A DNA stretch of 64,000 nt from Lytechinus pictus (Eukaryota): assembly GCF_037042905.1 (NCBI RefSeq), contig NC_087245.1, positions 13,890,001 to 13,954,000 of the forward strand. The letters run 5' to 3'. The stretch's first letter is position 1. Each line of letters begins with the position of its first letter. Shown here piece after piece: positions 1-64,000 of this stretch. Made by a program: the position numbers and the translations under genes. The notes beneath the pieces were generated by a model. That model was not told where the DNA came from. It did no database searches and worked only from the letters and a program-made list of their open reading frames with translations.

Positions 1-1768
1 GAGAATAAGAAAATTGTTATCCATGGGCCAGGGCTCGCAAAAGTAAAGTTCGGTACTATTGCTTAGAGGCATGCAAGCCTCATAGAATAAAAAACAATGA
101 GTATTGCACATTCCGGTATATACAATTACATGTTATTAAAATTCAAATAAAACACATTCAACAAACATTGTTAACAAGTATGTAACGTCAGGCAAGATCA
201 AAGAAACAAAGAGGGGCATTGGGAAGAATTTACATACCCATGCCGGACTGAATGCTTAACATAACATATCATGAAAATAACTTAAATTTTGTGTAAATAC
301 TAGAGCCTGAAAAGCAACAATGAAACTAAGAGGAATGCCCGAGACAGCAGCAAAAGCATGCCTCCACATTCCTATTAATGACATGTGTACTCGCCAGGCT
401 CCAGCACCTAACACATAACAAATCATAGAGACAACACATGGTAAAATTATAGGAAACTCGTCTCCTTGATGAAGAAAAAGAAGAGAAATTAAGAACTTCG
501 TAAAAAAAAAATAGTAATGATATTTAGATTCTTAGATTTTTTACCAAATGGACATAACAGATAATACAGCATGTACTACTGTGAAACATTATTCTGAAAT
601 ATTAATTGAATAAAAAGTAATATTTAATTATATAATAATTGCTTACTGATAGATAATTGATTCAAATTACGATACAGGAAACACAATTGTTGGATGCACA
701 TCATAGAATGATGCAAAGTACATGTAATTATTTAGGTTATATGTCAAGCGTATCAAATTTCAGGAAGAGCGTATGGCAACAATTAATTTGGTATAAATAT
801 ATGAAGGGATACATGCACTGTATATTGCACCAGACAAATATAATGCTTTAAGAATTATTCATCTCCCCCTCGAGCTTAAACATGCTTAGATCAGGCTTAC
901 ACCAATGAGTTTAAGATATGGAGAACCATCCAACACACTCCTTTACAGCCACTTTGATGCTGCAAGGATAAAATATATGAGACATGTTGTTCATTGGATT
1001 TGTCTTGCAGGTTATAGACAAAAGATCCCTACCTAACTATAGGCTAATTGCTGGCCAGATATAACAAGAAATGTGCTTTTTAAATGATATTTACTTTTTG
1101 CTGCCTCTGGTCGGATACTCGTAACAGACACATGGCTAATTTATTTTTACGGGGGAAAGCAAAAATGAATGTTGAAATATAATTTAAAATTACTCGACTG
1201 GACGCATGTGTCACATAACACCACAAATAGATATATTCCCTGAAACAAATCTTAATGTTTGTAATGTGGAAGTATGTGGAGATTTGTAAAATGCTGATTT
1301 AAAAATGGTCAAATTCTTGATATTTTTTTTTACATTTTGAAACTGTTATCATACAATATTTCGCCCAATTTCAGGACAGATAAGGCTTGGAGATCGCCAC
1401 CAAAGGCTGCAGTGCACCTGTTTATTCTTCTGTACTTTTTTTTTGAATTCGAAAGCTACATTAATTAATTTGCATCTCGTTGTCACTCCATCTTTGCATT
1501 AGCTCCATGCTTACACTTTCTCAATAAGAGGTCGATATCCGTGTTACTCAAATAACTCTACCAAAATATCAAGTCAATAATCTTTATCAAATGCAGCAAT
1601 GGTAAGAAGAAAGATATGAGGCAATGGTATCGCCCCGCCATTGATCTCTTATGATGTTACCGTTTTCCTTCTTGAGATCATTTTGACTAGCCAAAAGTTA
1701 GATATGAAAATATTTGTCATTGTAAAAATGATTTATTAAGAAATGTACTTTGAGGATTTGTGGGATAT

Positions 1769-1859
1769 GAATGAATAAATAAATAAATAAATGAATAAGT
1801 AAATAAATAAATGAATGAATGAATGAATGAATAAATAAATAAATAAATAAATGAATGAA

Positions 1860-1946
<87 letters not shown>

Positions 1947-1963
1947 ACAAATAAATTAATAAA
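1769..1963. repeat. (AAAT)n/(GAAT)n microsatellite
   Basis: Direct tandem AAAT/GAAT units; explains the spurious FIYL-repeat ORF 1717-1950. Confidence 0.97.
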
Positions 1964-2228
1964 TTTTGACCGGCGTTTTTAGTGAGCTGAAAATTTGGAC
2001 CGGACAGAGAGGTGTTTCAGGGCCGACATGTTTTGACCCACCTTTTTTGTCTCGCCTGCATAGTAGAAACGAGACACAGGCGGCGTTGTCAACACCGATA
2101 TTAAACAAGGTGAAGTTTTTGAAATGTCATCATGACTTAGAAAGCGTATGGATGTATTTCGTGAAACTTGGGCATAATGTAACCAAGTATCACTGATCAC
2201 CTTTCATGAGTTTCTTTCTTTCTCTTTC

Positions 2229-5200
2229 TAGTCTGGTAGGGAGGTAGGGTTCCCATGCACCCGAATGATATATTTTTTTAACCTACATTTTTGTAATCCT
2301 TAAGATGTTTATTGATTGAATTTTGATGTTCCCAAAACGAAATATTGTCCCATGGGGTTCAAATTCAAGATGGCGTCCAAAATGGCCGCCATATTCATGG
2401 GATTTGGATTTTCGTACATAGATTCCGACACAAACATTCATTTGCCACAAAATTAGTGTTATATGAAAGATAAATAAATTTTCTACAAGTTGATACTATT
2501 CATGGGTGATGAAATGATAATTCGACTGAGATTTTAATAAGAAAAGTACAATTTTGAGAATTTTTTCCAAAAAATTGAAAATTTGTGAAATACATGATTT
2601 ACCATAAATCTAAAGAAAATAAAGAAATCGCCTCGAAAATTTCTAGAAAACTTTCCTAATATACAATTATTAGGTGGACGAAATTCCAAATTGATATCAA
2701 TATTAGTCACAAACTTATTATGTCTCAAACTTGAAAATTCAATTTTCAGAAATTTAGCTTTTTTTACTGCATATCGGAGACTTGGATATATTAGTGTATA
2801 TTGTCACATTTTCAACCCAGAAAATGGAAAAAGGCCTTCATAAAATGCGAAATTATCGATTATTTTGTTGGTAGAATTTACTACAATCCCTTTATTCTTC
2901 GATTTCAAGTCGGTTGATATAGTTTTTAAAAGAATTAAGACTTTTGGCCAAAATTTGTATGTTTTTGGTAAAAAAAATTGCACGTGCACTGTTATTGATC
3001 AGATTTATTATGAATATCAGCAATAAATGCACAATCTCAACATTCGATATGAAAGATGATGTATCAACGAGAATATTGGCAGGCTTCATGCCACCATGAG
3101 TATCTTCATTTGCTTCAGATAGAAGGAAAATATGCTGAATGTATTAAGCGATTTTGCGCTAAAGTGAGGCCAAAAAGCAACGTCGGTGTGGCAGTCACAC
3201 CTATGAAAACGATTGCAAAGTGATGAATGGTATGCCATTCAAATAATACAATAGCTCTGATCAGCCTTTCGCTTCGATTGTGTTGGTATGACTAACACAC
3301 CGTAATGTACAGTATAGAATGTGCATGGTAATAGAAATGTATCTGATTCAGAAGGATGTAAAGGACAAAAAGGTGTTTCTGTTACATCATAAAGAAATAT
3401 ATTTATTGATGTCGTTTGGAAACATTTATAAGATACACTAGCACTGCAGGTAATAGAGATGAAGTTTTGACATATCAATAACTGAAAGGAACATGTCAAA
3501 GCTACCCCAACCTTATCTGTATTTTGAATCTGTGGCCTGTATTCCAAAATCAGGTTTATTTTCCAACACGTTCTAACTCTTTTCTAAATTTATGAAGAGC
3601 CAATATTCTGTTTATTGTATATCTCTTATGTTTACAACTCTGTTCCGTTTGCTTTCATAATGAAGGAAAAAACCTCAATTATCAATCTCAGACAACTATG
3701 AACCATTTGGGGGTCAATATTAATGGAATTTGCTCTCCACAGTAAAAATCATTGGGGGTAATTCTGTCGTCAGTCAAAAAGTGATCATAGTTAAAAACCA
3801 TAACGTAGTTCAGATGACCGAAGATCTGACATGGTATGTGATGGTCGTTTACCAAAACAAAAGAAATCACGATCAAAATCAAAACGTCGAAAGAACTAAC
3901 CAATCAGCGAAATGGACACAGCACACGATACTATCACAGATCCTGATCATTATCAGTCTAAAGGCAGTCTATCCAACTTTGCATAATTTGACATAATACA
4001 TACCAATGGACCATACACAGTTGTAAATTCAGAAGGCACAGTAGCATTTGCTAACATTTACATATGCCCACAGAGCCGGTCAACATAAGCTCTACCTAAG
4101 AGTTGACTCAAGTGCAAGTACTAACACTATCATAGTCCGTACGCCGATGAAATATAGAGTTCAAAGTGGGAATCATTAGTGAAACAAACACCAGTAAAAC
4201 TTGAAGCTTATGGTGAGATTCCAATCAAATGTAAAGGTACACTAATTTGACATAAAATGTTACAGTCCAAAATGTTCAACATAGACATTCTATGTACCAG
4301 ATGTCAAGGTTTCAGCTATCCTTGGGTTGTTAGGTTGCACTGACCTTGGAATTATCACAATTTACTCAATGTACAATTATGACACACCAACACCTAACCC
4401 TAAACCTGAACAAATACTTATCACAAGTGATGATGATCTCGAACAAGCATTTCCAGAGCAGTTCGATGCTATTGGTAGTTTTAAAGGAAAAAACGATGTT
4501 TCATGTCAAGGACATCGCTAAACCTACCATAGACGCACCACGCAAGTGCAGCACATTAATTGTAGGACAAGATCAACGTGGAGGAACACGACAAGAATCG
4601 GTACTTGTTCATGGAGACGGCAAAGCAAGAAGGCTCAGTGTTCAACAGCTCCAAGTGCACAATCAAGAAAGAAGCTATCAACTTCTTTGGCTCCAAGTGC
4701 ACTAGATCAGATATCTACTCAGATCCTAGCAAGGTAGAAGCCAACACATTACCCAAGTACTATTACCCAAGGACGAAGAGGATGATGTTCAGAAATGCCT
4801 AATATTGTTCAAATACCTAGCAGCATATATTCCTAATTTGTGGGAAAAGTCAGCACCACTTCGATAACTTCTCCACAAGGAAGTACCGTTCATCTGGGAC
4901 GATGATCATGAGCATTCCTTGAACAGCCTGAAATGTGCAGTATCATCAGGTGCATGCCTACAGTTCTATGACCCAGAGAGAGAGGCCTGTCGAGATGGAT
5001 ACATCAATGAAAGATCTAGGAGCATGCCTTGCTTCAGGATGGTAACCTGCTGCGTTTGCATCCAAAGTCTTTCCACTGCACAGTCCAACTACTCAAACAT
5101 AGAGGGAAATCTTAGTCCTAATGTTTGGTACCAAACGCTTCTATAATATCAGTTCGAGAAGGAATTCACAGTCATAATCAATCACAGACCACTGGAAATT

Positions 5201-8200
5201 ATATAGAAAAAAATTCTTACAAGTGCACTGCCGCATCTACAGCGATCGCTTATAATCAAAGTCCAAGGAAACAGGTTTCAAGTCAATTACCGACCTGGAA
5301 ACAACATGATTCTTTCCGATTCATTGAGTTGACTTTGTAATCCCAAGGAAGCATGCGATGTACCGTTAGGTGTCAGAGTTAAATCCGTCTGCTCTTAGGA
5401 AAAAGATTCGCATATGCGATCGACTTATTACTCTTCAGAAAACACAAGAGAACAGAACTTCAGAGAGAAACAGCTAATGATCCAATACCTAGATCGTTAT
5501 GGCAGATAGTTACTAAGAGTTGGCCTGAAACAATCCAAGAGTTATTGAAATCCCTTATGCAGTATTGGTCGTATAGAGATAACATCGGATTATCACATGG
5601 AATACTCTTCACGGGAAGTCAAGTCATCGTACCGAAGTCACTGAGGAATGATATTCTTGGACAGCTTCACCTAGGACACATGGGAATCGAAAGTACCAGC
5701 TGACTTGCTCGTGAGACGGTGTTCTTGTCAAACATCAACGAGGACATCGACCAGTTGATAAAGTAGAGTGAAACATGCCAGAAACATAAAGCAAGGCAGC
5801 AGAAAAAAAGAAGTGGAATATCAAGCACATTACTTCTTCTCCACACTATCCAAGATCAAACGGATTAGCTCAGAGGATGGTTCGTACAGTCAAGAATCTG
5901 TTGACAAAATGTTCTCAGACTGGCCAAGACAGTCAACTAGCAATGATGAACCTGAGAGCAACAGCAGAAATGTTATTTGGTAGACCCATCAGAACCACAT
6001 TATCAAGTCACTATTTCTCGAGAGATTCTACTGCCACAGATTTTCTCTTGAATAGGCAAGGCAAGGTGAAGGAAGGGCATTATCGACATGCAAGTTCTGA
6101 TCTACCACCTCTACATGTAGGACAGCCAGTGAGAGTTATACATCCAAGATAACACACTTGGATACCAGCTAAAGCATCCAAAGTCTGTGAGGAACCCAGG
6201 TCTTACGAAGTATCAAAGCCAAACGGAGGAATCTTGAAAAGGAACGGATCACACGTGAGGGAAATTCCATCCACCATCCCCACTCCAAAGCAGGAATCGA
6301 AATTAGCGGTCGCCCGGGTGACGTTGGCAACCAAAACTGCCATCATGGTTGCCCGGATGGCAACCAAGAAAATTCCATGTTTTTTTTCTCAAAGAGAATG
6401 AAATTCTCTTGAATTTTGCAGCAAGCAAAATTGCTTTTCCAGTCCAAAGTTTACAACTTCTGGATCAGGAATATATCTTTCAAGATCACATTGGCACAAA
6501 GTTTTAGCTAAAAAAGATCGCCCAAATGTAGCACATGAGCCTGCCAATGACTTCTAAGATTGACTGCCTGTTTGTCAAAGTCCTCCCTAAGAACCATAAA
6601 GCTTGCATTTTGACATGATATAAGTTAATTGTTGGAAGTTGTAAAATGCAATTTACAGGAGGCCTTTTTCCGTGGTACTGATTCGTCACCACATTTTCTA
6701 CTTTTGAAAATATTAAATAGATTAATAACACAGCCATACACATCTCAATGTTCCAAAAATGCCTTCCACTTCTTTACATTGGTCAACAGAAAGAGGTTTT
6801 TGTCATTTTTGGCACTTTAATGTATCATAATTGTTTGATTTAAATTGTAAAGAATAAAGATAACCCACTCAATTAATTTCTCATACTCAGAATACCCTCA
6901 AAATATTTGTAAGAGTTCTTTTGTCAGAATCCAAGATGGCCGTCAAAGTGGCGGCCAAGGGACAATATTCAAGTTTTCAGAACATCAAAATAAATTCATT
7001 CAGTATACGACTCCAGGATTGAAAAGGTGAAGGTTAGAAAAACTTATCAATGTGGTGAAAAGGGGTGGTAAAGATAATGACAATATAGTAATTTAAGTCT
7101 GTAAAATGCAGTAAAATAATCAATTTCTTAATAATTGTATATTAGGAAAGTTTTCTAGAAAGTTTCAAGGCAATTCCTTTATTTTTCTTAGATATATGGT
7201 AAATCAAGTATTTTGCAAATTTTCATTTTTGGGGAAAACAATTTCAAAATGCACTTATCTTATTAAGATCAGCCGAATTACCTTTTCATCACCTATGATT
7301 AATACCAACTTGTAGATAATTTATTCATATTTCATATGACACTAATTTTGTGTTCGAAGATAAACCTGATTTAGGAATACAGGCCATAGATTCAAAATAC
7401 AGATAAAGTGGGGGTAGCTTCGACATATTCCTTTGAGCTGTGTATTGATGTGTAAGAACTTCATCTCTTTTACCTGCAGTGCTAGTGTATCTTATAACTG
7501 TTTCCAATAGACAATATTTAATAAATTTCTTTATAATGTAACAGAAACACCTTTTTTTGTCTTTGCATCCTTCTGAATCAGATACATTTCTTTTACCATG
7601 CACATTACATACTGGACATTACGGTGTGTTAGTCATACCTACACAATCGATGCGAGAGGCTGATCCAAGCTATTGTATTATTTGAATGACATACCATTCA
7701 TCCCTTTGCAATCGTTTTCATGGATGTGACTGCCACACTAAGGTTGCTTTTTGGCCTCACTTTAGCGCAAAATCGCTCAATGCATTCAGCATATTTTCCT
7801 TCTATTTGAAGCAAATGAAGTTACTTATGGTGGCATGAAGCCTGCCAATATTCTCGTTGATACATCATCTGTCATATCGAATGTTGAGATTGTGCATTTA
7901 ATACTGATATTCATAATAAATCTGATCAATAACAGTGCATGTGCAATTTTTTTTTTACAAAAAACACACAAATTTTTGCCAAATTCTTTTAAAAACTATA
8001 TCAACCGACTTGAAATCGAAGAATAAAGGGATTGTAGTAAATTCTACCAACAAAATAATAGATAATTTCGCATTTTATGAAGGCCTATTTCCATTTTCTG
8101 GGTTGAAAATGTGACAATATACATTAATATATCCAAGTCTCCGATATGCAGTAAAAAAAGCTAAATTTCTGAAAATTGAATTTTCAAGTTTGAGACATAA

Positions 8201-8689
8201 TAAGTTTGTGACTAAAAACGACATCGATTTGGAATTTCGTCCACTTAATAATTGTATATAAGGAAAGTTTTCTAGAAATTTTCGAGGCGATTTCTTTATT
8301 TTCTTTAGATTTATGGTAAATCATGTATTTTGCAATTTTTCAATTTTTGGAAAAAAAATCTCAAAATTGCACTTTTCGTACTAAAATCTCAGCCGAATTA
8401 CCATTTTATCACCCATGAATAGTATCAACTTGTAGAAAATGTATTTATCTTTCATATGACACTAATTTTGTGGCAAATGAATGTTTGTGTCGGAATCTAT
8501 GTACGAAAATCCAAATCCCATGAATATGGCGGCCATTTTGGACGCCATCTTGAATTTGAACCCCATGGGACAATATTTCGTTTTGGGAACATCAAAATTC
8601 ATTCACTACACATCTTACAGATTACAAAAATGTAGGTTAAAAAAATATATCATTCGGGTGCATGGGAACCCTATCTCTCTCCCCTACTA
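2229..8689. mobile_element. Non-autonomous Academ-like DNA transposon with ~1.34 kb terminal inverted repeats
   Basis: 2229-~3570 is the reverse complement of ~7350-8689 (e.g. GGGTTCCCATGCACCCGAATGATATA / TATATCATTCGGGTGCATGGGAACCC; mirror ORFs 2892-3089 minus and 7835-8026 plus). Termini TAG...CTA; 3 bp TSD TTC at 2226-2228 and 8690-8692. Confidence 0.8.
3700..6270 (+). pseudogene. Decayed Ty3/gypsy LTR retrotransposon pol (PR-RT-RNaseH-IN), many stops, frameshifts and deletions; no LTRs seen
   Basis: Degenerate protease RVDSSASTN (~4100); RT C-part EEHDKN..FNSSKC..INFFG (4578-4690); RNase H SLSTAQSNYSNIE (~5065); integrase Zn finger LHLGHMGIE..CQKH (~5665-5790); integrase SSPHYPRSNG..MVRTVKNLL (~5835-5905); C-terminal LPPLHVGQPVRV..PRSYEV. 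Domain order is gypsy-type. Confidence 0.85.
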
Positions 8690-8692
8690 TTC

Positions 8693-8947
8693 CCTTATTT
8701 CTTTTTCGATGGTTAATGCTCAAGTTGTTATTTCGATTTGTATATGCTATGCAACTACAAGAATATTTATTAGGAGGCTGCACTCTACAAGCTCCGCTTT
8801 TTAGCAGCCTCCATTTCCAACCTGATTATGTAATAATCTTGAATATAATTTTTTGTACAGGGATACTTGAAATATGTTTTGTTATTTGTATGTCAAAGTG
8901 CACAAAACTCTAATTGTTGAAAATGGAAATAAACGAAATGAAATGAA
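8693..8947 (+). mobile_element. 3' UTR fragment of an L2/CR1-group LINE (first ~14 bp at 2215-2228, split by the Academ-like element)
   Basis: Stem-loop GGAGGCTGC..ACAAGCTCCGCTT..GCAGCCTCC (8773-8812), AATAAA then (GAAAT)n tail; bounded by the ATGAGTTTC duplication. Confidence 0.7.
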
Positions 8948-10005
8948 ATGAGTTTCATGTAACATTATATAAGATCAAAGGTAATTTTAGGGTAAATAAA
9001 CTTTGACCATTTTGTGGCATTGTTGTGGTATCAACTGAAATTTTAGGTCATTAGGTGAAGGTCAAAGATCATTTTGGGTCAACGAGCTATAGCAGATTTT
9101 TGTGAAAATTATTCATATATTTTTTTAAGACAGCAGTGCTGTCATATTGAATTGCATTTTTTTGTCCGTGAGCTTTAGATTTGCCTAACACTTGGCATTA
9201 TCATTATAAAAGACTTGCATTTGTCAAATTTTGGTTAGTCGAAATCCCAAAGGGAAATCGGGTTCATTAAAAAAAGTTTCCTCGTACGTTCTCTTTTTTA
9301 ATTCTGATTTTGGTGATACTGAGATTTAAAAAAAAAACATCTTCGTGAATTTTATTAATTGTTTATTGCTCATTGAAAGAAGAGGTTGTACTGTTGCATT
9401 GTTTTATGTAACTTAATCCATTGTTAAAATCATTTTCTTTCATTTTCACTAACTTTTAGGTATTTTTTCACAAATAATTTTTGCAAATGGTCACAGGCGT
9501 CAGAATTATACTGATCCATCACAATTAAGATCCCAAGATTTGATATGATTTTCAAGGCAAGGAAATATGCTTTTGTTTTAGTTTTGGACAGAAAATCGTG
9601 ATCTCTGGGCACTTTAACTTAAGAAATTTCGTGTCCAGCGTTAGGCCATTGTTGTCTAGCAACATAAATGCTAGTAAAAGTAATACCGAAATATTTAACT
9701 GTTTTACCGTCTTTTTCTCACTCTCTCCATCTTCTATTCTATCTTTCTCTCCCTTCTCCGTCCTCGTTTTCATCATCACCTTTCCCTTTCTCTTCCTCTC
9801 TCTCTCTCTCTCCCCCCCTCTCACACACACTCTCTTTCCCTTTATACTTCTGAACTCTCCATTCCCTTTCTCATATGCATCTTATGAAATTTAGTACTGA
9901 TTGTTGCTTTCCCGGAATATAAATGTCTCTTATTCACTTGTAAACTTTTATTTAAAAAAAAAAACCGTTATTTGTGTATTGTCATGATTGTAGAGTGTAT
10001 ATTAA

Positions 10006-11744
10006 AGGAGAATGAAACCCTTGAAACCAGCTGAATCCATATCAAAGAGAAAAATCAAAGAAACATATTGTTGAAAGTTTGAGGAAGATTGAATGAATAA
10101 TAAGAAAGTCATGAGCATTTGAATATTGAGATCACTAATGCCATGTAGATCCTCCCATTAGCAATGCGACCAAGATCTGTGATGTCACACACGTACAACT
10201 CCCTCATTACTTTAGTACTTATTTCACTTATATTCTCACTTTTATAGAGTCTATCACAAGGTGAGGCAGTGGCGTAACTACGGGGGGCATGGGGGGGGCA
10301 CGTGCCCCCCAAATCGGCTGACCCCCCCCAAAAAAAAAAAAACGGGGAAAAGGAAAAAAAGAGGGAGAAAGGAAGAGGAATGTAGAGGGAAAGAAGAAAT
10401 TATTCATTATAATGGTATATTATATTATAATCATGTTATATTACATAGGAAACATTTTTTATCACATATTTATGAAACATAATTTGCTCAGGGCCTATGT
10501 CTTCATTGTTCCTGGTGCTCGCATTGTCTGATTAACGAGATATATAAACCTGTTGTACGAAAACCTCCCGTTTTCAAGTCAATATACACCAAATTTATCA
10601 TTGTTTTATGTAATGACATATGCTTCTTTTGCATGACTACTTAAAGTGATTGCCCCATGTTAAGGTCTTAATATAAAACATTTCCTGTCCGTGACTACGT
10701 TCGCATCAGTGGATTGGTGAGATATGTCTGCTCTCCATGAATTCCTAAAATCAGTCCTTTAAATTTACCTTTTTCTGATCTGAGTCAAAAAATTTCAGCT
10801 CGCGCTTCGCGCTCGCATCATTTGGTTATTGAAATACGTATGGTTTCGTGAATTCCTACAAAACAAGCCTTAAAATGCCCCTCTTCAGGTCTAAATTTCC
10901 TAAATTTTCAGCTCGCGCTTCGCGCTCGCAATGTTTGATTAGTGAGATGCGTATGTTATTCATGATTACAATAACTAGTGCTTCATATGTGTAATCAGCA
11001 AGCGCTTGGCACTCGCATTAGATGACTATGGTGAGATATGTATACTATTAAGGGATTCCTAAAATATATAGTCCTTAAGATCTCGGGGTCAATATATACA
11101 AAAATTTCGGCTCGCGCTTCGCGCTCGCATTGTTTAGCGAGACAGGTACGTATCATGATTACAAAAATTCGATTATAATGTCCCTTTTTAGGTCTGAATA
11201 TCAATTTTTTTCAGCTCGCGCTTCGCGCTCGCATTATTTGATTACTGAGATGCGTATGTTATTCATGATTACAATGACTACAAGTGCTTCCTTAAAATGT
11301 CTCCATTAGGTCAGTATACCTGACAACTGAGCGCGCTTTGCGCGCTCACTTAGTGACTCAAAATTTTTGCTGGTGCCCCCCCCCCCAATGTCGTGACCCA
11401 CGGTACGCCACTGAGGTGAGGTGTTCATTTTATGAGAGGACGAGTACAGAGGTTTCACAACATTATATCATTGATGAATCGTTTGTCATATGATTAGAAT
11501 GAGCAAAAAGAGATGTTTTGGGGTATATTTTCAGTGTCCAAATGGGGAGAGTTGTTCATCTGTGACAACATAGATCTTGGTCGCATTGCCAATGAGAGGA
11601 TCACCATAGCATTAGTGATCTCAACATTCAAATGCTCATAACTCTTCTATTGCTAGTCCTATTTTACTCAAACTTTTGTTGATCTTATTCTTTGATTTTT
11701 CTGCTTTCACAAAAGCTAACTTGCTCCAAGAGTTTCATTCTCCT
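10006..11744. mobile_element. TTAA-flanked MITE (Kolobok-like) family A, copy 1, interrupted by a hAT-like MITE
   Basis: TTAA|AGGAGAATGAAAC ... GTTTCATTCTCCT|TTAA; matches the uninterrupted copy at 32930-33513 in reverse orientation. Confidence 0.88.
10267..11413. mobile_element. hAT-like MITE with internal ~120 bp minisatellite
   Basis: TIR CAGTGGCGTA...TACGCCACTG; 8 bp TSD AGGTGAGG (10259-10266, 11414-11421); repeated CTCGCGCTTCGCGCTCGCA units. Confidence 0.9.
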
Positions 11745-12535
11745 TTAAGTATATTGGAAATGAGTGATAAATCTCATTTGTCTTATTCTTTATTTACCTC
11801 TGTCTGTTTATCATTCTCTCTCTCTCTCTCTATTTGTTGTTATTGCTTTCTTCATGAATTATATGATATCCCGCAAGCAGAATATATTAATGTCATTTTA
11901 TATAATGCATTATTTCATATTGTCGATATGTTTGTTTATTATGTTTATCAGTATGCCTTGTAATGATATTGCCTGTATTTCGGTGATTGATCTTAGGCCT
12001 ATATGAATATATGTGTATAAAAATAGATAAGGTTGAATGAAATAAGAAGATAAAGGTAAAAAAAAGATAAAAAAAGATAAAGGTCAATGAAGGAACATGA
12101 AGACGAGGAAGAATAAGATGAATAGGAAAATCTGAAGAGAAGGAAAAGAAGAAATAGAATAAGACGAAGAAAAAGAAGAGCGATAGAAGAACAACGGCAA
12201 GAAGGACAAATATTTTTGTGTCATTAAAGTATCATAGTGTAAGCGGTGCGAATATTCAAATAAGATTTTAAATAATAAAAAAATGATTTTCCTATTTTTT
12301 GACGTTTTCTTTTCCAATGTTATCGTCGTGTAGTGTGATTAAGAATGCACCCAAGCAGTATAAATTTTCTCGTATGCAATCTTTACTTAGTTTAAATAGC
12401 TCCTGTACTAATGTCGCTGAAATTCATACTTTGCTTCGCAAACATGTGGCGTTATTTTGATTACCGAATATTCAGTGTAGTAAAATCACACGAAATCGTC
12501 ATGACGGTGTAGCGTTACTTCCGGTGAAAGATGTA

Positions 12536-12837
12536 GGGGCGTCGTGGTCTAGTGGTTATGAATCTCGTCTTTCAATCAGAGGGACGTGGATTCGAATTCC
12601 AGCCATGGCGTGTTTTCCTTCAGCAAGAAATTTACCCACATTGCGCTGCACTCGATCGACCTAGATGAGGTGAATGGGTACCCGCTATAGATTTATTCCT
12701 TGAATGCTTTAGTGCCTATACCATGTATACGGCGGTTGAGCTACAGCCGGGGTAATAATATGATACCAAGTATCAAGCGCAGTAGAGTATATGCAATAAT
12801 AGTAGCTGCGCTATACAAATGGAAAATAATCATTATT
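12536..12837 (+). mobile_element. tRNA-derived SINE
   Basis: A box TGGTCTAGTGG and B box GATTCGAATTC at the 5' end, unpaired acceptor stem, central body, L2-like tail AAGCGC..GCGCTATACAAAT..ATTATTA. Confidence 0.8.
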
Positions 12838-12839
12838 AA

Positions 12840-13533
12840 AGGTCAAGTCCAACTCAGAAAATTTTTGATTTGAATCAATAGAGAAAATCTGAAAAACAGA
12901 ATGCTGCAAATTTCATCAAAATCAGATGTAAAATAAGAAGGTTATGACATTTTAGATTTTCGCTTATTTTCACAAAATAGATATATGCACAAGTTAGTCA
13001 CATGCAAAATGAGAGAATCGATGATAAACCTCACTCACTATTTCTTTTGTTCTTTATTGTATGAATTATATAATATTTCAATTTTTACAGATTTTACAAT
13101 AATAAGGACAAACTTGACTGAACCATAAAATGTTAAACAATGGGAATTCCCATGTTCAGGAGAAATATAACTTTGTTTCAAAGAACAATGGGGAGAAAAT
13201 TTGAATATTTCATATAATAAAATACAAGACAAATAGTGAGTGAGTGACGTCATCAGTTCCTCGTTTGCACACTGACCGGGATGTGCATATAACTGTTTTG
13301 TGAAATTACGCGAAACTAAAAAATGTCATAACATTCTTATTTTACATCAGATTTTAACGAAATTTTCAAGTGTTATGGTGGTTTGATTTTTTCCTTTTTA
13401 TTCAAATAAACTTTTTGTTGGGGTGGACCTGTCCTTTAATGGACAAGTCAACCCCAACAAATTGTCAGTGTTATGCTAGTTTAATTTTTCTCTATTTATT
13501 CAAATCAACATTTTTCTGGGGTGGACTTGATCT
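12840..13533. mobile_element. TTAA-flanked MITE family B (12840-13435) plus adjacent internally deleted mini-copy (13440-13533)
   Basis: TTAA|AGGTCAAGTCCA...TGGACCTGTCCT|TTAA; homologous to 39274-39753 and 55924-56501. Confidence 0.85.
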
Positions 13534-13844
13534 TTAAGTTACGTACATGTAATCTTCGCACACCTACGGAGTTCGCATTGCAGCCGGTGTACCGGCGGAT
13601 CCTGCGCCTGGCAGATACTGTTCTAGGCACCAAATCCGCCGGCGGATATGGTTCTCCTCCGGCGGATTCAGTACCAAAAAAGGCCACTCCCTTCGGAAGA
13701 TATCGTTCTTGCGCTATCGCGATATCCTTCATTCATCACGTTCACACGTCATGCATGCACGCGCACCAGAAGTACAGGCGATATTGAGGGATCCAAATCT
13801 CTCCTTTTTTTTTAAGGAAATTTATTTTTCATGATCATTTATGG

Positions 13845-14230
13845 TGTGGTGGGTGTGAGGCATCTGTGACAGCTAGAGCAAAGTTTGGGTGAGTTAAGTT
13901 TAGGGAATGTGGAGAGCTGCTATGTGGGAAAAGAATTCCTTTGAAGATGAAAGGAATGGTGTATAAGAGTTGTGTAAGATCGGTGATGTTATATGGGAAT
14001 GAGACATGTGTTTGAACAAAAATAAGATGGGGATCTTAAGGAGGGCAAGGAGAGAGCAAAGGTGAGAGTGATGTGGGATGAAGTTGATGGACAGGAAGAA
14101 GACTGAGGACTTGATGAAGATGTTAGGGTTGGAAGAAGCGAAGGACCAGTTGGCAAAGGCGAACGTCGTACGTTGGTATGGGGACGTGCTGAGGAGGGAT
14201 GATGGGCATGTGTAGAGAAGGGCTCTTGAG
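13845..14230 (+). pseudogene. Degraded RTE-clade LINE fragment (post-RT C-terminal region)
   Basis: Manual translation: GCEASVTARAKFG*VKFRECGELLCGKRIPLKMKGMVYKSCVRSVMLYGNET...VRWYGDVLRR, resembling RTE ORF motifs MLYGSETW and RWYGHVLRR; frameshifted. Confidence 0.75.
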
Positions 14231-14231
14231 T

Positions 14232-15760
14232 CAGCGGCGTAGCAGGGGGGGGGGGGGGGCAAGAGCCAAAAATGTTGTGTAATGAGGCGACTATTTTGAA
14301 AAGGCCAGATATTGCGTATCGGGCATAATTTATCTTTAAAAAAAAGTGAGCGAAGCGAAGAGAATAATATTTTTCACTCTTCTCTCTTTAGATTCCTTTT
14401 TTTTTTGGTGGTCTTGTACGCCACTGTGAACAGGATTCTGCGGCAGTAGCGTGAAGTGTAAAAAAAAACGAGGGGCGCAGTATAGCACATGAGCTAAAAA
14501 GCTGCTTTATATAAGTCCCGAACGAAGCCAGCGAGAAAAAAATCACCTTTTCATGATAATACTACTAATAATACTTCCCTTATATAGCGCATAAAACTGA
14601 AAGTTTCTCTACGCGCTTTACAATAAATGAAACAAAATTCACATACTGCACACAAAGAAGAATCTAACTTTGAGCTATTTTTTGGCATTATATTCAGTAA
14701 ATAAAATCATATTCTACACTTTTCCTTTGCTTTTCTTTCCTCCTTTCTTTTTGTTCTTGTTTGTAGAACTTTTTGGGACCATAGCCCAACCCTTCCATAC
14801 GCAGTGCTGTGCGGTTGGGGTCCGGAATTTCTTGATATCAAAGCCATTTAAACCTCGCAGATTGCCGCTATTTTAATCAAATCGCGGGCATGTACAGGAT
14901 ATAGCTTTTACACAACACATTTATTCAACCCAGTTGCGTAATGAACCAAATATTTTGAGGGGCAAAACATAGTAATGTGGGAAAAATCTGTAAAAAGTCG
15001 CAAAGCGATCGAGCTGGAAAAAAATGCCTTTTGAAATTAAATTCTAATTATGTAATTGATTTTTCCATTAGATTCAGCAAATAACAAATTTCATTGTTTC
15101 CATTCATTTCATTATACCTCGTCTCCTTTAATTTATTTTATTTCTCTTGGGTGTGGAACCAAGACCCCCCCCCCCCCCGGCGCATGTGCAGTAATTGAAC
15201 GTGATTGTGAACGGGAAGCGTTATAGAGCAATTTGAGGTTCAGTATAAATGAAGAGCCCCTACTGTGTGGGGTCTGGGGCAAAGCCCCGGTAGCTTATTT
15301 ACATAAAATTTAGCTAGCTTATAGCACAATGTTGTATGCAGTCCATCTTTCTTCCCGCTCTTTAATTTCAATCATCGGAAGCCCGGTCGTGTTATTTTTT
15401 TTTTCTTGTCCCTTTTCCAAAAATTAGCTTTTGACTAATTGCATTTTACCTTCGTTTCGCGCTATTGTTTGCCATTTTGTCATCTTTTAATTTATTTCCC
15501 ACCGTGCTATTGCATTACATATGCCTGTTTTGGAATGATTTGTTCTTTCTCAAATGTTCTTCTTTCGTTAATTTTCCCGATTTCCTTCCTTTTCCATTAA
15601 AAAGTTTTTTTTTCTTCGTTTTCTTTTCACTTTTTCCTTTCCTTTTCCCCTCATTCCCCTTTCCCTTTCTTTCTCCCTCCTTTTTTTTCCTTTCCCGTTT
15701 TTCTTTTATTCCTGGTGAAATCCGCCAGGGGGCAACTTCCCCCCCCCGCCTGTTACGTCA
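14232..15760. mobile_element. hAT-like MITE family C, diverged copy
   Basis: Begins CAGCGGCGTAGCAGGG, ends CCTGTTACGTCA; reverse-complement homologue of 35734-37220. Confidence 0.8.
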
Positions 15761-16315
15761 TGAATATCCATTAGGTGGACTGATGATGTCACATCTCCAC
15801 TTGTTCTTTTGTAATTTATTATATGAAATTAGGTTTATTCAAATTTTTTCCTCCAAGAACTAGAAAATTTGGATTGACAACTGATTTAGTGCATTAGATA
15901 TTTATTGCTGCAACTTATTTCATTATAAGGGAGACATATAATTCACACAAGTATGAAATAAATGAAAAAAATATGGTTTTGTGTGATAACATAAGAAAAC
16001 GGAAAATGGGGATGTGACATCATCAAAATCTGATAATAATAAATAGCAAAGTTTTGGCGCATGTGCCAGGTCTATGTATACATGATATATCGAGTCATTG
16101 TTTCTCCTATTCCCTCATCCGCCCCTGAATAAAAATTCACTAAAAGTCTAAAGGCGGACGAAAATCCCCTCCCCCCATTGGTAACGACATTGCCAGAGCC
16201 GCGCATGCGCGCGCTGCCGAGGTTGGACGTCTGTCCAAATAAATATTACACGTATCGTCAATAGAACCAAATCCGCCGAGGAACCAAATCTGCAAACATC
16301 AAGCCGCGTCAAACC

Positions 16316-17251
16316 TAGCCTCTTGTCGAGGCCCTGGCGGCTGCTTCCCGAGCGAAGCGAGGGCTTTCCTAATTCGCGAAGCGAATTAGGCCTGGCGCGA
16401 GCCAGGGCCTCTTGACATCTGAACTGAATTATATATTCATGAGGAACGTCTTCCTAATGAATATACATGAGTCATGATATTACCGGTCACCGAGTAAACC
16501 AATGAAATGTCAGAGCTGTTTCGTCTTGGGTTCGGAATACTATATAGTAGTCCACTATTCTGCAGGGGATTCATTTAATTGCGGGACACTAAAGGGGATA
16601 TAACCAGCAAAATGCTACAAGTAGTGGTACTACTACTACTACTACTACTACTACTATTACTACTGGCCGTAACAGACCCATCACCGCCCCGAAACTTCCC
16701 GGAGATACTGCTCAGCCGCTGGTCAGACTCGAGTCAACTCCCAGCAATTCCACCCCAGCTTCCCTCACTGCACTGCACAGCGGAGATCGATAATCGACGC
16801 CCCGGATCGACCGGTGGAATCGCATGAAATATTACATTTTTTCCATATCCTGTGGGTAGATTTACAAAGACATCTCGTCCTTTCAGTGCAGAGTTAATTT
16901 CATCGACTTGCAAATCCTTAAATCGGTCAATATTCAGCGTTTTAGAGGCATATTCAGTGCTCTTTGATATTTCGTCGTCACTCTTCGCCAAGAATCCAAG
17001 GGTCGCCATTCAAGAGGAGCTCATGAATATTTAATATGACGTCATAGCAGCTCGCGCTAGCTCTCATTGGATGATTTTCACCGACCAGTTTTTGGTCGGT
17101 GAATTGGTAAAAACGATAAAAAACAAAAGAAAGTCGGTGAAATTCGGGTCAGATGTCCAGAGGCCCTGTCTCGCGGCGCTCTGCTTCGCTCTCTCCCGTG
17201 CTTTGCCATGTTCGCTCGGAAAGCAGCCGACAGGGCCTCGACAAGAGGCTA
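16316..17251 (-). mobile_element. Non-autonomous AcademH-like DNA transposon (936 bp)
   Basis: TIR TAGCCTCTTGTCGAGGCCCTG..GGCTGCTT.CCGAGCGAA at both ends; TAG...CTA termini; exact 9 bp TSD CGTCAAACC (16307-16315, 17252-17260); internal RecQ-like fragment. Confidence 0.85.
16815..17009 (-). pseudogene. Truncated RecQ-like SF2 helicase N-terminus (Q motif and Walker A)
   Basis: FKDLQVDEINSALKGRDVFVNLPTGYGKNVIFHAIP matches the RecQ motif 0/I pattern F+xxQxxxIxxxLxGRDxFVxxPTGxGKS; similarity stops abruptly. Confidence 0.8.
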
Positions 17252-17417
17252 CGTCAAACCCGGCGGATATGGTTCCGATTAAAAACGATATCGGCCATTA
17301 AGAACGATAGGGATTGTAAGATGTTCGTCAGAGAGTAACACGTGTCGCGGGTTCGCCTCCTCTCTCCCATTACGTAACGTGGATATTTGAAGTTGAAAAA
17401 AATCGGTAACTACGAAA

Positions 17418-18233
17418 ATGTCGAGCGGTCATCGAGGGAAACAAGGCGGGAAACGCCCTCGACCATCTACCGGCTCTAGTCCCGAAGGACCTGCTCTCTT
17501 GCCTGCCATTAAGAATCTGTTAGCAGAGGAGATAGGAAAGGTACTAGATAGAATTCAAGTTTTGGAACTTAACTTTGAAGCCAAAATAAAGAAATTTGAA
17601 GAAAAACTTAACGATGTTGTGAATTCGGTCACTTTTAATGGACAAAATATTTCAGAACTTCAGCAGAAAATAGAGGAGGATAAGGAAATAGTCAACCAGG
17701 AAATTGACAGCCTCAAGTCATACATTAATCGAGAAAATTTACTTTTTCACGGAATAGTAGAAGGTAATCAACAGGAAGATGTGGAGAACCTTTTACGCGA
17801 CTTTTTTGTGGAGCATCTTAGATTGGATAGAGCGATTGCAGATAGGATTGAATTTCAAAGAGCCCATCGGATCAACTCTGCCAGAAGACCGCGCCCCATC
17901 ATTGCAAGATTTTTAAGATATAAAGATCGCACTGCTGTGTTTCTAAGGGCGAAGAATTTGAAAGGTTCACGCATGTTTATTACAGAGGATCTCCCACTGC
18001 GAATAAGAGAACGTCAACGAGCTCAATTGCCAGCCTTAAAGGCAGCCCGGTCTTCAGGTAAGATGGCTTATTTCTCCCGAAGCGAACCTTGGAAATTGTA
18101 TATCGATCGAGTTTACGTGCCACGGGAGAGACAACAAGTGTTCATTCGGCAACTTCCTACAGAGACACATCCCGGTAACCCAGGAATACGTCTTCAGGGA
18201 GCTACTGGTGCAGAGCCCAATCTCCCTGAATAA
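17418..18233 (+). CDS. LINE ORF1 protein (coiled coil + RRM-like, L1 ORF1/Transposase_22-like)
   Basis: 271 aa; heptad-rich segment then RENLLFHGIVE, FQRAHRI, PRPIIARFLRYKDR, LKGSRMFITEDLP. Confidence 0.88.
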   Translation: MSSGHRGKQGGKRPRPSTGSSPEGPALLPAIKNLLAEEIGKVLDRIQVLELNFEAKIKKFEEKLNDVVNSVTFNGQNISELQQKIEEDKEIVNQEIDSLKSYINRENLLFHGIVEGNQQEDVENLLRDFFVEHLRLDRAIADRIEFQRAHRINSARRPRPIIARFLRYKDRTAVFLRAKNLKGSRMFITEDLPLRIRERQRAQLPALKAARSSGKMAYFSRSEPWKLYIDRVYVPRERQQVFIRQLPTETHPGNPGIRLQGATGAEPNLPE

Positions 18234-21200
18234 GCGCTATGAGAATACAAGGAGAAAAGCTTGGATAAGTATCATTTATGTTTACATTCGCTTTACACTA
18301 AGCATTTAATTTTCTAGACTACGGAGTTAAAGAGGTTTTCACAAAGTGAGACCCTTCTAAACACCATTTAAACTGTTTAACTGTGACAAGAATTTGGTTT
18401 GATGAAATAATTCATAACAAAATGCGAGTCAACTAACAGCAAAATTGTATATTATTTCTGAAAGATGCAATGAAGATGATTGAAGAATATTCCTATTCAA
18501 ACAAAAAAAGGAAGAGAAATGCAGGACAAAGAAGACAGGAAAATATAACAGCAATAACTAAAGCGTGGGGTGAGAAAAGATATGGCGTACTCTTATCAAC
18601 TGAGAACACTTGCGTGATGGAGAATGAATTACTAAAAACTATTTTTTTTTTTTGACGCAAGGAAGGAAAGGAGATGCAATGTTCAAAAGTGAAAAGCTAG
18701 AAAGTTGATATTATGATTATCAAAGATATTATGCAACGAGAAGAAACTAGAAGAAGTTCATGGAACAATCACCCTTTATTTTGTGTAAAAGTTACATAGA
18801 CCTGTATACATATATTTATTTTTCTTTAAATAAATATTAATCAGAGCCTAAAGTGGCTCTGATTGCTTGTGTAGGCTATTCTTAGGCCTTCTTATATGTA
18901 CCAAGTAAATATTAAAAAATATAGGCCTACTAAAGAAAGCCTCTTCTTTTGTTTTTTTTCACCATTTCTCTTTTATATTTGTGGGAATAAGTAATAACAA
19001 AACTTTAAGTTCAAACCAAGAGAAAAGGAGGAAAAAGGTAATGGCATTTCAAGTTGCGTCTTTTTAAAAAAAAACTGCAGTGAATTAAAGTGCTGTGGAG
19101 CTATACTTTGTAAAATAAGTATGGATTTCCTTTGCAAAATAACTATGGATTTGAAGAGATACTTTTTTTATCCAATATAAATAAATGGATATACGTATAC
19201 ATTGTATGTATTTACAATATGCATTTTTATTTTATGATCTCCTATCTCTCTCCCTCCCTCTCTATACGCTCTCGGGGACTGCCTCAAATAATGACAGGAA
19301 TGCTAGTTAATGTTGTAGGTCTGATGCCAATATCTATAGCTACGTGTATCTGGTTATGTCAATTTCTCCGCTTTGCATAGCAGATAGGAGTAACTGTCTG
19401 AAAAAAGGGAAGACAAAAAAGGTAAATCTTCCTTCAATAGTTATGATGTTAATTGGATAAAAAAATAGCGCATTCCGATAGTCCATTGGTATTGTCATTA
19501 TTGTAAGCGAGAGGCGGAGGGAGAGAGAGGGACTGGCAAAAAGATGTTAAATAACATTCTTTAATTTTTTTTTTTTTCTTCTTTTTTTTTTTTTTTTCTT
19601 TCTTTTTTTTTACTTTTTTTTTTTGAGAGAGTTAATGCATTAATCTTTGGTGTGTTGAAAAAAAATAAGGTACACAAATATTACCTAACTTGCAATTCAT
19701 TAATTTTTGAGCTTGAATTTGCAAGGTAGGAAGGGTTTTCTTGGCTGATTCACTATACCACTTTTAGCCAAAAAAAAAAGGTGAAGAAAGGAGAAAAAAG
19801 AATGGAATGCACAGTCTAATTTAAATGCATAACCTTAATCGGTTTTATAAAAGAATAAATATTGCTAATGAAGGTAGACAGGATGAATAGCTCTGTGTGC
19901 ATTTGCAATTTTGTTCGTCTGTATGACCCTGAGTTGAAAGCAATATCTTGTTGCTGGTGATTATGCATTAAGTCTTTTTTCTATCGCCCATCCCAGAAAT
20001 TTTTGAATGATAATAGTCGCATGGAATGACTCTTTCAACAATTAGAGTCTTTGAAATTTCTTAAGGGTTATTGATCTACATATTCAATGAAACAAAATAA
20101 TGAAGGAGTGGAAGGATTTTGCTTCATGCAGGTATAGCTTTAATTGGCAGAGTACATTATTTGGATATCTGTGTTACAATGGCTCTAAACAAATTATCAT
20201 AGGCAATTTGAATAGCTCCATTAATGTTATTGAAAATAACCAGCTATTCGAGTGGCAAGAAATTTGCTCTCATTTGTTTCTGATTGTTCTGATTAGAACT
20301 GCGCTATTTTATATGGGATCTCAAGTACTTTGAAGAGTTTTGTCATTTATTCTGATGAACTGGGGGACAGAGCGATTTTGAATGACGTTTATTGTGTTGG
20401 ACAAATGTTTGTTCCATGCATGCATGTATAGTGGGTCCAGTGGGTGGAACATGCATGACTACATCACAGAACGAGTCTGAAAGATTCCCATATACATTCT
20501 TAAGGATAATCATGACGTTGTTGTTGGTATTGTCATTTGATTTGAATTGATTGAAATGTGTTTTTTTTTTTCTTTCACTCATTGTATCACTTATCATGCT
20601 TATTATAAATAGAGGACACATGATAGTAGCTCTTCTCATACCAAATCTCATTCATATTGGTTTACAGAAGAATAACAAATATGCCAATGCAGGTATAAAA
20701 GTCCTGTTGTATATGTTTATTGGAACGGTGTTATTGTTATTTGGTATTTTTGCCTTTCTATTAGGATGTAGAAGAATATGAATAGTTTGGACAGGTTGGA
20801 ACATAATGGTCATTGAGCGGTTCACATGTGCGGTCATGTGTATTTTTTTTTTCATGCATGTATAATGAGTGTAGACTATTAAGTGTTCAGTCTAATGGAA
20901 GTACATCATGACATGTTTGAATTGTGTTCTTTTGTTCATACAGTGATACATGCAACACTGATCTTAATTGGATATTGACTGGAAGGGTATTTTACTTATT
21001 CATTGTATCACTTTAATTTTAATGGAAACAAAATAGGTCAGCACACATACCTGGTGATGTTTCCTCAATGAATATTCTTGACTGATAGTTTCGAATTTTT
21101 GTTTTGTTTTTATAAGCGTAGTTTGGGCATTTGACTAAAGCTAGATAGTACAATTGTAAATATGTAAATAGATAAACGAGAATAGGTACAAAAGATAGGC

Positions 21201-21501
21201 AAAAAATAACTTTTCTCCTTATTTAATGCTTTGTCAAATTCTACAAAGACAGACAGACAGGTGCCTTAGTTTCTGAGCTTTTTTTGGGGAGGAAGACTTT
21301 AAGAAATGAACGGGAAGGGAGGGGGGGGGGGGGGTGGAGCGCGTCACGCATCAGTCTCTACATCTGTGCATTTTTTGATCTCTCTTGTATACATAATCTT
21401 TCAAAACCCTACTCAAAGGGCTCTTTTAGAAACAAGCTTCGTCTCAGCATCTCTAGAATATTTTGAGGTATATAATATTTGTCATTCATTTTTTTTTCTT
21501 A

Positions 21502-24500
21502 ATGGATTTGGATCGTTTATCTGTTAATTGCAGTTTTCTCTCTTTGAATGTGAAAGGTTTAAGAGATAAGTTAAAAAGAGAAAGAATTTTTACTTGGTTG
21601 AAGGATAAGAAAGCAGATGTAGTTTTCTTGCAAGAAACTTTTAGTACAAGGGAAGTCGAAGAAGTATGGGGTTCTGGGTGGAATGGAAACATATACTATA
21701 GTCATGGTACATGTCATAGTCGGGGGGTCAGTGTACTAATCAACTCCAAATTAGGCATCCAGATTCTGGACACAAAGACTGACGAAAATGGAAGGTTTAT
21801 AATTATGGAATGCATTTTACAAGATATAAAGTTAGTTTTAGTTAATGTGTACTTCCCTGTTCAAGGTCATAACATGGAGCGAAACACAGTTTTACACAAT
21901 TTGAATATAGTTTTAAAAGAAAAACATGATCGAGGTGTTCCTCTTATTATAGGGGGAGATTTTAATTTAGTAAGGAATAATGACTTAGACTACATGGGAA
22001 ATAATACAAGACAGTTTCAGTCTTCTTTTCAGAAGAACTTTGATAATTTTGTATGTGATTTAAATTTAGTTGATATTTGGAGGGAAATTAATGGCGTTAA
22101 GAGACAGTATACTTTTAGACAAATTAACCCCTTTATGCAAAGCAGGTTAGATTATTGGTTTATTACAGAAAGTTTTAGAAAATATGTTTTAACATGTGAT
22201 ATAATACCGTCTATAGCGCCAGATCACTCGGCGGTTGTATTTCAACTCTTTAATAAACCCTCTCAGCCATTCCAAACATTTAAAGGCACTTATTGGAAAT
22301 TTAACAATAGTTTGTGTACAGACGGTGATTTTACTCGACAAATGAAAGACGAAATTATCAATTTGAAAGGAACTTTTAAAGAAGAAATCAAAGATAAGAG
22401 AATATTTTGGGATTTCTTGAAAATGAAAATCAGCAATTTTTCTCGGAAATATTCAAAGGAAAAGGCTAAAAAACGAAGAGAGAAAATCAAAGATTTAGAA
22501 AAAGAAATTGATGGTATTCAAACGAGATTAATTACAAATATGAATAAACAATCAATCGATTTATTAGAGAATAAAAAGACAGAATTAAAGGCATGTTATG
22601 ATTATGTGAGCGAAGGTCTTAAAATTAGATCGAGAGCTTCTTTTTATGAAAGTGGGGAAAGGGATACCAGGTACTTCACTCAGTTAATGGAATCCAACAA
22701 AAGGAAAACAAATATTCGTAAATTATCAATAAGAGATAGAATAACTTTTGATCAAAAGGAAATAAAAAATGAAATAAGGAATTTTTATAGCATGTTATAT
22801 GCAAAGAGAGATGATAAAATCCTTGATGATGATTTTTTCTCCGATGTAACAAAATTATCAGACGAATCGATGAAGTCATGTGAAGGGAAAATTACGGAAG
22901 GTGAATGTTTAGCTGCCTTAAAAGGGATGAAGTTAAATAAATCACCAGGTAATGACGGGCTTAGCGTAGAATTTTATTTAGTGTTCTGGCCACTGATTGG
23001 GGATGTTTTAGTTGATGCTTTAAATAATGCTTTTATAAGAGGAGAACTTTCGCCATCACAAAGACAAGCAACTATTACTTTAATTCATAAAGAAGGAAAG
23101 GATCCATTATATATTAAAAATTATCGGCCCATCTCACTGTTAAATGTAGACTACAAGATTTTGGCAAAGGTACTATCAACAAGAATAAAGGAGGTGTTGC
23201 ATGAAATAATCAATGTCGACCAAGTAGGATATTTAAAAGGAAGGAATATTGGGGAAGCTATTAGACTTATAGATGACATGATTTTTCATTCAGTAAATAA
23301 TGATATATCGGCATATTTATTGGCCATTGATTTTGAAAAGGCATTTGATTCGGTTTCACATTGTTTTTTATTTAAAGTATTGCAAACTTTTGGTTTTGGA
23401 CTATCGTTTTGTAAATGGATAAGTACTTTGTATAAAAAAGCTGAAAGTTGTGTTTTTAATGGCAGTATTTCAACAGGTTACTTTGATATAGGGAGAGGGG
23501 TAAGACAAGGAGATCCGTTATCCCCCTATCTCTTTATTTTATGTATTGAAATTTTGGCTAACAGAATAAGACTCGATCCAGAAATTCACGGAATTAAGTT
23601 TGGAAATACAGAAGTTAAGCAAATTCTATACGCAGATGATATGACAATTTTTGTAAAAGACACTCGGTCCATTGAAAAGTTAGATATGCTGTTCGAATGT
23701 TTTGCCGAAACGTCAGGATTGAGGATGAATAAAGATAAAACCTTTATTATGTTACTGGGACACCATGAACAAACAGATCAAATTTTACCTTTTGGTAAAG
23801 TGGAGCAGATGGTTAGGATCTTAGGTATATATTTTTCATTAGATAGAGAAAGTCAAATAAGAATAAATTACAAAGAAATACTTAGTAGAATAAAGAAAAT
23901 TTTGATGTGGTGGAAGCAAAGGGATTTGACATTAATGGGCAAAATTCAGTTAATTAAAACATTTGTACTATCTAAATTGATATACATTTCTTCTCTTACC
24001 ATTATCCCGACATGGGTAATAGAGGATCTTAATACATTGATCTTTGGATTTTTATGGGGTGGTAAAGATAACATTAAAAGAGACATTGTTTATTTAGATT
24101 ATGATCATGCTGGTCTAAAAATGACAGATTTTCAGTTATTCATTAAGACACAAAGAATTATGTGGATTAAAAGACTTATAATGGGAGAGCCAAAAATGAA
24201 ATGGAAACAATATTTCAGATACTTAGCACACGGTATGGGAGGATTGCTAATTTTTTTTAGTAACCTCACAATGGATTTGATAGGATTTGAACTGCCGGAA
24301 TTTTATACAGAAATGTTAGATGTATGGTTTAATAAGAAATTGTTTTTACTTAAAGAAGAGAAGAATAAAAGAAATGAGATCATTTTTAATAATAGGTGCA
24401 TCCGTTTGAAAGGACAAACATATTATAATGAAAAGCTGTTTTTGAAGAAAATTTATAAACTCCATCATATTGTAGATAAAGATGGGAAAATGAAGTCTAT

Positions 24501-25275
24501 TTCGACCTTTCAAAAAATGGGGTTGGATCGTTTTGAAATAGAAAAGATACTCGAAATTTTTAATAATATTCCATACTTTTGGAAGGACTCGCTGAAAAAA
24601 AATGGTCAAAGTTCCATAGATAGTGAGTTAGTTTTGGATTTTCAATTAAAGGGCAGGATTTTTGATTTGCATGACATCACATCAAAAAGAATATACGATA
24701 CTCTTATAAGTATGAAATCGGATATACCCCAAGCATTTAAAAAGCTTGAGGAAAAATATAATATAACAAAAAAAGATATTTCTGAGATTTTTCTAAGACC
24801 ACGAAAATCGACTCTGAATAGTAGACTCAGAGAATTTCAATATAAAATATTACACAATATACTATACACAAAAAAATATTTATATTTATTTAAAATGACA
24901 ACAGATGATTTATGTTCATTCTGTAGTAAAGAAGAAGAAACATATGATCATATATTCTTTTCATGTGATAAGATAAAAACTATATGGAAAGAATGTGGGA
25001 ACATGCTTCAACTCCCTATCATTACAAATATAGATAAAAAAGGTGTACACGTAGGCGTGGAATGTTCAACTAAAGGAGAGGCTCAATTATTAAATCACAT
25101 AATAATCCTGATAAAGTATATGATTTTAAAGAATAGTAGAAACACAAAAGATCCACCGACCCTTAACCATATTAAGGAAAAAATACAAGAAGATAGACTA
25201 GAAGAAAGAAAACTAGCTGAACAGAGAGGTCTATTAACAAACCATTTCAGAAAATGGGACAAGTTTATTTTCTAG
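21502..25275 (+). CDS. LINE ORF2: APE endonuclease + reverse transcriptase + C-terminal zinc knuckle
   Basis: 1257 aa from the first ATG; NVKGL, LQET, GGDFN, SRLDY, PDHSAV (APE); KSPGNDG, YRPISLLN, DFEKAFDS, GVRQGDPLSP, YADD (RT); CSFC..ETYDHIFFSC. No stops or frameshifts. Confidence 0.97.
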   Translation: MDLDRLSVNCSFLSLNVKGLRDKLKRERIFTWLKDKKADVVFLQETFSTREVEEVWGSGWNGNIYYSHGTCHSRGVSVLINSKLGIQILDTKTDENGRFIIMECILQDIKLVLVNVYFPVQGHNMERNTVLHNLNIVLKEKHDRGVPLIIGGDFNLVRNNDLDYMGNNTRQFQSSFQKNFDNFVCDLNLVDIWREINGVKRQYTFRQINPFMQSRLDYWFITESFRKYVLTCDIIPSIAPDHSAVVFQLFNKPSQPFQTFKGTYWKFNNSLCTDGDFTRQMKDEIINLKGTFKEEIKDKRIFWDFLKMKISNFSRKYSKEKAKKRREKIKDLEKEIDGIQTRLITNMNKQSIDLLENKKTELKACYDYVSEGLKIRSRASFYESGERDTRYFTQLMESNKRKTNIRKLSIRDRITFDQKEIKNEIRNFYSMLYAKRDDKILDDDFFSDVTKLSDESMKSCEGKITEGECLAALKGMKLNKSPGNDGLSVEFYLVFWPLIGDVLVDALNNAFIRGELSPSQRQATITLIHKEGKDPLYIKNYRPISLLNVDYKILAKVLSTRIKEVLHEIINVDQVGYLKGRNIGEAIRLIDDMIFHSVNNDISAYLLAIDFEKAFDSVSHCFLFKVLQTFGFGLSFCKWISTLYKKAESCVFNGSISTGYFDIGRGVRQGDPLSPYLFILCIEILANRIRLDPEIHGIKFGNTEVKQILYADDMTIFVKDTRSIEKLDMLFECFAETSGLRMNKDKTFIMLLGHHEQTDQILPFGKVEQMVRILGIYFSLDRESQIRINYKEILSRIKKILMWWKQRDLTLMGKIQLIKTFVLSKLIYISSLTIIPTWVIEDLNTLIFGFLWGGKDNIKRDIVYLDYDHAGLKMTDFQLFIKTQRIMWIKRLIMGEPKMKWKQYFRYLAHGMGGLLIFFSNLTMDLIGFELPEFYTEMLDVWFNKKLFLLKEEKNKRNEIIFNNRCIRLKGQTYYNEKLFLKKIYKLHHIVDKDGKMKSISTFQKMGLDRFEIEKILEIFNNIPYFWKDSLKKNGQSSIDSELVLDFQLKGRIFDLHDITSKRIYDTLISMKSDIPQAFKKLEEKYNITKKDISEIFLRPRKSTLNSRLREFQYKILHNILYTKKYLYLFKMTTDDLCSFCSKEEETYDHIFFSCDKIKTIWKECGNMLQLPIITNIDKKGVHVGVECSTKGEAQLLNHIIILIKYMILKNSRNTKDPPTLNHIKEKIQEDRLEERKLAEQRGLLTNHFRKWDKFIF

Positions 25276-26077
25276 AGATGCTGGGGCTAAGAAAATTCAA
25301 GCATACATTTAGGTGCACAAGTTAGATCATGATTGCGGCACAGAATGCAGATTGAAATGGAGGGTAGCTAGGTTGAGGGGAGGGAAGCAGGCCGCGCTTC
25401 CTGGGCTGGGCTTAGATGGGATATGGAGGGGGGGGGGGTTACTCATTCAATTTACTCATTCAATTTAATTGCGTTGCTATACATTTTTGTTGTTGTTGTC
25501 TGTATTTTTTTTTTTCTACAGACTAAGTATTAACTTTGTTGTAGATGACTCGAATGTTATATTCTGTATTTTTTGTATGTATAATTTTTTGTATTATGAA
25601 CAATTATTTATTTGACTTTGTGAACAGTGTTTTGTTGATATTATATTACTTGTATGAATTTGAATTGAATGATTTTAATAAATACTATTACAAAACAAAA
25701 AAAAATATCTGCCGGCGGATACGGTATCCGCCGGTGGAACCGAATCCGCCGCTACACCGGCGGCATGGTCGAGTGATTTTTGTAGCCTGTTATTAGTCGT
25801 TTCGCGTGTATTTGACACAGAAGCTGCTTGCACCGTAAGATGATGCACACAACACCCCATGGCCCTGGGAAGGGGGGGGGGGGTGCTGCGTGTATTATTT
25901 TTCATCGGCAGCATCCCCTGGATTTCTGGTAGGTATGTCACATGGGAGAAATGTATGGAAAATGATCAACATCTTGTGTTGAAAACCCTTTTTTTTTTCT
26001 TGTAAATTTTTTGGTGCCAAAACGACCTTTATTTTGCAGGGAAACCTTTCTTTTTTGTTTTGCTTGTCAAATTTACA

Positions 26078-27943
26078 TCGGTAGATTCAGGGGGTCGAGT
26101 AGCCCGGGCCCCCTATTGGCGGAGGATAAAGGGGGGAAGGAAGGGGGGAAAAGAAAAAGAAGGGGAAGACAAGTGAATAAAATAAGGTGAGGGGAAGACT
26201 TGGAAAATAAAATTTACAAATATTTCATGTCACTACATGTATATACAATTTTCGCTCACGCTTCGCGCTCGCATTGCATGTTTGAGGAGATACATCAGAT
26301 TCTTCCTCAATTATCGAGCTTTCATTATTTGTTTGATTTTCAAAAAGTGCTTTGTTAATGTCAAATTTATTGTGTCAGTATCCACTGACATCTTTTCAGC
26401 TCACGCTGCGCGCTCGCATTATTTAAATTGTCTATGACCTAATCTCATCGTGATTTCCATAAATTCTCAAAATATCCCTTTCAGCTTTGATTGTCAGAAC
26501 CTATCCGCCAGCGCTGCGCGCTCGCATTTTGATTGGTGAGTAATGTATAGCTCAATAATTAGCTCTATAGTAATAAGTAAATCTTTACAAACTATTTAAA
26601 ATCCCCTTTTCATGACATCGCGATTTGCGCTCGCATTAATTGTTTAAAATATATTAACCAATGCATCCTATTCATAATTACAAAATCGCATAAAATGCCC
26701 AGTTTTCAGGCCTTAGTATCAACAAATTTCAAGTTGCTATTAGGTCTATTAGATTGAATACAATAATGACATTTTCATGAATTCCTAATAATTAAATTGT
26801 CCCCTTTGTTCAGAGTGGAATATCTCGCGCTCAGGAAGAGAAATAGGAAGATAGTCATCATTTTCATATGATGACAAAATGTCCTTAAAATTTCCCGGTC
26901 CTAGGTCAAAATAATGATAATAAAAGTATCAGCTCGCGCTTCGCGCTCGCATCATTTATTAAGTGCGATCCATAGTATCCACTTCACAATTTTGATACAC
27001 AGTGCTTGAAGGGTTGCTTAAATTTACCTTTTTTTTTTAGATCGGAATACCAAATTTTTTCAGCTCGCGCTTCGCGCTCGCATTATTGATTTTTCATGAT
27101 AAAAATATATTTAGAATGCCCAGATATTAGGTATAAATCTAAAACACACGCATGCATGTTTATTGAGATACCCAGCTTGTTCTTTATTTAAAACATGCTT
27201 AAATTATCCAGTTTTAGATTAGAATATCAACAATTTTCTGCACGCGCTTTGCGCTCATTATAGGATACCCAATTACCCATCCTTTTCATGATTTACAAAA
27301 CATGAATAGAGTGCCAAGTTTTTAGGTCTATATCTCATTTTTTTCTGCTCGCACTTCGCGCTCGCATTGTTAGTTATATACATTGCGGCGGAAGCCAAAA
27401 AAATAAGGGTTAAAAATTTGACAAGCAAAAAAAAAAAAAAAAAAAGGTTATCAAAAAAAATTTCAGGGGGGGCACCAAAGTTTTTTGACAAGCAAAAAAA
27501 AAAAGTTATCAGCCTATATTAGGGGGACAGGACCACCCCCCCCCCCCGCTTCCGCCGCCTATCCTGTTCATGATTACAAAAAGTGCTTAGAATTTCATTT
27601 TTTTAGGTCGGAATATCAAATATTTTCTGCTCGTGCTCACTTTATTGTTGAAATATATATCGTCTTCATGGCTTGATTACTTAATACAAACGCATCTTGT
27701 TCAGGAGCACAAACATAGCACAGAATGTTAAATTTTCAGGACAAAATACATGAAATTTCCAAAAACAAATAGCTCGCGCTCGCACTATTTAAATAGCTAG
27801 GGCTAATGAGATTACTATGTATGCTGTTATATAGCTAAGAAGTGAGTGTTACGAATACCCCTTCGATCGAGGAAAATATGGATGAAATTCCACCCCCCCC
27901 CCCCCCCCCCCCCCCCTCTTGGCGAAAGATGGATCCGCCTCTG
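26078..27943. mobile_element. MITE-like repeat with degenerate CTCGCGCTTCGCGCTCGCA minisatellite; nested small MITE at 27381-27562
   Basis: Ends GGTAGATTCAGGGGG / GGATCCGCCTCTG; periodic motif 26255-27790; nested GCGGCGGAAGC..GCTTCCGCCGC element related to 59672-59951. Confidence 0.6.
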
Positions 27944-28808
27944 AATTTACATCCGCGCTCTGGACCGAAGAGCCGACCCAATGAACCTACACACAAACTA
28001 TACCTCCATGCACCATCTCAAGGAGCACTAGCAGGCACACACCATATCCCATCTCCCTGCATATACACTGAAATATCAGGGAGATGAAACCCCATCTCCA
28101 TGGTTAACACAATGATCAGCATGATGAGAGAGAATTGAGAGGAATGAGGGAATTCATTCTCTGACCATGGTCGCGCCGGGCAAAATAGCTACAAGTCGAC
28201 TAGTGAAGAGTCTACGTTTGTTTATCAGCTGGAACATCCGCATATCCGCAGAACATGAGCAAATGCAGCTGAGCTTTAATATTCGCCATGTGTGCTAACT
28301 GACTACGTGAATAGCCAAAGGACAAAGGAAAAGTAAGTGATAATTCGTGTGATATTACTATTAGACATGTAAGATTTATAAATTCATATCTTGTAAATTA
28401 GGAAATTCTGATCCTTCCTTCGCTGTGTCAGTGAACTCGCATCAAGGAGTCATCATTTCGAATTCGATATAGTTTTTACTGGTTTATATTGTACATGTCA
28501 ACATTATGCTCCAGTCCACCCTCCCCTTTACCCTTTATTTTTGAGATTCGTCTTTGACATACAACGGTAACGTAATTGTGTGCATACGAGTACACTACGT
28601 GTAGAGCGAAGAGTGCACAATGTACGTGAACGACGGCTGTCATATATATACGCACACCAGTCGTTTTATTCAGCTTGGCAAATCTGACGTACATGTATGT
28701 TCTTTTGGCTAATTTATAAAACGATGGCACTGTAAGAATCTAATCGGCAAGGATAGATCGGATGCTAATAAAGTTGAAAAGCAAGTCCTTTTGTTTTGGG
28801 ACGGGGGC

Positions 28809-29496
28809 AGGACCGTCGCTAAAGGGGGGCCGGGGTGTGACAACCCCCCCCCCCCACTACTCTGGATAACGTCGGTAAATCTACGCGCCCGTCGGGAAAA
28901 GAACATGAAAGAAAGGATGAGAGAGGGAAAAAGAAGAAAGAAAACGAGGAGAGAAGAAAAGGAAAGAGAAAGAAGGAAAGAAAAAAGGGAAAGAGAAAAA
29001 GAAATGCAGGGGCTGTTTGACCGACGCCTGTCGAAAAAATGATAAACTGACGGGTCACGCAAGAATGTTCAAACTGCCTCATCTACCGACAGTGGTTAGA
29101 ATGCCCCGATTTTAGGTCTAAATGGCCTATAAAATATAATATGTGAACACGCGCTCTAGACCGACAGTGATTAAAATGGCCCGGTTGTAGGTCTAAATAA
29201 CAAACGAACCAAAAAATCAGCTCGCGCTTTGTGCTCGCATTATTCATTTAGTGAGATCGGCGGTTGTCAGAAAAATGATTAACTGTCGTGTCACGCAGGA
29301 ATTTTCCAACTGCCTCATGTACCGACAGTAATTAGAATGTAAATATCGGGTCACACAGGATTGTTGCAACGGCATCTACCGACAGTGATTAGAATGTCCC
29401 GATTTTAGGTCTAAATCGCCTAAAAAGTGAACACGCGCTTTGTACTGACAGTGATTAAAATGGATCGATTGTAGGTCTAAATCGCCAAAAAAATTG
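28809..29496. repeat. Truncated MITE-like repeat with ACCGACAGTGATTAGAATG tandem units
   Basis: G/C-run terminus CAGGACCGTCGCTAAGGGGG, GA-rich tract, about five ACCGACAGTG repeats 29085-29460. Confidence 0.55.
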
Positions 29497-30018
29497 GTGG
29501 GGTCTGGGGCAAAGCCCCACTAGCTTATTTGCATAAAAGTTAGCAAGCTTATAGCACAATGTTGTATGCAGTTCATCTTTCTTCCCGCTCTTTAATTTCA
29601 ATCATCGGCAGCCCGGTCGTGTTTTAATTTTTTTTTCTTGTCCCTTTTCTTTGTTTTCCAATTTAACTTTTGACTAATTACATTCTACCTTCGTTTCCCT
29701 CTACAGTTTGCCATTTTGTTATCTTTTAATTTATTTCCCACCGTGCTATTGCATTACATATTTCGGAATGATTTGTTCTTTCTCAAATGTTCTTTTTTCG
29801 TACATTTTCCCGCTTTCCTTCCTTTTCCATTAAAAAAAAAGTTTTTTCGTCGTTTTATTTTCCCTTTTCCCTTTCCCTTTCCTTTTCCTCCTTTCCTTCC
29901 CCTTTCCCTTTCTTTCTCCCTCCTTTTTTTCTTTTTCCCGTTTTTCTTTTATTTTCCCGGTGAAATCCGCCAGGGGGGGCGGCTTGCCCCCCCTGCCCCC
30001 CCGCCTGTTACGCCACTG
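29497..30018. mobile_element. hAT-like MITE family C, terminal ~520 bp fragment
   Basis: Reverse complement of ~35734-36255, apparently identical including homopolymer lengths; ends TACGCCACTG. Confidence 0.9.
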
Positions 30019-30508
30019 CTGGTATTTCGCCATGTTGCGATAGACTGTTTGACGTGATGGACATCGCGTATTAGGAAAGCAGTTTCGAAAAACCATTGTC
30101 ACATTCTGTGTCCTGGCACATTCAGTGACCAGAAAGGCCCTTTCCTGCGGAGAAAATCGTGGCTGTGCCATGATGTCAGGAAACTCACAAATGTGTTGTG
30201 TAGCATTAGCTTCAACAGTGCTTGGCCTGATTTGAAATAACTCAATTATTATTACAAAGGGACTTCTTGCTTATTGTGCAGTGGAATCCAATTCAGGCTA
30301 GGCATTGTTGATGTTGGCGAAAATGGGTTTTCACCCAGACCCATTATTTTGTTCATATCCAATAAATTCCATACTGATTCCCCACACATGTGGTATCAAA
30401 TAAGACTGGAAGGGTTACTCTATCTGACACTGGTACAAGAATTATGATTTATTCTATTGTATTTCTAATATGGGCATGTAAGAAAGTAACATTTTTTCTG
30501 ACTCACTG
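30019..30508 (-). mobile_element. Truncated Tc1/mariner element: left TIR and transposase N-terminal HTH
   Basis: Minus strand TA|CAGTGAGTCAGAAAAAATGTTAC terminus; ORF from 30171 MAQPRFSPQERAFLV..FPNTRCPSRQTVYRNMAKYQ resembles Tc1/mariner N-terminal HTH; cut off by the hAT MITE. Confidence 0.7.
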
Positions 30509-30628
30509 TAGAGGAATAAACATATCTTTCACCACAAAAGGGATTTGAATCAGTAGATTAATACCATTTGGATTTAATAATTTCTGTCTCCATTTACATC
30601 CAGAATCAATGATCGCCATCCGTCATCA

Positions 30629-32272
30629 ATGTTACCCTTTGCGAAAGACAGAATGGATCATCGAAGCTTTCCAAATTTCCTTCAGATATATCTTCTGATT
30701 TGGGTGTGTGTAGAAGTTCATTCGGCCCATATCCTAATGTCGGGATTTGTCGGGAAAGGAAGCCATTTTCTTTGCCTCGTCCCGATCGGGAAAAGCCTGG
30801 TACGTCAAGGTCATAATGTTTCAATGCTCATCAGTGACGAATACATGGACAGGGCCAACGACCCCGAACTCAGAAAATTCTTCAATTTCGAGATCTACAA
30901 AAACACAGATCCGCAATATTCTACTAGGGAATATTTTCAACTAATGGAGGAGTTGGGCTACAGTGAAAAAGGAGACATGGTTTCTTTTTTCAAATCATTG
31001 TCCTCATTTAAAAAGATTCTAATAAAAACCTGCGAGTTTGTCATGGAAGATAAAGAAATGATGGATCGTTTTGCGACGTTAGACGCGATTGTGTCTGATA
31101 TTGGTTGGCCATGTTCTGGTCTGATCAAGTTATACCTGAAGAAATTTTATAATAACACCGGTGTTCGTCTTGTTTTGGACACACCTACCACTCCTAATAT
31201 AGCCATGTTAGATGCCTCAGGTTCTCATTTTAACGCAGCCTATCAGCCAGCTATTATGTCTGGCTTTACTTCCAATATGACCTTCATTGAAAGAACTATC
31301 AACGCACTGTCTGGATATAGTATGAGACTGTTCATCATGTTGGCGGGAAATGCGTTTTTTCCTCTCGCCGATAAATATGGGTTGCGAGATCAAACCCCCT
31401 CATTGGAATATTCCCAAGCGGCCATAGCTGATCTGAGCCTAGGGAGTTTCGACTTTGCAATCGAGTTTCCATTTCCGATATCTCCAAGTTTGATACCTGT
31501 GGGAGGTCTTACAGCTGAACCTCCGAAAGACCTTCCGCAAGACCTAGACGATTTCATCCAAAGTTCTGGAGATGACGGTGTAATAGTGTTCACCCTCGGT
31601 ACCTACTTTGCAAGTTTTGCGACTTCCAGACCTCACCTGTTAAAGATGTTCATCGATGCCTTGGCCAAGGTACCTCAGAAGGTCGTCGTGCAACTCAAGG
31701 TCATGCCCCAGTACGACCTTCCATCAAATATTAAAGCTTTACCATGGCTACCTCAGAATGACCTCCTTGGTCATCCCAAGACTCGGCTCTTCATATACCA
31801 CGGAGGCAACAACGGGTTCTATGAAGCTGTTTATCATGGCGTACCTACCATCGTTCTGCCGTTCTTTGGGGATCAACTGGACACTGCCTCCAGAATCACT
31901 TATCACGGTATGGGACTTAAACTTGACAAGATGATACTGAGCGTCGACTACATTTATAATCACGTGATTGAAGTTTTAGGAGACTATAAATACAGTGTAG
32001 CAGCCAAACGCCTTTCCGCCATCTTGAGAGATCGGCCAATGACCCCTGCTGATCGAGCTGCTTTCTGGATCCAACACGTGATCAAACATGGCGGCGACTA
32101 CCTACGAACTCCTGCTGATGATTTATCATTCATTCAGTACAATATGATTGATGTATATGCATTTCTTGTGGGTGTAGTTGTGACCATATTATTTGTATTT
32201 TACAAGATTACACGGTGCTTCGTTGCTTGCTGTATGGGAAAGAAAGGTAGTACTAAAGAGAAACGCCAGTGA
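30629..32272 (+). CDS. UDP-glucuronosyltransferase/UDP-glycosyltransferase (GT1, membrane-bound UGT), single coding exon
   Basis: 547 aa; signal peptide, GSH catalytic His, signature WLPQNDLLGHPKTRLFIYHGGNNGFYEAVYHGVPTIVLPFFGDQ, C-terminal TM and basic tail KEKRQ. The true start may be ATG 30653 (better Kozak context). Splice acceptor at 30602-30603. Confidence 0.96.
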   Translation: MLPFAKDRMDHRSFPNFLQIYLLIWVCVEVHSAHILMSGFVGKGSHFLCLVPIGKSLVRQGHNVSMLISDEYMDRANDPELRKFFNFEIYKNTDPQYSTREYFQLMEELGYSEKGDMVSFFKSLSSFKKILIKTCEFVMEDKEMMDRFATLDAIVSDIGWPCSGLIKLYLKKFYNNTGVRLVLDTPTTPNIAMLDASGSHFNAAYQPAIMSGFTSNMTFIERTINALSGYSMRLFIMLAGNAFFPLADKYGLRDQTPSLEYSQAAIADLSLGSFDFAIEFPFPISPSLIPVGGLTAEPPKDLPQDLDDFIQSSGDDGVIVFTLGTYFASFATSRPHLLKMFIDALAKVPQKVVVQLKVMPQYDLPSNIKALPWLPQNDLLGHPKTRLFIYHGGNNGFYEAVYHGVPTIVLPFFGDQLDTASRITYHGMGLKLDKMILSVDYIYNHVIEVLGDYKYSVAAKRLSAILRDRPMTPADRAAFWIQHVIKHGGDYLRTPADDLSFIQYNMIDVYAFLVGVVVTILFVFYKITRCFVACCMGKKGSTKEKRQ

Positions 32273-32929
32273 AAAAAAAGAAGCGATCGAATTACAAAAT
32301 TTAACACAAAATTGATATTTGCCAGATTAATTGTTAGGAGGGCAATGCGCTCAAAAATTTAATGTGACGTCATTATTTTTAAAATCTAATTTTGCGGTTA
32401 TTATAGAGTTATATAAAACCGACACCTGTCTTTTCATTGCCCTTCTTTCTTTTTCCATATTCCCCAATCTCTTTCACTACTTGTATGATCAAAGAGAGTG
32501 GTCACTCTCTTGCCTGATGTCTTCATTTCTCAGGATAACAACAATTAAATTATTAAAGCAGCTTCAGAACTTCCGAAGAGCTGCATTGTGGAAGACGGTT
32601 TATAATTTATCAATGAATAGAATGATCTATATACATATTCAGAGAATATGGTAGTGTTCTAATACAATTAGAAAATACAAGGTTGGAGCATTTCATTTAT
32701 TGTATGTATTTATATAATGAGAACATGGATTTTTGTATGAATCATAATACTATCAGTATCATCAATCTTATTTTACAACTTTTTTGTTCATATTGTCATT
32801 CATAATAAATCACCGTTTATCATTAAATTCGCTATTAATTATTTTAGGCCCCTATCTTAGTCTACAAACCTGGTACAATTTTGGGGAAAAATACCTGAAG
32901 TTACTGTGTCTTGTACGACCCATCGTTAA

Positions 32930-33513
32930 AGGAGAATGAAACTCTTGGAGCAAGTTAGCTTTTGTGAAAGCAGAAAAATCAAAGAATAAGATCAACAAAA
33001 GTTTGAGTAAAATAGGACTAGCAATAAAAGAGTTATGAGCATTTGAATGTCGAGATCACTAATGCTATGGAGATCCTCCCATTGGCAATGCAACCAAGAT
33101 CTGTGATGTCACAAATGAACAACTCTCCCCTTTTGGACGCTGAAAATATACCCCAAAACATCTCTTTTTGCTCATTCTAATCATATGACAAACGATTCAT
33201 CAATGATATAATGTTGTGAAACCTCTTTACTTGTCCTCTCATAAAGATAACACCTCACCTTGTGATAGACTCTTTAAAAGTGAGAATATAAGTGAAATAA
33301 GTACTAAAGTAATGAGGGAGTTGTACGTGTGTGACATCACAGATCTTGGTCGCATTGCCAATGGGAGGATCTACATGGCATTAGTGATCTCAATATTCAA
33401 ATGCTCATAACTTTCTTATTATTCATTCAATCTTCCTCAAACTTTCAACAATATGTTTCTTTGATTTTTCTCTTTGATATGGATTCAGCTGGTTTCAAGG
33501 GTTTCATTCTCCT
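32930..33513. mobile_element. TTAA-flanked MITE family A, intact 584 bp copy
   Basis: TTAA|AGGAGAATGAAAC...GTTTCATTCTCCT|TTAA, with internal quasi-palindromic arms. Confidence 0.92.
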
Positions 33514-33591
33514 TTAACAATTTCCCACCACTTCGCCTTAAACCGTCTGCAAATACCCTGCCCTCAAAATGAGCACAAAAATTGAAAAATA

Positions 33592-35295
33592 ACTAGAATT
33601 TTAATTCGTCATGAGGACGAATTAGGTGATCTGTCTCCGATTTCATGATCAGGAAGACAATCAGCATGTTTATTGAGATCAATATGATCATCATGATGAA
33701 AACTGAACTTCTCTTACGAAAAGAACGTGTTGAATACTCTTGAAAAAGAGGGAAATGAAAAAGTTGTGTGAAAAAGTGTAGGTCATACACATATTGTACA
33801 GGAACATTGTACATTAAAAGGGATTTTAATCTCGTTTATTGTCCAATGATCTATTTTATATACATTGTAATGGTCATAAAGGACCATTTGTGAAATGTCG
33901 AAAAGAAAAAAAAAGGAAACAAAATTATCATGTTCACCCCTGCCCGCTGGGCTCGAACCCTCGACCTTAAGGAAGCAAGTCTCATGCCTTACCCATTGAG
34001 CTACACACTTCCCATAGACTTTACACATAAGCAAAACAAGAGGATTTCAAATCCAATTTTGCAAGTGAAATACGGGCATGATCCCGGCATCTGATCGGAA
34101 AATGAAGACCACATTTGCGATAGCTTACAGTCTCAGCTACAACATACTCCAAGCTCAGAGAAAACCGACAAATAGGAATGGAGATATGGCTCGCGAAATA
34201 GAGGAATGTAAAATCCAGTTTTGAGAAAAAGTAATTTCCCATAGAGATTGCACACAAAATGAGCGAAAATGACATGTCTCTATAACTTGCCATTTTTTAG
34301 GATGATCCGTTCCTTTAAATGAAAATATAGCCATCGAATTGAAAAGAGTTTGTTCTCAGCTACAACATATTGAAAACTGATCGAAAATTGGCCAATATTT
34401 ACGGAGTTAAAGTCAAATATGCATAATTATGATGACGTCATAAGTAGCAAAATGGGAATTTTGCGTTCCGACGCCATTTTGATGACGTCATGATAAAATT
34501 TCGGGTCAAATGTGACATGAAATCATACCTCCCATTCATACTCTATTCGAATATGAAACAAAAATTGGGGGTCAACGGACTTCCTGAAGAGCTATAATGA
34601 ATTTTGTATAGGCATGTTTTTGCACATATATTGTCTATGGTTAGTGCGCGTGCGCGCTCGTGCTGTAAACTTTGATGGAGGCTAATTCCGTTATTACTTG
34701 TCGTAGAAAGTTGATCAAGGTATCAAATTGTTCAGAATTATATTATCGGTGCATTGATATAAAAAAAAATGGCGATCCTATGTTGCATAGTGCCGTTTCT
34801 CGCGAGAACGCGCGCGTAACCGTGCGCGCGCGCAAATTTTTGAAATGCTTAAAATGACCTGATTCATACTCTACTTTGGTCAAAAAGTGATTTTGAGCAT
34901 TTTAAAATTTTGACGCGCGCGTACGCGCACGTCGTGACCTTTACATGACCTTTGATGACATGGACAGTTGACCCTTGACCTGAAGTTAATGTGATGTAAA
35001 TATTGTTAATTTTTGATAATTGATAATGAAGATATGATTGATTATGTGATTTTACAAAATGGCGTCTAGATGACGTCATGATGACCTTTTGACCTTGAAC
35101 CTGTTTCATCCAGATGACATAGTAAGTCCCCATATCTGATGATATTTTGAAGATAATTGATAATGTAGATTTTGAGATTTTACGCTAACAAGAAAAGGGT
35201 GGAAAAATAAAAATTAAGAAAGAAATAAATAAATAAAAAAGAAAATTCGTACGAAATTAATAGTTTATCTGTCGATTGACAGATCACCTAAAAAA
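33592..35295 (-). mobile_element. Helentron-associated non-autonomous element (HINE/DINE-1-like)
   Basis: Subterminal IR TAGGTGATCTGTC (33623-33635) / GACAGATCACCTA (35278-35290); hairpin AATTCGTC-ATGAG-GACGAATT next to a CTAG end; hairpin ATCTGTC-GATT-GACAGAT at the other end; T-run insertion site, no TSD. Confidence 0.75.
33935..34011 (-). other. tRNA-like Pol III promoter remnant inside the Helentron-type element
   Basis: Minus strand TAGCTCAATGG (A box) and GGTTCGAGCCC (B box); acceptor stem does not pair. Confidence 0.6.
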
Positions 35296-35733
35296 CCCGA
35301 ACATTCTCCTCCACTGTCAGTTCTTAATTCATCAAATTGCCATTGTCCGTCCAAAACTCTGTAAGATGTTCTCTGACATCCTTTAACTTTACAACCTGAC
35401 CCAGTGGGTAGGGTGTCTCAATGTGGACACTATTTGCGTTTGTGCTTTGTTCAATATGCAACCCCATATATGTTATTTTTAGTTTTGAAATGATGCATTT
35501 TTTTGGTTAAATAAATAACTTTTTAGCTCTCGTTTATCAATTAGATTAAACATGAATGACTAAATAAATGAGTAAAACCCAATTACTTTTGCAGCTGTAT
35601 TTTTACATGTCTTACTCCAGTGGTTGGAATGCGCAGGCTCTATTTTAAACAACAATTCTTATTGGCCCATTATACATGTATGATGAAAGGAAATGCACAT
35701 TAATTTTAGAGGCAAATCAGACCTTATTCCATG

Positions 35734-37220
35734 CAGTGGCGTAACAGGCGGGGGGGCAGGGGGGGCAAGCCGCCCCCCCTGGCGGATTTCACCGGGAAAA
35801 TAAAAGAAAAACGGGAAAAAGAAAAAAAGGAGGGAGAAAGAAAGGGAAAGGGGAAGGAAAGGAGGAAAAGGAAAGGGAAAGGGAAAAGGGAAAATAAAAC
35901 GACGAAAAAACTTTTTTTTTAATGGAAAAGGAAGGAAAGCGGGAAAATGTACGAAAAAAGAACATTTGAGAAAGAACAAATCATTCCGAAATATGTAATG
36001 CAATAGCACGGTGGGAAATAAATTAAAAGATAACAAAATGGCAAACTGTAGAGGGAAACGAAGGTAGAATGTAATTAGTCAAAAGTTAAATTGGAAAACA
36101 AAGAAAAGGGACAAGAAAAAAAAATTAAAACACGACCGGGCTGCCGATGATTGAAATTAAAGAGCGGGAAGAAAGATGAACTGCATACAACATTGTGCTA
36201 TAAGCTTGCTAACTTTTATGCAAATAAGCTAGTGGGGCTTTGCCCCAGACCCCACGCAGTAGGGGCTCTTCATTTATAACTTTCAAATGGCTCTATAACG
36301 CCACCCGTTCAATCACATTCAAACACTGGCATACTGGCGCGGGGGGGGGGGGGGGGGGGTCTTGGTTCCACACCCAAGAGGAAATAAAAGAAATTATAGG
36401 AGACAACGTATAATGAAATGAATGGAAACAATGAAATGTGTTATTTGCCTCTGAATATAATGGAAAAATCTATCACATAATTATAATTTAATTTCAATAG
36501 GCAATTCTTTTTTTCCAGCTCGCTTTGCACGCTGGCGACTTTTTACAAGTTTTTCTCACATTGCTATGTTTTGCCCCCTCAAAGTATTTGGTTCATTACG
36601 CAACTGGGTTGAATAAATGTGTTGTGTAAAAGCTATATTCTGTATATGCCCGCGATTTGATTAAAATAGCGGCAATCTGCGAGGTTAAAATGGCTTTGAT
36701 ATCAAGAAGTCCTACAAACAAAAACAAAAAAGGTAGAAAGAAAAGCAAAGGAAAAGTGTAGGATATGATTTATTTACTGAATATAATGTAAAAAAATAGA
36801 TCAAAGTTAGATTCTCATGAAAAGGTGATTTTTTTCTCGCTCGCTTCGCTCGCTCGAGACTTATATAAAGCCGCTCTTTAGCACATGTGCTATACTGCGC
36901 CCCCCCTTTTTTTGTTCACAGTGGCATACAGACCACAAAAAAAGGAATCTAAAGAGAGAAAAGTAAAATATATTATTTTCTGGATATCATGTGAAAATCT
37001 ATCACAAAATTGGATTTTTGTATTTAAAAGGTCAAAATTTTTGCTCGCTCGCTTCGCTCGCTCGCAACTTTTTTTTAAAGATAAATTCTGCCCGATATGC
37101 AATATCTGGCCTTCTCAAATTAGTCGCCTTATTACACCATTACGCCTGTTCATAGCATGATATGACCGGGAAATTTTTGGCTCTTGCCCCCCCTGGCCAC
37201 CGACCCCTGTTACGCCGCTG
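35734..37220. mobile_element. hAT-like MITE family C, complete copy (1487 bp)
   Basis: TIR CAGTGGCGTAACAGG...CCTGTTACGCCGCTG; 8 bp TSD ATTCCATG (35726-35733, 37221-37228). Confidence 0.92.
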
Positions 37221-37895
37221 ATTCCATGAGCCACTTTTATTTCACCAACAGCAATGTCATTGTCATTGTTATATTTGATAAATTACCATTGTCAATTCAA
37301 TTGAGCCAATCAAAGTTCACTTCTAATGATTTTCAATTAATTACATGGTTTATTTCACTGGACGGTTTGTTCTTCACGGGCTTGTCGGAAGGAATTTTTA
37401 AGTTGAACGGTATGATTTGAAATTCATAAACAGCATAAATACCTCACTAAACAAAGAATGCCGGATGCGAAGCACAAGTCAATTTTTTCATATTCAGACC
37501 CGAAAACAAACATTTTTAAACACTTTTTTAAAGGCAATGTACAAACGAGATGTACGAACTGAAATTTTTAGGTATGTTGAACTGAAAATATAACTTTTTC
37601 AGAAAATTTTTGTAATCATGAGACATGTATCCGGATCATGTCTTATAATGATGCGAGCGCGATATATTGACCTGAAAGGCAATTTAAGCACATTTTTTTT
37701 AAACTGCAAACATGAAACATACATGTATATCTGAGACATTTATCGCAAAAATAGTTAATGCGAGCGCGAATCGCGAGCTGAATTATTGACCTGAGGGGGG
37801 AATTTGTATGAAATATTTGCATGAATCAGAAACTCATGTACATGATATGGATCCTTCTAAAACAATGCGAGGGGGAATCGCAAGCCTGAATACTA

Positions 37896-38478
37896 TACAC
37901 ACACTTGAAATTTAGGGCAAAATACTGTCCACTGTGTTGGGTAATGTTGGTAAAAAATATAGGTCTATATATTCTGGGCAATTATTATCCAATTGAACAA
38001 AATTTATTACCCAATATTTAGTTTTTATTACCCAATTTGGGCAGATTTTAACCAATAGTTATGATAATGTGGACATTATGTTGCCCAGGGTTGATTAAAA
38101 GTTGGGATTTTTTTGCGCAACTATTTTAAGAGTGTACTGTTTATTGTAATATGTGGTAATCGTGAACAGGATATACATGTATATCCCTGGGACAAGAATT
38201 TCAAAACACCGGCTGAGACATTTTGGTTTATTGACTAAAAACAATTATTGTAAGCATGAATACAGGATACAATTTGGTATACACTCTTGAAATAGTTGGG
38301 CAAAAAAAAGGCCTAACTTTTAACCAACCCTGGGCAACATACTATAAATTGGGTAATAAAAAACTAATAATTGGGTTATACATTTGCTCGATTGGATAAT
38401 GATTGCCCAGATTATTTCTTACCAACATACATTACCCAACACAGTGGACAGTATGTTGCCCAAAATGTTAAGTGTGTA
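37896..38478. mobile_element. Two inverted copies of a short CAC...GTG MITE (~37896-38136 and ~38280-38478)
   Basis: TA|CACACTT..AAGAGTG|TA and TA|CACTCTT..AAGTGTG|TA; shared ATACTGTCCACTGTGTTGGGTAATG in opposite orientations. Confidence 0.7.
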
Positions 38479-39273
38479 TAGGCCTAGAAATGGCGGAATG
38501 GCTGGTATATTAGCAGTATTAATGCGAAGAAGCGTAGCGACCGAAACAAAAATCACTGTCAACTATGACACTTGAAATTCTAAACCTTACGGGCCTATAT
38601 TACGTGATATTTTTGGTATAGCAATGTCAATGAAAGAGTGTTACTGAAATGTCGACCTCCACAGAATGGATGTAAGTTGTTTCCATACGAGGGAGCGTAG
38701 AGACCAAGCAAGAAATCTCCCAACGTCAAACTGTGGAGCTGCGCATTTTCATCCAACCATTTGGGAAAGCCGTAGTCCTCAAAATAAATATTTCCATCAC
38801 TTTTATGTGAGAAAGCATAGCGACCAAGCAAGTCTGTTTGCAAATACCAAAACCCAATCTGAGCATTATGGCGCATTAAAAATACTTTGCATTGCTTTGT
38901 AAAATTCTAGAAGAATGCATCTATCTGCCGATTCCAGTTTGTAGGATATTAACTAATTTAATTCTCGCAAATTCTTCTAGAGTCTATGTACAGTTTCTTT
39001 CGTATTCCGGATATTCATGATATTTGCCTAATTTTTTATCTTTTCCTTTTAATTTGTTTCTTTTCATTCCCATCTTTCTCATCCCCCACTTTCTTTCTCT
39101 CTCTCTATATATATATATTTATTATTCTATATATTCCAACCTCATTTTATTTCTTTTATTTTGATTTTATTAATCGGCAAACTGGTACGGTAATGCCATA
39201 CCACTCGTAGTTGCTCCTACAGGATTAGCCCTTCAATGAACCGAGCGGTACTATCCTCCACTCCCTTCCTTAA

Positions 39274-39753
39274 AGGACAAGTCCACCCCAACAAATAGTT
39301 GATTCGAAAATCAGATGTAAAATACGAAAGTTAAAACAGTTTAAAGTTTCTCTTAATTTCACCAATCACATCATGGTTAGTATGCAAATGAGAAGACTGA
39401 TGACATCATTAACTCATTATTTTTTTTTAAACATGGAGCATGAAATATTATAATTTTTTTTAATTGTGTAATCATCATTGTTTTAGCATTTTGTGGTTAA
39501 AACAAGAGTTCTTGTCAAATCTGTAAAAAATAAAATATTGTATAATCTAAATTAAACAATAAAAATCAAAAGATATAGTGAGGGGGACATCATCGACTCA
39601 TTTGCATATCACTGAGTTGTGCATATAACTGTTTTGTGAAAAATAAGTGAATCTTTAAAATGTCACCTGATTTTGATGAAAGTTTCAGTGTTATGCTTGT
39701 TTAAAATTTCTCTTTTTATTCAAATTAACTATTCGTTGGGGTGGACTTTACCT
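39274..39753. mobile_element. TTAA-flanked MITE family B, diverged
   Basis: TTAA|AGGACAAGTCCACCCCAAC...GTTGGGGTGGACTTTACCT. Confidence 0.8.
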
Positions 39754-40175
39754 TTGAATGCTCAAAAGCGGTGATTTGTCGGATGACGAGATCGAAAAAA
39801 GCGGGATCACTTTTCCGTGTCAGATCCTAGATGTAAGTAGGGTGTGCACAGAGGATAACATTTTTTTATAAGGGGGAAATTGTATTACTTTCAACCCTAT
39901 TATAAAAGTGAAATATTTGAGGCATTCATAAGGGTACTCAGAAATCGAAGGATGATTACTTGTTTAGGGTCCAGTGAGAAAGTCCATGGTCCATGTATAG
40001 GCTTTTGATTGGATGTTAGAATTTGCCACATTTTTTCTTTTTTTTTTTGGGGGGGGGGTGGATTTTATTGATGTGCCTATTCAAAGGAAAGTTTACCCTG
40101 AAAAAAGGGTTTACTGTAACAATAGCATAATAACAATTATATATATATATATACATAAATATATATATATATATT

Positions 40176-40207
<32 letters not shown>

Positions 40208-40555
40208 TATTGCCGAAGGTTGGAAAAAATCCATCGGAGAATTAAAAAAGTTATTAGAATTTTTATTTTTTATTTACGACGTCATATGCGAGCAGCTTTC
40301 CTGATTAGTATGGTAAAAATCAATGAAATGTCATTTTCTAAGGAAATCGAAAATGGTTTGTACTGTACCTTCATTTCATCATGGACCTCAATAGACCAAT
40401 CATTTCACATTCGTTCCTAAAACGAAAATAAAAACAAGTCATCACGAACTATATAAAAAAACAAATGAAATTTATGCATTTTATATTACATAACATAAGG
40501 AGCAGCTACTCGTTTTTGACGTCACAAATTCAAAAATAAAAATTCTAATAACTCC

Positions 40556-40865
40556 CTCAATTGCTTGATATTTATGTACAAATCACAATCCTCTCAAAAC
40601 TTTTCATTTTTAAAAGATGCATTTGTTGTTAACTCAAATGTCCATTTGTACAATACACGGCAGAAAAATCTTATCCACCAGCCACTTGCAAGAACAAATA
40701 CTGCTTTGAATTCTTTTGTGATAGTTTGTACAAAAGAATGGAATAAGTTACCACAAAACTTTAGATCCAGTCCAACACTGCCCATATTTAAAAAATTGAT
40801 GTCGAAAATATTTATTTGAAAGATTACAAAATATCTTGAATTGATTCTTGATAAGCCATGTGTGT

Positions 40866-40897
<32 letters not shown>

Positions 40898-41115
40898 GTT
40901 TGTATGTATTTTCTTATTTTACTCTTTAGATTATCATTGTAAATATTTTTTTCATCTCATTATTGTTGTAATGTACTTTATAAGGGGCCCCTCTCACAAG
41001 CTCTGCTTCTATGGGGTCCCAAACCTATCATGTATTCTCATTTTTGTTAAACTATGTGATATGTCTCTTGTTCTTGATTGGTTTGAATAAATTTGAACTT
41101 GAACTTGAACTTGAA
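40556..41115 (+). mobile_element. 5'-truncated L2/CR1-group LINE 3' end inserted in a MITE
   Basis: ORF 40565-40819 with VHLYNTRQ..EWNKLP..FKK (LINE ORF2 C-terminus); 3' stem-loop GGGGCCCC..ACAAGCTCTGCTT..GGGGTCCC; AATAAA and (TTGAAC)n tail. Confidence 0.85.
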
Positions 41116-42528
41116 AAATCCTGTTCCTGTTCCTGTTCGTTATTGGATTTTCCTCAAACCTTCACCAATATTTTTTTTATAATTTTCTGCTATTTTTACA
41201 ACAAACTTTTCTACATGGTGAACTTCTCTTTTAATGTTGGATCATAGGGGCAGGAAGCGCCTCTCTTTTTTTTTTATATTTTTTGTTTTGTTTTGTTTGT
41301 TTTGACAGTTTTTTTTGTGTGTGTGTTTTTTGCTCGTCAGTTACTTTTTATCCAAACCCTTTAGGCAAATCATGGATCCGTCCCTTAATAGTTCTATTTC
41401 AGACAGTAACATATTAATTTGTATGTTTCTTTAGTCGACTTAAGTTAGCCAAGACGTTAGGGTTGGACCAGAGTTATGAAAACCTGGTATGAAAGTGCGA
41501 AACTCTGGTTTGGAATACAGAACAAAATGATAATAAGTAAATAATATGAAATATTTGTACAATGAGCATATATGCCGGTCTTTGGAACGTTTTTCCTCGT
41601 TTTAACCCCTTTTAACGCACCTTTTGGATAGTATTAGTCTGAAGCCAGGTGAGAAGTTTCATGAAAAAATTGTTGGCAGAAGTAACAAAAACCGTCCATG
41701 AAACAAACCCTCATTTCATTTTTGTTAAAATTTTGACTCCCTCTCTCATAGACATTGTGTACACCTTAGGTGCATAATGTTTAAAAATAGGTGACCCCTT
41801 ATTCATTATGGTGGAACTTTTGTTCAAGGCTGTCTTTATCAATGTAATTTGGCAGTTATGTTTATCAACCTACGGGCAGAATTATGTGCAAAAATGAAAT
41901 CGATATGTTTATTTATGGATGAGTGAGCATGCACTGCAAGTGGGAAAAGGGGTATTTTCAATGTCACAGACTCATTTTGAGGTAATCAAGTGAATAATGG
42001 GGGCAAATTCGGTTTCAAATGTGACTCAATTGATGTTATCATCTATCAGTTTTATCACCACACACTTTTTGAACTTTTTACATTTTCATGGTTGAGCGAG
42101 CGCATTCAAAAACTTGGGAATGAATACTCTTTATACTGAATAAATGTATTCTTTTCCTAACAATTTCTCAGGATCAGTTGATTTATGGACAAATCAGTGG
42201 TGGATCCAGAATTTTAAAGTGGGGAGGGGCTGAGTAATTGGGGGGGGGGAGCCACCAACATTTTCCAATTTTAACATGTTTTAACAAGTTGTAGGGGATA
42301 CTGCCATAAACCCCTATAATGATACGTCACAAAACATTGTGCTCACTCAACCATAAACATGCGATATCAAAATTTTGTGTGAGGTGGCTAAATGATGGAT
42401 AGTAAAACAGCATTAACACCATAAAATTCACCTAAAACATGAAAAACAACCTTTGCCCAAAAGTCACAAGCGACTCTTGTGACTTTCAAAAATTGTCATT
42501 TTAAATTTAATCTTTGATTACTCATGCA

Positions 42529-44633
42529 CATGGGCGGAAATCTCTCCTTAAAGGTAGGGGGGACACAATTGAGTTTTCCGTTTTTATGTTCTACAGAGTT
42601 ACTAACTCAAACACACCACCACACACACATACATACATGTATATATATTTATATTTTTATTTCTTTTTGAATTGTTTATTGGACCAACTCCGAGCAGAAC
42701 ATTTCCACTTTGTATATATATATATATATATATATATTTCAAAGAGGGGAGGTATTCCTGACTAAAGATGAAAGGCCTCAATAAATAATGCGAGCGCGAA
42801 GCGCGAGCTGAAAGTTTTTGATTTTGCAACCTAAAAACTGGACATTTGTAACAATTTTTCAAATCATGAACAGGATAGGAATTACCTAAAAACTGAACAT
42901 TCGTAACACTTTTTCAAATCATGAATAGAAAAGGAGTGAAACTAAATGATAGATGCGAGCGCGAGCTTAAGTTTGTGATTTTCCAACCTAAAAACTGGAC
43001 ATTCTTAACAGTTTTATAAAAATCATGAACACGATAGGAATCTAATAAAATAATGCTAGCGCGAAGTGCGAGCTAAAAGTTTTTGATTTTCCAACCTAAA
43101 AACTGGACATTCGTAACACTTTTTCAAATCATGAACAGGATAGGAATTTAATTAAATAATAGATGCGAGCGCGAGCTGAAAATTTGTGATTTTCCAACCT
43201 AAATACTGGACATTCATAGCACTTTAAAAAGAATATAAACAGGATAGGAATCTAAACAATTAATGCGAGCATGAAGCGCGAGCTAAAATTTTTTTATTTT
43301 CCAACCTAAAAACTGGACATTCTTAGCACTTAATAACAAACGGAATAGGAATCTAAACAATAAATGCGAGCGCGAAGCGCGAGCTGAAATTTTTTTATTT
43401 TCCAACCTAAAAATTTGACATTCATAGCACCTTAAAAAGAATATGAACAGGATAGGAATCTAATCAATTAATGTGAGCACGAAGCGCGAACTGAAAGTTT
43501 TTGATTTTCCAACCTTAAAACTGGACATTCGTAACACTTTTTCAAATCATGAACAGGATAGGAATTTAACTAAATAATAGATGCGGGCGCGAGCTGAAAA
43601 ATCGTGATTTTCCAACCTTAATACTGGACATTCACAGCACTGTAAAAAGAATATAAAAAGGGTAGGAATCTAAACAATTAATGCAAGCGTGAAGCGCGAG
43701 CTGAAAGTTTTTTTATTTTCCAACCTAAAAACTGGACATTCATAGCACCTTAAAAAGAATATGCAGGATAGGAATCTAATCAATTAATATGAGCGCGAAG
43801 CGCGAGCTGAAAGTTTTTGATTTTCCAACCTAAATCCTAGACATTCTTAGTACTTAAAAAAAAATGATGAACAGGATAGGAATTCTAAACAATTAATGCG
43901 AGCGCGAAGCAAGAGGTGAAAGTGTTTGATTTTCCAACCTAAATACTGGACATTCTTAGTACTTAAAAAATTATGAACAGGATAGGAATCTAAACAATTA
44001 ATGCGAGCGCGAAGCGCGAGCTCAAAGTTTTTTATTTTCCAACCTAAAAACTGGACAATCGTAAAATTTTTTCAAATCATGAACAGGATAGGAATTTTAC
44101 TAAGTAATATTAGATTCGGGCACGAAGTGTGTGCTGAAGATATGTCATTTCCGGCCTAAAAATTGGTATTATTAGCATATTTCAAAATCAAGTACAGGGT
44201 AGCTATCTAACTAAATTTGAATTGATGTGAGCGCGAAGCGTATCCTGTTTTTTTTATTTTCCGACCAAATAAGTCATCTTCTTTTCACCTAATTATAGCA
44301 ATAAACAGGATAGTATCTGACTCAACCATGGGCGGAAATCTTCCCCAAAGGTAGGGGGGGACCAGGGACTGGAAAAGCAAAAAGCCCCCCCCCCCCAAAA
44401 AAAAAAAAAAAAAAAAAAAAAAAGGAGGAAAAAAAGGTTTTCACCCAAAATGTAAGATCATCTAGTCCAAAATACCAAAATACATGTATTATCTCGATTG
44501 TGAAGTGAGGTGTTTTTCTCCATCATAAAGTACCAAAAATAGTAGGTGGGACATTTGATATTGTGTCCCCCCCCCTACTATTTTGGGTAGGGGGGACGCG
44601 TCCCCCCTGTCCCCCCTGGGATTTCCGCCCATG
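42529..44633. mobile_element. hAT-like non-autonomous element with ~14 x ~105 bp internal tandem array
   Basis: TIR CATGGGCGGAAATC...GATTTCCGCCCATG; 8 bp TSD CTCATGCA (42521-42528, 44634-44641); units contain GCGAGCGCGAAGCGCGAGCTGAAA..CCAACCTAAAAACTGGACATT; second internal left end at ~44327. Confidence 0.92.
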
Positions 44634-44942
44634 CTCATGCATGACTCAACTGATCAATCTCATTATTCCCAAGGGGTTGCTAAATGAGTGTAGAAAACCA
44701 TCTACGAAATATCATATTTCAAAATTATTCCGTTCTAATGTTACAGCAATTTGATTTAGGGGAGACTTACTTTTTTTTTGTATATATATAAATGTGTGAA
44801 GTTATACATGTACAACAGCTTTGGCAACTCTTTTATTTAAATATTGTAAAGACATGGATGAAGAGAACAATGATAGGCGTAGCTTAAATCAAGGTTCCCC
44901 AGAGCTATCTACCCTTTGGAAAAATTGGTGATGCCGAAAAAA

Positions 44943-45014
44943 TGTCTCTGCCGGGAATCGAACCCGGGCCCCCAGCATTGAACGCCGGTGCCTTAACCAC
45001 TAGAACACAGAGAC
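44943..45014 (-). tRNA. tRNA-like cloverleaf, anticodon UCA (copy 1; D-stem mismatch, U38)
   Basis: Reverse complement GTCTCTG TG TTCT AGTGGTTA AGGC A CCGGC GTTCAAT GCTGG GGGC CCGGG TTCGATT CCCGG CAGAGAC A followed by T6. Confidence 0.6.
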
Positions 45015-45372
45015 GGGTTAGTGGCTAGGGCGACCCCGATCCGATTGACCGTCAGATAGACAGATTTTCGACACTATACCAATTATAATTTCCTTTGTCG
45101 GGTGAAGGTGGTGTTTTGAACAGTGACAAGCCGCCATGCCTCACCTGGATCAAAGGTATTGCTTTGATACAGTACACGTATGGGAGAAAGTATACAAATG
45201 TTATACATGTACAACAGCTTTGGCAACTCTTTTATTTAAATATTGTGTGAAAGAAATGGAGGAAGAGAACAATGGTAGAATGAAAAGAACAAAGGAAATT
45301 ATAATTGGTATAGTGTCGAAAATCTGTCTATCTGACGGTTAATCGGATCGGGGTCGCCCTAGCCACTAAAGC

Positions 45373-45444
45373 GTCTCTGTGGACTAGTGGCTAAGGCACC
45401 GGCGTTCAAAGCTGGGGGCCCGGGTTCGATTCCCGGCAGAGACA
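45373..45444 (+). tRNA. tRNA-like cloverleaf, anticodon UCA (copy 2; one D-stem mismatch)
   Basis: GTCTCTG TG GACT AGTGGCTA AGGC A CCGGC GTTCAAA GCTGG GGGC CCGGG TTCGATT CCCGG CAGAGAC A + TTTTTT. Confidence 0.6.
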
Positions 45445-45769
45445 TTTTTTCGGCATCACCAATTTTTCCAAAGGGTAGATAGCTCTGGGGAACCTTGATT
45501 TAAGCTACGCCTGCCATTGTTCTCTTCCTCCATTTCTTTCACACACTATATATATATATATATTGAGGGGTATTGGAAGTACGAGAATCCTGTGAAAACC
45601 CCTTGAAAGGAGGGTGGTGGTCAGAAATCGATTGGTGGGGGGGGGGGGGGAGCCTCCACGGCTAGTCTGCATGCATAAACACTGATAGAACACGAGTGGG
45701 TTTGACACAATATTAATGGAAAGTGATAATGGAAGTTGTTAATGGAAAGACTGTGAAATATGTGGAATA

Positions 45770-46254
45770 CCCGGGGGGGATGGGACTTCCATTGAGGAGT
45801 GGATACCATGTGCGACCATGGGGTCTCGAAAAGCACCCTAAACACGTATTTTCCATATTCTGAAAATGCACCCCTTAACAAGTATTGGCGTGTGAAACCC
45901 TACCCTTAACAAGTATTGGAAACGAAACGATACTCTTGCCAAGTATTCCCTGCATTGACCCCCTAAACAAGTAAAGCGATATTTTTATTATTATGTCACG
46001 GATGTCGGCTTTACCTTTACCTACATCATTGGGTTTAGTACAGCCCCACTTCCCACATCTCGCGCAAATCGTACTGTAAACACGTAGAGTTGACTCTTGG
46101 GGCAAAAAGTACATCTTTTATCAAACATTTTAGTCTTAATTTTTTACCCCCACGCAAATTTGACCCTAAACACGTAGCTTTCCCACTATTTTAGTGGGGT
46201 TTTTTGGTCGCGCATGGTATCCACTCGTCAATGTAAGTGCCCCCCCCCCCCGGG
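45770..46254. mobile_element. CCCGGG-terminated MITE upstream of the TRIM gene
   Basis: TIR CCCGGG..ACTTCCATTGA..AGTGGATACCATG / CATGGTATCCACT..TCAATGTAAGT..CCCGGG; flanking TGGAATA duplicated; relative at 60250-60564. Confidence 0.8.
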
Positions 46255-46834
46255 TGGAATATGAAGAATATTGGATGATATCCTTAATAACTAGGATATG
46301 AATGTTAACAATAGAATCTCCTATTTCTTGTGATTTTTTTTTTCAAAGATAGATGTGCGCGCCCGTGTGCGGAACTGGAGAAACCGCACAACCACACCGT
46401 GCCTTGTAAAATGTATGCATACGGAAACCCCAAAATTAAAGTGGCCCTCTACAGTTCAAAATAATGCTCAGTGGCATGGTGGGAAAACCCACTTCTATTT
46501 TCATCCCAGTATTTGCAAGTTTATTGTGACTTGTGTGTGTTTTATGAAATTTCAATTCGGTCGCTATTTTGCCATTCGTTGTATATTTACTCACACAGTT
46601 GAATAGAGAAGTAGTCATTTTTTATCGAAATATTCCCGGAAGTAGGTCGCTCATATTTTCATCCATATAGCTTTCGTCAATGCTGTTGATTCTAACACTG
46701 ACACTTAATAAAACTGCGACCACTTCGACTTGTCGAAGTAATAGATTTGTGTGCGGATTGGTTTTTTCATCAATATTTGCTTTATCTGTATTTCCTATTG
46801 AGCTCGCTTTTACTGAACAATTTTATCAACGAAA

Positions 46835-47470
46835 ATGGCTGAGAAGGCTAAAGAAGATGCATCAAACTATCCACAGAACTTGACATGCCCGCTATGCCTT
46901 GATGTATTCGATGAGGCTACCATCCTCACGACATGCGGCCATACCTTTTGCCGCAAATGCCTCATGAACTATGATCAAGTTCATCAAGAGCTCGACCACA
47001 TGATCTGTCCTCTCTGTAGAGAAATCACCAAGTTTATGTCTGCCAACCGTGTCGATGATCTCCGCCTCAATGTCTCCATCAACGGATGCGTGGATGATTA
47101 CCACATCAAGCGTGGAGGAATGAATGCTCTCCTTGAGATGAATCCGAAATGCACCAGTTGCAAGTTGCAGCAAGATGCTGTCTCTTACTGCAGAACATGT
47201 AATAACTATATGTGTGATAAGTGTTTGCATTGTCATCAACATCTCACAGTGTTCTTTGAAGGTCATGATATTGTTTCCATAGGGGATATCATCGAGGGAA
47301 ATGTAAAGATTGGTCATCTATCCGAGAAATGCCACACCCACAAACAAGATGAAAAAGATTTGTTTTGTGAAGAATGTAAGGTCCATGCCTGTCTCAAGTG
47401 CATCGTCGTTACCCATAAAAATCATGACATCAAGAATCGTACCGACTTTGAGCAGGAGCTGCAGTCCAAG
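46835..47470 (+). CDS. TRIM E3 ligase, coding exon 1 (RING + B-box1 + B-box2)
   Basis: CPLC..CGHTFCRKC..CPLC RING; CTSC..CRTC..CDKC..H B-box1; CHTH..CEEC..CLKC..H..H B-box2; donor AAG|GTAAGT at 47470/47471, phase 0. Confidence 0.93.
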
Positions 47471-47918
47471 GTAAGTGGTTTTGTAAGTCCATGGTAGTTA
47501 GACCAGGTAGCTCATAATGTCGGAACAGAAAGGGATGGGTAGTCATTGGACATACAACTTGCCACTGGTGCAACCATGAAGAGATTCCTTACTGTCGAAT
47601 AAAAAAATGAATTATCCTATCATTCTGATTACAAACTGCAAAAGAAAAAGTGACATAAGTTATGTGTGTGACTTTTTTGTTATTTTTGCAAATGATAGAT
47701 TGACCTCATAAAGTATTTTCTTACCTAATAGGCTTTATCTCTGACCAATAATTCTTTAAAAAAGTAATAAATGGTATACTTGCTCCATGTGGTTAAAAAA
47801 ATTGGTAAAATAGGACACACGATGGATTTTTTTATTGCTTATTAATGCCTATGCCCCCACCCAAAAATGATAATTAAAAAATTTTGTTTTGGTTCTGCAT
47901 TTTCTCTTGTTGCTACAG

Positions 47919-49178
47919 GTAAACGACCTTGCTCAGCGCTGTGCCGAGAAGAAAACAGAACTAGAAAAGAACATTCAGAATCTAGAAGTGCAACGTTATG
48001 AGGTACATACTGCGGTGCAGAAACTATTGGAGGATGTCAAGCAAGCCTACATCATCAAGACCAAAGAGCTGGAAGAAAATCTTAACAAACTCGAAGAGCA
48101 ATTAATCGCTTTAAAACAGAGCTTCGATGATGACCTTGATGTATTGAAATCAAAAGATCGACAGAGGATCAAGAGTATCTGTAGTTCGATCACACTGGTA
48201 GATAATGACAGACTTGGTCATCTTGAGACAGACAGTCTGTCTGCTCATGTCTTACTATGTGATGAGTTGGATGCTATGCTCAAAGAAGCTACTGATTACT
48301 TGTCTGTTGCGGCCATTACCAAGGATGCAAAGGAAACGAAGTTCAAGCCCGCAGATGATGTTCGTCTTGACCTTGGGCGTATATTAAGATTTACCGAGAT
48401 GCAGATTGTTAAATGCGTAGATTTACGGGGGCTTATTGCAGGAATGACGCGGTACACTGATGACAGTGTTGCCATTGGATTTGAAAATAATTATGATATA
48501 GATATCACTGATTCAGCTGGCAATAACAAGAAGCATACTAATATACCGAGTAACACGTTTTTCCACGATCTTGCGTTTTTGCAAGACGGATCACTCTGTA
48601 TGTCTTTGAGTAATTCAGAGGCACGAATATATTCTCTCACTGGTTCCCAGAAAGCAACCATCCAAGTGAGTGACAGAGGATATCGCCTGAAGATAAACAC
48701 CAGTCCATCAGCAGATGAAATCATCATTTCCAATGGTGGAAATGAAGTATACATCTATGATTCAACGGGATCCACTCTCAAACACACTGTTCCAGGACGC
48801 AACAAGATTCGTCAGGCCACTGCCACCAGGTCTGGTAAGATCATCACCAGTTCATGTGACCTTCAGAATCCAAGCGTGGTGACGGTTTATGACAGGGATG
48901 GGAATGCTGGCGAGTCACTACAAGCTCCAAACGGTGTCTATATGTATGCTGCCGTGGATAAGCGGGACAGGGTGTATGTAGCAAGTGTTGATCGTTCCAA
49001 GAGTAAAAACGTAGTGATCAGGCTCTATGATCTTAATGGTCTCAATTTAATAGAGAGATATGAGTTTGATGGTCTTAATACGATATTGAATTCTAACTGG
49101 TGTTATTTAGTATCTGTTTCACAAGACGTACTGGCCTTTGCATGCTACTACAAATTGTACTTCATCAAATTACTGTGA
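47919..49178 (+). CDS. TRIM E3 ligase, coding exon 2 (coiled coil + NHL-like beta-propeller); spliced product 631 aa
   Basis: Acceptor TTTCTCTTGTTGCTACAG| at 47918, phase 0 in frame; long heptad region, then beta-strand repeats (VYIYDSTG, VTVYDRDG, AVDKRDRVYVA, IRLYDLNG). Confidence 0.9.
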   Translation, partial: VNDLAQRCAEKKTELEKNIQNLEVQRYEVHTAVQKLLEDVKQAYIIKTKELEENLNKLEEQLIALKQSFDDDLDVLKSKDRQRIKSICSSITLVDNDRLGHLETDSLSAHVLLCDELDAMLKEATDYLSVAAITKDAKETKFKPADDVRLDLGRILRFTEMQIVKCVDLRGLIAGMTRYTDDSVAIGFENNYDIDITDSAGNNKKHTNIPSNTFFHDLAFLQDGSLCMSLSNSEARIYSLTGSQKATIQVSDRGYRLKINTSPSADEIIISNGGNEVYIYDSTGSTLKHTVPGRNKIRQATATRSGKIITSSCDLQNPSVVTVYDRDGNAGESLQAPNGVYMYAAVDKRDRVYVASVDRSKSKNVVIRLYDLNGLNLIERYEFDGLNTILNSNWCYLVSVSQDVLAFACYYKLYFIKLL

Positions 49179-49679
49179 TCTGAAAAAGCACTGAGCGCAC
49201 ACTCTCTTTATATAGATCTACAGTAACATACCTTTAATCACGTTAAGATATTTTCATTTACTTCACGTAGTCCGAGGAAATATGTTCAGTTGCTTCATTC
49301 ATTGATTGCTATCAGCATTTTAATAATATTAGGCATGTATCTGTTAAAATAACCCTCCCCAATGATATAAAAACAATCCTAATATTATGTTATTTTTAGT
49401 GAAATTGCTTAGCCTTTAACTTTGATTTTAGAGGAAATTACTAAAAAGGTTTGATTTTGTAGGAAATTACTAAAAAGATGATTATGTGCTCTGGTCCGTT
49501 TCATGAAAGTTGTCAGCACTAACAAGTTGTCTTTCTCCGACAGTTAACATAGCGACAGTCAGAGGCCACTTGTTTCACTGTTTATTATTTACAAAGAGGT
49601 TACTACAAGTTGTTTACATTTTTCTAATTTCTTTCAATATATATATATATAAATATGTCTTCTAATTTTTTTCAATATG

Positions 49680-50513
49680 TAACTGTCAAAAAATATTTCC
49701 GCTTGAGTGAGCACCACTTACTTTTGTAAAGTTAGTGAAAAACGATTTGCGCAGAACTTTGAAATCGTTATGTGAATAAAAGAAGAACACATGAAATTTA
49801 GCTACTAAAATTTATTTGAAGATATCTTTTACCTTTTTTAACTTGTTTCCTTGCCCAAAACACTTCGAAGAGTGCATTGCGCTCCATCCCACTCCCCCAT
49901 ACACCGAGGCCATCGTGACGACATTTGCTTTACACTGAGCTGTGATTTACATGAAATGGCTTAGGATTGATTTTTCATTTTGTTAATCATCGTCAAGCTT
50001 GGAAATAGTGTGGAGAAAAAGTATTAAATGGAAAATGAGATGTAAACCCACTTTAAATGAAATAAACTTAGTGATAGAATGCTGGAGATGTCTGATATAA
50101 GTTTTTGTTCAGATTCAGTTATGTCCTCAGATCCAGCTGGCACAAAAAGGGTAGTTTACTAAGTGTTGAAATTTCAATTTGGGTGGCAAAATTGTTACAA
50201 AATGCTTGAATGTATCCGTTTTATTTCAATTGACTAAAGTGCAAGGGAAATGTATGAGAAATGTTTAAGTTTGATTTCGCCCTTTCCCCTTGACACAGCG
50301 TGAAAACAAGCATTTCTGCGCAAACAGATTTCTGCGAGCTTTACAAAAATGGACAGTGCTCACTCAAGTGTAACATTCTGTAATAACTTTTACTTTCATT
50401 GGATAGATGAGACCCAAACCCAAGGTTATATGTAAAAAAAAAATTACCCACATGTTGTATATGTTTTAATTCCCAGTGTTTTTTCAAAGTGTAAACTTTT
50501 TTGATACGCACTG
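49680..50513. mobile_element. Truncated Tc1/mariner-type MITE
   Basis: Right end TTTTTGATACGCACTG|TA (CAGTG terminus); internal inverted block TTGAGTGAGCAC / GTGCTCACTCAA; left terminus missing. Confidence 0.6.
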
Positions 50514-50526
50514 TATATATATATTG

Positions 50527-50857
50527 TTCAAAACCCACCTACACCCGACAAAGGAAATAATAATTGGTATAGTGTCGAAAATCTGTCTATCTGACGGTCA
50601 ATCGGATCGGGGTTGCCCTAGCCACTAACCCGTCTCTGTGGTCTAGTGGTTAAGGCACCGGCGTTCAAAGCTGGGGGCCCGGGTTCGATTCCCGGCAGAG
50701 ACATTTTTCGGCATTACCAATTTTTCCAAAGGGCAGATAGCTCTGAGGAAACTTGATTTAAGCTACGCCTACCATTGTTCTCTTCATCCATTTCTTTCAC
50801 AAAATATTTATATAAAAGAGTTGCCAAAGCTGTTGTACATGTATAATTTCACACATT

Positions 50858-50858
<1 letters not shown>
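50527..50858 (+). mobile_element. 5'-truncated copy of the tRNA-carrying (TA)n-embedded repeat
   Basis: Aligns to the reverse complement of 44790-45122; (TA)n on both sides. Confidence 0.85.
50632..50703 (+). tRNA. tRNA-like cloverleaf, anticodon UCA (copy 3; all stems paired), possible opal suppressor or mobile-element tRNA mimic
   Basis: GTCTCTG TG GTCT AGTGGTTA AGGC A CCGGC GTTCAAA GCTGG GGGC CCGGG TTCGATT CCCGG CAGAGAC A, 72 nt, stems 7/4/5/5 bp, anticodon TCA at 50665-50667, TTTTT directly downstream. G32 is atypical. Confidence 0.7.
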
Positions 50859-50906
<48 letters not shown>

Positions 50907-50911
50907 GTGTG

Positions 50912-50981
<70 letters not shown>
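50858..50981. repeat. (TA)n microsatellite containing a 17 bp inverted copy of the adjacent element end
   Basis: TATAATTTCACACATTT-(AT)n-AAATGTGTGAAATTATA-(TA)n. Confidence 0.9.
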
Positions 50982-50984
<3 letters not shown>

Positions 50985-53900
50985 TTATGTACGTTGTACA
51001 TATAACTATCATGGTGTAAATATTTTTTTTTTTTTTTTTTTCATGTACGTGTAATAAGTCTCATAAAGGCCATTACAATTCGAAAGGTTTAAAACGGTGT
51101 TTAATACAAAGTTTACTGTAGAATTAATGAAGATCAACCATTGGTTTTGTTTCGCCACTTTACCCTAATTATGTTTTACGAAATTGAAGTTGGCCGGTAT
51201 ATTAATTCTTCCTTTTTTTTTTAAAGGGAACTGACAGGGACGCTCATTAGCCCGACCGTAATGTTTTTTAATTTAACACTTGTTTTGGAAAGAAGATTAT
51301 TTTATTAATACCGAATGAACGTAAATTTTTCTGGTAATTGACAAAGAAAAAAAGTGGTGAGATAGGGCATTGTACCTATCGGTGCAAATATTAATTCCTT
51401 ACATGTTTTATTGCAAATGTCATTGTGCATGTTTTCTATCATACTGAAAAGTTCATTGTTCGAGTTTGAAATGTTCTACAATACGTTCTGGACAAATCTT
51501 CAAATAATTTAGCGAGAGGTTCAACTTTGTAACGTAGCGCTGTAAATAAAATATTTAGAGAGTTTGGCAAATTTAAAATTAGTGACAATATATTGCGTAT
51601 ACAGGTAGACCTATACAGCCAATCATGTCGCTATATATATGCTGCAAAAAGGAGGCGGTGTGTTGGGCAGACTCTGTCATACACGGCACTTGGAAGAACT
51701 TTTAGCTGTTTATTCAATTACCAATTGAACAACGTGCACCACTTCACCTTTGAACCCTTGTTGTATATACAGAATATGGGGTTAATACATCTAGATGTAT
51801 ATTCACTCAATTCATTTTCCATTGCTTCCGAGCCATTTATAAAGTGAGATGTATACTCAAATGATTTAAAATGAAACTTCATTAATTTGAAAGTCAGCCT
51901 TAGTTTAATGATTATTATTGTTATGATAATTGCTTATATTATCATTGTAATTATTGTTATTCTACTTCTTCTCCTCTTCTTATCCCTCTTCTTCTTCTTC
52001 CTCTTCTCCTTCTTCTTCTTCTTATTATTGTTGTTGTTGTGTTTATTATTATTATCATAATTAATATTGATATTATTCAATGTATTACTATCCATTTTGC
52101 AAAAGACATTAATCAAAAAGCTATTCACAGAGTGCAAAACATGGTAGGGAAAGGAGAGGGCAACTTTATTACCTTTGTAATATAATTGATCGGGATGGGT
52201 ATCTAGTTCTGCATTGCTTGTAAATTAATCTTTAGCTTTCATTTTCATAATTATGATTGCAGGGGCTTTTTTCAATTTTCATATATTTGATACGACACTT
52301 GTTTCTATCTATTTCGCCTTTTGTGTTCTTGAAATGTGCATTGAAATGTGGGGCAAGGTCAAAATTCAAAAGTTGCAAAATGACACAATATTGAAAGTCA
52401 CTGTTCTTTTTTCCGTGGTGATGAGTGAGTTTCTCAGCGGTTTCTTTTGTTTTCTTGCACCTTAAAGGTCCCATGACACAGAAATCATTCATTTTAGAAG
52501 TAAGCAATTTCCTAATGTAGTGTTTCGTGTAAAACACAACATTAACATGGAATCAAACACACCTCTGCACAAGCAAACACATAAAAACAAGCATGCATGG
52601 GTATTTCAAACCACGACTCAAACCATGTTATCTCACAGAACCATCACTACATAAACCACATTTAAAAAAACATAAAAAATGAAGAAGCAGGGGTTTGATT
52701 TGAATGGATTTTCATCTCTATTGACACATTCAAGAATCATGTTCTGTATTGACCCTTCATCATGTTCATGACCATTTCTGCTCGTTTTGCAGATTTTCAA
52801 GTCAGACTTCATCCAACACTTTTGAATCCTGCTCTTTTCGTGATGGCATGATCATAACAAGCATGGTGTCATTTTAAAGAGAATTAAATTATCTTTTGAA
52901 TGATATCAAATATGCATTGTGTAGAATTGGAAGTTGGGAGAAAATAATGGCTAAACTCAGATTTCCAAACTTTTTAAGAGGGGTTTATATACATCATAAA
53001 TATGTCTTCTATTTTTTTGATATATATGTACATATATATACATTTATGTACGTTGTACATAGAACTATCATGGTGTAAATAATTTTTTTTTTTTTTTTTC
53101 ATCTACGTGTAATAAGTCTCATAACGGCCATTATAATTCAAAGGGTTTAGAATTGTGTTTAATACAAAGTGTACTGTAGAATTAATGAAGGTCAACCATT
53201 TTTTTTCTCACTTTACCCTTATGTTTTACGAAATTGAAGTTGATCGGTATATTCATCATTTTTTAAGAAAGGGAACTGAAAGGGAAGCTCATTAGCCCAA
53301 CCGTAATGTTATTAATTTGACACTTGTTTTGGAGAGAAGTTTCTTTTATTATTACCGAATGAACTTAAATTTTCCTGGTAATTGACAAAGAAAAAAAAGT
53401 TTTGAGATAGGGCATTGTATATATCGGTGTAAATATTCATTCCCTACATGTTTTATTGCAAATGTCTTTGTGCATGTTTTCTATCATACTGAAAAGTTCA
53501 TTATTCGAGTTTGAAATGTTCTACAATACGTTCTGGACAAATCTTCAAATAATTTAGCGAGAGGTTCAACTTTGTAACGTAGCGCTGTAAATAAAATGTT
53601 TAGAAAGTTTGGCAAACTTAAAATTAGTGACAATATATTGCGTATACAGGTAGACCTATATAGCCAATCACGTCGCCATATATATTATGTTGTACCCTTA
53701 AAAAGAAGGCGGTGTGTTGGGCAGACTCTGTCATACACGGCACTTGGTAGAACTTTTAGCTGTTTATTCAGTTTCCAATTGAACAATGTGCACCATGATT
53801 ATTATTGTTATGATAATTGCTTATATTATCATTGTAATTATTGTTATTCTACTTCTTCTCCTCTTCTCCTCCCTCTTCTTTTTCTTCTTCCTCTTCTCCT

Positions 53901-54277
53901 TCTTCTTCTTCTTCTTCTTCTCCTTCTTTTTCTTCTTCTTCTTATTATTATTGTTATTATTAATATTGTTGTTGTGTTTATTATTATCATTATTGTTGTT
54001 ATCATTATTAATATTGATATTATTCAATGTATTACTATCAATTTTCCTAAAGACATTAATCAAAAAGCTATTCACAGAGTGCAAAACATGGCAGGGAAAG
54101 GAGAGGGCAACTTTATTACCTTTGTAACATAATTGATCGTGATGGGTATGTAGTTCTGCATTGCTTGTAAATTAATCTTTAGCTTTCATTTTTATGATTA
54201 TGATTGTAGGGGCTTTTTTCAATTTTCATATATTTGATACGACACCTGTTTCTATCCATTTCGCCTTTTGTGTTCTT
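50982..54277. repeat. ~1.3 kb direct duplication (50982-52330 and 53041-54277)
   Basis: Colinear similarity throughout; paired spurious ORFs 51593/53596 and 51934/53821. Confidence 0.92.
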
Positions 54278-55923
54278 AGAGAGTAGTTGTTCATATAAAT
54301 AGATATTGCTCAAGGTGAAGTTTTTTGTTGCAAAAAAGTCAGTTCATATTTGTCAATTAATTAATGCTTATGATATCAACATGTAGTGGAAGTGATTAGA
54401 AATTGTGGAAGTATTTATCATACATGTAAAATGACACTATATAGTTTTGATGATGGGAAAAGTACATTGTAAAGCTTTTGAAATATTCAAAGTATGCAGC
54501 TGTTTGATTTAAAAGTATTTTTTAAGACGGAGTTGAATTTCACATTTTTCGCGTGTTTCTCTACTTATGTATTAATTTTAGAGAGCAACGTGCAGAAATA
54601 TAATGCAAGTGATTATAATTTGATGTCATTTTGGTTATTAGTAAATTCAAAAGAAACAAGAATAACAAGATTCATGATTAGTATACTATTTAATATCAAA
54701 GGTAAAGTTCGGGATCAGAGCGGGGTGGTCAAGGGAGAAGGGGTGTGTCAAGCCGTTAAGTTAAGAACGATACATTTTTTTTCCTTTTTCCGATAACCTT
54801 ATTTTTCAACTCATATTGATGACTGCGCCGACGGGTGCATAGACCTCTTTACAATTTAAGACTGGCTTTAGACACATTCAACTCTATGTGAAACACTCCC
54901 AGATAATGTCATTTACTTGCTTACTTAATGTGTGAAATAAATACACCTACATTTGTCATTTATAACATGCGCATCATGAATAAACTTTTGCATTATATTT
55001 TGAGTTTAATTTCTTGTGGGATTTCAATTTGTCAAAAACTTTTAAGGAGATAAAGGATTGATAGTGATGGATCTTTAATAGAGAGAGAGAGAGGGGGGTG
55101 ATGAAGGATGGAGAGAGGAAATAGAGAGTATGTGTATATGTGCGGGTGTGTGTTTGTGGGTGTGTGTGCACGTGTGTGTATTTCAAATAAACGGAAATGC
55201 GAGAGGCATTATTGGTAACTTGGTGTGCACTTGTTAAAAAAAAGTGTGTGCGAAGGTGGGTATGCAGTTTTGTGTATATGTTTGTTTATGTACGTTCAGT
55301 TGTGTGGGAGTGTTTGGGCGGGTGTGTGTATAATTATGTTGAAGCTTGATGTAAAATGGAAGCAGGGATGCAATGATAATATGTTGATTTTGTTTTCCTG
55401 CAAATCTTTCAATATTAATTGAATTAGGGTTGGAGGCTCGGTTTACTTTTTTTTTTTGAGGTATAAAAGTATTTTTAAGGGATTTCATTACATCCTTATA
55501 TTTGATTCAGTTTTTGGTAAACATTAGTTTGTTGATATGAAATGAAGATTTGTATTTTTTTGTATTGATCTTGAGTTTAGGTAAATCATTTAAATGAAAT
55601 CCTTAATCAAAAACATGTTGAAAAATAGTGTCATGTGTGTGGAGAGAGAAAGAGAAAGGTTGAAAAGGATTGAGGAAGAGGGGGGCGGGAGAGGTGGTCG
55701 AGAGAGAGAGTTAAGATGAGAGGGATGAAGAAATAGGAAGAGTGTCGATAGAGACAGAAGAAGAGTGCTCGAAGATGAAGGTAGGAAGAGGGTGGAGAGA
55801 GGGGGAGTGAAAGTGGTGAAGATAGGAAGAGGTTGGAGAGGGGGCGGGGAGAAAAAGCGAGACTTTGATTTGAGACAAAGATAAAAGTCCTTGAGTCGGG
55901 TCTAGAATTTATAATTTGTTTAA

Positions 55924-56501
55924 AGGTCAAGTCCACCTCAGAAAAATGTTGATTTGAATCAATAGAGAAAATCAGGAAAGCAAAATGCTGAAAATGTCAT
56001 CAAAGTCGGATGTAAAATAAGAAAGTTATGACATTTTAACGTTTTGCTTATTTTTCACAAAATAGTTATATGCACAATATTTAGTCACATCCAAATGAGA
56101 GAATCAATGTTGTCCCTCACTCACTATTTCTTTCGTGTTTTTTTTTTGGTTTGAATTTTACAATATTTCAATTTTTACAGATTTGACAATAAGGATCAAC
56201 TTGAGTGAACCATAAAATGTTAAACAGTGGTAATTCCACGTGTTCAGGGAGAAATAAAACTTTATTTCTCAGGACAATTATTTAATATAATAAAATACAA
56301 AAGAAATGGTGAGTGAGTGATGTCATCAGTTCCTCATTTGCATACCGACCAGGATGTGCATTTAACTATTTTGTTAAGCGAAACCTACAAATGTCATAAT
56401 TTTCTTGTTTTACATCCGATTTTGATGAGATTTCATTGTTATGCTTGTTGTATTTTTCTCTTTTTATTCATATTAACTATTTGTTGTGGTGGACTTGTCC
56501 T
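55924..56501. mobile_element. TTAA-flanked MITE family B
   Basis: TTAA|AGGTCAAGTCCACC...GGTGGACTTGTCCT|TTAA. Confidence 0.88.
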
Positions 56502-56568
56502 TTAAGATAACAATTATACGGCCTCGTTCCCACTGTCGTGCGAACGCCACCAATGGCCTTCCGTAATT

Positions 56569-58473
56569 GGCTCGGTGTAAAAATGGCAAAGGTAAAAATG
56601 GCAGTGGTAAAAATGGCAGAGGTAAAAATGGCAGAGGTAAAAATGGCAAAGGTAAAAATGGCACAGGTAAGAATGGCAGAAGTAAAAGTGGGAAAGGTAA
56701 AAATGGCAGAGGTGAAAATGGCAAAGGTAAAAATGACAGAGGTATAACTGACAGCGGTAACAATGGCAGAGGTAATATTGGCAGAGGTATAAATAGTCAG
56801 TCTTAAATCCCCATGCCAAAAAATCCAAAAGCCCCTCCATGCATACAGGAGATTAAATAAGAAAGTTTCTGAGAAGAGAATTGCAATTATAATGTTTGAC
56901 TAATGGAAAGGGTAATTTTTTTAAATGATACTGCAGTGTAGATCTTCTGCACCAAGTTTATAACACTTCAGTTGGTATTTCTTATTTTTTTCCTGGACTT
57001 ACATGCACGGCCTTCTCATGTCAAATCGCTCTTCTAATATTCAAATTTGAAGCACACTTTGAATTCCAAGTATTGTACTTAATTCATTACAGGGGAAATT
57101 CACACTGACATAAAGTTTATTGTAGAAATAGCAGAAAATAATTGAAATGATTTGGTGGGGATTTTAGGGAATCCATCAAAAAATTAAAAATCTATTAGAA
57201 TTTTACATTTTAACGGTGACGTCATTTGCGAGCAGTTTTTCCCACATATGGTGTAATAAAAAATATAAATGAAATGTCATTTTCTTTAAAAAAATGAAAC
57301 TGGTTTTTATTGTACCTTAAGTATATCAACATACAAATCATTTCACATCCGCTCCTGAAAGATTTTTTTTGGCAAACATGAACCACTCGATTACAAAATT
57401 GAAAAGTATATGTTTTGGTGCATAAAATACGGGGCAGCTGCTAGTATATGACGTCACAGATCAAAAACTCAAACTTCTAATAACTTTCTTAATCTTTGAT
57501 GGACTTTCCGCAAACCACCAATATATATTTTTTGCTAATTTTACAGTAAACCATTGGTGAATTTCCCCTTCAAAATAGGTCGATAGAATGGTACCTAAGA
57601 AACACCTATAAATTTAAATCCCTGATTCGCTACACATTTCAAAATTCATGCGGTAACCGTTACCATAAAAACTAGTTTAGGAACCTGACATCCACTTGCA
57701 CTAGGTGCAATGATGTATTGCTCTGAAAGTCTGAACACTAGTTGCTATTATTTCATTTACATTAAACTACATGCGTATCATATCAATATCTATTCGGATC
57801 CATTATGATGTTGAAATATAAAAATTACTTTTATTACAGAGCGTTCTGTTATTTTTTTGTTATCCAGGTTATGCAAGTGGTTCAAAGAAATCCCGAACTT
57901 GTCTATTTCCATGATTTCAGTGTGTTACTGGTAGCGCACATTGGTGTTTACATTAAAATTTGTTGGGTATGTATGGGACGAAATGCTGTTCTACTATAAG
58001 AACTGGCCAAGATAAATCATTTCATCAATCACTAATTGAAATCATTTTGGCATGAAAATGTTTGAGTTCAATCATATCAACGATAAAGTATAGACCTAAA
58101 TTGATGACAAAAATCCATATAATATCAAATCAGTTCATAATACTCATTTTGTCGAGAGGAGTCCATTCAAGTTCAATAATTATGACTGATATTAACCGAA
58201 AACATGGAAAAGGCTCTGCCTTCCTTGTTGATGTAGCATGTCATGATCTTTACCTCTGTCATTTATGCCTCTGCCATTTTTACCTCTGCTATTATTACCT
58301 CTGCTATTTTTTACCTCTGCCATTTTTACCTCTGCCATTTTTACCTCTGCCATTTTTTATCTCTACCATTTTTACCTCTGCCATTTTTACCTCTGCCATT
58401 ATTACCTCTGCCATTATTACCTCTGCCATTATTACCTCTGCCATTTTTACCTCTGCCATCTTTACCCGGCACC
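56569..58473. mobile_element. Foldback (TU-like) transposon with terminal arrays of 15 bp repeats; nested MITE at ~57091-57570
   Basis: (GGTAAAAATGGCAGA)n at 56576-56790 and inverted (TCTGCCATTTTTACC)n at 58248-58466; GG...CC ends; CCGTAATT(G) duplicated at 56561 and 58474. Confidence 0.85.
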
Positions 58474-58589
58474 CCGTAATTGATCGCCAGAATTTGTGAA
58501 TCATTTTCAATTTTTTTTCTGCGATTAGTACGATTGCCACGACTGATCTGATACGATCTGATACCATCATACGATTATTACACGATTAA

Positions 58590-59184
58590 AGGGGTGGTCC
58601 GAGCTGAAAATATTTATATCTTAAAAATAGAGTAAAATTCACAGAGCAAAATGCTGAAAATTTCATCAAAATCGGATAACGAAGTTATTGAATTTGAAAG
58701 TTTAAACACATTTTATGAAAACAGTTATATGCACATCGTCATGAATATTCATTAGGTGAGCTGATGATATCACATCCCCACTTTCTTTTTCTAATGTTAT
58801 TACATGAAATCATAAATGTTTCATTTTTTCATACATTATTATGTAAATGATGTGTTTCCGTTATGAGTTGCGACAATAAATGACTAATGCACTTAATCAG
58901 TTGAAGATTCAATTGTTTTAGTTCTTGGTAGATAAATTTTGAATTATCCTAATTTCATTTAATAAAATACAAAAGAACAAGTGGGGATATGACATCATCA
59001 GTCCACCTAATAAATATTCATAAAGACATGCCTAGAACTGTTTCACCGGAATAATGCAAAATCTTTAAAATTCAATAACTTCGTTATTTGTTATCCGATT
59101 TTGATCAAATTTTCAGCATTTTGTAAATCTGTGAATTTTACTCTATTTATTGAGATAGAAATATCTCCAGCCTGGACCATCCCT
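58590..59184. mobile_element. TTAA-type MITE (AGGGGTGGTCC...GGACCATCCCT); fragment of a relative at ~15759-16030
   Basis: Imperfect TIRs, long internal palindrome, TTAA/GTAA flanks. Confidence 0.75.
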
Positions 59185-59671
59185 GTAAGATCACCGTTTT
59201 AATCGTGGGGCGAATCCTGAAAATGGGAATTATGTATAAGAATGAAAATATAACTACGCAAAGATAAAGAGCGATGACAATCGTACCCGCCATATCATAT
59301 AATCTTGCATCGATTCGTCTCATTTATGCTGGTCGAAAGTATAAATGTGCAATAGATCCCGGGAATAGATCCAACGATAACATATAACCTGTAACATGTG
59401 TGAGGTTTTACTAATCACAACGCAGGAAATACGTGTATTTCTTCTAAAACCCTTCATGCGTTTTGATGGGTCATACAAACAAACAGAAGTATTTTCATGC
59501 ATTTCTTATTTATTTCGCAAATTAGATTTTTGCAAATTAGGGCAGACCGTATGGTGAATGGTTGTGTTCTTGTGAGAACAATAATTTTTCTCGTTCGTCT
59601 CAAAATTCCACATTAGTAGGACCCCTCTTTCTCAGCTGCTGATAGGAAATTTGACTCCTTACCATTGGCGG

Positions 59672-59951
59672 CGGAAGCCAAAAATTTTGAGGGGGTCCAC
59701 CTGCAATTTTGGGTTGGACACAGGTAAAAATTTGACAAGCAAAAAAAAAAAAAAAAAAAAAACGTCATCAACCAAAATTTTAGGGGGGGGGCACAAAAAT
59801 GTTAGGGGAAGTCGACCTGAATTTAAGGGGGAACGCAGGAAACATAATTGACAAGCAAAAAAAAGTTATCAATCCAGGGGGACCGTCCCCCACCTCAAAT
59901 TTAGGGGGACAGGACAACCCGTCCCACCCCCCCCCCGCTTCCGCCGCCTTT
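59672..59951. mobile_element. Small hAT-like MITE
   Basis: CATTGGCGGCGGAAGC...GCTTCCGCCGCCTTTG; degenerate 8 bp flanks CTCCTTAC/CTGCATAC. Confidence 0.7.
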
Positions 59952-60249
59952 GCTGCATACCGTACATAAACAACATTCCCGACCTTTCGTTGGAGAACGC
60001 GAACGCTTATTTGCGACGGTAGCTGATTTTGGAAGAGACTTTTGGGCCCGTCGTCATGGTCGTAAAACTCTGTCCTGCAATGCAAATTGTGTGACATGAG
60101 ATTTTTTTTTCGTTTCGCATCTGGAACGGAAACATTCAATCTGCGTTTCGTGTGCAAAATTCTGGTTGCTACTATGGTAACAGCGATATATCCGATTTAG
60201 GACGACTTTCCAAAGCAACATTTGGTTCCTCCCAGAGCTCGAGAGGCCG

Positions 60250-60564
60250 CCCGGGGGGGGGGGGGGGGGCGGGCCACTTCCATTGAAGAGTGGATACCAG
60301 GCGCGACCACGCGTAAAAAGTGAAAGAGTGGGCAAGTACGTTACGTATAGGCCTATGTAACGTTATAAGGGTGTCAAAAACGATGTTTAAAATACTGAAA
60401 AGGAGGATATGTTTTCAGTACTTGTAGGGTTTTACAAGCTAAATACTTGTTAAGAGATGCATTTTCATAATCTGGAAAAGCCTTGCTTCCCTTGTTTAGG
60501 GTGCTTTTCGAAACCGTATGGTCGTGCCTGGTATCCACTCATCAATGGAAGTGGTCCTCCCGGG
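60250..60564. mobile_element. CCCGGG-terminated MITE
   Basis: CCACTTCCATTGA..AGTGGATACCAGGC.CGACC inverted at both ends. Confidence 0.8.
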
Positions 60565-61113
60565 AATTCCAATCTAATCCCCCATTTCTGGGGAAAGTAA
60601 AACATAATGCCCATTACATTGTGTGCCAGAGGCATATCGTTTGTGTAGGAGTAAACAAAAGAAAAAACCCCGGCTGGTACGTGTTCACACGTACGTATAC
60701 ATGCTGTGTACATAATCAACGCATGCGAAATGGTTTCGGATGGAGAGGTGATTTGACCCATGGAATCAATTGCCAGAGATCCACCAATAATCCACATTAA
60801 ATGCAATATCGATTCGATGGACTGTAATGATCTATATATAAGTCTTAATTCAATAACTTTTTCCTCACTCAATATGTACTCGATTTGTTTGAAAAACCAC
60901 TTTCTTATCCAGGTCATAATCTATTGTAGGTCCTGCATTTCGAATATCTCCAGCCATTAGTCGTAATGTACATGCATGTATGGTGCGGATGTCGCGGGAA
61001 AGAATTTTGCACACGAAAAGCAGATCTGTAGGGCCTGTAATCCCCCTGTAACACAAAGCTTAGCATTGATTGTAGACATGTTTAGAGCAGTTTTCTACAT
61101 TTGATTATATTAA

Positions 61114-62123
61114 AGGAGAGTGAAACCCTTGAAACCAGCTGAATCCATATCAAAGAGAAAAATCAAAGAAACATATTGTTGAAAGTTTGAGGAAGATTGA
61201 ATGAATAATAAGAAAGTTATGAGCATTTGAATATTGAGATCACTACCATGTAGATCCTCCCATTGGCAATGCGACCAAGATCTGTGATGTCACACACGTA
61301 CAACTCCCTCATTGCTTTAGTACTTATTTCACTTATATTCTCACTTTTATAGAATCTATCACAAGGTGAGGTGTTCTCTTTATGAGAGGACTATGGTGGC
61401 CCTGAAGGGACATCGCAAATATAGACCAAATCGCGAATATTCATGACGAAATTGGCGACGAAATTCACGACGTCGTGAATTTCGACGCCAATTTCGTCGT
61501 GAATTTGTTTTGCTTGCCTGGGCGGTTTTGCCGGTTGAAACCAATTCGTCTGCTGCTAATTCCTCCACTGCAGGGTCGATCTACATTCATTTAGTCTAAT
61601 GCAATTCTGTCCATTAACTTTTCGCCTAACAACCATATGGTCCAATAACCATTTGATCCAGTCATCACTTCGTCTAATCACCAGTTCGTCTATGACCATT
61701 TCGTCTCATAACTAGTTGGTCTAATATCAATTTTATTTTCCTTAATTTCATCCAATTAACACTTAGTTCAATTAAACCAAATGGCATATGGAATAAATGG
61801 CAATTGGACCAACTTGGTTATTAGACAAAATGGCAGTTAGACCATGTGGATAGTGGACGAACTGATGGTAGACCAAATGAAAGCAGACGAGTTTTTTTTT
61901 AGTATGTTTTCAGTGTCCAAAAGGGGAGAGTTGTTCATCTGTGATATCATAGATCTTGGTTGCGTTGCCAATGGGAGGATCTCCATAGCATTAGTGATCT
62001 CGACATTCAAATGCTCATAACTCTTCTATTGCTAGTCCTATTTTACTCAAACTTTTGTTGATCTTATTCTTTGATTTGTCTGCTTTCACAAAAGCTAACT
62101 TGCTCTAAGAGTTTCATTCTCCT
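61114..62123. mobile_element. TTAA-flanked MITE family A, copy 3, centre replaced by other repeats (~61392-61900)
   Basis: Same termini and arms as 32930-33513; insert includes a TTCGTCTAAT/TTAGAC-repeat element. Confidence 0.85.
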
Positions 62124-62606
62124 TTAACTATAATGTACAATCAATTTTAAAAATCAAGTGTATGATTAAGCGTTAACTTTTGTTATAGGGGACCCTGATA
62201 TTAGCGTCCGTGAGGTTTGCGAAAGGTGGCTATCGTTCCGATAGGACTTCCCTCCTTTTCCAAAGTCCAACTGGCATAACAGATAAACAAATCCACTGGA
62301 GCTTGACAAAATTGTGTGTAAAAAGTATATTGATTGATCTACATAATCATATTTCAACAATGTCATCCATTTTATTTGGAGGGGAAGAGGGACATGTGCC
62401 CTGGGATGGATATATATACCTTTAGGGGGCGCAAAAAGGGCCAAAATAACTCAGGGGAATAAGAACAAGGAATAAGGGGACGATGTTTTAAAAGGGGTGT
62501 TATTTATGCTAACCGCAGCGTCAGGGGGGCATTCTTGGCACTTTTCATGGGCGCTGAGTGATGTGCCACTTTTCATTCTCTCATTTCCCACAGATATTGC
62601 CGCAAA

Positions 62607-62805
62607 ATGAAGTTCTTGTTGCTAGACGAGGATCGGCACAATGACGCCTATAAGACAATGTTAGAGAGGATGGAACGAAGAAGATGGTCCGAGGAATGGG
62701 CCAACAATGTGTTTCCAGGGGCCATTGTACAGAAGTTAGCATCGAAGCCTAAACAAGGGGCTGACGATCGCGCTTATCGTTCACTCGGTGTAGGCACAGG
62801 GAACG
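62607..62805 (+). CDS. Probable first coding exon of a histamine N-methyltransferase-like SAM-dependent methyltransferase
   Basis: Strong acceptor TTTTCATTCTCTCATTTCCCACAG| (62593), AAAATG start, donor G|GTAAGT (62805/62806, phase 1). Peptide MKFLLLDEDRHNDAY..W..VFPGAIV..RSLGVGTGN(G) resembles the HNMT N-terminus ending in SAM motif I. Confidence 0.65.
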
Positions 62806-63443
62806 GTAAGTAATCAGGAAATTCGCAGATTTTTATACTTTAATCCTTGTTGTACGTCGTGGCAATTCTCATTTCGCATGTGATCTGCCAGGAGCATTTC
62901 ATAAAAAATAACCAGGGATTTTCAGTGACTATTATATTAGCTACTAGTAATATCATTGCATATGATTGGCCCTGAGCAGATTTGTCGATAGAAATCACCG
63001 ACAGTATGCCTCATGAAAATGAACCCCTGTGCAGTGCACTATTATCAAAGTACAAAGTGCAATATTCATATCCATATGTCAGTCAGGGTTTTCAGTCAAA
63101 CGGCGGGAATGGAGGGCACTGTTGTGTTTGATCTGTGGAATTACTATACAGACTTTACGAAGTATCAATAGAACGCAATTGGCATGCATGTGAGCAGATT
63201 TCGGCAGTCGAAAGTCATGTGTTATGCCTTTTAAAATCTAACCGCCCTCTAAACCCTTGCGAGGCTGTTAACCCTAATTTTCAAGAGATACTAATTGTTA
63301 ATAGGCTTTCATTAAATGACTTAGGCTGAACTAATTCAACATAGATGTGAACATTCATGATAACGTATAGAGTAGGCATACGATCATTTTATTCATCATG
63401 ACTTTACAATCTTCTGAATGTGTTTAATATCTTCACTGTATAA

Positions 63444-64000
63444 TTGAACATCAATCTGCTCCCCCCCCCCCATAGTTCAAACATCAATTTTGCGCCCTAG
63501 TCTGAACATTAATTTGTCGCACCTATTTTGAATAAAACAATTTGGCGCCCCTAAATCGAACATCAATTTGGCCCCGCTAGTTCGAACATAAATTTGGCGC
63601 CCACCTAGTTCAAACATTAAATTGGCGCCCCTAGTTTTAACATTAATTTTGCGCCCTATTCTGAACATTAATTTGTCGCCCCTAGTTTGAACAACAATTT
63701 GACGCCCCTAGTTCGAACATCAATTCGCCCCCACCCACGTTCAAACATCAATTTGGCGCCCCCCCCTAGTTTGAACATTAATTCGCCCCCCTAGTTTGAA
63801 CATCAATTTTGCGCCCCTTAGTTTGAACATCAATTTGCCCCCCCCCCCCCCCCGTAGTTCAACCATCAATTCGGCGCCCCTAGTTCGAACATCAATTCGG
63901 CGCCCCCCTATGTCGAACATAAATTTGGAGCCCCTGGGTAGAACATCACTTCGGCGCCCCTATGTCGAACTTCAATTCGGCGCCCCAGGTTCGAACATCA
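63444..64000. repeat. ~26-30 bp minisatellite (consensus GTTCGAACATCAATTTGGCGCCCCTA), runs off the window
   Basis: About 20 contiguous degenerate units, no unique spacers. Confidence 0.92.

Follow-up and report, generated by a model that had tools for sequence, protein, structure and literature searches.

Three tRNA-like cloverleaves and their carrier

We analysed a window of 64,000 nucleotides of Lytechinus pictus DNA (NC_087245.1, positions 13,890,001 to 13,954,000), in which ARAGORN found exactly three tRNA-like genes, all with the anticodon TCA. They lie at 44943-45014 (minus strand), 45373-45444 (plus) and 50632-50703 (plus), where they had been predicted from the sequence, and the general tRNA model RF00005 covers each of them end to end (model 1-71 of 71) with 48.9, 54.9 and 60.9 bits, respectively, above its gathering score of 29. 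The cmscan alignments give stems of 7/4/5/5 bp, and in all three copies a T5 or T6 run follows the discriminator base immediately (T6 at 44937-44942 and at 45445-45450, T5 at 50704-50708). One non-standard D-stem pair is found in each of the first two copies, while all stems of the third are standard. The anticodon loop reads G-U-UCA-A-A, so that position 32 is a purine, the non-canonical G that the original prediction had pointed out along with the D-stem mismatches. The UCA anticodon is shared with tRNA-Sec and classical opal-suppressor tRNAs, and it alone accounts for the ‘SeC’ label given by ARAGORN. The module differs from those tRNAs in its length of 72 nt, 4-nt variable loop, 7/5 acceptor/T stems, UCC-derived anticodon (see below) and G32, and the general tRNA model was the best Rfam family in its clan, in line with the earlier rejection of a tRNA-Sec. 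A weak match to mascRNA-menRNA stays, at 28.9 bits, below the gathering score of 42.5 and reflects nothing more than general tRNA likeness. The window also contains a LINE with an RT + APE ORF at 21457-25272.

The three cloverleaves are carried by one and the same 410-bp non-coding unit, in which the tRNA module occupies positions 180-251, as the predicted offset of ca. 180 nt required. The unit has no ORF, no terminal inverted repeats (TIRs) of its own and no A-rich or LINE-like tail, ending instead in (TA)n; a second T5 lies 20 nt beyond the T5-6 run adjoining the tRNA, and no Rfam ribozyme family matched the unit at E up to 1. A 37-mer that covers the TCA anticodon and the T arm had 1,691 exact matches in the genome and none when read backwards, so the cloverleaf repeat is far above chance, and the proposal that a mobile element carries it stands. 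Well over a thousand copies of the unit are present in the genome; the initial search returned 1,623 candidates, dispersed across all large contigs, of which 40 were scored.

Within the window the unit forms two insertions, both bounded by (TA)n as anticipated. In insertion A, a full unit (unit 1-409) at 44790..45194 on the minus strand is 95.9% identical by blastn to the reference unit (L012:2388-2797), and its outer, 3' side meets a (TA)5 at 44781..44790, the junction reading ...TTCACACATTT and then (TA)n. Head-to-tail with it lies a 5'-truncated upstream unit (unit 319-398; 45200..45278, minus strand), recognised by blastn and by the tandem junction sequence, a partial tandem that resembles a pseudo-LTR. 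After a gap of 10 bp this minus-strand array is faced head-to-head by an inverted, 5'-truncated partner running from unit 96 to an internal 3' end near 350-364 (blastn match 45289..45556, plus strand); the unit sequence stops near 45546 and the remainder of the match is (TA)n, read at 45547..45564 as the outer side of this copy (junction class ‘360-366’). The head-to-head pair makes up an inverted repeat (I1) with 251-nt arms that are 96% complementary, and it mimics TIRs, so that the claimed lack of such repeats holds for the unit but not for the insertion as a whole. Insertion B is a single 5'-truncated unit (unit 70-409) at 50522..50858 on the plus strand, 95.6% identical by blastn to the reference unit, with a (TA)n at its 5' junction (50514..50524) and a long (TA)n microsatellite at its 3' end (50859..50982). 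The word TGTATATATA immediately precedes the insert and is found again 11 nt inside the right flank. Inside the microsatellite, at 50892..50909 on the minus strand, we read an 18-nt inverted copy of the last bases of the unit (TAAATGTGTGAAATTATA), tail to tail with insertion B, which is a minimal second insertion or a ‘tail’ of the type known from Penelope-like elements (PLEs), and which gives rise to weak miRNA-like Rfam matches at 50839-50922.

Insertion architecture

The family-wide architecture was derived from 143 non-redundant matches (60 loci plus the window), which form 64 clusters and 92 arrays. Arrays open with a 5'-truncated unit, after which come 0 to >40 full units, and the single 5'-truncated unit makes up more than half of them (57 of 92). 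Starts are scattered from unit 1 to unit 363. Of the 3' ends, 48 lie at unit 405-410, 20 at 360-366 and 24 elsewhere. The two alternative 3' ends, ca. 158 and ca. 100 nt downstream of the tRNA, have TTCACAC(A) as a common motif and both pass into (TA)n; 68 of 90 arrays have at least four TA repeats no more than 30 nt from their 3' end. Both orientations occur together in 26 of the 64 clusters (23 head-to-head, 2 tail-to-tail, 1 other), and the remaining 38 have one orientation only. With (TA)n on both flanks target duplications are mostly unreadable, but one locus (L018) has a clear duplication of 12 bp.

This combination of 5' truncation, tandems, inverted partners and fixed 3' ends fits a PLE, and neither a SINE nor a transposon with TIRs. 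An ordinary SINE, moved by LINEs and transcribed by Pol III from a tRNA head, would also be non-coding and present in high copy number with a tRNA-related part bearing A and B boxes, and LINEs are at hand, even in the window. Here, however, the tRNA begins after 179 nt of the unit, has a complete acceptor stem and is followed at once by a terminator, with the further T5 shortly after; the copies do not start at the tRNA, their tail is (TA)n, and tandem and inverted insertions are foreign to SINEs. We regard such an origin as very improbable; the original prediction had likewise set the internal tRNA and its terminator against a SINE head. Still harder to defend is a cut-and-paste element of the MITE kind with TIRs and a TA target site. 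The inverted arms of insertion A, the TA-rich flanks and the several loci where an inverted 3' end adjoins the 5' side might suggest it, but the ‘arms’ are whole copies, variably truncated from 17 nt to >1 kb between loci, with inner ends that are never constant, and most clusters have a single orientation. A satellite spreading without reverse transcription, through recombination, unequal exchange or extrachromosomal circles that re-integrate into (TA)n, and with the tRNA as just a part of the monomer, is a somewhat better candidate, though an unlikely one. It would account for the long homogeneous arrays (one at C2:8.866-8.884 Mb, whose >40 units repeat every 406 bp and are counted among the 37-mer matches, and one of at least 8 units on C28) and for the circularly permuted unit starts. 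Yet the single truncated units dispersed over all large contigs, the fixed 3' against variable 5' ends, the head-to-head partners in nearly all mixed clusters and the one target duplication argue for target-primed reverse transcription and not for exchange. The long arrays themselves could have grown by unequal exchange.

A likely derivative of Penelope-like elements

We consider it likely that the 410-bp unit is a non-autonomous retroelement copied into (TA)n by PLEs, with their reverse transcriptase and endonuclease, and that its UCA anticodon was inherited through a C36-to-A change and is probably not that of a working suppressor. PLEs are known for strong 5' truncation and partial tandems, for an inverted copy, itself 5'-truncated, that adjoins the insertion, and for a bias towards microsatellites, and the Naiad group is described as preferring (TA)n among its targets and as lacking hammerheads (Craig et al., 2021, PMC8557442). 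The unit resembles these endonuclease-positive PLEs (Naiad/Chlamys and canonical) in its pseudo-LTR-like 5'-truncated tandems, its multicopy head-to-tail insertions, its adjacent inverted 5'-truncated copies and its microsatellite bias, towards (TA)n as in Naiads, and, again as in Naiads, it has no hammerhead (PMC8557442). The complete tRNA gene with its terminator is a feature of the unit; none is reported for PLE derivatives in the available part of that study. Short non-coding units of 170-400 nt, tandem and dispersed, are also known as animal non-LTR retrozymes, which have no LTR, PBS or PPT and have been proposed as non-autonomous relatives of PLEs; their defining feature is a type I hammerhead, which cleaves the RNA into unit lengths that are then circularised (Cervera & de la Pena, 2020, PMC7229834; Li, Clavereau & Pollet, 2026, 10.64898/2026.07.22.740005). 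Our unit is similar in size class and organisation, likewise without LTR, PBS or PPT, but has a tRNA cloverleaf and no ribozyme match where retrozymes, as these sources describe them, have a hammerhead.

PLEs are abundant and intact in the genome of L. pictus. All six full-length copies examined end in (TA)n 150-660 bp past the ORF, and so does a further PLE family found at L076; the same ending was seen in every PLE family sampled in the genome. Non-autonomous Chlamys elements have the same 3' ends as autonomous families (PMC8557442, in the part available), whereas no matching coding partner was found for our unit: its 3' end is absent from every PLE family sampled in the genome, and when the whole unit was compared by blastn with 54 loci bearing PLEs (30 + 2 + 6 + 16 from separate collections), only inserted unit copies matched. 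A pattern search for the terminal 18-mer in a different upstream context had one match, unrelated, and there was no Naiad-type element with an N-terminal endonuclease among the PLEs sampled.

History of the anticodon

The module is close to the host tRNA-Gly(UCC), of which there is a cluster at C13:22.08-22.16 Mb; the D loop and the entire T arm (17 nt) are identical in the two, as are six of the seven bases of the anticodon loop, but acceptor pairs 2:71 and 3:70 are unlike those of the host gene. The flanks of copies with TCC have a median identity to the family majority of 90.9% (n=17), against 97.1% for those with TCA (n=20; Mann-Whitney P=9e-6), and among ten copies below 90.1% identity, unselected on the anticodon, the third base is C in 6, T in 2, G in 1 and A in 1. 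From these comparisons TCA is derived, a C36>A founder change of a young burst, with TCC as the older form. The majority sequences of old and young copies differ at 8 of 408 positions, one of them anticodon base 36, a comparison that by itself is no proof of TCC ancestry since the old set was partly chosen by TCC. Anticodon conservation holds for the young majority, which is TCA, and not for the older subfamily.

UCA goes back to the founder of the young subfamily and so is probably not the anticodon of a working opal suppressor. A transposon-borne opal suppressor was one of the original suggestions; that the ca. 1,700 copies should include active Pol III genes, giving a charged tRNA that reads UGA for a partner or for the host, we find scarcely credible. 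In its favour are the intact cloverleaf, the promoter boxes and terminator, the success of precisely the young UCA subfamily and the use of in-frame UGA, as selenocysteine, by some Naiad PLEs of other phyla (PMC8557442). Against it, besides the derived anticodon, G32 and the acceptor pairs, stand the stems, which show no covariation: of 1,785 pair cells none had a compensatory change, 45 had lost the pair and 20 had changed on one side with the pair kept. Rare variants occur at a rate of 1.94% in the tRNA and of 2.65 and 1.84% in the two flanks; individual copies decay neutrally. A search for a free-standing gene with the 5' half of the module had two matches, both unit copies. A need for UGA readthrough in the partner finds no backing either, as 110 of 124 sampled PLE ORF matches have no stop and TGA alone interrupts 3, with open frames of up to 982 aa; the one in-frame TGA encountered, at L061, does not occur in a sister copy that is 100% identical and has an open frame of 766 aa. 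Well over a thousand such suppressor genes would, moreover, be expected to be harmful.

Passenger or working part

A different role, close to the second of the original suggestions, would be that of a cloverleaf kept for the element itself in a unit mobilised by PLEs. Host RNase P and RNase Z would cut, at the tRNA, transcripts that are multimeric or arise by read-through, as the hammerhead does in retrozymes and canonical PLEs, or the A and B boxes would attract TFIIIC/Pol III and leave the copies accessible or transcribed. The mascRNA of MALAT1 is a tRNA-like processing signal inside a long transcript, and the module might be similar, a cloverleaf within a longer transcript open to cleavage by RNase P/Z. 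We consider such a role rather unlikely. The family majority sequence has all four stems perfectly paired, even where their sequences are unlike host tRNA-Gly(UCC), and the 7/4/5/5 stems, B box and T5-6 were kept from old to young copies with one change in 72 nt. That one subfamily could spread with 4-10 nt inserted in its anticodon stem (8 of 85 unique aligned copies) tells against decoding and against selection on individual copies; it does keep the acceptor and T arms, and these are the parts that RNase P/Z mainly need. The tRNA has no high-frequency variant column (minor allele in at least 10 copies), against ca. 14 in 338 flank positions, and like the perfect majority stems this counts against a mere passenger, at a probability that we estimate at P ~0.07 only. 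Canonical PLEs and retrozymes, as described, have a ribozyme and the unit has none (PMC8557442, PMC7229834). Set against this, the old-to-young changes show no difference in conservation (1/72 in the tRNA, 7/336 in the flanks). Nor do 5' ends pile up at the borders of the tRNA: 2 of 92 arrays start at unit 252 and none at 180, only one copy found genome-wide begins exactly at tRNA position 1, and the genomic 3' ends lie well past the tRNA. PolyA RNA-seq from a species of the same label yielded only ca. 90-130 unit reads per run (11 million records), and these lie in both orientations; they pass through the tRNA without a dip or clustered ends, and 34-39% of them continue into unlike sequence, as read-through would.

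Under copying by PLEs, the RNA of one or several units would be transcribed from arrays or by read-through and primed on a nicked (TA)n target at the UA-rich stretch just past TTCACAC(A). Reverse transcription would then proceed until the enzyme falls off, leaving variable 5' ends, and a second template primed on the opposite strand would produce the inverted partner. As for the tRNA module, its most likely source is a pre-tRNA-like unit (tRNA plus oligo-T) of the tRNA-Gly(UCC) type, taken up by reverse transcription or copying. In our judgement the module, which may still be a Pol III/TFIIIC site, is a tolerated passenger more probably than a component on which mobility depends.

tRNA-Like Genes in the Window

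ARAGORN detected exactly three tRNA-like genes in the window, with anticodon TCA in all three, and they are the same cloverleaves that the original prediction had picked out from the sequence. The general tRNA model of Rfam spans each of them end to end and scores 48.9-60.9 bits, where the gathering threshold is 29. In the alignments the stems are 7/4/5/5, the variable loop has 4 nt and position 32 is a G, with one non-standard D-stem pair in two of the three copies, so that both the canonical geometry and the two reservations made at the time (G32 and the D-stem mismatches) were seen again. A run of T5 or T6 lies directly 3' of the discriminator in the three copies, also as predicted, and in the unit a second T5 is found 20 nt beyond this run. 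The minimum-free-energy fold recovers the acceptor, anticodon and T arms, not the D arm (z about -2). The call "SeC" is simply the name that ARAGORN gives to this anticodon. A true tRNA-Sec, already dismissed in the original prediction, does not fit, as there is no long variable arm or extended acceptor/T stack and the general tRNA model is the best within its Rfam clan.

The three copies belong to a 410-bp non-coding repeat (the unit) with the tRNA at positions 180-251, as read from the flanks. Insertion A (ca. 44790-45556) carries two of them. It lies within a (TA)n tract. Its minus-strand part is a partial tandem (unit 319-398, then unit 1-409), and its plus-strand copy extends from unit 96 to an internal 3' end; the two arrays meet head to head, 10 bp apart (45200-45278 on the minus strand, 45289-45556 on the plus strand). 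Insertion B (50522-50858) is a single 5'-truncated unit inside a long (TA)n tract. Between the insertions lies a two-exon TRIM-like gene on the plus strand (46817-47494 and 47874-49175), with RING and B-box followed by a weakly beta-propeller-like C-terminal part. A similar RING/B-box ORF adjoins another unit copy (locus L040), probably a coincidence within a large gene family. At 45770-46253, between insertion A and this gene, 49-nt inverted repeats (86% complementary, with G/C-run ends) surround ca. 386 bp, an arrangement resembling a small TIR element (MITE) that has no relation to the tRNA unit. Also on the plus strand are an apparently intact LINE (21457-25272) with an open 1,272-aa ORF containing APE-type endonuclease, reverse transcriptase and zf-RVT, and a 563-aa single-exon ORF (30581-32269) matching UDP-glucuronosyl/glucosyl transferases (PF00201, E 8.6e-94).

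Copy Number and Architecture of the Unit

The copy of insertion B, used as query against its own genome (811.7 Mb), gave 1,623 first-look candidates, and all 40 that were scored are 89-100% identical to it. An exact 37-mer spanning the TCA anticodon and the T arm occurs 1,691 times in the genome, the reversed control 0 times; among the matches is an array on contig C2 in which more than 40 units repeat every 406 bp. One divergent copy (75% identity, L022:3023-3249) lacks close relatives, a search with it leading back to the main family.

The architecture was studied on the window plus 60 loci, whose 143 non-redundant hits form 64 clusters and 92 same-strand arrays. Single units make up 57 of the 92 arrays and pairs another 29, the remainder having 3-9 units (2-9 units in 35/92). 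The first unit of multi-unit arrays is truncated, and over the 92 arrays the 5' start of the first unit can fall anywhere in unit 1-363. What had looked like a leader has, wherever present, the 3' end of a further same-strand unit upstream of it, and a fixed 5' end of the unit therefore does not exist. The 5' ends crowd at unit 57-74 (17/92 arrays within 18 of the 410 positions), which could mark the place where the template RNA begins or where the reverse transcriptase stops. A hairpin, ATCAAAGC AATA GCTTTGAT, is located just upstream, at unit 27-46.

The 3' ends fall at unit 405-410 in 48 arrays, at 360-366 in 20 (these are blast positions, the true junction being near 350-356) and elsewhere in 24. 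The irregular ones belong to old copies, to short internal fragments or to hits at the edge of a locus. At both regular 3' ends the sequence is T(T/C)TCACAC(A), followed by (TA)n, and at least four TA repeats follow 68 of 90 3' ends. The description of a mobile, (TA)n-embedded repeat with a tRNA ca. 180 nt inside it was accurate. Both orientations occur together in 26 clusters, 23 of them arranged head to head with the truncated 5' ends facing. Target duplications are mostly unreadable, with (TA)n on both sides of most insertions; a clean one of 12 bp, TATATATATTCA, was found at locus L018.

Between a third and a half of the sampled 31-letter words of the stretch recur in runs of three different organism labels, and near-identical copies of the family are for this reason probably present in more than one species.

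Class of the Element

In the unit, 5' truncation is variable and the 3' end constant; there are also partial tandems, an inverted 5'-truncated partner and a bias towards microsatellites. These are marks of Penelope-like elements (PLEs), to which Craig et al. (2021, PMC8557442) ascribe a high degree of 5' truncation, pseudo-LTRs that arise from partial tandems, an inverted and 5'-truncated copy beside the 5' end and microsatellite bias. The same work names (TA)n as a preferred target of Naiads, the PLEs with N-terminal endonuclease, gives hammerheads as absent from them, and reports multicopy head-to-tail insertions for non-autonomous Chlamys elements (Craig et al., 2021, PMC8557442).

Other classes of non-coding repeat can be set against this. 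A tRNA-derived SINE fails as a reading because the tRNA is internal, the T5-6 terminator follows it directly and copies do not start at the tRNA; the tail, moreover, is (TA)n. The opinion that this is not an ordinary SINE was thus upheld. Only one copy starting exactly at the tRNA was found (L099, from 1504 onward, G000:C2:52425541), and there the T-run after the tRNA is broken (TTTATT); this single case would be the form expected of a Pol III read-through template. The inverted arms might recall a TIR DNA transposon (MITE), but they are variably truncated whole copies, on which account this reading fails too, and 38 of the 64 clusters have one orientation only. A non-LTR retrozyme would resemble the unit in its tandem arrangement, yet retrozymes have a hammerhead in each unit, whereas here the complete tRNA gene stands instead: no type I hammerhead or other self-cleaving family matched in Rfam at E up to 1 (both strands of window 44000-52000, which includes a full unit and the tandem junction). 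With the insertion marks of PLEs present and the SINE and TIR-transposon readings failing, the unit is likely a non-autonomous retroelement mobilised by a PLE, and on its sequence features we regard it as a mobile element of Penelope type.

Penelope-Like Elements and the Search for a Partner

Intact PLEs abound in this genome. With a 323-aa RT-endonuclease query, 1,088 first-look PLE candidates were obtained; of the 124 matches that were scored, 110 contain no stop, and the longest open frame has 982 aa. The ends of these elements run into (TA)n in all six full-length copies that were read, and so do those of a further family at locus L076. The latter (1035-2345) is represented by a 5'-truncated coding PLE copy that has ca. 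150 nt from its own 3' terminus repeated in inverted orientation on the 5' side and (TA)n at both outer ends, the textbook PLE form.

We searched for a partner in 30 loci from the protein search, six full-length copies (three further families), two RT-bearing neighbours of unit copies and 16 GIY-YIG (PF01541) loci. Of the 1,088 first-look candidates a part was read, and the queries were of types other than the N-terminal-endonuclease (Naiad) one. All 16 GIY-YIG loci are C-terminal-endonuclease PLEs and no Naiad-type element is among them. Besides inserted copies of the unit itself, blastn found no sequence shared between the unit and the PLEs in 54 PLE-bearing loci. A genome pattern search for the terminal motif of the unit in a foreign upstream context gave one match, unrelated, and no other repeated context. 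That the search yielded no partner is the weak point of the PLE assignment. At two loci a PLE copy lies close to a unit copy, head to head with ca. 70 bp of (TA)n between them (L061) or separated by ca. 480 bp of other DNA (L062); neither proves co-insertion.

Tests for Selection on the Cloverleaf

At the level of individual copies there is no selection on the cloverleaf. Rare variants amount to 1.94% in the tRNA and to 2.65% and 1.84% in the flanks. A table of 85 unique copies by 21 stem pairs (1,785 pair cells) contains 0 compensatory (double) changes; 45 pairs are broken, and in 20 a change on one side left the pair intact, so there is no stem covariation. For the propagating lineage there is little evidence. 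Between the old and the young majority sequence, 1/72 tRNA positions and 7/336 flank positions have changed, which is no difference, and none of the high-frequency variant columns (ca. 14) lies inside the tRNA (P about 0.07, own estimate). A subfamily with a GC-rich insertion of 4-10 nt on the 5' side of the anticodon stem nevertheless spread to several loci, so that spread does not require a canonical anticodon arm.

Origin of the Opal Anticodon

Conservation of the anticodon, which the original prediction put forward for testing, holds only in part: nearly all copies at 55 loci have TCA (ARAGORN), but older copies have TCC. Scattered exceptions at the same loci are TCG, TCT, TCC, TAA and ACA, and some copies are disrupted by insertions. 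Among 10 copies with less than 90.1% identity, unselected on anticodon, six have C as the third anticodon base and two have T, while G and A occur once each. The exact pattern TTCCAAG plus T arm has 50 matches genome-wide, comprising 24 unit copies and 26 tRNA-Gly(UCC) genes, nearly all of the latter in a Gly/Asn tRNA cluster on contig C13. This cluster (22.08-22.16 Mb, L119-L130) holds ca. 25 tRNA-Gly(UCC) genes amid many tRNA-Asn(GUU), densely packed in both orientations. With the selected segment omitted, the flanks of TCC copies have a median identity to the family majority of 90.9% (n = 17) vs. 97.1% for TCA copies (n = 20, drawn from contig C1 in the order of listing; Mann-Whitney P = 9e-6). 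This lower flank identity indicates that TCC is the older state and that TCA derives from a C36>A change in the founder of a young, very successful subfamily.

The tRNA module of the unit and the host tRNA-Gly(UCC) have in common the D loop, six of the seven anticodon-loop bases and the whole T arm; the acceptor, D and anticodon stems differ in sequence, yet are paired. On this basis the module can be called Gly(UCC)-like. Searching for a free-standing gene with the 5' half of the tRNA and non-unit upstream bases gave two matches, both unit copies (sensitivity ca. 32% per gene copy, own estimate).

The idea that the module works as an opal-suppressor tRNA has in its favour the TCA anticodon of the abundant young copies. 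Against it, UCA was not maintained in the lineage and the stems show no signs of purifying selection, with no compensatory change and a rare-variant rate like that of the flanks. Nor did the idea of UGA readthrough serving an autonomous partner find backing, given how many of the scored PLE matches have no stop. One in-frame TGA was seen in the RT domain of the 5'-truncated, C-terminal-GIY-YIG PLE copy at L061 (8205-8207, minus strand), and it is copy-specific, as a 100%-identical sister at L063 is open over 766 aa. The opal anticodon is an accident of inheritance, and it is unlikely to serve in decoding.

Unit Sequences in RNA

PolyA RNA-seq from the same-label species shows that unit sequences occur in long RNAs: the unit is covered by ca. 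90-130 reads per run (11 million records), with both orientations represented. There is no dip and there are no clustered ends at the tRNA borders, and polyA reads are uninformative on mature tRNA. Of the unit reads, 34-39% pass on into dissimilar sequence, as would be expected of read-through from adjacent DNA. Read pairs mapped on a unit dimer gave no direct-orientation back-joint and, in one run, a few opposite-strand joints, polyA libraries being ill-suited to circles. A-rich loose read ends after unit 352 appear in all three RNA runs (10, 4, and 5 reads); we take them to be the A/TA-rich genomic flanks of copies ending at the internal 3' site, not proof of polyadenylation.

Possible Role and Significance

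Since both alternative 3' ends carry TTCACAC(A) followed by (TA)n, this suggests a short 3' signal for recognition or priming. As to the tRNA, one can imagine a ribozyme-free counterpart of the retrozymes in which the tRNA gene replaces the hammerhead, with host RNase P and RNase Z (or the binding of Pol III/TFIIIC) acting at the tRNA and so defining or protecting the element RNA. Its by-product would be ca. 1,700 Pol III-competent UCA genes, with possible tRNA fragments or low-level UGA read-through. We consider this scenario rather improbable. A literature search, with Repbase outside it, found no published description of a tRNA-bearing PLE-type repeat.

For annotation, well over a thousand "SeC" or suppressor tRNAs are to be expected in the output of tRNA finders on this genome, and probably on related sea-urchin genomes. 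These calls belong to the repeat and should be masked. The unit would also be a compact substrate for in vitro work on target-primed reverse transcription by PLEs, a kind of study for which Craig et al. (2021, PMC8557442) have called. With a non-coding, hammerhead-less tandem element that has the full insertion marks of PLEs, the parasites of these retroelements would extend past the ribozyme-bearing retrozymes. Should the cloverleaf prove necessary, with the complete tRNA gene serving this element as the hammerhead serves retrozymes, a retroelement would have recruited a host tRNA-processing signal in place of a ribozyme.
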